Counted from the first letter of the stretch, positions 1-64,000 are shown. The stretch: 64,000 bases of DNA from an uncultured archaeon (GCA_963782915.1 CAWALK010000020.1:128001-192000), one strand, 5' to 3'. The notes: generated by a model not told the origin, from the sequence alone. Numbers and translations are program-made.

Positions 1-484
1 CAACTTTCATCATCATTTTTTGATCGTCTACAGCGATTGGCACTGCGCTTTGCGCTATGATTTCCATTGCTTTTAGTGCTGCTTTGCGGTATCCTGCAAC
101 GAGTATGATTGGGTGGATGTTTTGGGACAGGAGTTCTTCTGCTTTTTTGAGAAGTTCACTGGCTAGCACTACTGCGGTTGTGGTTCCGTCGCCGACCATG
201 TCATCTTGGGTTTTGGCGATTTCAATCATCATTTTTGCCGCTGGATGTTCGACATCAATTTCTTTGAGGATTGTTGCTCCATCGTTGGTTATTGTTATGT
301 CGCCTAAGCTGTCGATGAGCATTTTATCCATGCCTCTTGGGCCTAGAGTGGTTTTTAGTACTTCACCGATTACTCGGGCTGCTTGGATGTTGTTTTGTTG
401 GGCTTCTTTTCCTCTGCTTCGAGAGGTTCCTTCTTTTAAGATGAGTACGGGTTGACCATTTCGGTCTTGCGTTAAATATGCCAT
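1..484 (-). CDS. Thermosome (group II chaperonin) subunit, 5' part; runs off window start
   Basis: Manual minus-strand translation: [19 protein letters not shown]...[12 protein letters not shown]...ITNDGATIL...VGDGTTT; absent from the ORF track because it is truncated. Confidence 0.95.
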
Positions 485-726
485 GTTATTCTATCCTCAA
501 TATTTTTCATTAATAATATTCTTTGCACAATTAAGAGTCATGCAAAATAAGGTGAATTTGATCAGTGAGAGCCGCGTTGACTTGGCTTATTGATTGTGCA
601 AAACTGCTGACTTGTAATTTATATACTGTGAATCGGGGATTTAAACTCGTCACAATTTAGTCAAGGTTTCATCGTTGTGTTGGCTTTCTTGGTGAGAAGG
701 GGAAGTTTTGGGAAGGCATATTTCAA

Positions 727-794
727 AAAGCTAATGTCCGTTAGCTTTATATTTGTCTTTTACTTAATTACAATAAGCTAACAGCTGTTAGCTT
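727..794. promoter_or_regulatory. Two AAGCTAA-N6-TTAGCTT palindromes (727-748, 775-794) around a TATA-like TTTATAT; probable TetR operators
   Basis: AAAGCTAAtgtccgTTAGCTTT and perfect 20-bp AAGCTAACAGCTGTTAGCTT directly upstream of tetR. Confidence 0.75.
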
Positions 795-797
795 TAG

Positions 798-1466
798 GTG
801 ATGGATACGACACAAAAACGAAAAACAGGCAGACCAACAAAAATCCCAGGCCAAAAAGACACAGCACAGAGAATCTTCGATGAAGCAATAGACCTCTTCG
901 CCCAAAAAGGATACGACAACGTATCAATAAGAGACATCGCCACAGCAGTCGGCATCAAAGAAAGCTCCATATACAAACACTACACAAACAAAGAAGCCAT
1001 CCTTCAAAAAATCATCCAGTACCCGCTGGCGAAAATGTACAACATCGCCCAACGCGAAGACACCACAGAACAATTAATCCAAAAAGAAGGCTTAGAAGGC
1101 TTCATCGCCGACACAGGCTCCGTCTTCGCAGGTTGGATGACTGACCCCAACACCACAAAAATCCTAAGAATCTTCTACATCGAATTATACCACAACGACG
1201 AAATCATGCAATCCTACACTGACCTAATCAGTGCAGGCGAAACCTTCTGGACCTTAGTATTCAGTCTCATGATTAAACAGGGGCTCATCAAACCCCAAGA
1301 CCCCCAAGTATTATCCTCAGAATTCTTAGCGTATTTCTGGAACGCATTCACCAACTACTTCCTCATACAGTACGGCAGAACATCATGCACTTTTATGCAG
1401 CTATACCAAGACTCCATCAACCGCCATGTAGGACATTTCTTGAAATCAATAGGTGAAGCAAAATGA
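798..1466 (+). CDS. TetR/AcrR family transcriptional regulator
   Basis: RIFDEAIDLFAQKGYDNVSIRDIATAVGIKESSIYKHY HTH motif. Confidence 0.95.
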   Translation: MMDTTQKRKTGRPTKIPGQKDTAQRIFDEAIDLFAQKGYDNVSIRDIATAVGIKESSIYKHYTNKEAILQKIIQYPLAKMYNIAQREDTTEQLIQKEGLEGFIADTGSVFAGWMTDPNTTKILRIFYIELYHNDEIMQSYTDLISAGETFWTLVFSLMIKQGLIKPQDPQVLSSEFLAYFWNAFTNYFLIQYGRTSCTFMQLYQDSINRHVGHFLKSIGEAK

Positions 1467-2077
1467 ATGCAAATTCAAATGTTAAAGTCTTAATTGTGTA
1501 TGGTACCCGTTATGGTGCCACCAAGACAACCTCTGAAGAAATCGGAAAGGTTCTTCAAGAAGCAAATTTTGAAGTAAAAGTTGTAAATGCAAAGGAAGAA
1601 AGAATCAAAGACATCTCAGAATACGGGTTAGTCGTTGTTGGCAGCGGTTTGGCGATGGGCGATTGGGCCAGTGAAGCAGAGGATTTTGTCAAGCGGTTCC
1701 ATAAAGATCTTGCAAATAAAAAGTTAGCGATTTTTATTTCCTCCCTAAAACCGGTTGAGGAAAAAGAGGGAAAAACAGCTCTTGTCGCTCGAATTCAAAA
1801 AATTGGGTTGGATGACAAAATCTTAAAGTACCAACTCAAACCCATATCGACTGCCGTATTCGGTGGAACTATAGATTATAACAAGATGAACTTTATTATC
1901 AAAAAAAGCATGGAAATCGGCTACAAGGCAGCGATTCAAAAACATGCCTTCAAAGAAACAGCACCAAATGTTTATGACTTGCGTGATTGGGGCGAAATCG
2001 ATGGGTGGGCAAGAGAAGTTGCAAAGAAGGCTAAAGAAAACGCAAGCAATGTAACCAATGGAGGCACTATGAGTTGA
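1463..2077 (+). CDS. Flavodoxin-domain protein (HemG-like)
   Basis: VLIVYGTRYGAT FMN loop, VVVGS, FGG, DLRDW; ATGA overlap with tetR. Confidence 0.85.
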   Translation: MNANSNVKVLIVYGTRYGATKTTSEEIGKVLQEANFEVKVVNAKEERIKDISEYGLVVVGSGLAMGDWASEAEDFVKRFHKDLANKKLAIFISSLKPVEEKEGKTALVARIQKIGLDDKILKYQLKPISTAVFGGTIDYNKMNFIIKKSMEIGYKAAIQKHAFKETAPNVYDLRDWGEIDGWAREVAKKAKENASNVTNGGTMS

Positions 2078-2273
2078 AGCCGATTGTTTTGCTGGTTGAA
2101 TATAGCTGGACAAATAATATGGGGACGATAGCTTTGGGTGGACGCGTGAAAAAACAGTTAGGGGCATTTGTATCTTTTCTAAACGTTAGAGGATACACTC
2201 TAAATGTTAGGGCTATAGCGGGCAGTAACATCACTACTACTAAAGAGTAAAAAAAGAGGAGTATGGACATAGG

Positions 2274-3482
2274 TTGACTTCGCCTCGAATCTTACTTGTT
2301 GGCTACAACGGTGCAAACAACACAGGAGCGGAAGCCAAACTTCTAGTCATTATCGATGAGTTACGATCAATTCTTGGGTCAGAATCTTGCTTCACTATAC
2401 CCTCGTTAAACGAAGCTAACCTCAAAAGATACCTTCATGAGGCACCAAACCTAAAAATCACTCCAGTCAGACCCTCACTGTTTCCAGTTGATATTTACAA
2501 TCTTGTTAAACAAAACGATTTGATAGTGCTCGTAGAAGGAAGCACCTACATGGACACTTGGGGATCAGCACTCCTCTGGTACTACCTACTTGCCACAAGA
2601 TACGCGCATCAAATGAAAAAACCCTGCATCGGCTACTCTGTTGACGCTGGTAGAGCATCTCGGTTCAACAGTTGGTTAATCCGCCGTGAAGCAAGCAAAA
2701 CCAACCTAATAATGGCAAGAACCCAAAATGCTGCACAACGGCTCAAGAAATGGGGTGTAAAAGCACCCATTGAAGTTACAGCTGACAATGCTTTTGCATT
2801 TCGGCCAAAACCCGAAGACCACAATATCCTCAAACGTGTCTGGCCAGAAGCATCCCACATTGTCGGTATGGCAGCTGAAGACATCTACATTTGGCCTGTC
2901 CAAATTAGGCTCTGGGACCAAAAAAAGTACTGTTACCGATGGCCCTACTATTACCAGCACTCAAAGGAATGCACTGAAAAAAGCGAGTTACTAATAGACG
3001 TTTTAGCTGTTCAAGCCGACGAGATAGTCGAAAAATACGATAAAGACGTGGCTCTGTTAAGCATGGAAGGCTTAGACACAGCATTCACAACCCGAATCCA
3101 ACAGCACATGAAGCATGCGGATAGAACAAAAGTTTTCAGCTCAACCCAATACAATGCTTCACAAATGACAAGTGTTCTAAGAAGCCTCGATTTACTAATC
3201 ACATCACGGTACCATGCGGGAGTTCTATCTTTACCCCACTTGGTTCCCCAAACAGGCATCGGTCACGATCTGCGCATTCAAGACCTCTACACAGACTTAG
3301 GCACACCCGAACTATTCGTGGACCACGAAGACCCTGACAGATACAAAAAATTAAGTGACAATGTAGAAACTCTCTTCAACCAAGCCAGCACCTTAAGAAG
3401 CAAGCTCCGAAAAGGCTACCAAGAATATGCGGTTCGGGAAAAAAGAAACTCCCAACTGTTCAGAGCTTTATCTGGAAGCTAA
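2274..3482 (+). CDS. Polysaccharide pyruvyl transferase family protein (WcaK-like)
   Basis: LLVGYNGANNTGAEA, TADNAF, ITSRYHA motifs. Confidence 0.75.
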   Translation: MTSPRILLVGYNGANNTGAEAKLLVIIDELRSILGSESCFTIPSLNEANLKRYLHEAPNLKITPVRPSLFPVDIYNLVKQNDLIVLVEGSTYMDTWGSALLWYYLLATRYAHQMKKPCIGYSVDAGRASRFNSWLIRREASKTNLIMARTQNAAQRLKKWGVKAPIEVTADNAFAFRPKPEDHNILKRVWPEASHIVGMAAEDIYIWPVQIRLWDQKKYCYRWPYYYQHSKECTEKSELLIDVLAVQADEIVEKYDKDVALLSMEGLDTAFTTRIQQHMKHADRTKVFSSTQYNASQMTSVLRSLDLLITSRYHAGVLSLPHLVPQTGIGHDLRIQDLYTDLGTPELFVDHEDPDRYKKLSDNVETLFNQASTLRSKLRKGYQEYAVREKRNSQLFRALSGS

Positions 3483-3491
3483 CTATCCGGA

Positions 3492-6300
3492 GTGGCTGTA
3501 ATGAAAACCATATTTCTAACGGGTGCGAACGGCTTCATCGCTACTCATATCGCCCGAAACCTCCTCGCTGAGGAAGAAGTTACTGTTTTTGCTCTTGTTA
3601 GAGCCAACGATGCAGCAAGTGCTCAAGCAAAGTTGGCGCGTGAATGGTGGGATTATCCTGAACTGATTGCTGCTTTGGGAACAAGAATTCAAGCAATCGC
3701 AGGAGATGTTCGTCAACCAAACCTTGGGTTAAGCCAAGCAGAATACAGCAGTCTCGCCTGGAAAACAACCCATATTATCCATACAGCGGCTGACTGGCGA
3801 CTTCTGCCGCTTGATGAACTCAGAAAAACAAACGTTGGAGGAACAGCTAACGTAATCGCTTTCGCCAAAGAAGTAAACCGTAATCATCGGTTAGAACGGT
3901 TGTCGCATATTTCCACCTGCTACGTTGCAGGAGGCGCAACCGGAACCATACCAGAAGACCAACTGACCGATCAATATGGGTTTTTTACCGATTATGAACG
4001 CAGCAAGTACGAAGGAGAACAGCTAATACAAGCCGCCAAAACAGAGTTGCCAATATCGGTTTTTCGGCCTTCAATGGTTGTAGGCGACTCCAAAACGGGC
4101 GCAATCAAAACCTTCAACACCTTCTATTTCCCCTTGCGCCTTTACTTGACAGGCAAAATGCACTTTATGCCTGTCAGCCGTTCACTGCGAATCAATATGG
4201 TTCCCGTTGATTATGTCGCCAAAGCTGTGTCGGAGCTGACTTTTGAGCCGGGTGCGGAAGGAAAGATTTTCCATGTGGTGGCTCCTTATGAGTCGCTGCC
4301 ACAACTGGGGGAATTAATGGCTTATGTGCAGAAATGGGCAAAAACCGAATTAGCTTGTAAACTGCCCAGCCCCATTTACATGTCCATGTCTGCTTCTTCA
4401 ATGAAGACCCTGCTTAAGCTCCAGCGATCATTCACTGGAGACCGCCGAGTCTCAGACGCACTTATCTCGCTATCGCCATACTTTAGCGAAAACCGCCAAT
4501 TAGACCGAGACAACCTCGACAGTCTTCTTGGTTCTTACGATTTTAAATGGCAAGAAATAATGCCAAAACTGCTCGAATACGCGGTTTACAACAGTTTCTT
4601 CCACCGCTCAGACCGCACAGTCCATGAGCAAGTCATGTTCCGTTTAGAAAGCAAACGTCACACCGTCACCTACTTCGACGTAATCGAGGGTAAAATCGTG
4701 AAGAAAACCGCCCAAGAGATGCACAAGGATATTTTGGCTGCAACCAGTGCCCTGAAAAGTTACGGAGTAGCTCAAGGCGACCGTGTAGCGTTAACGGGTT
4801 TGAACAGCACCAGATACTTAGCCGTTGACATAGCTATCGGACTCGCAGGCGCCATCAGCGTTCCACTCTACTATACAACGCCACCTTCGGACATTAATGA
4901 GGTTTTGAAGGCAAGCGACGCCAAACTCTTCTTTGTGGGCATGCCCAGCCTTATGGCACGCCTTAAAGAACTGACTCCTGATGTGCCAGTTGTCTCTATC
5001 TGCCGAGTTCAAACTCCCACAGACGCAGGGAGAAACGTTACTTCTTGGGCTGAATTCCTCTCAAAAGGCAAAGACAGCGATATGAGCATAAAGGCTCCTG
5101 TTGGTTTCGCAGACACCGCAACATTGCGATATTCTTCAGGTACAACAGGCAAACCCAAAGGAGTCGTCTTCAGACATGACAACCTCCGCTACATGGCTGA
5201 ATCAATAGTATCCATAACCCCCTGGAAAGCAAGAAACCGTCCCTGCAGTTACCTCTCTTTTCTGCCAATGGGCCATGTAGTCGAAGGTATCCTTGCGACT
5301 TATTCGCCGTATTATATTCCGGCGCCAATCACGATTTACTTCTTGGAAGACTTCAGAAAACTGCAAGATGAACTGCCGCAGTGTTAAACCGACTATCTTC
5401 TTTGCGGTTCCTCGTGTCTACGAAAAAGTTTGGGAAGCTTTGGAGAAGAATTCGTTTGGGCGATTCTACCTAAAAACCAAAAGCAGCTTAGTTAAGCGGG
5501 CGATGCGAAGAACAATCAAAAACATAACTCTCAAAAAAGCAGGCTTAAACAAATGCGCCCAACTCATAGCCGGCTCAGCAAGTAGCGACGATACCCTGTT
5601 GGAAAATTACCGTGCACTCGGCGTCGAAATCCATAACGCTTACGGAATGACGGAAGCGCCCTTGGTAACGTTGAATCGGCTGGGAAGAAACAGAATAGGC
5701 ACTGTCGGTGAACCTATGCCTTTCACGCAAATTAAAACCGCAGAAGACGGCGAAATAATGGTTAAGGGTCCACAAGTAACCGTTGGCTACTTTGACAGGT
5801 CACTTGAACCGCCCTTTAAAGACGGCTGGTTAATGACCGGCGACACAGGCAAAATCACAGAGGAAGGCAGCCTCGTAATCTTTGGACGCAAAAAAGAATT
5901 AATCAAAACCTCCTATGGCAAATGCATCTACTCAGGAAAAATCGAGTGCATGATACGAGAATTGCCCGAAGTGACTGAATCAATGCTTGTGGGCGAATCC
6001 AAACCTTACTGCTCCGCCATTGCTTGGGTAGACAAAAAACACTACAACCAAACAACCCTCACAGCCATAGATCAAGCTATGGAAGAAATGAATAAGCACC
6101 TCTCGAATCCCGAAAAAATCAAGCGCTGGGCAGTACTTCCCAACAACTTGAGCATAGAAAACGGCGAATTAACACCTAACCTCAAACTCAAACGCAACTT
6201 CATATCCCAAAAATACACAAAAATCATCGATTCCCTCTACACAGGAGTTGCCCCTGAAGGCGAAGTGCATATTGGCGGAGTCGAGAAACCCGGTGAATAA
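3492..6300 (+). CDS. Fusion of N-terminal acyl-CoA/thioester reductase (extended SDR) and C-terminal AMP-dependent long-chain acyl-CoA synthetase; frameshift near 5384
   Basis: TGANGFIA, HTAAD, YERSK, RPSMVVG; then YSSGTTGKPKG, YGMTE, TGD, GRKKELI, ELTPNLK; the two ORFs join by removing one base. Confidence 0.85.
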
Positions 6301-6302
6301 GC

Positions 6303-6900
6303 ATGGGATTTAGGCTTCTCTTTCTGTATTGGTGGACTCCTAACTACCTCATTAAAAGGGAACTCAGAAACGTCTCCAGCCAAACCACGGAAGCACTCAA
6401 AAAATTAATCGCTTCATATGCGCCTCGAGAAGTCGCCGCTACAGAACAACCCTTTCCAACAAGCCTCAGCGAGCAGAGAGCAATGATGGCTCAAACACAC
6501 GCAAAACTAGTCCAAGCATTAGTAGCCGCTGTTGGTCACGAGAAAGCGGTGACACTGGGCAGGGAATCCTTGTTCGCCGTTGGAGTAAACTTAGGCAAAC
6601 AAACCCGTAGCAAACTGGGAGTAAACGATAACCCAAAAGACCTTGTTCGGGCAGCTAAAATTCTCTATCGCATCTTAGGCATAGAGTTCAATTTGGAATG
6701 GCTTGATAGTTCAAACGCAGTAGCAATCATTAACCACTGCGCTCTAGCAGAGCAATATAGCAAGTTAACGTGTGAAGTCCTAAGCGCCACCGATGAAGGC
6801 GTCATAAAGGGATTGCAGCCAAACGTAACTATGCATTTCAAAGAGTACATGACAAGTGGCTGCCAGAAATTGCAGGGCAAACATTCACTTTAATCAAAAG
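6303..6900 (+). CDS. V4R / L-2-amino-thiazoline-4-carboxylate hydrolase-like protein (C-terminus probably frameshifted)
   Basis: INHCAL...CEVLSATDEG...MTSGC pattern of Cys-ligated V4R-like domains. Confidence 0.55.
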
Positions 6901-6911
6901 GGGAATTTGGC

Positions 6912-8196
6912 ATGAAAGCAATCGTTGTTGGGTCTGGGGCTGGCGGTGCAGTGGCAGCCCGCGAATTAGCAAAAAACGGCTATGAAGTAACCATCTTAGA
7001 AGCAGGCAAACCATTCAATCCATTAACGCATAAGGTTTCGTGGCTTAGTTCACTGAGGGGTTCATGTCTTCTAAAAGACGAAAACTCGATTAAACGTGTC
7101 TTTCCCCATTATGCTGTCTCCCGTGCAAGCGAAGACTTAGCCATTTTTAGGGGCGTTACAGAAGGCGGCTGCACCTCAATCGCCTGCGGTAACATGGTAA
7201 GAGCCGAAAACGGATTGAAAGAAATCGGGTTGGACTTGTCCAGAGAGTTTGAGGAAATCGAGAAAACCCTAACAATAACGCCTATCCCCCGTGAGAAGTG
7301 GCGTCCTTTGACTCAGCAAATGTATGATAAAGCCCAACATGTTGGGATATGCCCCGAAGCCGACGCCAAAGGTTGATGACTTAAGTCGATGCATCGGTTG
7401 CGGCTACTGCGAATTAGGCTGCATAACAGGTGCAAAATGGGACAGCCGACGCATCTACAAAGACTATTTGGGCAAAGGCATCACGCTATTAACAAATACA
7501 GCTGTGGAAAGGGTGCTCTTGGATGGCAACCGTGCAACTGGCGTGCAGGTTTCTCATGGGTTATCAACTGAGAAAATCAACGCAGATGTAGTGGTTTTAT
7601 CCGCTGGGGGCATCGGTTCAGCCCAAATTCTGCGGTCCTCAAATTTGCCTGTTCAAGACAAGTTGTGGGTTGACATTGTCCTCACAGTGGGTGGCATCTC
7701 TAAGGGTTCCAAAATGCTCAATGAGCCGCCTATGGCTTGGTTCATAAAAGAAGACAACTATATCCTGTCACCATACTTTGACTTGCTATCTTACTGGTTC
7801 CATAAGCCCTGGAAGGACGTGTCAGCTGAGGATCGGGTGGGTATGATGATTAAGCTTGCAGATGTTGAGCAGGGTTCTGTTGCTGCTGATGGAACTGTCA
7901 CAAAAGCGCTCACTGAACTCGATAGAAAACGTTTGGAAGATGCTAAATTGAAAGCCAAAGAAATCATGGAAGCCTCAGGCGTAACTGGACCGTTTGTGGA
8001 TGGTATGGTTCATGGCGGTCACCTCGGAGGAACAGTTCCGCTTACAAGTGGCGATGTGGAAACAATGCATCCGTCTATCTTACCCGAGAACCTGTGGGTT
8101 GCTGATTTGTCGCTTATGCCGCGTTCACAGGGTTTGCCGACTATGCTAACGGCGATGGCTCTATCCTTAAAGGTTGCAAGGCGCATCACTGGGTAG
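6912..8196 (+). CDS. GMC-like FAD-dependent oxidoreductase with 4Fe-4S motif; frameshift near 7340
   Basis: VVGSGAGG Rossmann, CIGCGYCELGC, VLSAGGIGS, HLGGT, VADLSLMP. Confidence 0.85.
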
Positions 8197-8209
8197 AGGG
8201 GAAAATGAT

Positions 8210-8665
8210 TTGGCTCGGATCGAAAAAAGGGAATATTCGATTTATCAGTTGCTTTTCGGTAACTTGGCGGTATTGGTTTGGATCTTGTTGGGGGCGGCTT
8301 CATGTTGGCTGTTTTCGCCTTTTGCCGCTTTAGGTTTTGTGGCATTAGCGTCTTTCATGGTCTTCTACAAATTGGGCAAAAAGGGCTGCGTGAACTGTTT
8401 CTGGTGCAAAACCTGCACAATCGGCATGGGCAAACTACCCTACCTCTTCTACACCAAAACCCCCATTGAAGACTTGAACATAAACCGAAAAGCCCTCAAA
8501 CTCTTCCCCTACGTTTACCTCTTGCTGGGTGTGGTCCCGATTGCCATTACTGCGGTTTTTGTTGTTCAGAGTTTTTCGGTTTACAGTGCTGTTCTATTGG
8601 CTGTTTTGGTTGCTTTGGCTATTTTCACTGGTTCAATTAGAAGAAAAATCTTGATGGGTCAATGA
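8210..8665 (+). CDS. Hypothetical 4-TM membrane protein with CxxCxxCxxC loop
   Basis: Hydrophobic helices around GCVNCFWCKTCT; TTG start inferred. Confidence 0.6.
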   Translation: MARIEKREYSIYQLLFGNLAVLVWILLGAASCWLFSPFAALGFVALASFMVFYKLGKKGCVNCFWCKTCTIGMGKLPYLFYTKTPIEDLNINRKALKLFPYVYLLLGVVPIAITAVFVVQSFSVYSAVLLAVLVALAIFTGSIRRKILMGQ

Positions 8666-8680
8666 GAAGTTAACCGACCA

Positions 8681-8810
8681 GTTTTTCTACAGTGTGTTGT
8701 TGGTGAAAACCCCCTATACACAACAACAACCAACAGAGTCTGGTGGCAGCTGTGTTTTAGCATCTGCGTCTGTATGGAGTTGCTGGCTGGTTGTGGCGTA
8801 TTCCGCAAGC
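8681..8810 (+). repeat. Dispersed intergenic element, left half (copy A)
   Basis: CCCCTATACACAACAACAACCA at 8711-8732 is identical to 44431-44452 and rc 58267-58288; also GCGTC and GTTGCWGGCTGGTTGTGG blocks. Confidence 0.85.
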
Positions 8811-8872
8811 GTAACCAGCGCATCCAATAGAAGACCACAAAAGCACCAACACAAATACCTACATAGATAACA

Positions 8873-9511
8873 ATGACCGAATTCAGCGAAGTCAAAGATA
8901 CCAACACCCAGGAATTCAACGCGGCAATGAACATCTACTCAGAGTCATTCCCAGCCACAGAAAGACAAAGCACCGATACCATAAAGGAAAGGGTCGGCAA
9001 CGGCAAAGAAAAACTTTTCATCCAAACCGTAGAGGGCACGGTTGCTTTGATGGCGCTCCTCTATCCGCTGGAGGGTACAGAGTTCGTTCTGCTCGATTAT
9101 ATGGCTGTCAAAGAAGAATACCGCAATAGCGGCATAGGATCAGAATTGCTTCAAAACATTTACAGTATCACTGGCTGGAAGAACAAGCTTTTCATCGTCG
9201 AAGTGGAAGACCCCAAGAATGGTACTGACCAAGAACAAGCAACAAAGCAGCGAAGGGTCTACTTTTACCGTAAAAACGGCGCCAAAATCTTAAAACATAT
9301 GCAATATTTGTTGCCGCCTCTGCAGGGAAACAGCCCTATCGCCATGACTTTGTTGGTTATTTCGCAGAACAAGCGTTTAGTTTGGCTGTCGGGAGAAGCC
9401 ATCAAGGATGTTATAGTGAAAATCTATGAAGATCTCTACTGCCGAGACGTTGATGACCGATTACTGTCTTCATTTATAGACAGTATCCCAGAGCGGGTAA
9501 CGCTTCAATAA
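8873..9511 (+). CDS. GNAT family N-acetyltransferase
   Basis: LDYMAVKEEYRNSGIGSELL and FYRKNG motifs. Confidence 0.85.
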   Translation: MTEFSEVKDTNTQEFNAAMNIYSESFPATERQSTDTIKERVGNGKEKLFIQTVEGTVALMALLYPLEGTEFVLLDYMAVKEEYRNSGIGSELLQNIYSITGWKNKLFIVEVEDPKNGTDQEQATKQRRVYFYRKNGAKILKHMQYLLPPLQGNSPIAMTLLVISQNKRLVWLSGEAIKDVIVKIYEDLYCRDVDDRLLSSFIDSIPERVTLQ

Positions 9512-9539
9512 TTTAGTAATGGGGTATGTACTGTTTGCT

Positions 9540-9640
9540 CTACTACCTGCCTCAGAGGTACCTCCCCCTCCCTTATTTAAAGGATAAATAGAGTAGGCTG
9601 CTGTTGCTCTACCTTGACCCCCCTCCCCTTATAAAAAGCA
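9540..9640 (+). repeat. Dispersed element, two tandem right-half motifs (9540-9591, 9597-9640)
   Basis: CTACTACCT.CCTCAGAGG.ACCT.CCCCTCCCTTATTTAAAGGATAAATAG nearly identical to 35638-35689; second motif resembles 45649-45690. Confidence 0.8.
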
Positions 9641-9707
9641 GCCACAAACAACACAACCTCCAGATTTCGCTACTTAGTTTTTATGCCAAAACACCAATAC
9701 ACTATCT

Positions 9708-10355
9708 GTGCCAAACTACACCAAAAAACCCCTCCTGACAGAAAACGACGAAGAATACAAAATGCTACTCGAAGTCGCCGAAGAATTCGAACGACAAAAA
9801 ACCGACAAAACAGCCAGAGAAAAATACGGGTCCGCAACCGAAATAGTCCTACGCAACCACCTGCAGAAAAGAAACCTCAACCTTTCAACGGTTCCAGACG
9901 TCACCGTTCAAGGGTCAAAAATCAAAATTAACCTGCTTCTTCTAAAACCCGGCGTAGACCCAAACCAAAAAGCCTACCCATCCGACCAAGTGAAGATGGC
10001 TATAGAAGTTAAGAACAACGCTGTCGGCGGCAAAACACTGCCAAACGGAAAGCAGGAGGACCCTAACAAGGTACTGCGGTTTAAATTCAATGAGCTTGAA
10101 GCAATGGCTTATGTGAAGAATTTTGCTGTTATCGTTTTCTCTGAAATGCTGCTTCCGCCCAAACCTTACAAATGGCGGTTTAAGGAAGAAGTGATAAGAA
10201 AACAAAACTGTAAAGTCTTCACCTTTGTTGCTCGGCAACTGCACCCTTCAGGTGGGCTCTATGTCAAGTCTAACATAGTGGATATGCTTCAGAAGGGTCA
10301 ACTGAGGAAAACCGATGAATTTGAGAAAATGATTCATTACCTAAAATGCCTGTAG
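9708..10355 (+). CDS. Hypothetical protein, possible PD-(D/E)XK nuclease fold
   Basis: ATE helix...INLLL...AIEVK pattern. Confidence 0.45.
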   Translation: MPNYTKKPLLTENDEEYKMLLEVAEEFERQKTDKTAREKYGSATEIVLRNHLQKRNLNLSTVPDVTVQGSKIKINLLLLKPGVDPNQKAYPSDQVKMAIEVKNNAVGGKTLPNGKQEDPNKVLRFKFNELEAMAYVKNFAVIVFSEMLLPPKPYKWRFKEEVIRKQNCKVFTFVARQLHPSGGLYVKSNIVDMLQKGQLRKTDEFEKMIHYLKCL

Positions 10356-10524
10356 TACCCACTTTAGAAGCTAACCCTTTCAAATTGCCACATCCCCGCT
10401 GAACTACATGCAGGCACTTAGCATTTTGCTGCAGGACAAGGTTCGCGGTATTTGACATATTCACCCTGAATATTGTTTTTGATGTTTATCATGTATATTA
10501 ACTACTTGCGTTCTTCTAGGTTAT

Positions 10525-10592
10525 ATTGCGCGGATAGCGTTCATTTTTCCTTGAATCGGATTTTACGATTTAGTGACTACTTTCTGGGCAAT
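10525..10592 (+). promoter_or_regulatory. Conserved structured 5' leader of TFB paralogue 1 (TATA-like TATATTAA ~10494)
   Basis: ATTGCGCGGA pairs with TCTGGGCAAT; inner GAATCG/CGATTT hairpin; shared with 15414-15482. Confidence 0.6.
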
Positions 10593-10605
10593 TAATGGAG
10601 TAAAA

Positions 10606-11595
10606 ATGAGCAACCAAATTATTATAACCAAAGAAATTCCCAAAACGTCTAAGCGTTTAGTTGAAAATTGCCCTGAATGTTCAAGTAAAAATCTTGTTCA
10701 CGACTACGACACAGGCGAAACCATTTGTGGCGACTGTGGTCTTGTTGTGTACGAGCAAATGATGGATAAAGGACCCGAATGGCGAGCTTTCACTTCAGAA
10801 GAGAAAGCCTCACGAAGCCGAGTCGGTATGCCGACATCCTATTCCATTCATGATAAGGGATTATCCACAACCATCAGTCAAGTCGACCGAGATGCATTCG
10901 GAAGAAAACTTCCAGCATCTACAAGACTTCAAATGTGGCGTCTTAGGAAGTGGCAAATACGCAGTCGAGTGCACTCCTCCGTCGACCGAAACCTTTCTCA
11001 AGCCATGAGTGAACTTGACCGTTTATCCGGAAGAATTACGATTTCACCAGCAATAAAAGAAAGAGCCGCCCTTGTTTACCGCAAAGCACTGGACAAAGGC
11101 TTGGTTCGCGGAAGATCAATATCTGCCATTGCAGCTGCCTCGTTGTACGCTGCTTGCCGCAAAAGCGGATTACCTAAAACTCTTCGCGAAATCGCTGAAG
11201 CAAGCCTTGTTAATAAAAAAGATGTTTCACGATGCTATAGACTACTGCTTCAGGAACTCGATTTCCATATGCCAATCTCTAACCCGTTGACCTACGTTTC
11301 GAAAATTGCATTAAAAACAGGAATCACCGGCAGAACGCAGGGCGCAGCGATAACAATACTCGCTGAAGCTAAACGGAAAAGATTCTCATCAGGAAAAGAT
11401 CCGATGGGCATGGCTGCAGCCGCACTCTACATAGCTTGTCTACAGAATGGCGAGAAAATAACACAAAGCGACATCGCGGAAGCGTCCGGAGTCACCGAGG
11501 TTACTGTTAGAAACAGGTACAAGGCACTAAAGAACCAGTTAAAGCTAGAAATACCAGACAAAAAAACCGTCGCTCAGCTTATTTGCTCTCCTTAA
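10606..11595 (+). CDS. tfb: Transcription initiation factor IIB (TFB), paralogue 1
   Basis: Zn ribbon CPEC..CGDCG, GPEWRAF, two cyclin repeats, GVTEVTVRNRY; GGAG RBS before ATG 10606. Confidence 0.97.
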   Translation: MSNQIIITKEIPKTSKRLVENCPECSSKNLVHDYDTGETICGDCGLVVYEQMMDKGPEWRAFTSEEKASRSRVGMPTSYSIHDKGLSTTISQVDRDAFGRKLPASTRLQMWRLRKWQIRSRVHSSVDRNLSQAMSELDRLSGRITISPAIKERAALVYRKALDKGLVRGRSISAIAAASLYAACRKSGLPKTLREIAEASLVNKKDVSRCYRLLLQELDFHMPISNPLTYVSKIALKTGITGRTQGAAITILAEAKRKRFSSGKDPMGMAAAALYIACLQNGEKITQSDIAEASGVTEVTVRNRYKALKNQLKLEIPDKKTVAQLICSP

Positions 11596-11734
11596 TTTTT
11601 CCAGTCAGTTGCCAGTCACAGGGAACATTCTTTAAATCCCTTTAAACACCGCTCAGCAACAACATAGTTAGCTTCTTGTGCAAAAAACACAGGGCTTTTA
11701 TTAACCATTGAAGGGATTGTAGATTGACCCTAAA

Positions 11735-12973
11735 TTGCCAATAACCTACCTGTGCAGAAAATGCGCTAAAAACTACTCTAAAGAAGAGTATGCACAGAGC
11801 AAATTCTGCCAGTCATGCGGTTCTTTTCTGTTGCCGAATTTCAGTGTGCAAAAACAGGACCTACAATCGCAGTCAGAAGCCGCTAAATCTTTTCCGGAAA
11901 GGTCTGCTCTAAGTCGGGCAGCGGAGAGCCTTAGGCAAAGGGTCGGCGAATCAAAAGAGTACACGGTCGTTCCCGAAACCGCCAAAGAGGAACCAAAGAA
12001 ACCAGCGTTTGAGAGCTGGATGTGGAGCTCCGAATACGATGAAGCCCTAAAATTTGAAAAGAAACTCCTCGAACAATACAAGGGCAAAAGCCTCGAGGAA
12101 GCTATTCCCGGAAAAACGGTTTCAAACCAACAAGGCGAATGCTACACCATCTCAGCCTCTTGCGCATCAACTTTTAAATTGGCATCTTACGAAGAGAGCA
12201 GAGAACACCTCATCTCTGACCTAAAAGTCCTATCAGGAATCGGACCCGTCGGTGAACATGCACTAAAACGGCAAGGTTACGCCACAGTGCAGGATTTGGT
12301 GAGTCATCCCCGTTGGAATAAGCAAGCCAGCGACTTCATGAAAATGATAGATAAAAAAGAAGTTGATTCAACCCAGAAATGGCTTTGGCAACGCCTCCCA
12401 AAATCTCATCCGCTGCTTGCATTATTTAGCGGGGTTCTGCCCAGATGACAACTTCGCCATTGTGGACATTGAAACCTTGGGGCTCTCGGAAAGACCAATA
12501 ATCCTATTGGGCTATAGCAAAACCTTGCAAAGGTCAAGTTTGCACAAGCCAGTTCCTGTTACGGGACATTCAGGATGAACCCAGCGCAATTTGGGAAGTT
12601 AGTTTCGCAGTTGGAGCCTAACTTGTCGCTGATTACTTTTAACGGAAGAAGCTTCGACATTCCCTATATCAGGCAAAGGTTAGCTTACTACGGATTAGAC
12701 GCCAACTTGGACAACCCCCATTTCGACGTTCTCCACTTCACCAGAAGGGCACTGCGCAGCAAGCTGTCTGATTGCAAATTGGAAACCGTTGAAAAATACC
12801 TCGGCGTCAAACGAGACATCAACATCCCTGGCGCCTTAGTGCCTCATTTCTATGATACTTATCTAAGAACTAAAAATCCTGGACCACTTGTCCCCATAGT
12901 TGAGCACAACCGACAAGACCTATTAACACTTGGAACACTGTTCTCCAAACTCTATGAGGAATGGAACCTTTGA
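11735..12973 (+). CDS. YprB/MrfB-like RNase_H_2 exonuclease with N-terminal Zn ribbon and HhH; several frameshifts
   Basis: [41 protein letters not shown]. Confidence 0.85.
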
Positions 12974-15256
12974 TAGACGACTTTGTCCAAAGCATCAAAC
13001 GCTCTCGTTCTTACAAGAAACAAATCGTGCACATCGAGGAGGTTCCATCGCAAGAAGCCTGCTTTGGCGAATTGGAAAAGCACCTTCCAAAAAACATTGA
13101 ATCTTACTTGCTTAATCAAAAAATCAAGTTGTATTCCCACCAAGCCGAAGCCATAAACAAAGTCAGAGCAGGCAAAAACGTGGTAATTGTTACTCCGACT
13201 GCTTCAGGAAAAACCTTAGCGTTCAACATTCCAGTGATTGAAGCCCTCACAGTCGACAAGAAAGCAACGGCACTCTACCTTTATCCAACTAAAGCTCTAA
13301 CAAACGACCAACTAAAAGTCCTCAGGGAGCTTGAAGAGGAAACAGGCATTAACGCTTACTCTAACATCTACGACGGAGATACCCCTCAGCATCAAAGGGC
13401 AAGCATCCGTGAAAATTCCAAAATCATCTTAACCAACCCGTATGGGTTGCATCAGTATCTTCCATGGCACTACAAATGGCGAAGCTTTCTCCAGAACCTC
13501 AAATTCGTCGTAATCGATGAAGCCCACGTTTACCGTGGCGTCTTCGGCTCCAACGTAGCCATGCTGCTGAGGCGACTGATGAGAATATGCAATTACTACC
13601 ATGCAACCCCCCAAATCATACTTTCCTCGGCAACAATCGCTAATCCCGAAGAACATGCCACAGAGGTTAACGGGGAAAGACTTCGAAATATCTCAAACGA
13701 CGGTGCGCCAAGAGGAAAAAAATCCTTCCTCTTCTGGAACCCACCCTTCATAGACGCAACCAACACCATCCGCCGCTCCACCCATCAAGAAACCAAAGAC
13801 CTCCTAACACTCAGCATCACAAAAAACCTGCAAACCCTCTGTTTCACCACTTCCAGACAGATGGCTGAACTCATCACCAGATGGACCAAAGAAGAACTCA
13901 GAGCAAAATCGCCCAAACTACCCAACGCAGTTACAGCGTATAGGGCAGGTTATCTTCCGCAGGAACGGCGTGAAATAGAGAATCGCCTGAAAAACAAAGA
14001 CTTGATTGGTGTTGTTTCAACCAACGCTTTGGAATTGGGCATCGATATTGGCTCTTTGGATTCAGTGATAATTTCAGGTTACCCTGGAACCGTCATTTCC
14101 ACTTGGCAGCAAGCGGGGCGCGCAGGCAGAACCAACGCCGACTCACTCGTAACCTTGGTTGCTTTCCAAAACCCACTTGACCAATACTTCATGAAGCATC
14201 CAGACGACTTCTTCGGGCAGACCCCATGAGCAAGCCATAATTGATTTGCATAACCGCTACATTTCACTGGGGCACATCATGTGTGCAGCAAGCGAATTGC
14301 CCCTAATGGAGGATGACAAACAGTTTTTCCCCGAACTATTCACTGAAAGTATCCAAGCCCTCGAAGAACAACAATTAGTCCGCAAAACACCCCGAGGATA
14401 CGTCTATTCAGGCACGGCAAGACCCACCGAAGTGGTGAACCTCGAAAGCATCTCCCACCAAACCGTCACCGTCACTTGTAACGGCAACCTACTCGAAACC
14501 CTCACCTTAAACAAAGCCTATGAAGAAGCCCATGAAGGCGCTGTTCTGCTGCATCAAGGCGAAACCTACATCTCCGAAGAACTAAACCTCGACGACTTTA
14601 CCGTTAAAGTACGGCAAGAAAACGTCAACTACTACACAGAAGCACTAAAAACCGTTGACGTCGCCATAAAGAAAACCCTTGAAGAAAAACAGATCGGCGT
14701 CAAAATTGGATTGGGCGAGTTGCTCACCACAGAAACCTACCATACCTACGTAACCAAATCTTATGATGAAGTCATAAAACGGCAACCACTCAATCTGCCA
14801 TCATTGTCCTTCTCAACTGTGGGCTTATGGTTCATAGTTCCCGATAAACTCAGAGTGGAAATTGAAGCGCAAGGGCTCGATTTCGATGGCGGATTGCATG
14901 CGGTTGAGCATGCGATGATTGGGATGTCGCCTATTTTTGCGATGTGTGACCGATGGGACATTGGCGGCATGTCGACGCCTCTGCATCCAGACACGGGTGA
15001 AGCAACAATTTTCATCTACGATGGCTTCGAAGGCGGCATCGGAATCTCAGAAACCCTCTACGCAAACATAAAAGCGCTCTGGGAAAAAACATTGCAGTTA
15101 ATTGAGAACTGCGAATGCAGTGACGGCTGCCCCTCATGTATTTACTCGCCAAAATGTGGAAACGAAAACGAACCTTTAGATAAGAAAGCTGCAAGTATTA
15201 TCTTAAAGCATCTTTTGGGATTATGTGCAAACAATAAAAAACCAGTTAACCGCTAA
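12961..15256 (+). CDS. YprA/MrfA/Hrq1-like DEAH helicase with C-terminal DUF1998; frameshift near 14220
   Basis: [49 protein letters not shown]. Confidence 0.93.
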
Positions 15257-15413
15257 TCCCCTAATGATTTAGCAATATACCCACTGAACCGCATGCCTAG
15301 AAACACTAGGTGCATTATCGCCCGGTAAAGTCCACATAATAAGGATATCGCACCCGAAAATTACCACAAAAACATATCAAGTATAATAACTACCCCCGTT
15401 CATCTTAATATTA

Positions 15414-15482
15414 ATTGCGCGGATCACATTAGTTTTCTTACCTTAAATCGGGGATTTCACGATTTAGTGTCGTTCTGGGCAA
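15414..15482 (+). promoter_or_regulatory. Conserved structured 5' leader of TFB paralogue 2 (TATA-like TATAATAA ~15382)
   Basis: TTGCGCGGA/TCTGGGCAA stem, TAAATCG/CGATTTA hairpin, then GGAG RBS. Confidence 0.6.
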
Positions 15483-15505
15483 GTAAAAAGGAGTAAAAAA
15501 AGAAA

Positions 15506-16474
15506 ATGACAATAACCCAACCCAGCACAACTAAAGATGTCCCAAAAGCACCTCAGCGCTTAACAGAAAATTGCCCTGAATGTCAAAGCAAAAACCTTGT
15601 TCATGACTATGACAGCGGCGAAACTATCTGCGGCGACTGTGGTCTAGTTCTTTATGAGACAATGCTGGATAAAGGACCTGAATGGCGAGCTTTCACGCAA
15701 CAAGAGAAAACCTCAAGAAGCCGCGTGGGCATGCCAACATCATACTCAATCCATGATAAAGGATTATCCACAACCATCAGTCAAGTTGACAGAGATGCTT
15801 TCGGAAGAAAACTGCCTCTATCCACAAGACTGCAAATGTGGCGTCTAAGAAAATGGCAAATACGCAGCAGAGTACACTCATCCATCGACCGAAACCTCTC
15901 CCAAGCCATGAGCGAACTTGAACGCCTCTCAAGCCACGTATCCATTACACCATCAATCAAAGAAAAAGCAGCGCTTATCTACCGCAAAGCACTCGACAAA
16001 GGCTTAGTCCGAGGAAGATCAATAAACGCCATTACCGCAGCTTCACTTTACGCTGCTTGCCGCGAAAGCGGAACACCAAGAACACTCCGAGAAATCTCGG
16101 AAGCAAGCTTAGTCGACAAAAAAGACGTTGCACGATGCTACAGGCTACTCATACAAGAAATCCGCTTTACCATGCCAGTCGCCGACTCATTAACATACGT
16201 TTCAAAGATTGCACAGAAAAACGGAATATCAGGCAGAACACAAGGCGCAGCCATAACAATCCTCGCCGAAGCTAAACGGAAACGGTTTGCAGCAGGAAAA
16301 GACCCCATGGGCTTAGCTGCAGCAGCACTCTACATCGCTTGTCTACAGCAAAACGAAAAGATCACACAAAAAGACATCGCTGAAGCCGCAGGAGTCACCG
16401 AAGTTACAGTTAGAAACCGATACAAATCGCTAAAGAAGCAGCTGCACCTCGAAGTGCCAGACAAAAAAGCCTAA
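15506..16474 (+). CDS. tfb: Transcription initiation factor IIB (TFB), paralogue 2
   Basis: Same motifs as paralogue 1; highly similar protein. Confidence 0.97.
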   Translation: MTITQPSTTKDVPKAPQRLTENCPECQSKNLVHDYDSGETICGDCGLVLYETMLDKGPEWRAFTQQEKTSRSRVGMPTSYSIHDKGLSTTISQVDRDAFGRKLPLSTRLQMWRLRKWQIRSRVHSSIDRNLSQAMSELERLSSHVSITPSIKEKAALIYRKALDKGLVRGRSINAITAASLYAACRESGTPRTLREISEASLVDKKDVARCYRLLIQEIRFTMPVADSLTYVSKIAQKNGISGRTQGAAITILAEAKRKRFAAGKDPMGLAAAALYIACLQQNEKITQKDIAEAAGVTEVTVRNRYKSLKKQLHLEVPDKKA

Positions 16475-16602
16475 CCTCTCTTCTCCCAATATTTTCCAAA
16501 CAAACAATATCATAATTTTGTTTTTTAAAGCGCACACAATAGGCAAAGCAATATCTAAAAAGCATCACAATACTCTAAACACTAAAGACGGCTGACTCAA
16601 AA

Positions 16603-17158
16603 TTGGCGCTTGACTGTTATCTCCAAGGCAACATGATCCTAATAGACGCTTCAGGCTGGAGCGACCTCCTACTAGGCGTAGTCATCTGCGCAATAAAACC
16701 ACCCCACCAAATGGTCCTCGAACGCAAAATACCCGTCACATCCTTTCAGCCCCCGAACTTTTCAAACAAAAAATACCTCGCCGACGCCATAAAAATCGCC
16801 GACGAAATCGTCGCAGTCATGCAAGCCGACAGCGAAACCTGCTTCAAAGTCTGCACAGAATACGTACTCTCAGGAATAATCCCGCATTTACAGAAAAAAG
16901 GCTTCAGCGTCGAAAAAGTCGAATCAACAGGCACACTCAAAAAGCAAGTGGAAGACGCCTACATCCGCTGGTGCGTCGAGAAAGGGGTGCCTAAAGAAAT
17001 GCTTAAAGACGAAAACCGTTTTTGGGCTTTTCTGGAGTGGATAGCGCAGAATCCTCATCTGCGTGAGGGTCTTGGTGAAGACGGGTTGGGCAAGCTGGGA
17101 TGGGAAATGGCGCCAAGAAATCTATGAGAAACCTGAATCTTTCATTCGCAAGCGTTAG
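16603..17158 (+). CDS. Conserved hypothetical protein, possible RNase HII-like fold; C-terminal frameshift
   Basis: LIDASGWSDLLLGVV N-terminal motif; VKTGW tail lies in another frame. Confidence 0.45.
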
Positions 17159-17216
17159 TCTGGGTACAATAAATTGTTAAGGTAAAAAAAGAAAATGTTT
17201 TGGATTGCGTTTGCGT

Positions 17217-17306
17217 TTATTCTTCGTCTTCGCAGTCGTCGCAGTCGCAGTCTTCTTCAGTGCAGTCTTCTTCTTCCTCTTCGAAACCAAAAATGTTTTC
17301 TATCAT
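17217..17306 (-). CDS. 29-aa acidic Cys-rich micropeptide MIENIFGFEEEEEDCTEEDCDCDDCEDEE
   Basis: Manual translation; TTTTATAT about 30 nt upstream, AGGTT before ATG, T-tract downstream. Confidence 0.6.
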   Translation of the reverse strand: MIENIFGFEEEEEDCTEEDCDCDDCEDEE

Positions 17307-17429
17307 TTTCTAAAACCTAACGAAGGCATATAAAATAGAGTAAATAAACCCTCTTGTCATAGTCTAGTATTCTGCCCCGAAAAGTTCATAGAGCAAACAC
17401 ATAAAGACAGAGAAAAGGTGGCTGCCCAG

Positions 17430-19268
17430 CTATTTTTGGGAGCCCGATGATGGCAAATTTGAAGCTAAAACCTCTGCGCCCACCGCAACAAAGAGCCTAA
17501 AAGTATTCCACAACTTTTTAACAGTCAAATTATTCTTAAACAAGTACGCGGGAGTCTTGGCTAAGTTGGAAACTGAGGGTTTAGCCAGCCAATTCAAATC
17601 CACATCTAAATTCACAGTGGAATCGTCTACTCTTCCATAGCTTATCCGTACGTACTCAACGCTTTTGCTGGTTGTCTCAAAAACGAAACTCACGGTTGTA
17701 TCATCGAGGTTTAAGGTGCACTGTATCTTTTGGGCGCCGAGAATACGCAGGAACTTGGATATTTCTAGTGCTTCATGAATACCCACAGATCGAGTATAGG
17801 TTTCTACTCTGGGATCCACGTAGGCTTCAAGGAACGTTTTTATGTGCTGATCAAAATTGCCCTTCTGCAATTCATTCCCATTATTTGCCATGAATCCCAA
17901 GTTTAGGGTTCGCTCTTGAACGAAATCAACAACCGGCTTCTTTTTGAGAGTTCTCTTCTGAACCACCATCTCATGATCAATGAAGGTGTCTATGTTCCAG
18001 AACTTCGCCATGCAATACGTCGCTAATTCTTCAATCCGGCTTTTCGTTAGGTGATTTGTTTTGAAGACGGAGTGCATCTCGTCAAAGCTATCCCAGTTGG
18101 ATTCAAAAATTAGGCCTTGCTTGTCGAGTTCTGTGTAAAATTCTGTTCCCGGAAACGGCGTAGCTATACCAAACGCGGCAGCTGTTAAACCAATCTCTTT
18201 AGCATAGACGGGGAAAGTTTTGATTTCCTCTTCGGTTTGGTCGGGAAGACCGATGACAAAGGTGCCTCCGGCTCTGCCGCCGTTTTCACGGATATTTTTA
18301 ACGGCTTCCTTATGGTATTTTGTTGCGACTCCTTTCTTGGTTGACGCCAAATCTTTCGCGTTGGGGCTTTCAATGCCCATTTCGAATTTTGCGATGCCCA
18401 CTTGGCACATTTTCTTGACTATGCGTGGGTTATTAGCCATCATGTCTGCTCTGACTAAGGCGCCGAATTCTATGTTTAAATCGTGTTCCATTAGCAAGTC
18501 GCATAGGCGCTCAACCTGTCTTGCGTTGCCGATGAAGTTGGGGTCAGCAAACATTACACTTACTGGTTTGTTGTTGTGGAATTTGGCCATTTCAAGGATT
18601 TCTTGGATTACGTTTTCCGGTGATCGGCATCTTGAGCAGCCATCGCTCATGCTGGGTTCGCAGCAGAAACTGCATAATCCATGGCAGCCTCTGGACATCA
18701 TGAGTACGTCGCAGTCTGTGCTGCGGTCCGCGCTCTTGTAGGGGTACTGCCTTAGATGTCTGGCTGGGAAGGGGATGCTGTCTAAATCGGTGATTCGTGG
18801 GCGATTTTCGTTATGTATTATTTTTTCGTTTTTTCGGTATGAGCAGCCTAACACGTTTTCTGGAGTTCCAAGCTCTATTAATTCGCGGAAGGTTTGTTCG
18901 CCTTCGCCGCGAACAACCATATCAATCTGCGAGTGAGAAAGCATCAAATCGGGGACACTCGTGGGGTGATAGCCGCCTACAACTGTGGCTGCGCCGTTTT
19001 GTTTGGCAAGCTTAGCTAACTTCAGTGTTTGGTTATGTTCGGTAGCTGATAATGAGATGCCCACTAAATCGGGCTGGTAAAAATCGAGGCACTCCTTGAA
19101 AGTCCTGCGGTCAAGTTCCATGTCTACAATGTGGACTTCGTCAACAGCATCTTGGATGTATGATGCAATGTATTCTAAACCGAGGGGTATCAAATCGAAA
19201 GCAAAGCTCAATCCTTTCCGGCCAGCGGGTTTCACAAGCAAGATTTTCTTGTAGGGCACTCGAGACAC
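17430..19268 (-). CDS. Cobalamin-binding radical SAM protein with C-terminal extension
   Basis: PLGLEYIA, VGGYHPT, RGEGE (B12 domain); SRGCHGLCSFC; GIES, TPFPGT; start moved from 19592 to GTG 19268. Confidence 0.9.
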   Translation of the reverse strand: MSRVPYKKILLVKPAGRKGLSFAFDLIPLGLEYIASYIQDAVDEVHIVDMELDRRTFKECLDFYQPDLVGISLSATEHNQTLKLAKLAKQNGAATVVGGYHPTSVPDLMLSHSQIDMVVRGEGEQTFRELIELGTPENVLGCSYRKNEKIIHNENRPRITDLDSIPFPARHLRQYPYKSADRSTDCDVLMMSRGCHGLCSFCCEPSMSDGCSRCRSPENVIQEILEMAKFHNNKPVSVMFADPNFIGNARQVERLCDLLMEHDLNIEFGALVRADMMANNPRIVKKMCQVGIAKFEMGIESPNAKDLASTKKGVATKYHKEAVKNIRENGGRAGGTFVIGLPDQTEEEIKTFPVYAKEIGLTAAAFGIATPFPGTEFYTELDKQGLIFESNWDSFDEMHSVFKTNHLTKSRIEELATYCMAKFWNIDTFIDHEMVVQKRTLKKKPVVDFVQERTLNLGFMANNGNELQKGNFDQHIKTFLEAYVDPRVETYTRSVGIHEALEISKFLRILGAQKIQCTLNLDDTTVSFVFETTSKSVEYVRISYGRVDDSTVNLDVDLNWLAKPSVSNLAKTPAYLFKNNLTVKKLWNTFRLFVAVGAEVLASNLPSSGSQK

Positions 19269-19504
19269 CAAGTTAACCTTTTGGCTTAAGTGGTATCCGA
19301 TAAAAACCAATCGTTTGTCATTCGTATTTATCCATGGAGCAGTGTGGCTAGTGTATTGTGTTATAGTTGATGTTGTGGGTTTGGTTGGCTTTGACGTAAT
19401 TGCTTTTTTAAGGGTTAGATGAAGATTGGGTGTGCCTTGTTTTTCTAGTAGTAGATAATGGCAGGGAGCTCCCTTACTCTTCTTCTTCCCGCGGGCTTGG
19501 CTTG

Positions 19505-19567
19505 GCGTCTGTTTTGGTGTTGGGTTGCGGGGTGGGTTGCTGGCTGGTTGAGGAACAAACCACAAGC
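19505..19567 (+). repeat. Degenerate partial copy of dispersed element
   Basis: GCGTCTG...GTTGCTGGCTGGTTGAGGAACAAACCACAAGC versus copy B GTTGCAGGCTGGTTGTGGAGCAAACCGTAAGC. Confidence 0.55.
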
Positions 19568-19764
19568 TCCCACCCAAGAACATTTTTGCCAATATCCACC
19601 ATGTAAAATCCTGCCTTCAACTATATACACAGTAAAAGTCTTGAGAAGAGCAAAGGATATAGATGGCAATAAACGATTATCAAAGATAATAAATCGGGTG
19701 TGCAGGCAACTGCATCCATAAGCAATCGCTGATAAGGCTTCGTTCAGCGCAAAAGGCTTAAAAC

Positions 19765-21351
19765 ATGACCCAAACAACTCAAAATATCCAAACTCCAAAT
19801 TTAATCAAAATACTTGAAACTCAATTTAAAGAAAACAACTTGCAAATTCAGCTTGGCCAACTCGGCATAGCATCCATCCAAGCCAACGGCGGCATCCACA
19901 GAGAAATTATTAAAGCACTACTTGCCGCAGACCCCAAAACTGCCCTTGTAACCATTACCTGCCTCGACCTTGGCCAAAACTTAGGCGTATACTATCACAT
20001 GCGCACCTCCGAAGGCTACCTCACAATCAAAGCCGAAGTGCCCAAAGACAACCCAAAAATAGCAACAATAACCGACCTAATCCCAGGTGCAACCTTCACC
20101 GAACTCGAAGGAACCGACTTATTAGGCATAATCTATGAAGGCAACCCTTTAACGGGGCACTTTCTTCTGTCCGAGAATTGGCCCGAAGGCGTCTATCCTC
20201 TTAGAAAGGATGTTAAAGCAAACGAAATAAAACTCGAACCTTTACCGCCTAAAGAGGAACCCGAAGACCCTAACGTTTTCAAAATTATCATTGGCCCACA
20301 GCACCCTGCTCTGATAGAGCCAGAAAAACTTTCAGTAACAGTTGCAGGCGAAATCGTAACCAACGTTGAACCACGCCTCGGCTACGTTCATCGAGGCATA
20401 GAAAAAGCAACGGAATCCCGCAGCTATCTACGCGACATTTACTTGGTTGAACGAATATGTGGCATATGTAACGCCGTCCACGCAACCACTTTTGTTGAAT
20501 CAGTGGAAAAAATATTAAAAGTAGACATACCCCCAAGAGCCAAATACATACGAACAATAACTTTAGAATTAAACCGGCTCCACAGTCACCTTTTGACTTT
20601 GGGTCATGCATGCCTCGAAATGGGTTACGAGACACTCTTCCAGTTTCTGTGGCGTGACCGTGAACCAATAATGGACCTCATCGAATTAACAAGCGGAAAC
20701 CGAGTTTACTCCTCAACTATGGCTATTGGCGGCGTACGCAGGGACCTCAAAGAAACGGATTTCCCAAAAATCAAAGCAACCCTTGAAGACCTGCGAAAAA
20801 AGATGCCTGGTTTTAGAGAAACCTACCAAAACAGTCGGTCAATAAGGTTACGGTTGCAAGGGGTTGGGGTGCTTTCACGTGAGGACGCCTTGAAACTTTG
20901 TGTAGTGGGTCCTGTTGCGAGGGGTTCAGGCGTTGACTTTGACGTAAGAAAAGACGTGCCCTACGAAGCATACGGTGAAATCCCCTTCAACAAAGTAGTT
21001 TACACAGAAGGTGATGCATGGGCACGGATGAATGTGCGCATGGATGAAATCACCGAAAGCATTAACATAATCGAATATGCCCTTGACCATCTGCCTGCTG
21101 GACCAATAAAAGAGAAAACGCCCAGAATCGTTCCTGCGGGTGAAGCGATTTCTGCTACGGAAGCTCCAAGGGGCGAACTATTCTACTATGTTAGAAGCAA
21201 CGGAACCATGAATCCAGACCGCGTTAAAGTACGCACGCCAACATATGCGAACCTTCCATCGTTCCTCAAAACTGCTATCGGACAGAACCTTGCCGATTGC
21301 CCAGTGAACTTCGTAAGTTTGGATCCATGTTTCTCATGCACTGACAGATAA
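19765..21351 (+). CDS. Group 4 [NiFe]-hydrogenase large subunit fused to a NuoC-like domain
   Basis: YPLRKD, GPQHP, HRGIEK, ERICGIC (L1), DPCFSCTDR (L2, at the C-terminus). Confidence 0.93.
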   Translation: MTQTTQNIQTPNLIKILETQFKENNLQIQLGQLGIASIQANGGIHREIIKALLAADPKTALVTITCLDLGQNLGVYYHMRTSEGYLTIKAEVPKDNPKIATITDLIPGATFTELEGTDLLGIIYEGNPLTGHFLLSENWPEGVYPLRKDVKANEIKLEPLPPKEEPEDPNVFKIIIGPQHPALIEPEKLSVTVAGEIVTNVEPRLGYVHRGIEKATESRSYLRDIYLVERICGICNAVHATTFVESVEKILKVDIPPRAKYIRTITLELNRLHSHLLTLGHACLEMGYETLFQFLWRDREPIMDLIELTSGNRVYSSTMAIGGVRRDLKETDFPKIKATLEDLRKKMPGFRETYQNSRSIRLRLQGVGVLSREDALKLCVVGPVARGSGVDFDVRKDVPYEAYGEIPFNKVVYTEGDAWARMNVRMDEITESINIIEYALDHLPAGPIKEKTPRIVPAGEAISATEAPRGELFYYVRSNGTMNPDRVKVRTPTYANLPSFLKTAIGQNLADCPVNFVSLDPCFSCTDR

Positions 21352-21363
21352 AGACGTGATACT

Positions 21364-21795
21364 ATGGCAAACAAACGGCAAAAGCAACGGGGAATATCCA
21401 CTCAACTAGCAAAAGACGCCTTCTCAAATATCTTCAAGAAACGCGCAACCCAGCAGTACCCCTCTGTACCTGCATCAGTAGCTGAAGGCTTCAGAGGCAA
21501 ACAGGTGCTCAAACTCGAAAAATGCATAAGCTGTTCTCTGTGCTCCAAGGAATGTCCCGCTAACGCCATAGAAATGGTTGATGTTGAAGGAAAAAAACGT
21601 CCCTTAATTCATCTTGACCGCTGCGTTTTTTGTTATCAATGTGCGGATACTTGCCCAAGAGGGGTGTTTGAGTCTTCTAAGATTTTTGAGTTGGCTGTTA
21701 CTGACAAGAAGACTCTTGTAATAAAACCCATGCCTGTAGCAGCGCTGGCTAAACCAGTACAATCGGCTCAGCTTGATTCAGCAGTCCAGAAATAA
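21364..21795 (+). CDS. 2x[4Fe-4S] subunit (NuoI/EchF-like)
   Basis: CISCSLCSKECP and CVFCYQCADTCP. Confidence 0.9.
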   Translation: MANKRQKQRGISTQLAKDAFSNIFKKRATQQYPSVPASVAEGFRGKQVLKLEKCISCSLCSKECPANAIEMVDVEGKKRPLIHLDRCVFCYQCADTCPRGVFESSKIFELAVTDKKTLVIKPMPVAALAKPVQSAQLDSAVQK

Positions 21796-21828
21796 ACCGT
21801 CTAACGTATCAGTTCAACTTTTGGCGTT

Positions 21829-22779
21829 TTAGACGCCTATTCCGAATTCTATGAGAATTATCTGCAAGATTGCTAATGGCAGTAGATATCTCCACATTCC
21901 TGTGATTGATTGGTCAAGGCGTAGACGAGCAAAGATAGCTCTTAAAAAGGAAATCAGCAGGACTACAGCGATGGTTTTGATGAGGAAGATTGCTATTGCT
22001 GGAATGAAGAAGAGGTCTTGTATTCCGCCGAGGTATAATGTTGCTATTAATGCGGATGCTAATACGAGTTCGAAGCTTTTGCCTAGTCTGATCATGGCGA
22101 GTTTTCTGCCGCTGAATTCGGTACGCCATCCTGCAACCACTTCTGATTCTGATTCGGGAATGTTGAATGGTGAAGCTTCCAATTCTGCCAATAAACAAAT
22201 TATCAATACTACAAAACCGATTGGTTGAAGGAAAACCAGCCATGTTGCGCTACTTTGCCATTGCCCAATGGTGCTTATTGAGAGGCTTTTTGCTGCAATT
22301 GCTGGGCCACTGAGTGCTAATGCCATTGGAATCTCAAAACTCATCATTTGAAGCATCGCACGCACTCCCCCAATGGTGCTGTATCTGTTCCTTGAAGCCC
22401 AGCCGCCAAGAAACACTGTGATAATCATTAATGCGAAAATGAACATTACAAAGACTAAGTCACCTTCAAACGCTGCAATGCCTGTGTTGCTTGCTATTGG
22501 GACAATGAATAAAGCCGTAAGAGGCAATGCAAGATAAATGATTGGCGTTATGGTGAAGAGCAGTTTATCGCATACCGCAGGCACTATGTCTTCTTTTGAG
22601 AGTAGCTTAATGAAGTCTGCGAATGGTTGGAATAACCCTGCTGGACCTGCATGTAGGGGTCCATATCTGTTTTGGATTTTCGCATAGGTTTTTCGGTCTA
22701 TCCATTCGTAGAAGAATGCTAAGATAAAGAGGAATAGGACACCTGGAAAGATGAGAATTTGGAGGATATCAAGTGCAAT
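21829..22779 (-). CDS. NuoH/EchB-like membrane subunit; homology extends upstream to an ATT codon
   Basis: In-frame upstream EWIDRK..IQNRYGP..QPFADFIKLLSKE; PFNIPESESE. Confidence 0.88.
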   Translation of the reverse strand: MALDILQILIFPGVLFLFILAFFYEWIDRKTYAKIQNRYGPLHAGPAGLFQPFADFIKLLSKEDIVPAVCDKLLFTITPIIYLALPLTALFIVPIASNTGIAAFEGDLVFVMFIFALMIITVFLGGWASRNRYSTIGGVRAMLQMMSFEIPMALALSGPAIAAKSLSISTIGQWQSSATWLVFLQPIGFVVLIICLLAELEASPFNIPESESEVVAGWRTEFSGRKLAMIRLGKSFELVLASALIATLYLGGIQDLFFIPAIAIFLIKTIAVVLLISFLRAIFARLRLDQSITGMWRYLLPLAILQIILIEFGIGV

Positions 22780-22894
22780 CGTTCCCTTAGCGCCCCTTAA
22801 AACCGTTGATTAGTCTTAGCGCGCTTTTAATATTATCGATTGCTTAGAGGGCTGTCATGGATAAATTTTATTGAAATAAGGGCTTGGCTGGAAT

Positions 22895-23230
22895 TTACAG
22901 TCTTTTTCTTGCAAAAACCAGCATTCCAACCGCTACTAAAACAATCAAGGAATACATGACGGGTAAAAAGTCAGCAGCATAAAACGATGTCATTGTGACA
23001 AATGCTAAGACATCAAAGATGAGAAAGTAAACGGCGAAGGTAAGGAACCTTTCAACGTCCAGTTTAGCCTCTTTTACCGGTGCCTGTTCCCCGCAGCTGT
23101 AAGAGGCGTTTTTTTCTTTGGTCTGGTCGCTTTTCGGGGAAATTCTTCCGCCGATTCGGTAGATAATTAATGCCGCAACCAGTGATACCCCGAAAACTAA
23201 GGGTAAAACGTATGGAATTCCAATCATCAT
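22895..23230 (-). CDS. NuoA-like subunit
   Basis: KNASYSCGE, FAVYFLIFDV. Confidence 0.85.
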   Translation of the reverse strand: MMIGIPYVLPLVFGVSLVAALIIYRIGGRISPKSDQTKEKNASYSCGEQAPVKEAKLDVERFLTFAVYFLIFDVLAFVTMTSFYAADFLPVMYSLIVLVAVGMLVFARKRL

Positions 23231-23332
23231 TTCAGACCCCTTGCGAAAAGAATTAAAGCATCCTATTAAGCTTTTGTTTTCAGTACACTCGAGGGTGGGC
23301 TAACGCTAGAAGAAGTATTACAGATTTCTCTT

Positions 23333-23554
23333 ATGGTCGCCACAATACTTCTTGCACTTTTTACCATTCAAGTTAAAAATGTTTTATATGCAGTTATCGG
23401 GTTTTGCGGAATGTGCATAACCATCGGCGGATTATTCTGGCTTCTAAATGCTCCATACGTTTCAGTTTTCCAAATATTGATCTATGCAGGCGCGGTTGTT
23501 GCCATCTTTATTGCAGCAGTCATGCTCACGACAGGCAAGGAGAGCATCCGATAA
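23333..23554 (+). CDS. NuoJ N-terminal half
   Basis: LNAPYVSVFQILIYAGAV. Confidence 0.8.
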   Translation: MVATILLALFTIQVKNVLYAVIGFCGMCITIGGLFWLLNAPYVSVFQILIYAGAVVAIFIAAVMLTTGKESIR

Positions 23555-23832
23555 TGAAATTAAACATAGCTTTCCTTATCGGTATCGTCTGCGCTATTGT
23601 AGCAATCGCACTTTTTGCAGTAGTTGCCACTCAACAATCTTTCCCCATTTACAAATCATCCAACCAAACAAGCAGCTATGTGAATGTTACAGGCAATGTT
23701 GGGTCTGAAGACAGCCGTTTCCTATGGAATAATGATGGTTTAGCTTTAATTGGGCAAGCCTTTGCTCTTTTTGCTGCTGCGGCTGCTGCTCTTGGTTTAC
23801 TAAAAATCGACGAAGAGAAGCACCATGCTTGA
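23554..23832 (+). CDS. NuoJ C-terminal-like membrane subunit (split J)
   Basis: TAATG coupling with AGGAG RBS; two TM helices. Confidence 0.6.
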   Translation: MKLNIAFLIGIVCAIVAIALFAVVATQQSFPIYKSSNQTSSYVNVTGNVGSEDSRFLWNNDGLALIGQAFALFAAAAAALGLLKIDEEKHHA

Positions 23833-24139
23833 TTTGACTTATTACATTATTTTTTCTTTGGCATTGTATGTTATTGGTATTTACTGTTTAGCGACAAAAC
23901 GTAACTTGATTCGCCTCATTTTAGGAATCGAAATTCTGGTTAATGCAGCCAACATCAACTTTGTTGTTTTTGCAGCGTATGTGATGCCTGGGTTTGTTGA
24001 TTCAATGGGGCATTCCTTCGCAGCCATCTCCATAGGTTTAGCTGGAGCTGTAAGCGCGGTTGCACTTGCAATTGTAGTGTTGATCTATAAGCACTATGGC
24101 ACTTTGGATGCGGATGAACTGAAGCGGTTGAGGAGCTAA
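23825..24139 (+). CDS. NuoK/MnhC-like subunit
   Basis: KRNLIRLILGIEILVNAAN, YGTLD. Confidence 0.88.
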   Translation: MLDLTYYIIFSLALYVIGIYCLATKRNLIRLILGIEILVNAANINFVVFAAYVMPGFVDSMGHSFAAISIGLAGAVSAVALAIVVLIYKHYGTLDADELKRLRS

Positions 24140-24142
24140 ATT

Positions 24143-25611
24143 ATGTTCACTTTACCCTTTGATTTACTATTAATATTCACCGCAGCATCCCCTGTTAGTC
24201 GGTTGGGTATCTCCCAAACAGTACAGAGCAAAAATATTGGGTGCCTTCACAGCCGTTGCCTTAGCAGTAACCGCGTTTGCACTCTACGGATTATACCTTG
24301 ACGTAGCCGCCAACAGCGCAGTTTACCTGCCCAGCTAACAGTTTGATTTCCTCGATTCTTAGAGTTGACATGCTGAGTATTTTTATGGCTTCAATCTTTT
24401 TGGGGTTAGGGCTTGCCGTAACCATCTACTCAATAGCTTATGTAGAAAACCGTAACCGAACCCCATTCTACTACACATTAATTCTCGCATTAATCAGCGG
24501 CATGTTTGGAATAGTCTTCGCAGGCGATTTACTCGTCCTGTTCGTCTTCTGGGAGCTCATGTCCATCTCCTCATACGCCCTAGTCAGCTTCTTCAAAGAG
24601 GAAGGAACATCGCTGGAAGCAGGCTTCAAATTCTTAGTCATGAGCGCAGCCGGCTCCGCAACAGCCCTCTTCGGAATATCCCTGCTATACGGCATGACTG
24701 GCACAGTAAACTTTGAAGCCCTCACCACCGCACTAAGCGGGTCAGCATCAAACATTTGGATAACTATTGCGGCAGTATTCATTTTCGTAGGTTTCGGCGT
24801 GAAAACAGCAGTTTTCCCACTACACACCTGGTTACCAGATGCTTACTCCGCTGCATCAGCCCCCGTCTCCGCCATCCTCGCAGGCATAGTGATTGGACCA
24901 GGCATTTTCGCAATCGCCAAAATATTCTTCACCGCATTCATCACTTTCCAAAACATGTGGGCACCAGCCCTCGCAGTACTGAGCATCATAACGATGCTTG
25001 TCGGCAACATAACTGCGTTGATGCAGACTGACGTAAAACGGATGCTCGCATACTCAAGCATCGGGCAAGTTGGATACATGCTAATAGGTTTGGCAGTTGG
25101 AAGCCAACTTGGCTTAACTGGGACTTTCCTGCAATTCTTCAACCACGCATTAATGAAGGGTTCGGCTTTTCTCTGTGCAGGCGCAATCATCTACCGATTA
25201 GGCACACGCGAACTCTCCGACATGCGAGGTGTAGGTCGTAAAATGCCTTTGACTGCAGTTGCCTTCGCAATTGCTGTGGTTGCCTTAATTGGGTTGCCGC
25301 CACTCGCCGGTTTCCCGGGCGAATTAACCCTATTCTCCTCCGCAGTCGAAGCGAACATGGCTTGGCTTGGAATCGCACTGCTCTTGAACAGCATTATCTC
25401 CGCAGGCTTCTACCTAAAAATAATCTACACCATAATTCAGCCGGTTGCCTCAGAAAAGGTTGAGCAAACAAAAGAAGCCCCCCTGCTCATGCTCATCCCA
25501 ATTCTTGCGTTGGCAGTTCTGATAATAATCTTCGGCGTCTGGCCCCAACCCCTCTTTAACTTTGCCCAGCAAGCAGCTGGCGCATTGATGCACTTAGGAG
25601 GCGCCGTCTAA
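24143..25611 (+). CDS. NuoN/MrpD-like antiporter subunit (frameshifts at 5' end)
   Basis: FWELM, EAGFKF, HTWLPDAY, KRMLAYSSI, NHALMK. Confidence 0.88.
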
Positions 25612-27696
25612 ATGCAGATAATCGACATAGCGCCATGGCTATGCTGGATACTTCCAATAATTGGTGCCTTAGCGGCTTTAGCATTAAACAAAGTCAACAA
25701 AAAAGCCATGAACATCACAGTAATCGCCACCGCACTGCTAAGCTGGATTATGGCTCTGCTGTTGATTCCCAGCTTATTCAACTACAACAGTGTTGACAAT
25801 TCGTTGCCATGGTTTTCAATTGCAGGCGGCCAAGTCGGCGTTGGCTTACTAATTGACCCGTTGAGCATCATTATAGTGAACGTTGTAGCATTCTTGGGTT
25901 TCCTCATCATGGTCTACTCCTCCAAGTACATGGAAGAGGACAAAGACATCGCCCGATTCTGGTTTTTTATGTCCCTATTCATCAGCTCCATGCTCCTGCT
26001 CGTCTTAGCTGACAATTTCATTATGATGTTCGTAGGTTGGAAACTGGTCAGTCTCTGCAGCTTCGGCTTAATCGGCTACTACTACCGGGACGAAAAAGAA
26101 CACTGGATCGGCGGACCTGCACCGTTTCCCTTTCACTAAACCCTCCCGCAACGGACTCAAAGCATTGCTAATGACCACATTTGGCGATGTAGCATTATTA
26201 GCTGGCATAATCATCCTCTACCTATACGCCCATACCTTCAACTTTTTGCAGCTCTTCCAAACCGCAAACACATGGCTCCCCCTGATGGCGGCTACCCCCG
26301 GCTTACTAGCCATAACCTGCGTTCTATTGCTGCTGGGTCCCTTTGCAAAATCCGCGCAGTTCCCATTCCATGAATGGTTACCTGAAGCGATGTCTGGTCC
26401 AACACCCGTTTCAGCCCTAATCCACGCCGCCACAATGGTGAAAGCAGGAGTCTACTTAATCGCCCGAATGCTCCCAATATTCTTCTTCGCAGTCTGGGTT
26501 GCAACCCCCGCCTACCCTGAAGCCTTAACATTCTTCATATTAACCGCAGTAATCGGCGCAATCACCGCTTTCCTAGGCGGCACACAAGCCATCGTCGCAA
26601 AAGAACTCAAGAAATCCCTTGCATACTCCACCATCAGCGCCATCGGTTACATGGTTCTTGCGTTAGGCATCTCAGGCTTAAGCGCTGATTCCCTGGTAGC
26701 TGGGACTTCCTCGTCGATTTTCTTCTTAATCAACCATGGCATCTTCAAAGTCATCTTGTTCCTCGGGGCAGGAGTTGTCATCCATGCTTCCGGCTCAATC
26801 TATTTGCATGAGATGAATCTGTCAACCAAAAAGATGCGGTTCACATGGATTTTCATGTGGATAGGCGCTTTGGCGTTGATGGGTGTTTTTCCGCTTTCAG
26901 GCTTCTGGAGCAAAGACAACGTCCTAATCGCCTGTTTTGAAAGCGGGCAATACGCCATATTCGCAGTTGCCCTAATCTCAGTTATTTTGACATCGTTCTA
27001 TGTGATTAGAATGATGGGCTTGATTTTCCACACTGGCACCCCCGATGGCAACGTTCACAAAGAACATGAATTCCAAGACCGCAAACTCCACCCAGAACAT
27101 GTACACGGCGAAGAAGGCCCCTGGATAATGCTTGCCCCCTACGCCATCTTGGCGGTTTTAACGGTCCTCATAGGTTTAGTCGGACCCTTAGTCAGCGGCT
27201 TCTTATCCAATGCATTCGAAGTCTACTACACAAACTCACTGGGCCTCACCGTAGCCAGCAGCACTGCCTCAGCTTCAGCCCTTAGCGGTTTAGGCTTAGA
27301 AATCGCAGTTGCCCTCGCATCAACACTAATGGTTATAATCGGTGCAATCCCCGCTTACAGATTCTACATCAACAGTAAATCAAACCCCGAAACAGTACGT
27401 TGCAAAAAGCGGCATACTCAAAGGCCTCTACACTTTCCTATGGAACCGCTGGTACATCGATGCATTCTACAAAAAAGCCTTCGTAGAACCCTCAATACGC
27501 CTCGGCAGCTTAGTACAACGCTACATCGAAAACCCCTTAGACCGCGCAATAAACGGTGGCATCCCAAGCGGCTTTGGAGCGCTTAGCAGGGTCTTCAAGA
27601 AATTCCAAACAGGCAAACTACGAATCAACATGCTGTACTTCCTGGTGTTCCTCGTTATTGCCATAGTAATCCTTATGGCTCGGAGGCTTCCTCTAA
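25612..27696 (+). CDS. NuoL/MrpA-like antiporter subunit (frameshifted)
   Basis: KSAQFPFHEWLPEAMSGPTPVSALIHAATMV, FQTGKLR tail. Confidence 0.9.
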
Positions 27697-29181
27697 ATGC
27701 AAATCCCCTACATCCTACTTCAAACAATCCTAATCCCAATCATTGCAGCAATCGTCTGTGCCTTGCTAGGCAAACAACTTAAGAAAAAAGTCGGTTGGAT
27801 AGCTTCCGCAGCCATGATCTACGTAACTGCCCTCTTAGCATACGTCGGCATCCAAATTTGGACTCAAGGCGGCGTCTTCACCGAATCGTATAGCTTGGGG
27901 TACAGTTGTTTTCGATTTAAAATTCGGTTTTCTCGCCGACGGCTTAAGCCTGCCCGTTGCATTAATCCTAAGTTTAGTTTGCACAGCAGCCACCGTCTAC
28001 TCAATCCATTACATGGACCGCAGAATAGAAACCGTTTATGGCAAAGACAAACCCAGCATGTTCTCCCTGTACTACGCATTCTTCTTGCTGATTCCAATGG
28101 GCTTAATCGGCGTTGCATTATCCACTAACACAATTGAGCTTTTCCTCTTCCTTGAAACCAGCTTAGTGCCCTTATTTGTGCTCTTAGACCTCTTTGGATA
28201 CAACCAGCGGCATAGAATAGCAATAATGGGCTTCATTTGGACCCAGCTAGGCGCCGCATTCTACTTAATGGGCGCTGTAATCGCAGGCGTCAACGTTCAC
28301 AGCTTCGATATTAGTGCCTTATCGGGGTTATCGGGAACTGATGTGGGCTTCTGGGTATGTCTGCTAATCACTGTTGGTTTTCTCATAAAAATGGGCAGCT
28401 TTGGCTTTCACGTTTGGATTCCACACGTTGACGGAGAACACGCAACTTCCGTAGCTGCAGTCCTAGCTGGCATCGTAGGTTTAGGCAGTTATGTACTTGT
28501 AAGGTTGCTGTATGGTGAGCTTCTTGGTTCCTTCCAAATCTTCAGCCTACCCCTGATGGTACTTGCCGTTATTACCATGTTTTACGCTGCGTACCTCACG
28601 ATGGGGCAAGATGATATTAAACGCCTCTTTGCCTGCTCAACTATCGGTCAAACCGCCTATTGCTTATTTGGCATCGCAAGCATGACTGCCTTGGGCGTAG
28701 AAGGCGGAGTATTCTACTTCATGAGCCACGTCATCGGCAAATGCATCCTATTCGCCGTTGCAGGCATACTCGTTATCCAAACAGGTACCCGAAGCATCAA
28801 AGAAATGGGTGGCTTAGCACAAAAGATGCCCCTAACCGCAACACTCTGCATCATTGGCGCTATGATTCTCTCAGCCATTCCCCCATTAAGCGGCTTCCAA
28901 GCTGAATGGATACTGTTTACAGGCGTATTCACGCAGGGCATCACGGGAACAGTGTACCTAATCCTTGCAGTCTTAGGCATATTTGCAACGTTCTTAACTG
29001 CTGTCTATACTTTCTGGCCTGCAATCCGCGTCTTCTTTGGGCCAATCTCGCCAAGCATGGAAAAAGTCAAAGAAGCACCCCTGAGCATGATTATCCCGAT
29101 GTTAATTTTAGCGGTCGTTTCAGTACTGATTGGGCATTTTCCCCGATTTAATAATGCATTTTCTAACATCGGTCATTTAGG
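27697..29181 (+). CDS. NuoM-like antiporter subunit (frameshifted; end approximate)
   Basis: FHVWIPHV, DIKRLFACST, MGGLAQKMP, PPLSGFQAE. Confidence 0.85.
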
Positions 29182-29252
29182 GTGCAAGTGCAAGGTTAGT
29201 ACTACTTTTACCCCTTTAGCGTCCTTTTGTTGAGTGCTAATGATTAACGAAA

Positions 29253-30098
29253 TTATTTTGCGTAGGCTGCAACGAGGTCCCGAGCGGTAATTATTCCTAC
29301 TATTTTATTGTCTTTAACGACTGGTAGTCGTCTGATATGTTTTAGCGCCATTGTAGCAGCTGTTCTGTGAACACTTGTCCCAGCGGGAATGGTGATTAAG
29401 GGCGATGAACATTCTGGACCAACCTCAGTAAACAACGCTTTGCCAACCGCCAAGAAAGCAGTAAGCAAATCGCGTTCAGTAAAAATCCCAAACGGTTCCC
29501 CCTTGCGGGTGACTATGACGCTGCCGATCCGCTGCTTACCCATCAGTGCAGCTATCGTCTCTACTGATGTTGATTCATCCGCTGAAATAACATTTTTAGT
29601 CATGAAATCGTCAACCTTGGCCTCAGTTTCGGCGACATCAGGTAAGCTTTTGATTAAATCCGAAGAAGTTAGGACGCCCAAAAGTGTTCCAGCGTCGAAT
29701 ACTCCAAGTCTTCCTTTCTTACTGATCAGGGTCTGGGCTACTTCTTTGATTTTGGCGTTCACCGATATACCTGCCAGTGGATAGGACATTATATCCTCGA
29801 CTTTTTCGTCCTTCAAAAATAGCCCCAATGCAAACACTTTGCTAAACAAGTCGCGCTCGGTAATTATCCCCACTGGTGTTTGGTACTTTTCTACGATTAG
29901 GCTTCCAATGTGTTTCTCACCCATTTGTTTGGCTGCTTCTTCCAGTGGAGTTTCGGGGGTTGTGGTGATGACGTTTTTGCTCATTAATTCGTTGGCGGTT
30001 TGGTGCTGTGGCAAATCGCGTTTGTATTCTTCGTAGGCTATGTCGACGACGCCTAAAGGTTCCTTTTTTATTTGTTCTTGAGGTGTCGACAAAAACAT
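29253..30098 (-). CDS. CBS-domain protein (two CBS pairs)
   Basis: Repeated GIITERD / GIFTERD / GIITARD. Confidence 0.9.
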   Translation of the reverse strand: MFLSTPQEQIKKEPLGVVDIAYEEYKRDLPQHQTANELMSKNVITTTPETPLEEAAKQMGEKHIGSLIVEKYQTPVGIITERDLFSKVFALGLFLKDEKVEDIMSYPLAGISVNAKIKEVAQTLISKKGRLGVFDAGTLLGVLTSSDLIKSLPDVAETEAKVDDFMTKNVISADESTSVETIAALMGKQRIGSVIVTRKGEPFGIFTERDLLTAFLAVGKALFTEVGPECSSPLITIPAGTSVHRTAATMALKHIRRLPVVKDNKIVGIITARDLVAAYAK

Positions 30099-30264
30099 TC
30101 CTCATAATAGATATTGTTGAAACGGTTAAATTAACATTTCAAACAATCATAAACTAGAAAACAACTGCACAAAAAACCGCCATAAAACCCAACAAACCAT
30201 TAATCGCCCGAACAGAAAGATTGCACCCATATATCCCCAAGCTCACAGCTAGGCAGTTGTTGAG

Positions 30265-30338
30265 CCTATAAATAAGGGAGGGGGTACCTCTGTGGAGCAA
30301 AAGACCTCTTTTGTTTTTCGTTGGTTTGCTTACGGTTT
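30265..30338 (-). repeat. Dispersed element, right half (reverse)
   Basis: rc reads AAACCGTAAGC...CAGAGGTACCCCCTCCCTTATTTATAGG, matching copies B and E. Confidence 0.75.
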
Positions 30339-30433
30339 ATTAAAAGTCGCAAGTTGTTGAACAAGAGGTTCCACTTCACGGCAACACACAAAGAAAAATC
30401 CGTTAGATCCAAAATGCAGGGACAAACTCGCCA

Positions 30434-30999
30434 TTAATACTTGTTTTTTGCTTGAATCAACCTGCTTGCCGCTATCTCACCCAGAACCGCCAAATCCTCA
30501 GTCGGCAAATACTTGCTTGCTGTCTGGTCATAAAGTATACTTGCAGCCGCAGGATACTCCTCTTTCTCCCAAACAATAAAGACCAAAGGAATACCCTTCA
30601 ACGCCATTGATTTCAGCCGAAGCATCGCCATAACTAAGCGGTTTGCCGCCCAACTTTGCAGCGGCTTCAAGTAGCTTTTGTGGGTTTTCGCCGAAGACAT
30701 CTGCGATGGGCTGAATCGCCGTTTTGATGAATGCTCCTTCGTAGGCGCAGCCGCCTGGTAAATCCTTGTACTTTACCAGTTTTCCCGATAGAGGCGTAAG
30801 AGTGGCAGCTTGAGTAGTGGGTTAGAAGTGTGGATAGGACTTCGATGGTCCAGTCGTTTAGTTTTGCGCCTGGTTGAGCGAGGTTATCGGTTATATCGCC
30901 GCTTTCCATATCGATTGTGAAACCCAAAAAGTCGTATTGTGTGCTACCCAATAACTCTTGTAATCTTTTGGCTGCCTCTGGTGAAAGATTAATTTTCAT
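30434..30999 (-). CDS. DUF3786-like protein (frameshifted)
   Basis: YKDLPGG in a shifted frame, EEYPAAASILYD..YLPTED. Confidence 0.7.
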
Positions 31000-31066
31000 A
31001 ATAACCCTTGATGAATAGATGGTTATGGACGGTTAAATTATTGCCTGCAAACCCCGATTTTCAGAG

Positions 31067-31571
31067 TTATTGGCCGATTGTGGTGTCGTAGAGCGTAGAA
31101 TTAAAGGGCACATTAAACAGCACCAGATTAGCTGAGCCTTGAACATTAACAGTTACTCTTCCGCCTCCTGTGATGAGGCCAAAAACTACGGAGGGCACAT
31201 CTGCCAAGTTGAAGGTTACAGGCGCCGATATGACGCTTTGACTGTTACCTCCGATTGTTAATGACACCGAAATCGCCAACTCCTAAACGTTGGCCGTTAA
31301 GGTAAACTGTGAAGCTTCCGCTGGGAATGTAAACGGGCAAAAAGTTAGGGTTGTTAATGTTTATTCCGATGTTTAGGGTCAAAGAACTGGAGGTTACGGT
31401 GCCTAAACCAACGTTGTTTAACTCAAACGTTAGGTTATGATATGCGTTATAGTAGTAGACGACTAAACTGACGAGCGCTATGACTATGATTATTATGATT
31501 ATTGCTGCGATTACTTTGGTGGATCCTTTTCGACTGTATTTTAGGCGTTTGACAAACTTGTTGATTAACAA
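31067..31571 (-). CDS. LEA_2/WHy-domain membrane-anchored protein (frameshifted)
   Basis: TM anchor then ININNPNFLPV, VYLNG. Confidence 0.65.
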
Positions 31572-31667
31572 AACCTTCTGTTCCTAAACCCAAGGGTCTA
31601 GCAGTTTATCAGGAAATAAAAAGAATTGTGCCTGCAATCCAACAGGAACAAAAAAGAAAGAATTTGG

Positions 31668-33074
31668 TTAGGCTTTGTCGAGGTTGAATTCTTCATGAAT
31701 CGCCCGAACAACAGCAGCGCCGTCTTTCTCTTTGACGACAAACGATATGTTGAGTTCGGAGCTGCCCTGCGCAATCATGCGGATGTTTATGCCCTTCTTG
31801 GCGACGGTGCTAAAGATTTTTGATGCAACACCCAAGGTGCCTTTCATGCTAGCGCCCATGACCGCGATGACTGCAACGTCGTCTTCTGTTGTGACTTCGC
31901 TGACTATTCCGCCTCTTTCCTGCAAAGCGATTTCAATGTTACTCACAGCTCTGCCCAGAACGCCCCGTTTGATTATCATGGATATGTTGGCTTCGGAGGC
32001 GGCGGTGGATATCATCATGACGTTGATGTTGTTTCTGCCGAGTACGTCGAAGACTTTGGCGTAGCTGCCTGGTGCGCCGACCATTGCGGCTCCGTACACG
32101 TTGAGCATTGCGACGTCTTTTATCATGGCTACTGCTTTGACTGGTTTGGTTTCGTTAGCGGCTGGTTCTTTGGTGATTAGGGTGCCCATGTTGTTTGGGT
32201 TGGCGGTGTTTCGGATTCGGACAGGTATATTTTCTTTACTGACTGGTCCGAGTGCGCGTGGGTGCATGGCTTTTGCGCCGAAAATCGCCATTTCCGCTGC
32301 TTCTTGATAGCTGAGTTGTGGTAGCATGCGTGCACCTGAGACAAGTTTGGGGTCAGTGGTCATGATGCCATCGACGTCGGTCCATATCCAGACCTCATCA
32401 GCCTGCAGGGCGACGCCAAGAATGGTTGCTGTGTAATCTGAACCGCCGCGACCAACTGTGGTGACTATGCCGTCTTGGTTTGCGGCTATGAAGCCTGTGA
32501 CAACTGGAACAACACCCTGCTCGAGTAACGGACTTAATCGTTCGCGTATAAGGTGAGCTGTGTAATTCATCAATGGGTCTGCTTCGCCGAAGTTTGAGTC
32601 GGTTACTAACCCTGCTTCTTTGCCCGTGAAGCATTGAGTTTGGGTTTGGTGGTCTTTTATGGCTCCCCAAACAATCGGTGCAGATAACCGTTCCCCAAAG
32701 GACATCACGTAGTCTTTGGATTTCGGTGTCAACTCGCCAACATAGCATATGCCTGTTAGGACTTTTTCGAGTTCAGCGATGTTTTTCTCAGTAATTTGGG
32801 TGACTTCTTTCTGGATTGCTTTGCTGGTAATCGCAGATGCGATGGCGTCTGTGTGTTTTTTGAGCAGGTCTGCTGTGAAAGCTTGGATATGAGTTTCGTC
32901 GCTTTTTTGTGCTTGGCAGCCTGTTTGGATAAGACTGTTTGTGACGCCTGCAAGTGCCGAAACGACAACGGCTACTTTGTGTTCTTTGCTGTATTGTGTA
33001 ACTAAGTCGGCAACGTGGCGTATGTTGTCGCCAGTGCCCACGCTGGTTCCACCGAACTTCATAACGATTTTCAT
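31668..33074 (-). CDS. lysC: Aspartate kinase
   Basis: MKFGGTSV, GRGGSDYTA, WTDVDG, two ACT domains. Confidence 0.96.
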   Translation of the reverse strand: MKIVMKFGGTSVGTGDNIRHVADLVTQYSKEHKVAVVVSALAGVTNSLIQTGCQAQKSDETHIQAFTADLLKKHTDAIASAITSKAIQKEVTQITEKNIAELEKVLTGICYVGELTPKSKDYVMSFGERLSAPIVWGAIKDHQTQTQCFTGKEAGLVTDSNFGEADPLMNYTAHLIRERLSPLLEQGVVPVVTGFIAANQDGIVTTVGRGGSDYTATILGVALQADEVWIWTDVDGIMTTDPKLVSGARMLPQLSYQEAAEMAIFGAKAMHPRALGPVSKENIPVRIRNTANPNNMGTLITKEPAANETKPVKAVAMIKDVAMLNVYGAAMVGAPGSYAKVFDVLGRNNINVMMISTAASEANISMIIKRGVLGRAVSNIEIALQERGGIVSEVTTEDDVAVIAVMGASMKGTLGVASKIFSTVAKKGINIRMIAQGSSELNISFVVKEKDGAAVVRAIHEEFNLDKA

Positions 33075-33094
33075 GATCTATTCAGCCTTTTTCT

Positions 33095-34127
33095 CTACGT
33101 TAGTAGTTTAGTTGCTAACTTATGTCTTATGTCTAAGAGGTCTCTTAAAACTGCACCTGCAGTTTCGATTGCGCCTGCACCCCGTCCGATGATGGTTTGT
33201 TCTGCGGCGAATTCGCATTGGAAAGTGACTGCGTTGAGGACTCCGCTGACACAAAGTGGGCTTGTTTTGGGGATTTCAAGCGGTTTTACGATTGGCTTGT
33301 TTTGGTCCTCTATGGAGCCGATGAGTTTGATGGTATTGCCCCTCTTTGCAGCGTCATCAAGGTCTTGCAGGGAAACATCGCGGATGCCTGTTCTGTCAAC
33401 GTCTTTTAAGGTAATTTTTTGGTTAAGGATCCAGTTTGCGAGGATAACGGTTTTGCAGGCAGTGTCAAACCCATCAATATCCATTGAGGGTTCTCTTTCT
33501 GCGTAACCCAGCTTCTGGGCGTTGGATAGTGCGTCTTGGAAGCTTACGCGGTTCTGGGACATTTCTGAGAGGATATAGTTGGTTGTGCCGTTTAGGATGC
33601 CTTTTATGCCGAGGATTCGGTCGCCTGCGAGGCATCTTTTGGCGAATTCCAGCATGGGTGTGCCGCCGCCGACTGTGCCACTGAACCGCAAGTAAACATT
33701 GTTGTATTCCGCGAGTTCAGTGAGTGCTGGCATGGCTAATGCTAAGGGTCCCTTGTTGGTTGTGACAACATGTTTGCCTGTTTTGAAGGCTGTTGTGATA
33801 TGTGAGAGTGCGGGTTCAGCGGTTTTGATGTTAACTGGGTGTAACTTCGACGACGACTTCAGCTTCAACTTCTTTGATAACATCAAGCGCCTTAATTCCC
33901 GGTTGCCCAAAGTCTGGGTCAGCAGAAATCGGGTAACCCCGCAGCTTTATCTCTTCCAGTTTTTCTGGGCTTAAGCCTCTGGGGTTGATGACTGCGCCGT
34001 CGATGTCTGCGATGGCAACGATTTTTGGGTTAAACCCATAATCCTTCACTTTCTCGGCATAGCGGCGAGCCAGAATGGTAGTGACACCTTTTCCGACAAC
34101 GCCATAGCCAACCAAAATAATTCTCAT
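33095..34127 (-). CDS. hom: Homoserine dehydrogenase (frameshift near 33835)
   Basis: [25 protein letters not shown]. Confidence 0.95.
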
Positions 34128-34136
34128 TACTCATCC

Positions 34137-35389
34137 TTACCTTGCCAATATTGCTGCGTTTCTTCTTTAAACCCAACGCTGCTTCTATGGCAGTTATATC
34201 AGCGTCAACTTCAATTGGTTTTTCGCTTTGTTTGATGGCGGTGTCTGGGTCTTTGAGTCCGTGTCCTGTGGTGATGCAGACGACTTTTTCGTCCTTGAGG
34301 ATTGTGCCGTTCTTGATTAGTTTCTTTAAGCCTGCGAGTGATGATGCGCTTGCGGGTTCGACGAATATGCCTTCGATTCTTGCTAGGGTTTTTTGTGCGT
34401 CGAGGATTTCTTCGTCGGTGACTGTTTCGGCTGTGCCGTGTGATTCGTGGATGGCGTTGACGGCTTTTTTCCAGCTGACTGGTGCGCCGATGCGGATGGC
34501 GGTGGCGATGGTTTCTGGGTGTTCGATTGGCACGATTTTGTCGCTGCCTGTTTTGATGGCTTGTGCGATAGGTGCGGAGCCTTCAGCTTGGATGCCTGTC
34601 ATTTTGGGCAGTTTCTTAATTAAGCCCAATTGGTAGAATTCACGTTAGCCCTTTCCAGACGGCGCTGATGTTGCCTGCGTTGCCGACTGGGATGATGATT
34701 CGGTCTGGGGCTTCATAGTTTAGTTGTTCACAGATTTCGTAGCCTAAGGATTTTTGGCCTTCGATTCGGAAGGGGTTGATTGAGTTAAGCAGGTAAATGT
34801 CCTTGTGTTTCTCGCCGAGTTTAAGCACGAATTCTAGCGCTTCATCGAAGTTGCCTTTAACTTGCAGTACTTTGGCGCCGTGGATCATGGCTTGGCTGAG
34901 TTTGCCGTAGGCGATTTTGCCTGCTGGGATTAGGACTGTGCATTGGATTCCTGCACGGGCTGCGTATGCTGCGAGGGCTGCGCTTGTGTTGCCTGTGGAT
35001 GCGCATATGACATGGCGTACGCCTAGTTCGACGGCTTTGGTTACGCCCACAGTCATGCCTCGGTCTTTGAAGCTGCCTGTTGGGTTTTCGCCCTCGTTTT
35101 TAACGTAAAGATTCTGTATGCCCAACTCTGCGCCTAAGCGGACTGAGCGGTGTAAGCCAGTTCCGCCTTCACCTAAGGTTACCAGTTTGGTGGATTCATG
35201 GATGGGCATGAAAGGGCGGTAACGCCAAACGCTCAGTGGCTTGGTTTTCCAGTCGTTAGTCTTTGCTGCATCAGCTAATTCATTAGCGTCAAATTTGATT
35301 TCTAAGATGTCTCCGCATTTCTTGCAGAAATAAACAATCTCATCTACGCTGTAGGTTGTTTTGCAGTTTATGCATTCTTGATGTACCAA
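34137..35389 (-). CDS. thrC: Threonine synthase (frameshifted)
   Basis: [37 protein letters not shown]. Confidence 0.95.
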
Positions 35390-35487
35390 ATCTTGTGCAT
35401 CTCCAATAGACTAACGACTAATTGCTCTGAGAAGTATCGGCGGTGGAATTAATAATTTTGGTGTAGCTGGAAGGATTCAAGAGGCTG

Positions 35488-35689
35488 ATTTTCTCTCTTA
35501 GTTGTTGCTGTGGGTCATCTTATTTCAACAACAACCAACGATTTGGCAGACGGGTGTGTTTTGGCAATTGGGTTGTGGGATAGGTTGCTGGATGGTTGCG
35601 AGAGTTTTCCCCAAGCAGAACTAAAACTTGTTGGCGCCTACTACCTACCTCAGAGGCACCTACCCCTCCCTTATTTAAAGGATAAATAG
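35488..35689 (+). repeat. Dispersed element, contiguous left+right copy (copy E; left part degenerate)
   Basis: GTTGTTGCTG..CAACAACAACCAA, GTTGCTGGATGGTTG..CAAGCAGAAC, CAGAGGCACCTACCCCTCCCTTATTTAAAGGATAAATAG. Confidence 0.75.
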
Positions 35690-36409
35690 GCAACTTATAC
35701 AACTGATCCCTATACTGGCGAACAGCAAATATCTCCACCTGCCAAACACTATGAATGGCAAACCATCAATGTCACGATTAAGAATCAGCCCTTTACCCCG
35801 TACAAGCTGGCAATAGGGAACAACATTGTAGATGCTTCACTTTACTATAACGTTAAATTCAAGGGGCATTTTGAAGATGAATGGGGCTATTTTGACCCCG
35901 CTTACTATGTAGTTCAAGTCACCTCGGGGTCAAGTACAATTATAACATTCTTCGTGGGCGCAAATGGTCCGAATGGAGCAAGCGGGGAATGGGACCCACG
36001 ATTTCTAGAACGCTTGTCGGCTGATAGAGACGGCCAAGTTGATTTTCAAGTAGAAGCATTGTCGGGTTATGTACAACCGGGAAGTTTGGTTAAGTCACCT
36101 GCTTCTTATTTTGATGTTTGGGTGCCAGGTGTCTTTAATGGGACAGAAAGCGGCTGGAGCAATACACAAATCATAACTATCGGTGGGAGTACACCAACAG
36201 CAACTCCCAATGCCTCTTATCCCTCTCAAAGTTTATCACCCTCAGAAAGTCAAAAACCCACACCAAACCAGCCTAGCACTCAAATCACAATCCAGTTAGG
36301 GATAGATTGGACGCCGATAGCCATGGTTGCCTTGCTTGGTGTTATTGCTGTTTTGCTGGTAGTTACGGTTGTATTATTGCTTATGAGAAGAAAAAAGCAA
36401 ATTTTATAA
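35690..36409 (+). pseudogene. 5'-truncated member of the DPYTG secreted-protein family
   Basis: Open frame ATYTTDPYTG..IKNQP..YYNVKFKGH..VDFQVEA..GWSNTQ starts right after a TAG at the element end; signal peptide absent. Confidence 0.75.
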
Positions 36410-36446
36410 TGGACAGAATTAAGCAGGTGGTTGCTTGATTGTTGTT

Positions 36447-37025
36447 TTAGCCTACCAAGTTCGATAGAACCTCGTATGCTTTGAGGCTATCCTTCTTTTC
36501 TACTACCATTATGGTTTCTGTCCAGCACGAAATGAATTCAACGATGTTGACGTTCTGTTCTGCCAGTAACGTGGCGAGGAACGCGACAACTCCCGGCGTA
36601 GCTTCCAACTCTTCGGGCGAATGCACAACAATCATGGTGCAGTTCTCATGCTTCACCAGTGTACTGATGCGCTCCGGCAAATCACTACGATCTACCAGGT
36701 ACACATGTTTATCAAGTAAGTCTACTTTCATGCCTGCTTCTTGGTTGAGTTCTTTAGCGGTTATTATTACGGATTTGCGGTCGTAAACTGCTATGCCGCT
36801 GCGTCTGAGCAGATGGAGAACTTTTTCTTCCCTTTTTTGTCTGTGCTTCTGGAGCTCTTCCGAGTATCTGCGTAGGGCAGCTTTTATGGCGCTGGTGTCG
36901 CTGGTTTTGAGTTCTTTCTGTAGCTGTCTTGAAAGCTCGCTTAAGTTTACGATGCCTTTTTCGAGTGCTTCTAGTAAATAGGGCTTGTTTCGCAGGTGAT
37001 TGCGGACGTCTTGAGCTACAGTCAT
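36447..37025 (-). CDS. Archaeal ACT-domain putative amino-acid regulator (N-terminal HTH-like)
   Basis: GIVNLSELSR..AALRRY; TPGVVAFLATLLAEQNVNIVEFISC; divergent from argG. Confidence 0.75.
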   Translation of the reverse strand: MTVAQDVRNHLRNKPYLLEALEKGIVNLSELSRQLQKELKTSDTSAIKAALRRYSEELQKHRQKREEKVLHLLRRSGIAVYDRKSVIITAKELNQEAGMKVDLLDKHVYLVDRSDLPERISTLVKHENCTMIVVHSPEELEATPGVVAFLATLLAEQNVNIVEFISCWTETIMVVEKKDSLKAYEVLSNLVG

Positions 37026-37133
37026 GGTTTTGTCATGTATCAAATGGGACATTTAAAGCTTGTTAAGTAACAAAAAAGTCACAACCTTTAAAAATACAGC
37101 CCTTAAGGTAAGGGGAATAATTCAAAACAAAAA

Positions 37134-38378
37134 ATGGGGGAGCATCAGATAACAGACAAATATGTATTAGCTTACTCCGGCGGATTAGACACATCCGTAC
37201 TAATCAAGTACCTTCAAGAACGCTGTAAAGCTCAAGTTATAACCGTCACTGTTGATGTAGGTCAAGGCGACGACCTCGTTGCAGCAGAAGAAAAAGCAAA
37301 GAAACTTGGCGTAGTAAAACATGTTTCAATCGACGCCAAAGAAGAATTCGTAAAAGAATACATTTTCCCAGCCATCAAAGCCAACGCCCTCTACGAAGGC
37401 AAATACCCAATCAGCACCAGCCTCTCTCGGCCCTTAATCGCCAAAAAGATGGCTGAAGTCGCAGAGAAAGAAGGCGCAAACGGCTTAGTACACGGCTGCA
37501 CAGGACGCGGAAACGACCAAGTCCGCTTCGACATAACCTTAGCTTCACTCGCACCAGGCAAACAAATCCTTGCGCCAGTACGCGATTGGGGCTTAACCCG
37601 CGACGAAGAAATCGCTTATGCCAAAGAGAAAGGCATCCCCATTTCTGAAAACGCCAAAAAATACAGTATAGACGCAAGCGTTTGGGGACGCGCCATCGAA
37701 TGCGGCTTACTCGAAGATGCAAACAATGAGCCGCCAGAAGACGCTTACGAGTGGACTGCCTCAGCAGAGAAAGCACCGAATACACCTGAAGTCATCACTA
37801 TCGGCTTCGAAGCAGGTGTCCCAGTCTCAATCAACGGCAAAATCATGAAGCCACTTGCACTCATCGAAGAAGTTAACAAAATCGCTGGCAAACACGGCGT
37901 CGGACGCATAGACCACATCGAAGACCGCGTTGTCGGATTGAAATCACGCGAAGTCTACGAGTGCCCAGCAGCACTGGTAATCTTGGATGCCCACCATGAC
38001 CTTGAAAAGATGGTTATGACACGCAACCAGGTTCTCTTCAAACAACAAATCGACGACCAATGGGTATACCTCGCATACTCAGGCTTATGGGTTGACCCAC
38101 TCAAAGACGACTTAGACGCATTCATCAACAAATCACAGGAAAACGTAACCGGCGAAGTCAAAATCAAACTCTTCAAAGGCAGCATGCAAATCATCGGACG
38201 CAACTCACCGAACTCGCTCTACAACAAGAACCTCGCAAACTACAACATCAAGACCAGCTTCAACCAATCCTACAGCAAAGGCTTCATCGAACTCTACGGC
38301 TTACAAACAGTCATGTACAACAACCTCAAAGCTGCCGAAAAAGCCCAAGAGAAGAAGCCCAAAACCAAGAAAACCTAA
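37134..38378 (+). CDS. argG: Argininosuccinate synthase
   Basis: LAYSGGLDTS, HGCTGRGNDQVRF, GLKSREVYE. Confidence 0.97.
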   Translation: MGEHQITDKYVLAYSGGLDTSVLIKYLQERCKAQVITVTVDVGQGDDLVAAEEKAKKLGVVKHVSIDAKEEFVKEYIFPAIKANALYEGKYPISTSLSRPLIAKKMAEVAEKEGANGLVHGCTGRGNDQVRFDITLASLAPGKQILAPVRDWGLTRDEEIAYAKEKGIPISENAKKYSIDASVWGRAIECGLLEDANNEPPEDAYEWTASAEKAPNTPEVITIGFEAGVPVSINGKIMKPLALIEEVNKIAGKHGVGRIDHIEDRVVGLKSREVYECPAALVILDAHHDLEKMVMTRNQVLFKQQIDDQWVYLAYSGLWVDPLKDDLDAFINKSQENVTGEVKIKLFKGSMQIIGRNSPNSLYNKNLANYNIKTSFNQSYSKGFIELYGLQTVMYNNLKAAEKAQEKKPKTKKT

Positions 38379-38411
38379 TTTTTCTTTAATTGGAGTTAAG
38401 GAGGGCAAGAA

Positions 38412-39899
38412 GTGTCAAAGATGCTGCATGGCGGAAGATTAGGCGATGTCCGAGGAGACGTAGCCAAATTCTGTTCCTCACGCAAGGACGATGCACGTTT
38501 AGCTGACGCTGTCTTAGCCATCAACAAAGCCCACGTCGCCATGCTCATAGAGCAGAAGATTATCCAGTTGCAAAGCGGCGCAAAAATCCTCTCTTCCCTC
38601 CAAAAACAGAACAGCAAACAACTCGACCCAAACGCTGAAGACGTCCACATGGCAGTCGAAGAAGCGGTCTTGGCGGAGACGGGTCCTGAAGTCGGCGGAA
38701 ACCTGCACATTGCCAAAAGCCGCAACGACCAAGTCGCAACAGCCATACGCATGGCATTGCGCAACGAACTGCTCACTATCATGCAGGAAATCGTTGACAT
38801 GCAGCAGGCGCTACTTGAAACCGCCGCCAAACATACAGAAACAATCATTCTAGAATACACTCACCTGCAAGCAGCGCAACCAGTCACCTTCGCACATTAC
38901 CTGCTATTCCACGTTGATGCACTGGGACGTGACCTGCAACGGTTACAAGGTGCATATTCACGGGTTAACTTGTGCCCATTGGGTGCAGGCGCTTTAGCAA
39001 CAACAAGTTTCCCAATTAACCGTAAGAAAACCGCGGAACTCCTCGGCTTCAACGATGTCTTAGAGAACTCTTTAGATGCCGTTGGCAGCCGAGACTTCAT
39101 CATAGAAACACAGGCGGCACTGGCACTGCTTGCCATAAACTTGAGCCGCTTCGCCGAAGACCTCATCATTTGGAGCTCAGCCGAATTCGGCACAGTCGAG
39201 TTACCCGACGAATTTACATCAACCAGCAGCATCATGCCCCAGAAAAAGAACCCCGAAGTCCTCGAAGTCATCCGCGCACGCGCAAGCTATGCACTGGGCG
39301 ATTTCTTAGCGGCGGCTGCTGCAGTGAAAAGTTTACCGACCACTTACAACTTGGACTTCCAAGAAATAACCCCCAAACTTTGGGCTTCAACAGACAACTT
39401 GGAAGCATCCCTTAACATCTTCACCGCATTAGTCCCCAACCTGAAAGTCTCAGAAAACTTTGAGACTAAAGCAGCCTCAGGCTTCGTCGCAGCAACCGAA
39501 GTCGCCAACATGCTGGTAGCAAAATACAACGTTGCCTTCCGAACCTCCCACAAAATAGTCGGGGCACTCGTGAAGGCGTTGATTGATTCAAAACAGACAT
39601 TAAACGACCTCACGCCTCAGTTAATGCAGAAAGTTGCCATGGAAGCTGCAGCTGTCAAGTTAGTGGTTAAGAGCGAAGACATTGTTTCATGCACGAATCT
39701 GCGCAAAGTAATCGAAACATATAAAGTTCAAGGCGGACCATCACCCGCAGAAGTTGAAAGAGCACTCAAAACACACAAAAAAACCCTCGCTGACAACAAA
39801 AAAGCGCTCGCAGACCTCAACAGCCACCTTGCAGCCGCCGAAAACACACTCAACAGTACCGTCAAGGATTACTCTCTTTCAAGTAATCAAAAAGCGTAA
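38412..39899 (+). CDS. argH: Argininosuccinate lyase
   Basis: SRNDQ, THLQAAQP, SSIMPQKKNP. Confidence 0.96.
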   Translation: MSKMLHGGRLGDVRGDVAKFCSSRKDDARLADAVLAINKAHVAMLIEQKIIQLQSGAKILSSLQKQNSKQLDPNAEDVHMAVEEAVLAETGPEVGGNLHIAKSRNDQVATAIRMALRNELLTIMQEIVDMQQALLETAAKHTETIILEYTHLQAAQPVTFAHYLLFHVDALGRDLQRLQGAYSRVNLCPLGAGALATTSFPINRKKTAELLGFNDVLENSLDAVGSRDFIIETQAALALLAINLSRFAEDLIIWSSAEFGTVELPDEFTSTSSIMPQKKNPEVLEVIRARASYALGDFLAAAAAVKSLPTTYNLDFQEITPKLWASTDNLEASLNIFTALVPNLKVSENFETKAASGFVAATEVANMLVAKYNVAFRTSHKIVGALVKALIDSKQTLNDLTPQLMQKVAMEAAAVKLVVKSEDIVSCTNLRKVIETYKVQGGPSPAEVERALKTHKKTLADNKKALADLNSHLAAAENTLNSTVKDYSLSSNQKA

Positions 39900-39935
39900 G
39901 GCTTAAAAATTTAAACTGATAGGTGAAATAGGGCT

Positions 39936-41083
39936 TTGGCTCCACAAGATAGCACGTTCAAAAATAATAAAAAAGCGGTTCTGCTTCTCGAAGACGGAAC
40001 GTCATTCATCGGTAAAGGTTTTGGTGCAACAGCAAAAATTTCAGGGGAAGTTGTTTTCTCCACTCAGATGGTGGGGTATCCTGAAGCTTTGACTGATCCG
40101 TCGTATAAGGGGCAGGTTTTAACTTTCACTTATCCCATGGTTGGCAACTATGGTGTACCTGGCAAAGAGTTGGATTTGGGGTTGCCGCTTTACTTCGAAT
40201 CCGATCACATTCAACCTCAAGGATTAATCATTCACGAATTATGCCTGGAACCATTCCATTGGGCATCAACCCGCACACTGGACAAATGGCTCGCCGACGA
40301 AGGCGTCCCAGGCATCTACGGCATAGACACCCGACGCTTAACTAAGAAACTGCGAACCCACGGAGTCATGCTGGGCATCGTGCAGGTCTTCGAAGACGGC
40401 GTAGAACCCGACATGGAAGCCCTGCTAAACAGCAGCAAAAGCATCGTCGACCCCAACTTAACCGACTTCGTAAAAGAAGTCTCGGTAAAAAAACCCGTCA
40501 CCTACAGTGTCGACGGCAAAAAAACCGTTGTCCTAATCGATTGCGGAGTAAAATTCAGCATCATCCGCAACCTACTCAAACGAGGCATAAACGTTGTTCG
40601 AGTGCCCTATGACACTTCAGCAAGCGACGTGCTGAGCTACAACCCCGACGGCGTCTTCTTAAGCAACGGACCTGGCGACCCAAAGAAATGCACCAAAACA
40701 ATCGAATGCCATCCGCGAATTAAGCGAGAAAACCCCGCTTATGGGCATCTGCTTAGGCGCACAAATCCTTGCACTTGGCATTAGGCGGCGACACTTACAA
40801 ACTAAAGTTCGGTCACCGCGCACAAAACCAGCCAGCACTCGACTTATACAACAGCCGATGCTACATCACCACCCAAAATCACGGTTACGCCATAAACATG
40901 GATTCACTCAAAAAAACTTGCCTGGAACCATGGTTCATCAACCCCAACGACAAAACCACCGAAGGCATCCGATGCAAAAACAAACCAGTCTTCGCAGTAC
41001 AATGGCACCCAGAAGCTGCACCAGGACCCTACGATACGGAACTATTGTTTGATAAATTCGCAAAAACCTTGGAGGTCAACTAA
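39936..41083 (+). CDS. carA: Carbamoyl-phosphate synthase small subunit (frameshifted)
   Basis: TDPSYKGQ, SNGPGDP, GICLG, QNHG, QWHPE. Confidence 0.96.
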
Positions 41084-41085
41084 GC

Positions 41086-44000
41086 ATGCCAAAGTTCGAT
41101 TGGATAAAAAAAGTCATGGTTCTCGGAAGCGGCGCCATCAAAATCGGTGAAGCAGCAGAATTCGACTACAGCGGCAGCCAATGCATAAAAGCCCTACAGG
41201 AAGAAGGCATAGAAACCGTCCTCATCAACCCCAACATCGCCACCATCCAAACCGATCCACGCCTCTCAGGCAAAGTATATCTCCTTCCAGTTACTCCTGA
41301 ATTCGTAGAGAAAGTCATCGCTAAAGAACGCCCAGACGGCATCCTCTTGGGCTTCGGAGGACAAACCGCACTCAACTGCGGCTTAGAACTCGAAAAAACA
41401 GGAATCCTCCAAAAATACAACGTTAAAGTTTTAGGCACACCCGTCCAAGCCATCGAAGACACAGGCGACCGCGAACGGTTCCGCCAAGCCATGCAAAAAG
41501 CAGGCGTCCCATTCCTACAAAGCAAAGCCGCAACCAGCGTCAAACAAGCCCTAGACATCGCTGACGAAATCGGTTACCCCGTCATGGTCCGTGTAGCTTA
41601 CACTTTAGGCGGTAAAGGCGCAGGCGTTGCCCATGACCAAAAAGAACTCAAAGAAATAGCAACCATCGGCATAGCCCAGAGCCGCATCAACCAAGTCCTC
41701 GTAGAAGAATACGTGGGGCATTGGAAAGAAGTCGAATACGAAGTTATGCGTGACTACAAAGACAACTGCTTAACCGTCTGTAACATGGAAAACTTTGATC
41801 CCAATGGGCATCCACACCGGCGACTCCATCGTCGTTGCACCCTCACAAACTATGACTAACCGTGAGTACCACGGGATTCGCTCAATCTCCATAAACGCCA
41901 TCCGCGCGTTGGGCATCGTTGGTGAATGCAACATTCAGTGGGCACTTAACACCAAATCCGAGGAATGCCGCGTCATCGAAGTCAACTCAAGAATGTCACG
42001 CAGCAGCGCACTCGCAAGCAAAGTCACAGGTTACCCGCTCGCATACATCGCCACAAAACTAACTTTAGGCTATATACTGCCTGAGTTAATCAACAAAGTC
42101 ACCGAAGTCACCACCGCATGCTTCGAACCAGCCTTAGACTACATCACAGTCAAAATCCCAAGATGGGACCTGCAGAAATTCAAGAACGCAGACCGCCACG
42201 TTGGACCCCAAATGCGCAGCGTCGGCGAAGTCATGGCTATCGGCCGCTGCTTCGAAGAAGCACTCCAAAAAGCCGTCCGCATGCTCGACACAGGCAAAAT
42301 CGGTTTAGTCTGCAACCCAGAAGACGAAGAACCCGAATCCGAAGAACGCCTAAGAGACGAAATGGCACATCCAACAGACGAGCGCCTCTACAAAATCGGT
42401 AAAGCACTCAAAATGGGCATCCCAATCAATGAGATATACCGCTTAAGCGGCGTTGACCCATTCTTCCTCTACAAAATCCAAAACATCATCGACATGGAAG
42501 CCAAACTCTGCAAACTCAACTTAGCAGAAACAGGCGCAGCAGACATCATCCGCGAAGCCAAACGCATAGGCTTCTCAGACGAACAAATCGCAGTTTGCCA
42601 AAAAACCACTGAAGCAACAATCCGCAGCTTCCGCAAAAACGCAGGCATCATCCCAGTCGTAAAACAAATTGACACCTTAGCCGCGGAGTGGCCAGCAAAA
42701 ACCAACTATCTCTACATGACCTATGGCGGAGACGAAGACGACATAGAATTCACCAGCACACCAAGCAAAGTCATAGTTCTCGGTGCAGGCGTCTTCCGCA
42801 TCGGCAGCAGCGTAGAATTCGACTGGTGCGGCGTCAACACAATCTGGGCGCTCAAAAAGAATGGCATACAAGAAGCCATCATGGTCAACTACAACCCAGA
42901 AACCGTCTCCACAGACTACGATGTCATCAGACAAACTATACTTCGAAGAATTAACCAAAGAACGCATACTTGACATCTACGAAAAAGAAAACCCTCTGGG
43001 CATAATCACCAGTGTTGGTGGGCAAATCCCAAACAACCTCTCCATGCCACTCTGTGATGCAGGCGCAAAAATCTTAGGCACCTCAGCTCAGGACGTGGAT
43101 TTGGCAGAAGACCGCAGCAAATTCAGTGCATTACTTGACCAGTTGGGGATTCATCAGCCAAGCTGGAGCAAACTCCAATCCATCGATGATGCGAAACGGT
43201 TTGCAACCAAAATCGGTTACCCAGTACTCGTACGTCCAAGCTATGTACTCTCGGGTTCAGCAATGCGTGTAGCCTACAACGAAGTCGCACTTGAAAACTT
43301 CCTCAACTTAGCCGCGAAAGTTTCACGGGACCACCCAGTAGTTATCAGCAAATTCATCACCCGCGCCAAAGAAGTCGAAGTTGACGGCGTCTCAGACGGC
43401 GACAACGTATTCATCGGCGCAATCATGGAACACGTAGAAAACGCAGGCGTCCACAGCGGCGACGCAACCATGACCATCCCACCCCAAGCACTCAAGCCAG
43501 AAGTGCAGAAAGACATCGAAACCGCCACAATAAGCATCGTAAAAGCCCTAAAAATCCATGGCCCATACAACATCCAGTACCTCGTCAAAGACGACGTAGT
43601 CAACGTCATCGAATGCAACCTCCGCGCTTCACGCTCAATGCCCTTTGTTAGCAAATGCAGAGGCATAAACCTAATTGACTTCGCAACTTTGGCGATGCTG
43701 GGCAAAAAAATCGACCACGTCAAACTTTCCCCAATGCAAGTTGCCCCTCACGTCGGCGTAAAAGTTCCACAGTTCAGTTTCATGCGTTTAAGCGGCGCAG
43801 ACCCAGTCTTGGGCGTGGAAATGCTAAGCACAGGTGAAGTCGCATGTATCGGCGAGAGCTTCTCTGACGCATTCTCGAAGGCGTTGCAGTCAGCGGAGTT
43901 TACGATTCCACCCAAAGGCGGCTCAGTACTCATCAGCGTCGGCGGCGACGACCAACGCAAAGCACGCGTTGTCCCAATCGCACAGGCATTCGCAGATATG

Positions 44001-44364
44001 GGCTTCAAAATCTACTCCACATCCAACACTGCAAAAGTCTTAAACGACCACGGCATCGCAACTACAGTCCTGCATAAAGTCAAAGACCCAGACGTCACAC
44101 CCAACATCCTCGATTACCTGCAGGAACGCAAAATCGACTTAGTCATCAACGTGCCCATGGCTAATCGCCGCAGCAACATGAGTGACATCATAACCGACGG
44201 CTACATCATACGGCGCCAAGCAGTAGAATTCAACGTGCCAGTCATCACGAATTTGCAGTTGGCTCAGGCATTGGTGGATGTGATGCAGCCAGAAGAACCA
44301 GAACGGCAACACTATCCGCTCGCTTAATGAGTATATGGATGCGTTGCCCTGGAAGCAGTGGTAG
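41086..44364 (+). CDS. carB: Carbamoyl-phosphate synthase large subunit (frameshifted)
   Basis: GSGAIKIGEAAEFDYSG, two ATP-grasp halves, MGS domain. Confidence 0.96.
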
Positions 44365-44399
44365 CTGCTTTAGTTTTTCTTTTCTTTTTTGTTTAGCTT

Positions 44400-44610
44400 G
44401 TTTTTTCTACAGTGTGTTGTTGCTAAGAATCCCCTATACACAACAACAACCAATCGATTGTGCTGAGAATTGCTTTTGGCGTTTAGCGTCTGGTTTATGT
44501 TGCAGGCTGGTTGTGGAGCAAACCGTAAGCCGATACGAAAACCGAACAAAAAAACATGCGCTTTACTGCTTTGCCGAAGGCCCCTATCCCCTATAAAAGG
44601 GAAAAAGGGT
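44400..44610 (+). repeat. Dispersed element, full copy (copy B)
   Basis: TTTTCTACAGTGTGTTGTTG..CCCCTATACACAACAACAACCA..GCGTCTG..GTTGCAGGCTGGTTGTGG..AAACCGTAAGC..CCCCTATCCCCTATAAAAGG. Confidence 0.85.
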
Positions 44611-44654
44611 TTTATGCTGTTTGCATCGGCATCTCTTGCTGCCGAGCCGTCATC

Positions 44655-45474
44655 TCACCCTTAATAAAAGCCAAAATATCCTGATTGATCTGCTGCTTAT
44701 GCGTCGTTGGATATGCCATGAGGCGCTCCAGGATAAACCTTCAATGTAGCATTCTTTATGATCTTGGAGGAAAGCATCGCCGGAGTCGGCAAACGGCACA
44801 ATCTGGTCATCGTCGCCATGAATAATCAACGTGGGCACATCAATTTTTTTGAGGTCTTCTGTTTGGTCAGTTTCCGAGAAGGCTTTAATGCATTCGTATG
44901 CCGCCTGGAAACCGCCATCATGCCTTGATGCCAGAAGTTGTCGCGTACGCCTTCGGAGACTTTTGCGCCGGGCCGGTTGTAGCCATAGAATTGCATGGAG
45001 AGGTCTTTGAAGAATTGTGATCGGTCCGCGATGATGGCTTCTCGGAGTTGGTTAAAGGCTTCGATGGGTAACCCGCCGGGGTTAGCTGGGGTTTTTAGCA
45101 TCAAAGGCGGAATCGCGCTGATCAGAATAACTTTTGAAACCCGCTTGGTGCCATGCCTTGCGATGTAGCGGACCACTTCGCCGCCCCCAGTCGAGTGGCC
45201 AACAAGAATGGCGTCTTTGGCAAAAGTTTTCTCGATTAAATCGTTCAAGTCGTCAGCGTATTGGTCCATATTGTTGCCGGTCCAAGGCTGGCTTGAGCGC
45301 CCATGCCCACGGCGGTCATGCGCAATACAGCGATACCCCCGCTGCGCCAAATAGAACATTTGGTCCTCCCAAGCGTCTGAATTCAGCGGCCAACCGTGAC
45401 TAAAAACGATTGGTTGACCATTCGCCCCATTCTTTATAGAATAATTCTGCTCCATTTACGATTAATTTTGCCAT
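44655..45474 (-). CDS. Non-heme chloroperoxidase / alpha-beta hydrolase (frameshifted)
   Basis: [30 protein letters not shown]. Confidence 0.9.
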
Positions 45475-45648
45475 AAAAAACACCTTATTTCTAGTTGAAC
45501 GATGGTTGGTGCGGAATTTTAGATTATGTAGCTTCAAAATGTAATTACAAAGCTGTGCTGTTAGTCATCCTGCAAACAATGGGTAACCTTTCGTCTCAGC
45601 GTCTGCGTCCCTCATTATATAGCGCTCTAAAAGGTGCCATGACAGAAG

Positions 45649-45690
45649 CACTGTTGCTTTGCCGACCTACCCCCTCCCCTATATATAGAT
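45649..45690 (+). repeat. Dispersed element, right-end motif
   Basis: CTGTTGCTTTGCCGACCTACCCCCTCCCCTATATA resembles 44561-44600 and 9601-9635. Confidence 0.6.
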
Positions 45691-45702
45691 TCAACGGCAG
45701 GT

Positions 45703-46560
45703 TCAACTTTTGGTATTAGCCATCTTACGCCACATCACAACCATACCCACCGCCAAAACAGCAACCACCACAACCAACCCAACAATAGCGGCTCTTTCCC
45801 AATCAAGCCCCGTAAGCAGGTTTATTTGGGCATCCTGCGGGGTGGCTGTTGCTGTTGGATTCTGTGTAGGTGGCGCTGTTACGGTTGGGGTTGCTGTTGA
45901 TGATGCTGGCGTAGGTGAAGCTGTTGTTTCGGTAACTGTTACCTCTCCACTGCCGATGGTTAATGTCTGTGTAGGGCTCCAGTTTCCTACTTCACCGGTG
46001 AATCTGTAAACAGTCATTTCACCGCCAATTGGACTTGGACCCTGATAAGTTATGTCATCGTGTCCAATGAGTGCCTGCACTTGCACGTCTAAAGTGCCGC
46101 CGTTAAAAATCTGTCCTATTTGCCAATAGGGCAGAGTAACGATAGTATTGCCGGACTGTGAAGCTATGGCGTAGCTCCATCCATGCGATTTACTATCTTG
46201 GGGGTCTACTGGATAGTACTTCCACTCATTTTCGTAATGCCCCTTGAATCGGACATTGTAGTATAGTTTTGTCCAGTTGCCACTGGTATCCAAAGTTGAA
46301 GAAAACTGCGAAGTTTTAATTTCTGTAAAAATGGTTTTGTTGTATCCAGTGTATCCTTCCTGCTCAATCACTGTTTGCCCAGTATAGGGGTCTGTTTTGT
46401 ATGTTGGCTCTACGTTGTAGGCGTCAATGGAATACTTTACTGAGAATTCTGGTACTGGGGGTATCGGAGCTGAAGCGGATGCAGTTTGAACCATAATTAG
46501 ACTTGAAACTGCTAGGGCAAGGATAAACGCTATTGAGCAGACCTTACGCATGTTGGTCAT
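45703..46560 (-). CDS. Secreted, C-terminally anchored DPYTG-family surface protein
   Basis: Signal peptide, VPEFSV, TDPYTG, YYNVRFKGH, PT-rich linker, TM and basic tail. Confidence 0.75.
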   Translation of the reverse strand: MTNMRKVCSIAFILALAVSSLIMVQTASASAPIPPVPEFSVKYSIDAYNVEPTYKTDPYTGQTVIEQEGYTGYNKTIFTEIKTSQFSSTLDTSGNWTKLYYNVRFKGHYENEWKYYPVDPQDSKSHGWSYAIASQSGNTIVTLPYWQIGQIFNGGTLDVQVQALIGHDDITYQGPSPIGGEMTVYRFTGEVGNWSPTQTLTIGSGEVTVTETTASPTPASSTATPTVTAPPTQNPTATATPQDAQINLLTGLDWERAAIVGLVVVVAVLAVGMVVMWRKMANTKS

Positions 46561-47468
46561 ATTTTTCTTCTCCGTAAGAGCACAAGTGCAACGGCTAAAG
46601 CAGCAATTACACTGCATGCCACTGCAAGGGCGATATCTTTCCAAGCGAACCCTGATAGGACGTCAGTTTGTGTGTTGGGTTGGATGGGTGTTTGTGTGGG
46701 GTTCTGTGTAGGTTCAGCTGTAGGACTAGCGGTTGGTGTGGGCTGGATTGGCGAGGATGAAGGTGAAGCTGATGATTGGCTGATTGTGACTTCGCCGCTA
46801 CCAACGGTTATTGTTTTGGTGTTGCTCAACTCGCTGCATTCGCCGGTAAAAATATAGTAGTGAAGAACATCGCCCAGTTGGGAGGATGGAAGACCAATCC
46901 ACGTCTCGTTGATGCGTGTGGAGTAGCCGATGATTGCTTGAACCCTAAAATCCACTCGCCCGCCAATCGAAACGTTGCCGAGGGCATGGCTATATTTGTA
47001 TGTGATATCCGTACCGTTGTTTCCAGCTAAACTATATGCTATAACAGTATTCTCTGATTCAGAACTAGGAACACAGTAGCCAGTAGGGTATGAATCATAG
47101 ATTTTCCTATTTATGGCACCGCTATCCCAGTTTTCGATGTCCCAACTTTCAAAATGCCCTTTAAAGACAATGCGATAGTAAAGCCAAACAAGAGAGCCAT
47201 TTTCGTTGCGGTAGGAAGTGTAGGGTTGGTTTTTAATAATAACTTCAACTGAACTGTTCTGTACATGGTACCCAGCTTGTGTTATTACTGTTTTTCCTGT
47301 ATACGGGTCTGTATCATAGATTGCTGGGACATCATAGGAGTTGTCAACGTATCTTACGGTGAATTCTGGCACTGAAGGTTTAGGGACTGAGGCACATGCA
47401 GATTGAACCATAATTATGCTTGATGCTGTGAGGATTAGTATGAGTGCTAACGTGATTGTTCTGCTCAT
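46557..47468 (-). CDS. Secreted, C-terminally anchored DPYTG-family surface protein (paralogue)
   Basis: PSVPEFTV, TDPYTG, IKNQP, FKGH, VDFRVQA, PST linker, TM, RRRK. Confidence 0.78.
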   Translation of the reverse strand: MSRTITLALILILTASSIIMVQSACASVPKPSVPEFTVRYVDNSYDVPAIYDTDPYTGKTVITQAGYHVQNSSVEVIIKNQPYTSYRNENGSLVWLYYRIVFKGHFESWDIENWDSGAINRKIYDSYPTGYCVPSSESENTVIAYSLAGNNGTDITYKYSHALGNVSIGGRVDFRVQAIIGYSTRINETWIGLPSSQLGDVLHYYIFTGECSELSNTKTITVGSGEVTISQSSASPSSSPIQPTPTASPTAEPTQNPTQTPIQPNTQTDVLSGFAWKDIALAVACSVIAALAVALVLLRRRKI

Positions 47469-47595
47469 GTCGGTCTCTACTTGATTGTTGGTTTGGGTTT
47501 TGCATTAAAGGGTTCTTGTACAGGTTCCTTGACAAAGCTTAGTCCACAAACGTTGACAAAAACGCTTTTAACAAAACTTAACTCAAACTTAAACC

Positions 47596-49029
47596 ATGAA
47601 AGGCCAACGTGAATATACTGCTGTTCTTCTCACCATCTGCATAGCTGCCTTTTGCTTTACTGCACCAGTTACACTGGCAACGGCTCAAACGGTAAACCCC
47701 ACGAACGTAGGCGCTCAAACCACGCCACCCAGTTCTCCTGTTAATATCCTATGGAACACCACTATCCCATGGAACTTGGCAGATTCGCCTGCCAGCAGCC
47801 TAACGCAAGAGCAGATTCTCGGAAAGGACAGAATCTGGACAAAACCAGTAATCGCAGATGGAGTTGTATATGCAGGGCTCACTTCTATTGTCCACTATGG
47901 CAGGTATAATGGACCTGAAATAAGATGGGTCAATATCTACGCATTCGACGCCAAAAGTGGTCGCCAACTGTGGAGCTACCAAGCCAACTTCTATGAAGTT
48001 ACCAGCATAGCATTCTCAGAGGCAAGAGTCTGCTTTGGTTTACGATCAGGCTTTATCGAATACGCTGATTCAGTATCAGGTTTGTACGCTTTAGATGCAT
48101 CTAGCGGTGATTTGCTATGGAAAACCCCTTGCACCATTTTCTACTCAACCCCCGTTGCCCAAGACGGCAAAATCTTCTTAAACAGCTATCATTCGCTACT
48201 TGCCTTTGACAACACAGACGGCAGCATCCTTTGGAACTACACAACCAACGACTTTATTGGCAATGCGCCAGTGGTTTCCAACAACATAGTGTATGTATCG
48301 TCAAACGATCACACTTTTTATGCCCTAAAATCTGAGGACGGCACAAAGGCATGGAGCATCACCAACGACATGGGATTCTCAGAAGCCACCGTAGCCGACG
48401 GCGTGCTCTATCTACCATCAGATGACGGAAACATTTACACTCTCAACGCAGAAACAGGCGCAAAACTGAGGAGCTACCACACCACTTCCCCAGACTTTAA
48501 CTGGGCAAACTATACCTCACATTCAACCCCAATTTATCACGACGGCGTTCTGTACTTCTCAAGTCACTCAGGCCAGCATATCCACATCCAAAAGGACGGT
48601 CAACCAGACTTCTGTTATATGGCCGACAGGTACTCTGTCCTCGCCCTGGACGCTGGTAACGCAAATCAACTTTGGAACTTCACCGTCGACACTGACTTAT
48701 CGGGTTCACCTGTTTTGGTTGTCGATGGAACTGTATTTGCTGACAGCATCAGGGGTATCTTGGGTTATGACGCTGGAACAGGCGCTTTGGTCTGGAACTA
48801 TACAAATGGTGGTTCCTATGCTCAAACACCTCCAGTTATGGGCAACGGTGTTCTCTACTTGGGATTTGGAGACGGGCAAATCTGCGCTTTGGAAACTCCG
48901 AATGTGGAACATTCAAATGTAACCGAAGTAAGCAGCCAAGCGGTGGATTTAACCCCCTTAGCAGTCGTAGTGTTTGCGCTTTCCGCAACTCAGTCGCCGG
49001 GTTGCTTTTCCACCGAGGCAAACGTCTAA
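47596..49029 (+). CDS. Secreted PQQ-like beta-propeller repeat protein
   Basis: Signal peptide; repeated YAxDAxxGxxxW units. Confidence 0.85.
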   Translation: MKGQREYTAVLLTICIAAFCFTAPVTLATAQTVNPTNVGAQTTPPSSPVNILWNTTIPWNLADSPASSLTQEQILGKDRIWTKPVIADGVVYAGLTSIVHYGRYNGPEIRWVNIYAFDAKSGRQLWSYQANFYEVTSIAFSEARVCFGLRSGFIEYADSVSGLYALDASSGDLLWKTPCTIFYSTPVAQDGKIFLNSYHSLLAFDNTDGSILWNYTTNDFIGNAPVVSNNIVYVSSNDHTFYALKSEDGTKAWSITNDMGFSEATVADGVLYLPSDDGNIYTLNAETGAKLRSYHTTSPDFNWANYTSHSTPIYHDGVLYFSSHSGQHIHIQKDGQPDFCYMADRYSVLALDAGNANQLWNFTVDTDLSGSPVLVVDGTVFADSIRGILGYDAGTGALVWNYTNGGSYAQTPPVMGNGVLYLGFGDGQICALETPNVEHSNVTEVSSQAVDLTPLAVVVFALSATQSPGCFSTEANV

Positions 49030-49306
49030 CGCCAGACAAGTGAAAATTTTGCGGCTTGCCAGGTAATTTCTGACTCGTCACCCAACTGCATGACACCACA
49101 ATCTTTTTATTTGCACAGCGCTTACGTTTAAAACTAAAGTGGAGTTTAAAAGAGGCATGAACATGAGGGATCGTCACCTCCATAGCTGGGATCGACGGGT
49201 ATACGTCTTCTAATTCACCCAGGTTACCCTCTAAAGCCGCCACAATATTCTCGCAAACAATTTTTCGCTCAGACGAAAGTATATTCGACCAAATCTACAG
49301 GAGACC

Positions 49307-51023
49307 ATGTTTGATATGACTAAAATGAGCGGTGCTCAGGCACTACTAGAATCCCTTGAAAGACAAAAAGTGGATACAATCTTTGGCATCTTAGGCGGAG
49401 CTATTCTCCCGGTATACGATGCACTCTGCGGCAACACAAAAATCCGCCATATCCTCGCTCGACATGAGCAGTGTGCAGCACACGAAGCCGAAGGCTACGC
49501 TAAAGCAGGCGGAAGAGTCGGCGTTTGCATGGCTACATCCGGCCCCGGAGCCACCAACCTAGTAACGGGCATAGCGGACGCTTACATGGACTCCGTGCCC
49601 ATAGTTGCCCTAACAGGTCAAGTGCCGTCTTCAGGCGTCAACACATCCTACATGATTGGAAAAGACGCATTCCAAGAAGCAGACATCATCGGCATCGTCA
49701 CCGCAGTCACCAAATACAGTTACCAACCCAGAAACATCACTGAAATCCCAAGCATGGTCAACAACGCTTTCTATCTGGCAAGCAGCGGCAGACCCGGCCC
49801 AGTCCTAATTGACCTACCCAAAAACATCCAATCGGGAATCGCAGACGTGGAATTCTCCAACAAAATCAGCTTAAGAGGCTACAAACTAATCACTGAACCC
49901 GAACTATCCAAGATCAGTCAAGCCTCCGATTTGCTCGCAAAGGCTGAGAGGCCAATTATTCTGGCGGGCGGCGGAGTCATAACTTCAGGTGCATCCGACG
50001 AAATAGTGCAGATGTCAGATTTACTGATGGCGCCCGTTGCAACCACGTTTATGGGCAAAGGCGCATTCCCCGAAGTTCACCCATTATCTTTGGGCAGTAT
50101 AGGTATGCATGGTAACCCAGCTGCAAACAGGTTGATGGGCGAAGCAGATGTGCTCTTAGCAGTCGGAACCAGATTCAGTGACCGCGCAACCGCCAACTTG
50201 GATTCGTTTGCTCCCAACGCCAAAATAATCCACATCGAAATCGACAACGCAGAAATCAACAAGAACATAGAAGTCGATGTCCCAATCGTTGCAGACGCCA
50301 AAAAAACCCTAAAAATGCTCTTAGCAGCAACGAATAAGAAGCTGCAGAAGGGCGAAGGCACTGCATGGACTAAACGGGTTAAAGAAGCCAAAGAACAACT
50401 AAGCCCCCTACTAAAGGATCTGCCCACGGGACGTTGTTCCAAAACACTTACTAGCAGCACTACGCGAGTTGCTGCCTGAAAACGGCATCGTCACCACAGA
50501 AGTCGGCCAAAACCAAATGTGGAGCGCCCTATACTTCAAAGCCCTAAAACCCCGCACCTTCATCAGTTCAGGTGGGCTTGGAACCATGGGCTTCGGTTTC
50601 CCAGCAGCCATCGGAGCCAAAGTCGCATGCCCCAACCGACCCGTCGTGGACATCGCAGGCGACGGCAGCTTCATCATGAGCGAACAGGAATTAGCTTGCA
50701 GCGTCGAAGAAAACATCCCAGTCACAGTCATCGTCCTAAACAACCGCATATTGGGCATGGTGGCGCAGTGGCAACGCACACTCTACAACCGCCGCTACAA
50801 CGCAGTCAACTTAGGAAAAACACCTGACTTCGTCAAACTAGCAGAAGCATACGGAGCACAGGGCATTCGCGCAAACAGCATGGAAGAATTCCAAAAAGCA
50901 GTTAAGCAGGCGCTAACCAGTAAGGTTACAACAGTAATCGACGTTCCCATCGGTTCAGAGACGGATGTGGTTCCGTTTGTGCCGCCGGGCTGTGGATTAC
51001 CACAACAGAAGGGGGATTATTAA
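49307..51023 (+). CDS. ilvB: Acetolactate synthase large subunit (frameshift near 50430)
   Basis: RHEQ, TSGPGATN, GMHG, GTMGFG, GDGSF. Confidence 0.96.
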
Positions 51024-51535
51024 TGGAAGCAGGAAAAACCAAAGTTATATCCGTCCTAGTCGAAAACAAACCCGGTGTCCTACACATGATCGCCAACCTG
51101 TTCAGGCGCCGAAACTTTAACATCGAATCTATCACCGTCGGACCCACCGAACAAAAAGACATCGCACGCATGACCATAACAGTCAACGAAGACGAAAAAA
51201 CCGTAGACCAAGTCATAAAGCAAGTCGCCAAACAAATCGATGTCCTAAAAGTCGGCGAATTAGAACGAGGCAACTTTGTCATGCGCGAACTAGCGCTGGT
51301 AAAAGTCGCAGTTAAGGACTCAAAAGAACGCAGCGACATCATTAACTTCGTCGAAGTCTTCCGCGGTAGAATAATCGATGTCTCCACTGACAGTATAACA
51401 GTTGAAATCACAGGTGGCCCCGATAAAATCGATGCTTTCATGAACCTAATGAAAACCTTCGGTATTATCGAACTTGCAAGAACCGGCATAACAGCCTTAG
51501 CCCGAGGAGCAAAATCAATAAGAATCGACCAATAA
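51023..51535 (+). CDS. ilvN: Acetolactate synthase regulatory subunit
   Basis: VENKPGVL, RRNFNIESITV, ELARTG. Confidence 0.96.
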   Translation: MEAGKTKVISVLVENKPGVLHMIANLFRRRNFNIESITVGPTEQKDIARMTITVNEDEKTVDQVIKQVAKQIDVLKVGELERGNFVMRELALVKVAVKDSKERSDIINFVEVFRGRIIDVSTDSITVEITGGPDKIDAFMNLMKTFGIIELARTGITALARGAKSIRIDQ

Positions 51536-51632
51536 ACGGCTCGGACATAGCGGAAATACTTAATTGCCTCTTCTTTAGAATTTTGCCCTAATCATAGGTC
51601 TAACTGGATTAATAACAGGAAAAGATGCAACA

Positions 51633-52902
51633 ATGAACATTACCGAAAAAATCTTGGCTAAAGCATCCGGCAAAAAAGCCGTGCATCCAGGCGAAATCGT
51701 CGACGCAAACGTCGACATGGTCATGATACATGACTTAACTGGACCTTTAGCAGTTGAAGCCTTCAAAAAAATAGGCACCCCCAAAGTATGGGATAACAAA
51801 AAAGTAGTGGTAATTCTGGACCATCAGGTTCCAGCAGAATCAGTTAAGGCAGCGGAGCTTCATAAAACCATGAGGCAATTCGCTAAAGACCAAAACCTCC
51901 AAATCTACGATGTAGGCAGAGGCGGCATCTGTCACCAAGTCATGCCCGACAAAGGCCATGTAGTTCCGGGAGCAGTCATCGTTGGCGCAGACAGCCACAC
52001 CTGTACATATGGCGCATTCGGCGCATTCGCCACCGGCATCGGCTCAACAGAAGCAGCCGCAGTTATGGCAACCGGCAAAATCTGGTTCAAAATCCCAGAA
52101 GCTATCAAAATAACTGTTACAGGCAAATTCAAACCATACGTTACACCCAAAGACTTAGTCTTAGCCACAACCGGCCAATTGGGCGTAGACGGTGCAATCT
52201 ACAAAAGCTTAGAATTCACTGGCCCAACCATAAAAGAAATGACGGTTTCAGGCCGCATGACCCTGTGCAATATGGCAGTGGAAATGGGCGCCAAAAACGG
52301 TATAGTCGAACCCGACGAAACCACCAGCAAATACTTAGAGGGCAAAATCAAAAAAATGCCCAACCTAGACGCACTAAAAAGCGACTCAGACGCAGCAATA
52401 CAGCCAAACAGTAGAAATCGACGTCTCCAACATGGAACCCCAAGTCGCTTGTCCCTCATCAGTTGACAACGTTAAACCAGTCAGCAAAGTCGGCAACGTC
52501 AAAATCGACCAAGCCTTCATCGGATCCTGCACCAACGGCAGATTAGAAGACCTGCAGTTAGCTGCAAAAATCATGAAAGGCAAAAAAGTCGCCGACGGCG
52601 TTCGCGCATTAGTAATTCCTGCCTCTCAGGAAATCTATCAGCAAGCCGATAAAGAGGGTTTGCTGCAGATTTTCACGGAAGCAGGCGCAATCGTCTGCGG
52701 TTCAGCTTGCGGACCCTGCTTAGGAGGCCACATCGGCTTATTAGCAGCAGGCGAAACCTGTATCTCAACATCAAACCGCAACTTTATCGGCAGAATGGGC
52801 AGCACCCAAGCCAACGTCTACTTAGCGTCTCCTGCAACTGTTGCAGCATCTGCCATCGCAGGAAAAATCGTTGACCCAACAAAACAGGAGCGAAAAGCAT
52901 GA
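51633..52902 (+). CDS. leuC: 3-isopropylmalate dehydratase large subunit (frameshifted)
   Basis: DSHT, GSCTNGR, CGPCLG, SNRNF. Confidence 0.92.
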
Positions 52903-53400
52903 CCATAATCAAAGCTAAAGCAATCAAATTCGGCAACAACATCGACACAGACGTCATCTTACCAGGCAAATACCTAGTTCTGGTCGATCCCTGCGAATTA
53001 GGCAAACACGCACTGGAAAGCTTAGACACTAAATTCGTTGACAAAGCCAAAGCAGGCATAATCATAATCGGCGGCAAAAACTTTGGATGCGGCTCAAGCA
53101 GAGAACAAGCCCCCTTAGCATTGAAGTATGCAGGCGTAAAATGTGTCTTGGCAGAATCGTTTGCCCGCATATTCTACCGCAACAGCATAAACATCGGTTT
53201 ACCCGTCATCGAATGCAAAGGCATCTCCACAGCCGTAAACGAGGGCGACGAAGTCTCAGTCGATTTAGAAGCAGGCAAAATCCAAAACTTAACCAACAAA
53301 CAAACCTTGCAGGGAACCAAAATTGCCCCCATCTATCATGGAAGTCCTGGCAGATGGCGGATTAATTGAGAACTTACGTAAGAGGCTGAACAAAAAGTGA
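52899..53400 (+). CDS. leuD: 3-isopropylmalate dehydratase small subunit
   Basis: IDTDVI, NFGCGSSRE, FARIFYRN. Confidence 0.93.
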
Positions 53401-54428
53401 CTGAATACAAAATATCCCTAATGCCCGGCGACGGCATCGGTCCAGAATTAACAGAAGCAACCCTGAAAGTACTAGATGTGGTTCAGAAGAAATTCGGCAT
53501 AAAACTTGTTATGGTCACAGCTGACGCCGGCGATGCAGTATTTAAGAAGCAGGGTAAAGCCTTGCCAGAGGATAGTCTGCAGAAAATCAGGGACTCCCAA
53601 GCTTGCCTGAAAGGGCCGGTCGGAGAAACCGCCGCTGACGTCATAGTTAAACTACGCCAACTATTCGACTTATACGCAAACATTCGCCCGCTTAAGGCGT
53701 TTCCCAATGTGCCCGTTGCTTCCCCTAACATAGACATGGTTTTTGTCCGCGAAAACACCGAAGACGTCTACAAGGGATTAGAATTCACCATAGGCAACGA
53801 CACCACATTATGCTTACGAGTTATTACCCGCAAAAACTGTGAACGCATAGCCAAAAAAGCGTTCGAAACAGCACGCCTACGCAACGGCAAAAAGAAAGTC
53901 ACAGCTATCCATAAAGCAAACGTTATGCGCGTAACCGACGGCATGTTCAAAGCAATCTGCGCTGAAACCGCAAAACAATACCCCGACATAGCATACAACG
54001 AAATGTACGTTGACTCAGCCTCAATGCACTTAATTCGCAAACCAGACGACTTCGACGTCTTATGCACCTGTAACATGTTCGGCGACATCTTCTCCGACGA
54101 AGCAGCCCAACTAATCGGCGGCTTAGGCATGGCTCCAGGCGCAAACATAGGCGACAACTTCGCATTATTCGAACCCATCCACGGCTGCGCACCAGACATA
54201 GCAGGCAAACACATCGCAAACCCCCTATCCATGATACTCTCAGCCAAAATGATGCTCGAGTGGCTAGGCGAAAAATACAACGATTCTAAATGCTTAAAGG
54301 CAGCCGCCGCAATAGAAAAAGCAGCAGTAAAAACCTTAGCCAGTGGCGTAACCGTTCCGGATTTAGGAGGCAAAGCCACAACGATGCAAATGGCTGAAGC
54401 TATTGCTGCAGCGCTAACAGCAGCTTAA
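53397..54428 (+). CDS. leuB: 3-isopropylmalate dehydrogenase family
   Basis: GDGIGPE, RENTE, NMFGDIFSD, EPIHG. Confidence 0.9.
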   Translation: MTEYKISLMPGDGIGPELTEATLKVLDVVQKKFGIKLVMVTADAGDAVFKKQGKALPEDSLQKIRDSQACLKGPVGETAADVIVKLRQLFDLYANIRPLKAFPNVPVASPNIDMVFVRENTEDVYKGLEFTIGNDTTLCLRVITRKNCERIAKKAFETARLRNGKKKVTAIHKANVMRVTDGMFKAICAETAKQYPDIAYNEMYVDSASMHLIRKPDDFDVLCTCNMFGDIFSDEAAQLIGGLGMAPGANIGDNFALFEPIHGCAPDIAGKHIANPLSMILSAKMMLEWLGEKYNDSKCLKAAAAIEKAAVKTLASGVTVPDLGGKATTMQMAEAIAAALTAA

Positions 54429-54432
54429 GCTT

Positions 54433-55965
54433 GTGAAAACAATGACAACTCCAAACCCCCGATTTATCAAAATCTTAGATACAACCCTAAGAGATGGGGA
54501 ACAAACCCCCGGTGTTTCTTTAACAGCTGAAGACAAAATTGAGATTGCTCTCCAACTAAACAAATTAGGCGTTGATGTTATCGAGGCTGGGTTTCCAAGC
54601 AGCTCTGAGGGCGAACGTAAGGTTGTTAAAGAAATCGCCAAGTTAGGTTTAACTTCAGAAATCTGCGGTTTATCCCGATGCACAAGAAAGGATATTGATG
54701 CAGCACTCGAGTGCGACGTAGATTTAGTTCATGTTTTCATTCCGACTTCTCCAGTGCAGATGAAGCATGCTGTTAACATGACTCCCGAACAGGTACTGTC
54801 CGCCGCAGTGGACTCAATTGAGTACGTCAAGAAACATGGGGTAAAATGCGAATTCTCACCCATGGATGCAACACGCACCGAAAAGCCGTTCTTGCGGCAA
54901 ATCTGCTTAGCGGCTCAAGATGCAGGCATGGACAGCTTAAACACACCCGACACAGTCGGCTGCATGATACCCAGAACCACTTTTGAATTCTTCAAGGAGC
55001 TAAAAAGCTACATCAAGGTTCCGATCAGCGCTCACTGCCACAACGACTTCGGCTTAGCAGTCGCCAACAGTCTCGCAGCAGTCGAAGCAGGCGCAGACCA
55101 AGTCCACACAGCAGTCAACGGCTTAGGAGAACGGGCAGGCAACGCAGCCCTCGAAGAAGTAGTCACCACCCTGCATGTGGTTTACGGTTACAAGACAAAT
55201 ATTAACACACGCTTACTCTACAGCACAAGCCGTTTGGTCTCTTCATTAAGCGGCGTTTCAGTGCAAGTTAACAAAGCCATAGTCGGCGAGAACGCGTTTG
55301 CACACGAATCAGGCATACACACCCGAGGCGTAACAGAACAACCATTAACCTTCGAACCAATCAGCCCCGAATTAGTCGGGCGCACAAGAAAACTGGTTGC
55401 AGGCAAACTGGCAGGCACCCGAGGCATCCAAGCTGAACTCAGCGAAATAGGCATCCACCCAACAGACATCCAATTATCAGAAATCGTGAAGCGCGTCAAA
55501 GAACTCGGCGACAAAGGCAAAATGGTAACCGACGCAGACCTAATCGCTTTAACCTCAGCAGTCATGGGCGAAGTGATCGGGGAAGAAAAAATCGTTGACC
55601 TCTGCGACATGGCAGTCATCACAGGTATCAAAGTCATCCCAACCGCCTCAGTCCGCTTAATGCTCGACGGCAAAGAATACGTAGCCGCAGAAACAGGCGT
55701 CGGACCAGTCGATGCAGCCCTAAAAGCCATCCAGAAATTAACCAGCAACTTGGAGAAAATCCGCTTAAGCGAATACCGCCTCGAAGCCATCACAGGCGGC
55801 TCCAATGCCGTTGCAGAAGTAGTCATAAAAGTCGAAGACGAAAAAGGCAACATCATCTCAGCACGTGCAGCCAGAGAAGACATCGTCATGGCATCCGTTG
55901 AAGCAATGATAAACGGCATAAACAAGTGCCTCATAAAAAACCGTAGCCAAGGCAAGAAACAATGA
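54433..55965 (+). CDS. leuA: 2-isopropylmalate synthase (LeuA/CimA family)
   Basis: [23 protein letters not shown], allosteric domain; CimA not excluded. Confidence 0.8.
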
Positions 55966-56774
55966 AAGTAACTTATCAGGGCGAAACTGGTGCATACAGC
56001 GAAATGGCTGTCTACAAATTCTTTGGCAGCAAAGCTGAGCCTGTGCCCTGTAAGGACTTCCGAGACGTCTTCGAATCAGTTAAAACAGGTGCTGTCCCAG
56101 ACGGGGTGGTTCCGATTGAGAACTCGATTGAGGGCAGCGTCAACCAAAACTACGACCTCTTTTTAGCGTACGACCTTAAAGTCTGCGGTGAAGTCGCAGT
56201 AAAACTTGCCCATGTCCTAATCGCTAACCCACAAACAAAATTCGAAGACATCGAAACCGTCTATTCCCATCCCCAAGCATTAGGGCAATGCCGCAGCTAC
56301 CTTGAGCGGCACAAATGGGAAATCATCCCCGCCTACGACACCGCAGGAAGCGTCAAAATAATCAAAGAAAAACAACTCTTCAACGCAGCCGCCATAGCAA
56401 GCGAAAAAGCCGCCGACCTCTACGACATGAAAATCCTCGCCCGAGACATCGCCGACAACCCAACAAACTACACCCGCTTCCTCGTCCTCGCACACGAAGA
56501 CGCAGCCCCCACAGGCGACGACAAAACCTCCATCATATTCTCAGCCAAACACGCCCCAGGAACCCTCTACCATGCACTCGGCGAATTCGCCTCACGCAAC
56601 ATCAACTTAACAAGAATCGAATCCAGACCAACCAAAACCACTGCATGGCAATACAACTTCTACCTCGACTTTGAGGGGCACCGAACAGAGAAACGATGCG
56701 CAGAAGCACTGCAGGCACTGGAGAAATACGCTGTATTCGTAAAGATTCTGGGAAGCTACCCCAGAGTCATCTGA
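55962..56774 (+). CDS. pheA: Prephenate dehydratase
   Basis: PIENSIEG, SHPQALGQC, NYTRF, IESRP. Confidence 0.95.
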   Translation: MKVTYQGETGAYSEMAVYKFFGSKAEPVPCKDFRDVFESVKTGAVPDGVVPIENSIEGSVNQNYDLFLAYDLKVCGEVAVKLAHVLIANPQTKFEDIETVYSHPQALGQCRSYLERHKWEIIPAYDTAGSVKIIKEKQLFNAAAIASEKAADLYDMKILARDIADNPTNYTRFLVLAHEDAAPTGDDKTSIIFSAKHAPGTLYHALGEFASRNINLTRIESRPTKTTAWQYNFYLDFEGHRTEKRCAEALQALEKYAVFVKILGSYPRVI

Positions 56775-56855
56775 GGATTTTCTTTATTGACAATTAAATT
56801 GCTGTAACGTTAATGTTACATATGGCACAAAAAGGTTACAGCCTTTTCTGTAAGG

Positions 56856-57023
56856 TCACATCTCTACGGCAATGTCTACATAGGCTTCTCCGTCATAGAG
56901 AATCCCTTCCATGCCTCGATGTCTACCGCTTTTCATGATTAATCTTGGTCCTGAGACTTTTCGGGCAATGTAGACTATGCGTTTGCCGATTATGCCGTCG
57001 CCTTCGCTTGTCAGTGTTGTCAT
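56856..57023 (-). CDS. 55-aa hypothetical protein coupled to the upstream regulator
   Basis: MTTLTSEGDGIIGKRIVYIARKVSGPRLIMKSGRHRGMEGILYDGEAYVDIAVEM; ATGA overlap. Confidence 0.5.
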   Translation of the reverse strand: MTTLTSEGDGIIGKRIVYIARKVSGPRLIMKSGRHRGMEGILYDGEAYVDIAVEM

Positions 57024-57370
57024 TGTTTAGCCTTTTTGATTTTGCCCTCTTGGAGGAGCTTATTGACGGTTTTAAAAGTGATGCTGAATTCTAAACCTAA
57101 TGTATCCGCTATTTCGCTGGCGAAGCTGGGTCCTGGATGGTCTTTTAGGTATTCTTCAATCATGCGTTCTGCTTCTTGTTCCTCGACCTTTTTGACGCTG
57201 ACGACTTCCATACTGCCAAGTTTGTCTCGTACTGATTCTCGTAGGAAATCGGCGAAGCTGCGGTACATTCCTGCGTCAATGAGTTGCTGGACTTTTCGGT
57301 AATCTGATTTGGAGAGTCTGACTGCTGCTTGGAGCCCTTCTGAGCTGGGGAGTTTTTGTTTTTTCACCAT
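57020..57370 (-). CDS. Ribbon-helix-helix plus winged-helix DNA-binding protein
   Basis: AVRLSK..GMYRSFADFLRESVRD; ASEIADTLGL..LLQEGKI. Confidence 0.75.
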   Translation of the reverse strand: MVKKQKLPSSEGLQAAVRLSKSDYRKVQQLIDAGMYRSFADFLRESVRDKLGSMEVVSVKKVEEQEAERMIEEYLKDHPGPSFASEIADTLGLEFSITFKTVNKLLQEGKIKKAKQ

Positions 57371-57448
57371 TACCACTGGTACCAAATGGTATAGAAAGTC
57401 AATAAATATTTTGTATAAGAAAACGGCGAATTAAGATCGCCGATTTAA

Positions 57449-58081
57449 TTAGATGCCTAACCGTTTTACGTTATTGCAATAAAAATTGTCTATGATTCTG
57501 TGTCCTTCAGTGTGCGTTTCATTTCCTACTGTTATGCGTTCAGGATGGAATTGTACACCAAAGAACAGCCTGTCTTTACGCTTAACCGCTTCTACCTCGC
57601 ATGAGGCTGAATCAGCTATCAAGTTGAAGCCTGCACCCTCAAGGCTGTCTTTTTGGACATAATCGTTGTGCCATTCAGCTAATGGAACGGTTTGTCCCAT
57701 TTTGAATCTTGCAAGAATATCGCCAGTCTGAACCACCCTAACCTGTTCGAACTTGTTGATGACTGGTTGCTGTAGTGTTCCAGTTTTGGCGCCGAATGCA
57801 TAGCAGAGCAGTTGGTGCCCAAAGCAGATTCCAAGAAGGGGCACTTTGCATGACTGGATTAGTTTCAAAACTCCTTCGAATTTTGCCCTGTGAGTGGGGT
57901 CAATTATTCGGGCGTCTGATCCACTTATGACGACGGCGCTGATGTCTTCGCCGATTTGATAATCAGTCCCTATATTTGAGTATGGGACGACTTTGCAGAC
58001 TGTGTATTTGTTGAGGGCGTCTCGGAGTTCGTTGATTTTGTTGCTGTCTAAGTAGCAGTTGATTAGTAAGGTTTTGGTCAT
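57449..58081 (-). CDS. Class I glutamine amidotransferase (GMP-synthase-like)
   Basis: LGICFGHQ, GVQFHPE. Confidence 0.88.
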   Translation of the reverse strand: MTKTLLINCYLDSNKINELRDALNKYTVCKVVPYSNIGTDYQIGEDISAVVISGSDARIIDPTHRAKFEGVLKLIQSCKVPLLGICFGHQLLCYAFGAKTGTLQQPVINKFEQVRVVQTGDILARFKMGQTVPLAEWHNDYVQKDSLEGAGFNLIADSASCEVEAVKRKDRLFFGVQFHPERITVGNETHTEGHRIIDNFYCNNVKRLGI

Positions 58082-58180
58082 TTGGCTTTCGACTCGGTTG
58101 TTTGATTAGGTTACGGTGTGGGTTTCTTAGCTTTTTCTATAGTTCCCCTCAAGCGACAGTAGATTAAAAAAATTTGTGCT

Positions 58181-58316
58181 GTTCTGCTTGCAGTTAACGC
58201 CACAACCAGCCTGCAACCCAACCGTGACGCTGTAGAGCAAAAACGCAATCATCCGCAAATGCCTGCTGGTTGTTGTTGTGTATAGGGGTTTTCAGCAACA
58301 ACAACTATAGAAAAAC
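58181..58316 (-). repeat. Dispersed element, left half (copy C, reverse)
   Basis: rc TTTTCTATAGTTGTTGTTGCTGAAAACCCCTATACACAACAACAACCA..GCGTC..GTTGCAGGCTGGTTGTGGCG..CAAGCAGAAC. Confidence 0.85.
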
Positions 58317-58360
58317 AGAGTGCCAACCAACTTTGAGCTAATGGCAAGGAAAAAAGGTGG

Positions 58361-58834
58361 TTACCTTTCGATTATTTCCCGAGTTTTAAGGTAAACATCC
58401 ACTGGTTTGATTGGTGTACCGCAGCCTTTGCAGATCAAAATTTTTCCTGCCTCTGGAATATCTGCCATATTGTTGCATTTGGGGCAGTTGCACGCTTGCA
58501 TTACGATGCTCTTCTTGGTTAACCATTCACGTAGCGAAGCGAAATCTTCGATTGCTTTTGCCTCAAGTGTTCGCTCTGGTCTGCAGATATGTGGTGTTCC
58601 TCTTCTGCCGCATTTCGGGCAAATGTGACCGTACTCGAAAATTTCGAAAACACATGGTAAACAAAGCTTCTTTTTCTCGTATTCTGGTAGCTTCTTCTCT
58701 TGCCCAAACTGGGGTGACGCCATAACCATGAATTTAATGTAGCCTTTGCGTAGCTGCATATTCCAAAATACGGTGTTGCGTTCTGGCCAAGTTAATTCTT
58801 CTCCACATCTTGCACATGTATCCATACAGTTCAA
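58361..58834 (-). CDS. Multi zinc-finger hypothetical protein
   Basis: Five CxxC pairs. Confidence 0.6.
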   Translation of the reverse strand: MNCMDTCARCGEELTWPERNTVFWNMQLRKGYIKFMVMASPQFGQEKKLPEYEKKKLCLPCVFEIFEYGHICPKCGRRGTPHICRPERTLEAKAIEDFASLREWLTKKSIVMQACNCPKCNNMADIPEAGKILICKGCGTPIKPVDVYLKTREIIER

Positions 58835-58842
58835 TCTCCAAG

Positions 58843-59716
58843 TTATTTTTCCGTTGATTCCAGCATTTTGTACATTGTTTCGTAGCTTTCGCCGTAGTCA
58901 CCATCGACTTTGGCAAGTTTAGCTCGTAAGCGGTCCATGCGTGCCATTATGGCTTGGGAATCCTTCTTTTTCATCAACTCAACCCATTCTTCAGCGTTGG
59001 CGATGAATTGTTCCTCCATTTTTTCTAAGCCTGGAACTTTGGTTTGAACGTTGGCGTAGAGGTCGGGGGTTTCCTGCGCAACCGCTTCCGCAAGGGTGAG
59101 TAGCATGCGGTATGTTGTGCCTGCTAACTTTTTGGATTCTGGGAAGGCTGGTTGTTCAAGCAGGGTTTCGCAGGTGACTAACCCGATGAAATGTGATAAT
59201 CCCAAAATAATTGACATGAGCTCGTCATGTTTCTGTGGAGTCATGACAAAGACGTGGGCTTCTTCTTTTTCGAGCCACGCCTTAAACTCCTGTGCGTAAG
59301 CTTCCTCTTCGGGGTTAGTAGGTGTTAGCACGTAGGCTTTGTGTGCTACGCCGTTGCTGCCTGGCCCAAACACTGGATGCGTACCCAACACCAAGCGCAT
59401 CTTTGAGGTATTGATGCATAACGTTAACTGGAAACTCTTTGATAGAACAAACATCCATGACTGCTTGCCCCTGATGGATGGCAGGGGCTATTTTTTTGAC
59501 GGTTTCCTCAAAAGAGGATATTGATACGCAGATTAAGACGCGGTCAGCGCCTTTAACTGCGGTTGGGAAATCAGCTGTTTCTACGCCCAACTCTTTGCCT
59601 AATTTTGAGAGTTTTTCTGCGTTCCTGTCCGCGAGAACCACGGTGTCTCCTTTGGCTTTACACCATTTGGTGTACCAGACACCCATTTTTCCCGCGCCAA
59701 GAACGGCTGTCCTCAT
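58843..59716 (-). CDS. tyrA: Prephenate dehydrogenase (frameshifted)
   Basis: GAGKMG, DVCSIK, HPVFGP, HDELMS. Confidence 0.92.
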
Positions 59717-60794
59717 CAAGTGGCCTCGCAGATTTTCTCTAGTGCAGCTTCGATTTGGTCGTCTGGTGCGGTTAAGCTGATGCGGAAGTGTTCTGGGTAG
59801 TCTCCGAAGCTTGTGCCTGGTGCGACTGCTACGCCTCTGTCGAGTAGGTCGAGGGTGAATTTTACGCCGTCTAAGCCTTCGCGTTTGGGGAACACGTAGA
59901 AGGGTGCGTCTGGCTTGGTGAATTTGAAGCCTGCAGCCGAGAGTTTTGTGGATGCGAGGTCTGCGCGTGCTTTGTATTTGGCTTTGATGTTGGCTGCGAT
60001 TTGTGCGTGGAGTTCCATGCCTTTGAGTGCTGCGTCTTGGATGAAGACTGGGACGTTGTTGAAGGTGATTTGGTTGAGTTTGGTTACGTTGTCTATGTAT
60101 GTTTTGTTGGCGACTATGTACCCGATGCGCCAGCCTGTCATAGTGAAGGTCTTCGAGAAGCCGTTGCTAGAGGATATGTTTAGCTGTCGGCTCCGTAGTC
60201 TAGGATGCTTTTGGTTTTGTTGAAGGCGATTGCTCCATAGACTTCGTCGGAGAGGATCGTTATGCCCTTTTTGTTAGCTAACTCAACTACTTCGTCGAGG
60301 GTTTTGCTGTCCATGACTTTGCTGGTTGGGTTGTTAGGGTTGTTGAGTATGATCATTTTTGTTTCGCTGTCAATTAACTCCTCAAGTTTGGAAACATCGA
60401 CTTTCCAGCCTGTTTCCATTTCTGTGCGGAGTAGCTTGGTTTTTGCGCCAAAGCTCTTAGCGATTAAATCGTAAGCTGTCCAGTAAGGCGTTGGGATGAT
60501 GACGTTGCCGCCGTTCTTGAGCATCAAGAACATAGTAACAAATATAGCCCATTTGGAGCCGGGGGTGATGACAACGTTTTCTGCTTTTACGCCATGGGAT
60601 TCAGCGATTTTTTGTCGCAGACGCAACTCGCCATAGGAGGATGAGTATTTGGTTTTACCCGCCTTCATCGAAGCATAAGCTGCTTCCACGATTTCAGGTG
60701 GAGTAGCCATGTCTGGGTCGCCGAGGTTTAATCGGATGATTTTTTTTCCTTCACTTTCCAGTTTAAGTGCTTTCTCGTTTATTTCATAGAGCAT
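59716..60794 (-). CDS. Class I/II PLP aminotransferase (aromatic/aspartate; frameshifted)
   Basis: GDPD, NNPNNPT, SDEVY, SKTFTMTGWRIG. Confidence 0.92.
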
Positions 60795-60820
60795 AGATCC
60801 GACTCTCCGTTAAGAGTTCT

Positions 60821-61081
60821 CTATTCCTGAACGGCACTGCACATATTAACTATTTCGCGGTAAAGGCGTTCAATTTGGTCTGGGTCTAGCTTGAGCAGTT
60901 CCGCTCTTTCTCTGGCACGTTTGAATACTGCGATTTCTCTTGAGAGGTCCTGGACGGGTTTGCCCTGCTGCTTCTTGAGTTCGCCGATGGCTCGGCATAC
61001 TTTTACTCGCTGGACTATGTCTCTTAGGATTTGGTCGTCGATTGCGTCGACTTTTTCACGTAGCGCTGCTAATTCGCTCAT
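60821..61081 (-). CDS. Chorismate mutase (AroQ type)
   Basis: LREKVDAIDD..R..IGELK..DLSRE. Confidence 0.9.
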   Translation of the reverse strand: MSELAALREKVDAIDDQILRDIVQRVKVCRAIGELKKQQGKPVQDLSREIAVFKRARERAELLKLDPDQIERLYREIVNMCSAVQE

Positions 61082-61085
61082 ATGT

Positions 61086-62191
61086 TTAGTGCTCCTTGAG
61101 GGTTTTTGGGATTTCACCTACACGTATAAGGTGATCCGCTAAGTGTGATTGCGACTGCTGCTTCGATTGCTGGCACCGCTTTGGGAACTACACAGGGATC
61201 ATGACGTCCTTTAACGCTGATAGAGGCATTCTCCATCGATGACATGTTGATGGTCTGCTGCTCTTTGGCAGATTGAGGGCGTCGGTTTGATTGCAACTCG
61301 GATAACTATGGGCATGCCTGAGGATAAGCCGCCTAAGATGCCGCCTGCATTCTCCGTTGCCGTAACCACTTTGCCGCCTTTAATTAGGAAGGCGTCATTG
61401 TTTTCTGAGCCGCGGAATTCTGCAGCTTTGAAGCCAGCCCCAAACTCGATGCCTTTAACCGCTGGAACTGCGAACAGTGCCTTAGCTAAATCTCCGTCTA
61501 ATGTGTCAAAGAGAGGTTCCCCAACACCTGCAGGCATGTTGAGTGCTAAGCATTCGATAACTCCGCCAAGGCTGTCGCCCGATTCTTTAGCGCTGATTAT
61601 GGCTGCCTCCATTTGTTCTGCACAGGCAAAATCTGGGCACCGAGTTGTGGTTGAGTAACGGTTCTTCTTGATTTCCGCTGGGCTGAACTTCTTGTCACTT
61701 TTAACTTGCCCAATTGCCGCAGTGTAAGCTAAAACATCAATGTTGTATCTGCCAAGGAGCTTCTTGGCGACTACACCCGCCATGATAAGCGCCACTGTGA
61801 CCCGTCCTGAGAAGCGTCCGCCGCCTCGATAATCGTTGAAGCCGCCGTATCGGATGCGGGCTGGATAATCGGAATGCGCTGGTCGGGGTAGGTCTTTGAT
61901 GGCGTCATAATCGCTTGATTTAGTTTCCTTATTCTCAACCATTAATGCGATGGGTGCGCCTGTGGTAAAACCGTTAAAGACTCCTGATAGAATTTTGGCG
62001 TGGTCCTTCTCGACTCTGGCTGAAACAATTTTGGGCTCCGCTGGAATCCTGCGGTCCAACTCTTCCTGAAAATCCTCTTCGCCAAGAGGCAACCCCGCTG
62101 GGCAACCGTCAACGACTACGCCAACGACTTTGCCATGGCTCTCCCCAAACGTTGTAACAGTGAATTCTTTACCTATCGAGTTTCCCGCCAA
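61086..62191 (-). CDS. aroC: Chorismate synthase (frameshifted 3' end)
   Basis: FGESHG, PRPAHSD, GGGRFSGR, KPTPS, GRHDPC. Confidence 0.96.
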
Positions 62192-63458
62192 CCACTTCAG
62201 CTCCTAGTTGCTTTATGTGAAGGTAGAACTGCGGATAAGACTTTCTGATGCACTCGGCATGCTCTATTGTGGTTTCTCCTTTTGCGCCGAGTGCGGCGAC
62301 GGCGGCTGCCATGGCGATTCTGTGGTCGTTATGGGGGTCGATGGTTGCGCCGTGGAGTGATGCGCCTTTGATGGTTAAGGCGTCGTCTGTTATTGTGATT
62401 TCTGCGCCCATTTTGCCGAGTTCCTGCTGGATTGATAGTAGCCTATCCGATTCTTTGAGCCTGAAACGTCTTGCACCTGTAATATGAGATGTGCCGTTTG
62501 CGTAACAGGCAAGAACCGCGATGGCTGGGACAAGGTCAGGAATATTTTTTACATCAACCTCTATGGGTTTTAGGGGTTTGCCTGTGCCTTCGATTTCGAC
62601 GCTGTCACGGCAGACTTTGCCTTCTACACCCATCCGTTTGAGAATGGTAAGAATCGCTTTGTCGCCCTGCACCGCTTCATAATCAAGATTGCTAACTGTG
62701 ACTTTGGAGTTGGTGATGGCTGCGGCTGCCAATAGGAATGCTGCTGAGGAGAAGTCGCCTGGGACATTGCTGTCGGTTGCCTTGTAGGCTTGGCTGGCTG
62801 GAACAATTATGCCCTTGTCTTCTAAGCCGACTACTACTGCATGATTGGAGAGGACCGCTTCAGTCATTTTGACGTAATCGGCTGATTCCAGCGGTGAAGT
62901 TAGGGTGATTTCTGTGTCTGCTTCAGCTAATGGGCAAGCAAACATTAGACCCGAAATGAACTGGGAACTCACATTGCCAGCGATAGAGCATTTGCCGCCG
63001 ACGATGCCGCCGCCTTCAACGAAAACAGCGTCTAAATCGCCCTGTTTTCCTACATGGGCGTCTGCGCCAAGCTGTTTGAGGCTCTCAAGCAGTGGCTCCA
63101 CGGGGCGACGCTCAATCGAACCCCTAAACGTAAGAATTGAAGGACCATCTGCCAATGCGGCTACGGGTATCATGAAGCGCAGGGTTGCGCCTGATTCACC
63201 GCAGTCAATGGGCTCCTTTGAGGCTTGGGGTTTTGCGCCTTTGATTGCCCAGCAGCCATCTTGTGCCTTGAATTGTGCGCCTAAAGCGGTGACTGCTCGA
63301 AGTGCAGCTTCGGTATCATCAGATAAAGGCGGATTGAAAATATGTGATGTGCCCTCGGAAAGCGCCGCTGCGATGACCATGCGTTGAGTATAAGATTTCG
63401 AAGGAGGCGCACAAACGCTGCCGCTTAGCTTCTCCGCTTTCTTTACAACTACATCCAT
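62169..63458 (-). CDS. aroA: EPSP synthase
   Basis: PPSKS, GESGATLR, SSQFIS, KESDR, DHRIAM. Confidence 0.97.
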   Translation of the reverse strand: MDVVVKKAEKLSGSVCAPPSKSYTQRMVIAAALSEGTSHIFNPPLSDDTEAALRAVTALGAQFKAQDGCWAIKGAKPQASKEPIDCGESGATLRFMIPVAALADGPSILTFRGSIERRPVEPLLESLKQLGADAHVGKQGDLDAVFVEGGGIVGGKCSIAGNVSSQFISGLMFACPLAEADTEITLTSPLESADYVKMTEAVLSNHAVVVGLEDKGIIVPASQAYKATDSNVPGDFSSAAFLLAAAAITNSKVTVSNLDYEAVQGDKAILTILKRMGVEGKVCRDSVEIEGTGKPLKPIEVDVKNIPDLVPAIAVLACYANGTSHITGARRFRLKESDRLLSIQQELGKMGAEITITDDALTIKGASLHGATIDPHNDHRIAMAAAVAALGAKGETTIEHAECIRKSYPQFYLHIKQLGAEVVGGKLDR

Positions 63459-63461
63459 CTG

Positions 63462-64000
63462 CTAAGCCACCTTGGCTTTCTCACTGTTAAGTTGTGCCAC
63501 CAAAACTTCGCCTTCATACTTCTGCAAGGCAGCTTTGACTTTATCAACATTATCTTTTGATGTTACTGCGGTTACGGCGGGTCCTTTGCCGCAGAGTCCA
63601 GCTGCAACTGCTCCAGCAGCTAAGGCATCGATTGCGATGGTTGTGTTCTGGTTGGATGCGGCAGAATAGACTAAGCCGTTTAGTGTTAGTGCTTCCCAAA
63701 TTTTGCCTTCCATAGCTTTCTCAAAGGCGATTTGGACAAGGGGTTTTACGGTTTTGAGCCTCTCCACATCTGAGTTTATAGTGTAGGCTTTCTGGGGTGG
63801 CACATGGAAAAGCACCACCAAATCCTTTGGAAGCGTTATCTGTTTGAGGATTTGGCGATTTAGGTTGTCGGTTATGACTGCTCCGCCAAAGTAGGATGCG
63901 CATGCATCATCGAAAGCGCCTGTGATTGTGCATTTGGCGTCAAAAGCCGCTTCTACGCCGATTTTTATTATTTCTAAATCGTCCAGTTTCTTGCCTAATG
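63462..64000 (-). CDS. aroK: Archaeal shikimate kinase (GHMP), 3' part; runs off window end
   Basis: ITGAFDDACASYFGGAVITDN, LTLNG, AGLCGKGPA. Confidence 0.9.
   Translation of the reverse strand, partial: LGKKLDDLEIIKIGVEAAFDAKCTITGAFDDACASYFGGAVITDNLNRQILKQITLPKDLVVLFHVPPQKAYTINSDVERLKTVKPLVQIAFEKAMEGKIWEALTLNGLVYSAASNQNTTIAIDALAAGAVAAGLCGKGPAVTAVTSKDNVDKVKAALQKYEGEVLVAQLNSEKAKVA

Follow-up and report, generated by a model that had tools for sequence, protein, structure and literature searches.

A dispersed intergenic repeat in a Bathyarchaeia genome is probably a MITE that shares its ends with an ISH3-like insertion sequence

Results

Repeat copies in the window

The locus under study lies in the spacer between carB and a hydrolase gene of a Bathyarchaeia genome (G000; 3.28 Mb, 25 contigs). 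The window, which is the whole 64,000-nucleotide stretch of DNA analysed here, corresponds to positions 128001-192000 of contig C20, and window coordinates are C20 coordinates minus 128000. A first-pass annotation of this DNA had described a dispersed bipartite intergenic element with a left and a right module, listing two copies as contiguous and seven as halves. Repeat finding recovered both contiguous copies and all seven halves where they had been placed. The 22-nt sequence CCCCTATACACAACAACAACCA, reported to be identical in three copies, occurs exactly at 8711, at 44431 and in reverse complement at 58267; it had 0 matches in 100 dinucleotide shuffles, so that none is expected by shuffling. 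The suggested pairing of its arms, TGTTGTTG and CAACAACA, was likewise upheld, as the arms covary between subfamilies. The following features were identified in the window:

8672..8856, plus strand: core copy without recognisable inverted repeats (nhmmer E 1.1e-48)
9540..9591, plus strand: right module type a with no adjoining core (repeat finding and pattern match)
9618..9638, plus strand: tandem second right-module variant, CCCCCCTCCCCTTATAAAAAG (read by eye)
19435..19620, plus strand: core copy of subfamily C (nhmmer E 6.3e-31)
30259..30303, minus strand: right module type b (repeats I5, I16 and I22 and pattern match)
35478..35665, plus strand: core copy orthologous in three species (nhmmer E 5.1e-43)
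35638..35689, plus strand: right module type a, CTACTACCTACCTCAGAGGCACCTACCCCTCCCTTATTTAAAGGATAAATAG, 52 nt, 94% identical to 9540-9591 (family D11)
44368..44371: left CTTT of a putative target-site duplication (read from the sequence)
44372..44568, plus strand: the flagged copy, a putative 197-bp MITE with degenerate ends (nhmmer 44394-44577, E 2.7e-45; bounds read from the sequence)
44413..44451, plus strand: hairpin 1 of the flagged copy (covariation across copies)
44499..44530, plus strand: blocks B6-B7, GTTGCAGGCTGGTTGTGG...GTAAGC, near the right end of the core (repeat family D10)
44569..44572: right CTTT of the putative target-site duplication (read from the sequence)
44581..44601, plus strand: weak right-module-like motif, CCCCTATCCCCTATAAAAGGG, in resident intergenic DNA outside the insertion
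45651..45695, plus strand: right module type c with no adjoining core (repeat I5 and pattern match)
58157..58343, minus strand: putative complete 187-bp MITE with both inverted repeats (nhmmer 58156-58324, E 8e-41)

At the flagged copy, the right end, GCGCTTTACTG, is recognisable, and the left end, AGTTTTTCTTTT, is barely readable as an inverted repeat. The 4-bp direct repeat that flanks it has the same length as the duplications made by the insertion sequence described below, and would extend to 7 nt, CTGCTTT, with the terminal CTG included. Within the copy, the arms of hairpin 1, GTTGTTG (44416-44422) and CAACAAC (44441-44447), enclose an 18-nt loop that contains CCCCTATACA, while the columns of blocks B6-B7 carry high information in G000 as well as in other genomes. 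The stretch at 44581-44601, just beyond the insertion, aligns with the element-less spacer of two relatives, G007 and G014. When DNA-metagenome contigs were aligned over 42900-45500 (85% likeness), the summed X1 depth reached 1288 and 462 in the core bins, against ~10 in the flanks. An X1 contig of 3386 nt aligns along carB up to 44363 and again from 44651, leaving ~280 unaligned letters in between and no clean empty site.

The copy at 58157-58343 has its left repeat, CATTAGCTCAAA, at 58343-58332 and its right repeat, TTTAATCTACTG, at 58168-58157, and its flanks, TTGC and TCGC, agree in three of four bases. The copy at 8672-8856 sits between a 163-aa ORF without annotation and a GNAT acetyltransferase gene (Pfam). 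The copy at 19435-19620 has a partially degenerate hairpin, whose 5' arm is A-rich and whose 3' arm reads CTTCTTCTTCC. Two window copies lie in insertions that also hold an accessory ORF.

The exact right-module pattern was found in the window at 9565-9582, 30266-30283 (minus strand), 35663-35680 and 45671-45688, and variants were read by eye at 9618-9638 and 44581-44601. On the minus strand, the module at 30259-30303 is followed by a GT-rich 'downstream module' of ~130 nt that reaches the start of a CBS-domain gene at 30098, and such a downstream module is present at eight other right-module copies.

A core family dispersed through the genome

A profile was built from five window copies and run over G000 with nhmmer. 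This yielded 204 matches at E values up to 10, of which 176 fell below 1e-3, 129 below 1e-10 and 68 below 1e-20. The 176 matches below 1e-3 are spread over 17 of the 25 contigs, with 85 on the plus and 91 on the minus strand. All except six, which overlap a called gene by >30%, lie outside gene calls (170/176; hexamer-scored caller). Their orientation with respect to neighbouring genes is close to random: the upstream gene is on the same strand in 78 cases and on the opposite strand in 91 (n=169; one more copy lacks an upstream neighbour), and the downstream gene in 64 and 105 cases, respectively. No protein family was enriched among the 882 ORFs neighbouring the copies, where the largest cluster had six members and no integrase stood out.

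When copies were compared in pairs, similarity began within -3 to +6 nt of GTTTTTCTATAG in 222 of 386 in-register pairs, and ended mostly 132-135 nt further on, past GCAAGCAGAAC. Similarity between copies is thus mostly bounded by a core of ~132 nt, not by inverted repeats. This core contains the covarying hairpin and, beside it, the blocks GTTTTGG, GGTTGCAGGCTGGTTGTGG and GCAAGCAG. A few conserved bases (..CTTG) lie directly outside its left end, and a subterminal 16-nt segment is visible by eye in many copies without ends.

Three simple identities for the repeat were rejected. A small hydrophobic peptide encoded in the core or downstream module is contradicted by frames and stops that differ between copies (as judged by eye), and any GT-rich strand reads as hydrophobic. 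Integron-like cassettes do not fit the near-random orientation, nor the finding that neither an integrase nor any other family is enriched beside the copies. As for a viral origin, the core 20-mer had no exact match in viral contigs.

An ISH3-like insertion sequence and its ends on core copies

An ORF with a DDE motif, situated between two cores on contig C15, revealed an insertion sequence (IS) with three complete copies in G000 (C23:82973-84099, C15:305350-306477 and C18:122595-123911), 1.1-1.3 kb in length and bounded by perfect 12-nt inverted repeats. The C15 copy (1128 bp) has the perfect ends CAGTAGATCAAA...TTTGATCTACTG. The C23 copy is 98.8% identical to it and has an intact 360-aa transposase frame, while the C18 copy (1317 bp) shows 64-69% amino-acid identity and two in-frame TAG stops. 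A degraded copy also lies on C20, outside the window.

The transposase matches Pfam DDE_Tnp_1 at 39.2 bits (cut-off 23). Its best NCBIfam model is the ISH3 family transposase (E 2.4e-53, model positions 2-296 of 298), with a transpos_ISH3 score of 181.2 bits that falls below the curated cut-off of 225, and we treat the assignment to the ISH3 family as a soft one. In a tblastn search against plasmids, relatives annotated as ISH3 were 27-31% identical (Sulfolobus, Nostoc and haloarchaeal plasmids).

All three complete G000 copies have 4-bp target duplications, TTAT/ATAA, and all three split the right module (RM) at one place, between ...CCCTCCCTTAT and TTATATAAAG, or the reverse. A copy in another species, G054, is 79% identical, has the same perfect ends and a TTAT duplication, and is likewise set between CCTCCCCTCCCTTAT and TTATATAAAG. 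Therefore, all four complete copies examined in G000 and G054 occupy ...CCCTCCCTTAT^ATAAAG, at the TTAT of the RM.

Intact core copies carry the same ends. Their terminal inverted repeats, CAGTAGATCAAAA...TTTTGATCTACTG, are 12-13 bp long and match those of the IS. Among 94 anchored full copies in G000, the left repeat was found with at least 9/13 matches at offsets -32 to -25 from the core in 20, as compared with three over 40 other offsets. With at least 10/13 matches, the left repeat was found in 13 of the 94 (controls 0 and 1) and the right repeat in 12 (controls 0 and 2). Both ends in the correct inverted arrangement were seen in five G000 copies, one of them the window copy at 58157-58343. 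Of 106 full copies in other Bathyarchaeia genomes, 24 have the left repeat, 23 the right and 12 both. One of these, L110, was read base by base as TTAT-CAGTGGATCAAA...TTTGATTTACTG-TTAT; two others are flanked by TTAT...TTAT (L089) and TATA...TATA (L133). Each of the three is ~175-190 bp long, and L110 and L133 lie within RM-like sites. Across G000, end sites with at most one mismatch numbered 42, against 15 in a shuffled genome, and many of them directly adjoin an RM, at either its C-rich or its A/T half.

Neither terminal inverted repeats nor target duplications nor a nearby transposase had been seen in the first-pass annotation. At the level of the family this does not hold, although all three are limited to a minority of copies or lie elsewhere in the genome and cannot be seen at most copies of the window. 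A match to a known IS end, which it had named as an outcome that would speak against its reading, was found, though in a constructive sense: intact copies end as the co-resident ISH3-like IS does. Target duplications are imperfect or absent in several copies that have both ends, and in ~80% of G000 copies inverted repeats do not exceed the controls. A search for terminal inverted repeats within each copy (at least 10/11) gave no excess, with 3/94 against 4 and 7 in shuffled and direct-repeat controls. Copies with ends had a mean score of 88.6 bits, versus 79.0 bits for those without (p 0.09), and a nearest-neighbour identity of 83.9% versus 83.7%. Since end-bearing copies are not clearly younger, a simple decay of the ends is not demonstrated.

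The right module as a second repeat family

What had been described as one bipartite element of ~200 nt is two separate repeat families lying side by side, the core and the RM. An intact RM lies no more than 175 nt downstream in only 13 of 116 full cores. All 13 pairs are in direct orientation, where a rough calculation gives about one expected by chance. The RM itself is a C-rich, TATA-like repeat of ~45 nt (40-55), with sharp limits at about -30 to +10/+23 around the junction of CCCY and TAT, and the family consensus commonly shows tandem pairs at a spacing of ~55 nt. Its pattern, CCCCTCCCYTATWTAWAG, has 115 matches in G000, as compared with none for the reversed pattern. Among 40 other genomes of the genus, it has nine matches in G046, two in G007, one each in G002, G005 and G042, and none in the remaining 35. 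By a stricter pattern, none of 84 sites lies inside a gene.

Distribution among related genomes

Among 19 genomes of the same genus, including G000, three have many core copies (G000, G005 and G007), five have one or two weak matches and 11 have none; nor were copies found in 12 genomes from other genera of the order. When the core 20-mer was searched over one genome per species, it matched at least 98 stretches, and among the matches listed (n=80) all lay in eight assemblies labelled Bathyarchaeia or 'uncultured archaeon'.

The IS transposase was detected in four of 41 genomes of the genus (G000, G043, G041 and G016). Searches of G005 and G007, both rich in cores, gave no transposase, nor did those of four out of five further element-bearing genomes (G053, G055, G056 and G057). 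Some of these assemblies are incomplete; one element-bearing genome without the transposase is a single 2.94-Mb record titled chromosome.

Insertions differ between relatives. The spacer between carB and the hydrolase gene is short and element-less in G007 and G014, and holds a decayed copy in G005. The genes around 58157-58343, GATase and PDH_C, are directly adjacent in G007, G014 and G015; the ~750 extra bases in G000 comprise a Cys-rich 157-aa ORF and the MITE-like copy, while a copy absent from G000 lies in G007 on the opposite flank of the GATase gene. The proposal of a non-autonomous mobile element is borne out by the 176 copies together with these empty sites: both copies beyond the window and presence/absence among relatives were found. 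A blastn orthology test, which is insensitive at ~70-75% DNA identity, identified one of 16 G005 and G007 copies with both flanks collinear in G000, and there was no copy there.

One copy, at 35478-35665, is shared. It has the same left junction in G000, G007 and G005, three species whose coding DNA is only 76-82% identical. The left end still reads CAGTAGAGAATCAAG in G007 and has been lost in G000 and G005. Between the three orthologues the blocks are kept, the spacers cannot be aligned and the left-end relic has diverged. The intact RM beside this copy is present in G000 only, with none in the orthologous stretches of G007 and G005.

Possible constraint on the core and alternative explanations

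To compare rates of change without circularity, block and spacer columns were first set on 112 copies of other genomes, excluding the region by which these copies had been retrieved; in 104 G000 copies we then counted the changes by which a copy alone differs from its two nearest neighbours (terminal branches). Changes numbered 234 of 3897 in block columns (6.0%), 364 of 2469 in intermediate columns (14.7%) and 489 of 2141 in spacer columns (22.8%). Blocks thus change 3.8 times more slowly than spacers (odds ratio 0.22, Fisher p 1e-78), a contrast that may be too large if the spacers, rich in indels, are misaligned or if copies with well-preserved blocks are detected more readily.

In an alignment of 106 copies after deduplication, columns 19/42 of hairpin 1 are T-A in 78 copies, A-T in 23 and other in three; columns 16/45 are T-A in 79, A-T in 22 and other in four. 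The pairs are standard in 95-97% of sequences. Reading the alignment, we saw six pairs that differ in a compensatory manner between a GTTGTTG/CAACAAC and a GAAGAAG/CTTCTTC subfamily, a switch that may be a single event inherited by one subfamily. Because the blocks change more slowly than the spacers, although most copies have lost their ends, and persist at one orthologous site in three species, these data suggest that the core itself is under constraint, with the reservation that this involves one orthologous locus only and that gene conversion between copies may play a part.

Such observations are what one would expect if the 132-nt core were primarily a host element, either a multicopy small RNA gene or a protein-binding platform, with most copies spread or kept for their function, and the repeat-flanked copies a side branch in which an IS-derived shell captured the core. 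The slow blocks, their retention at one site in three species, the compensatory differences in the hairpin, the sharp start and end of similarity at the core and the ~80% of copies without inverted repeats all fit this account. Nevertheless, we think it rather unlikely. As an RNA gene, the core has no consistent promoter on either strand and nothing resembling a tRNA promoter at a fixed distance. Apart from hairpin 1 no helix covaries, the consensus fold of 105 copies is an empty structure on both strands, and the folding z scores of a single copy are unremarkable (-0.9 on the plus strand, -1.4 on the minus strand). Rfam gave no matches in the whole window at gathering thresholds, only noise around two copies (11 and 16 bits, against gathering thresholds of 95 and 109) and no match on the right or downstream module. 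The copies are oriented almost at random with respect to neighbouring genes, and some are plainly decaying, such as the one that follows carB in G005. Since only three of 19 genomes of the genus hold many copies, the core does not serve an essential genus-wide function. Finally, L110, L089 and L133 are clean single-unit insertions with target duplications.

The first-pass annotation had also suggested a REP-like or rolling-circle-like element, that is, one moved as a single strand by an HUH/Y1 transposase of the IS200/IS605 or REP/RAYT type, which would recognise its hairpins as ssDNA and insert it by a short fixed sequence. Most copies are indeed sharp-ended and show neither inverted repeats nor duplications; the left end is followed at ~12 nt by the conserved hairpin, the right end may have a second hairpin close to it, CTGGTTGTGG...CCGCAAGCAG, and the ..CTTG bases border the left end on the outside. 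However, the second hairpin does not covary, and Pfam Y1_Tnp (PF01797) had no match in any of the three core-rich genomes G000, G005 and G007 (assemblies 91-93.5% complete), while it was found in 16 of 40 other genomes of the genus that have no or one to two repeat copies. G000 gave one marginal match to the TnpB zinc ribbon (21.6 bits). Some copies have DDE-type inverted repeats and 4-bp duplications. Because the ends of intact copies match the IS and several copies are flanked by target duplications, we read the core as a MITE, and regard a REP-like or rolling-circle element as very improbable.

We give equally little credence to a terminator-plus-promoter cassette, in which a T-run at the left would stop upstream transcription and the TATA-like RM would start the next gene, making the whole ordinary regulatory DNA. 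The left end does have T5-6 and the RM a TATA-like box, and one RM with its downstream module is correctly oriented upstream of the CBS-domain gene. Against this, the upstream gene is co-oriented with the core in 78 of 169 cases and the downstream gene in 64 of 170, and the gene downstream of an RM is co-oriented at 39 of 84 sites. Promoters of tRNA genes in G000 read GAAA-N2-TTTAAATA; as the RM lacks the GAAA-type element (BRE) that precedes the TATA box there, we do not read it as an ordinary promoter. Nor is it the general promoter of the lineage, since it has 115 matches in G000 and 0-9 in each of the 40 other genomes of the genus.

Discussion

Taken together, these data lead us to favour, with a probability of roughly 0.6, the reading that the core is a MITE with the ends of an ISH3-like IS, moved in trans by the transposase of that IS and inserted at the TATA-like box of the RM, most copies being old and the core slow to change. 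The family shows the features of a MITE: it is short and has no transposase gene, a minority of copies have inverted repeats, duplications and insertion polymorphism occur, and an autonomous partner has the same ends.

According to this MITE reading, a non-autonomous unit of ~175-210 bp, ending in the 12-13-bp inverted repeats CAGTAGATCAAAA/TTTTGATCTACTG, would be cut and pasted in trans by the DDE transposase of the IS, and it is probably a full-size ISH3-like IS elsewhere in the genome that mobilises it. Each insertion would generate a 4-bp target duplication at TTAT/TATA-like sites. The favourite target would be the TATA-like box of the RM, an independent 45-nt repeat, with CCCCTCCCTTATATAAAG as the candidate sequence for insertion at TTAT. 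Core and RM would then often be neighbours because the RM is the preferred insertion target. Most G000 copies would be old ones that have lost their inverted repeats.

Since the 132-nt core evolves slowly, it probably also has a sequence-specific role where it is inserted, for instance as a binding site for a protein or as a structured transcript; a decaying MITE would not be expected to have internal blocks that change so slowly. It is possible, and we propose it tentatively, that the core is a domesticated module that was scattered by an ISH3-type MITE in Bathy-6 and is now maintained by selection at many sites as a structured transcript or a host-protein docking site. If so, a transposon would have wired 100-plus intergenic regions into one regulatory or chromosome-organising network, of which the RM would be a second, very recently amplified layer.

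The MITE and the IS are a known kind of element, apparently undescribed in this lineage. In the literature open to full-text search, neither MITEs nor this IS were found described for Bathyarchaeia, and the accessible part of a 2026 survey of archaeal IS elements makes no mention of Bathyarchaeia (PMC13343696). The family explains ~22 kb of repeats and many breaks of synteny in these genomes, and offers markers for strain typing and for assembly quality. In addition, the IS, which strictly chooses one 18-nt motif, could be investigated as a source of a site-specific DDE transposase.

Like members of the ISH3 family, the IS has a single DDE transposase ORF (344-360 aa), short inverted repeats and a 4-bp target duplication, within the ISfinder range of 4-5 bp for this family. 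It differs in its score (181 bits, versus the NCBIfam cut-off of 225) and in its strict target, all four complete copies lying in the same C-rich, TATA-like repeat; its length of 1113-1317 bp is at the short end of the family or below it.

The use of one position in a short dispersed intergenic repeat resembles IS1397, which inserts in the REP/BIME repeats of enterobacteria, and, like the mosaic repeats BIME and BOX, the copies described here are intergenic mosaics of modules with variable spacers. Here, however, the host is an archaeon, the transposase belongs to another family and the target has a TATA-like box rather than a REP palindrome. A further difference from REP/BIME is that no RAYT/Y1 gene was found in G000, G005 or G007.

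The closest parallel is with MITEs mobilised in trans by a DDE IS, of which the SM-type MITEs of Sulfolobus are an example. Like these, the core family is small, non-coding, multicopy and intergenic, its ends are identical to those of a co-resident IS, its duplications have the same length as those of the IS, its copies are present in one relative and absent from another, and they persist where the IS was not found. Unlike these, only about one fifth of core copies keep recognisable inverted repeats, the similarity between copies usually stops at the core, and the inner core is better conserved than the ends, with a hairpin that has been kept by compensatory changes.

The right module and insertion sequences within it

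The right module is an independent C-rich repeat of 40-55 nt (115 genome-wide pattern matches), in which a short palindrome (CCTCAGAGG or GCTC..GAGC) is followed by CCTACCCCCTCCC and then by a TATA-like box. Tandem pairs, spaced by ~55 nt, are frequent. Its expansion is confined to the species studied here, with 0-9 matches in each of 40 same-genus genomes. Within the window we identified these copies, one of which has a downstream module:

9540-9591: right module
9618-9638: right module
30259-30303, minus strand: right module
~30130-30258, minus strand: downstream module, GT-rich, ~130 nt, 3' of the preceding right module
35638-35689: right module
45651-45695: right module

Only some right modules have such a downstream module, which was seen at eight other loci (e.g. 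C15:288743, C20:393119 and C19:87627). In the window it fills the gap between the right module and the start of a CBS-domain gene at 30098. It had no Rfam match, and the short ORFs inside it are conserved in neither frame nor length.

An ISH3-like insertion sequence bounded by perfect 12-nt inverted repeats measures 1127-1317 bp, and each of its complete copies lies in a right module, within the TATA-like box, with a 4-bp duplication. All copies in this genome listed here lie outside the window:

C23:82973-84099: intact 360-aa frame
C15:305350-306477: ORF split by a frameshift
C18:122595-123911: two in-frame TAG stops, from a genome search
C20:~263032-264128: degraded

Genes adjoining the repeats

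The flagged copy of the core, the ~132-nt repeat read as a MITE, lies between two apparently frameshifted genes:

41795-44364: carB (carbamoyl-phosphate synthase large subunit)
44620-45455, minus strand: alpha/beta-hydrolase ORF, 209 aa

In most relatives carB is a single frame of ~1090-1140 aa, with a few shortened to 684-851 aa. In the window the gene falls into two frames, 41795-42973 and 42861-44327, and its final residues (NEYMDALPWKQW*) run on in a different frame up to 44364, implying at least two frameshifts, which are either real or assembly errors. Relatives of the hydrolase align only at residues 8-181. The DNA downstream of the ORF still aligns, in another frame, to the related genomes G007 and G014, so that the ORF probably carries a frameshift near its 3' end.

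Across the genome, core copies adjoin five members of a family of paralogues that are probably membrane or secreted proteins. Neither this family, as represented in the window, nor a Cys-rich ORF had a Pfam match:

35700-36409: paralogous family member
45703-46644, minus strand: paralogous family member
46557-47468, minus strand: paralogous family member
58361-58834, minus strand: Cys-rich ORF, 157 aa, several CxxC pairs

Within the first of these stretches, the copy at 35954-36409 appears to be frameshifted, because the conserved YYNVKFKGHFEDEW stretch sits in a different frame. The Cys-rich ORF and a MITE share ~750 bp separating two conserved genes that directly adjoin each other in G007, G014 and G015, which lack this stretch. 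A portion of this ORF matches contig C114 of G007, adjoining another core copy. Elsewhere in the window, stretches 10626-11340 and 15529-16243, 76-82% identical to one another, fall inside the paralogous genes 10573-11595 and 15506-16474.

Core count and related elements

The total of 176 core copies counts four twice, since contig C5 duplicates parts of C22:~179500-194500 (94.8-99.5% identity over stretches of ~930 nt), likely through assembly redundancy or strain variation. The CAGTAGATCAAA end also occurs in this genome with a differing interior (e.g. ...TTCTCTATTTTCTAAAGAAAAACA):

C24:81511
C22:78443-79511
C24:118593
C25:94027
C1:39077

These sites possibly represent a second MITE family that uses the same transposase.
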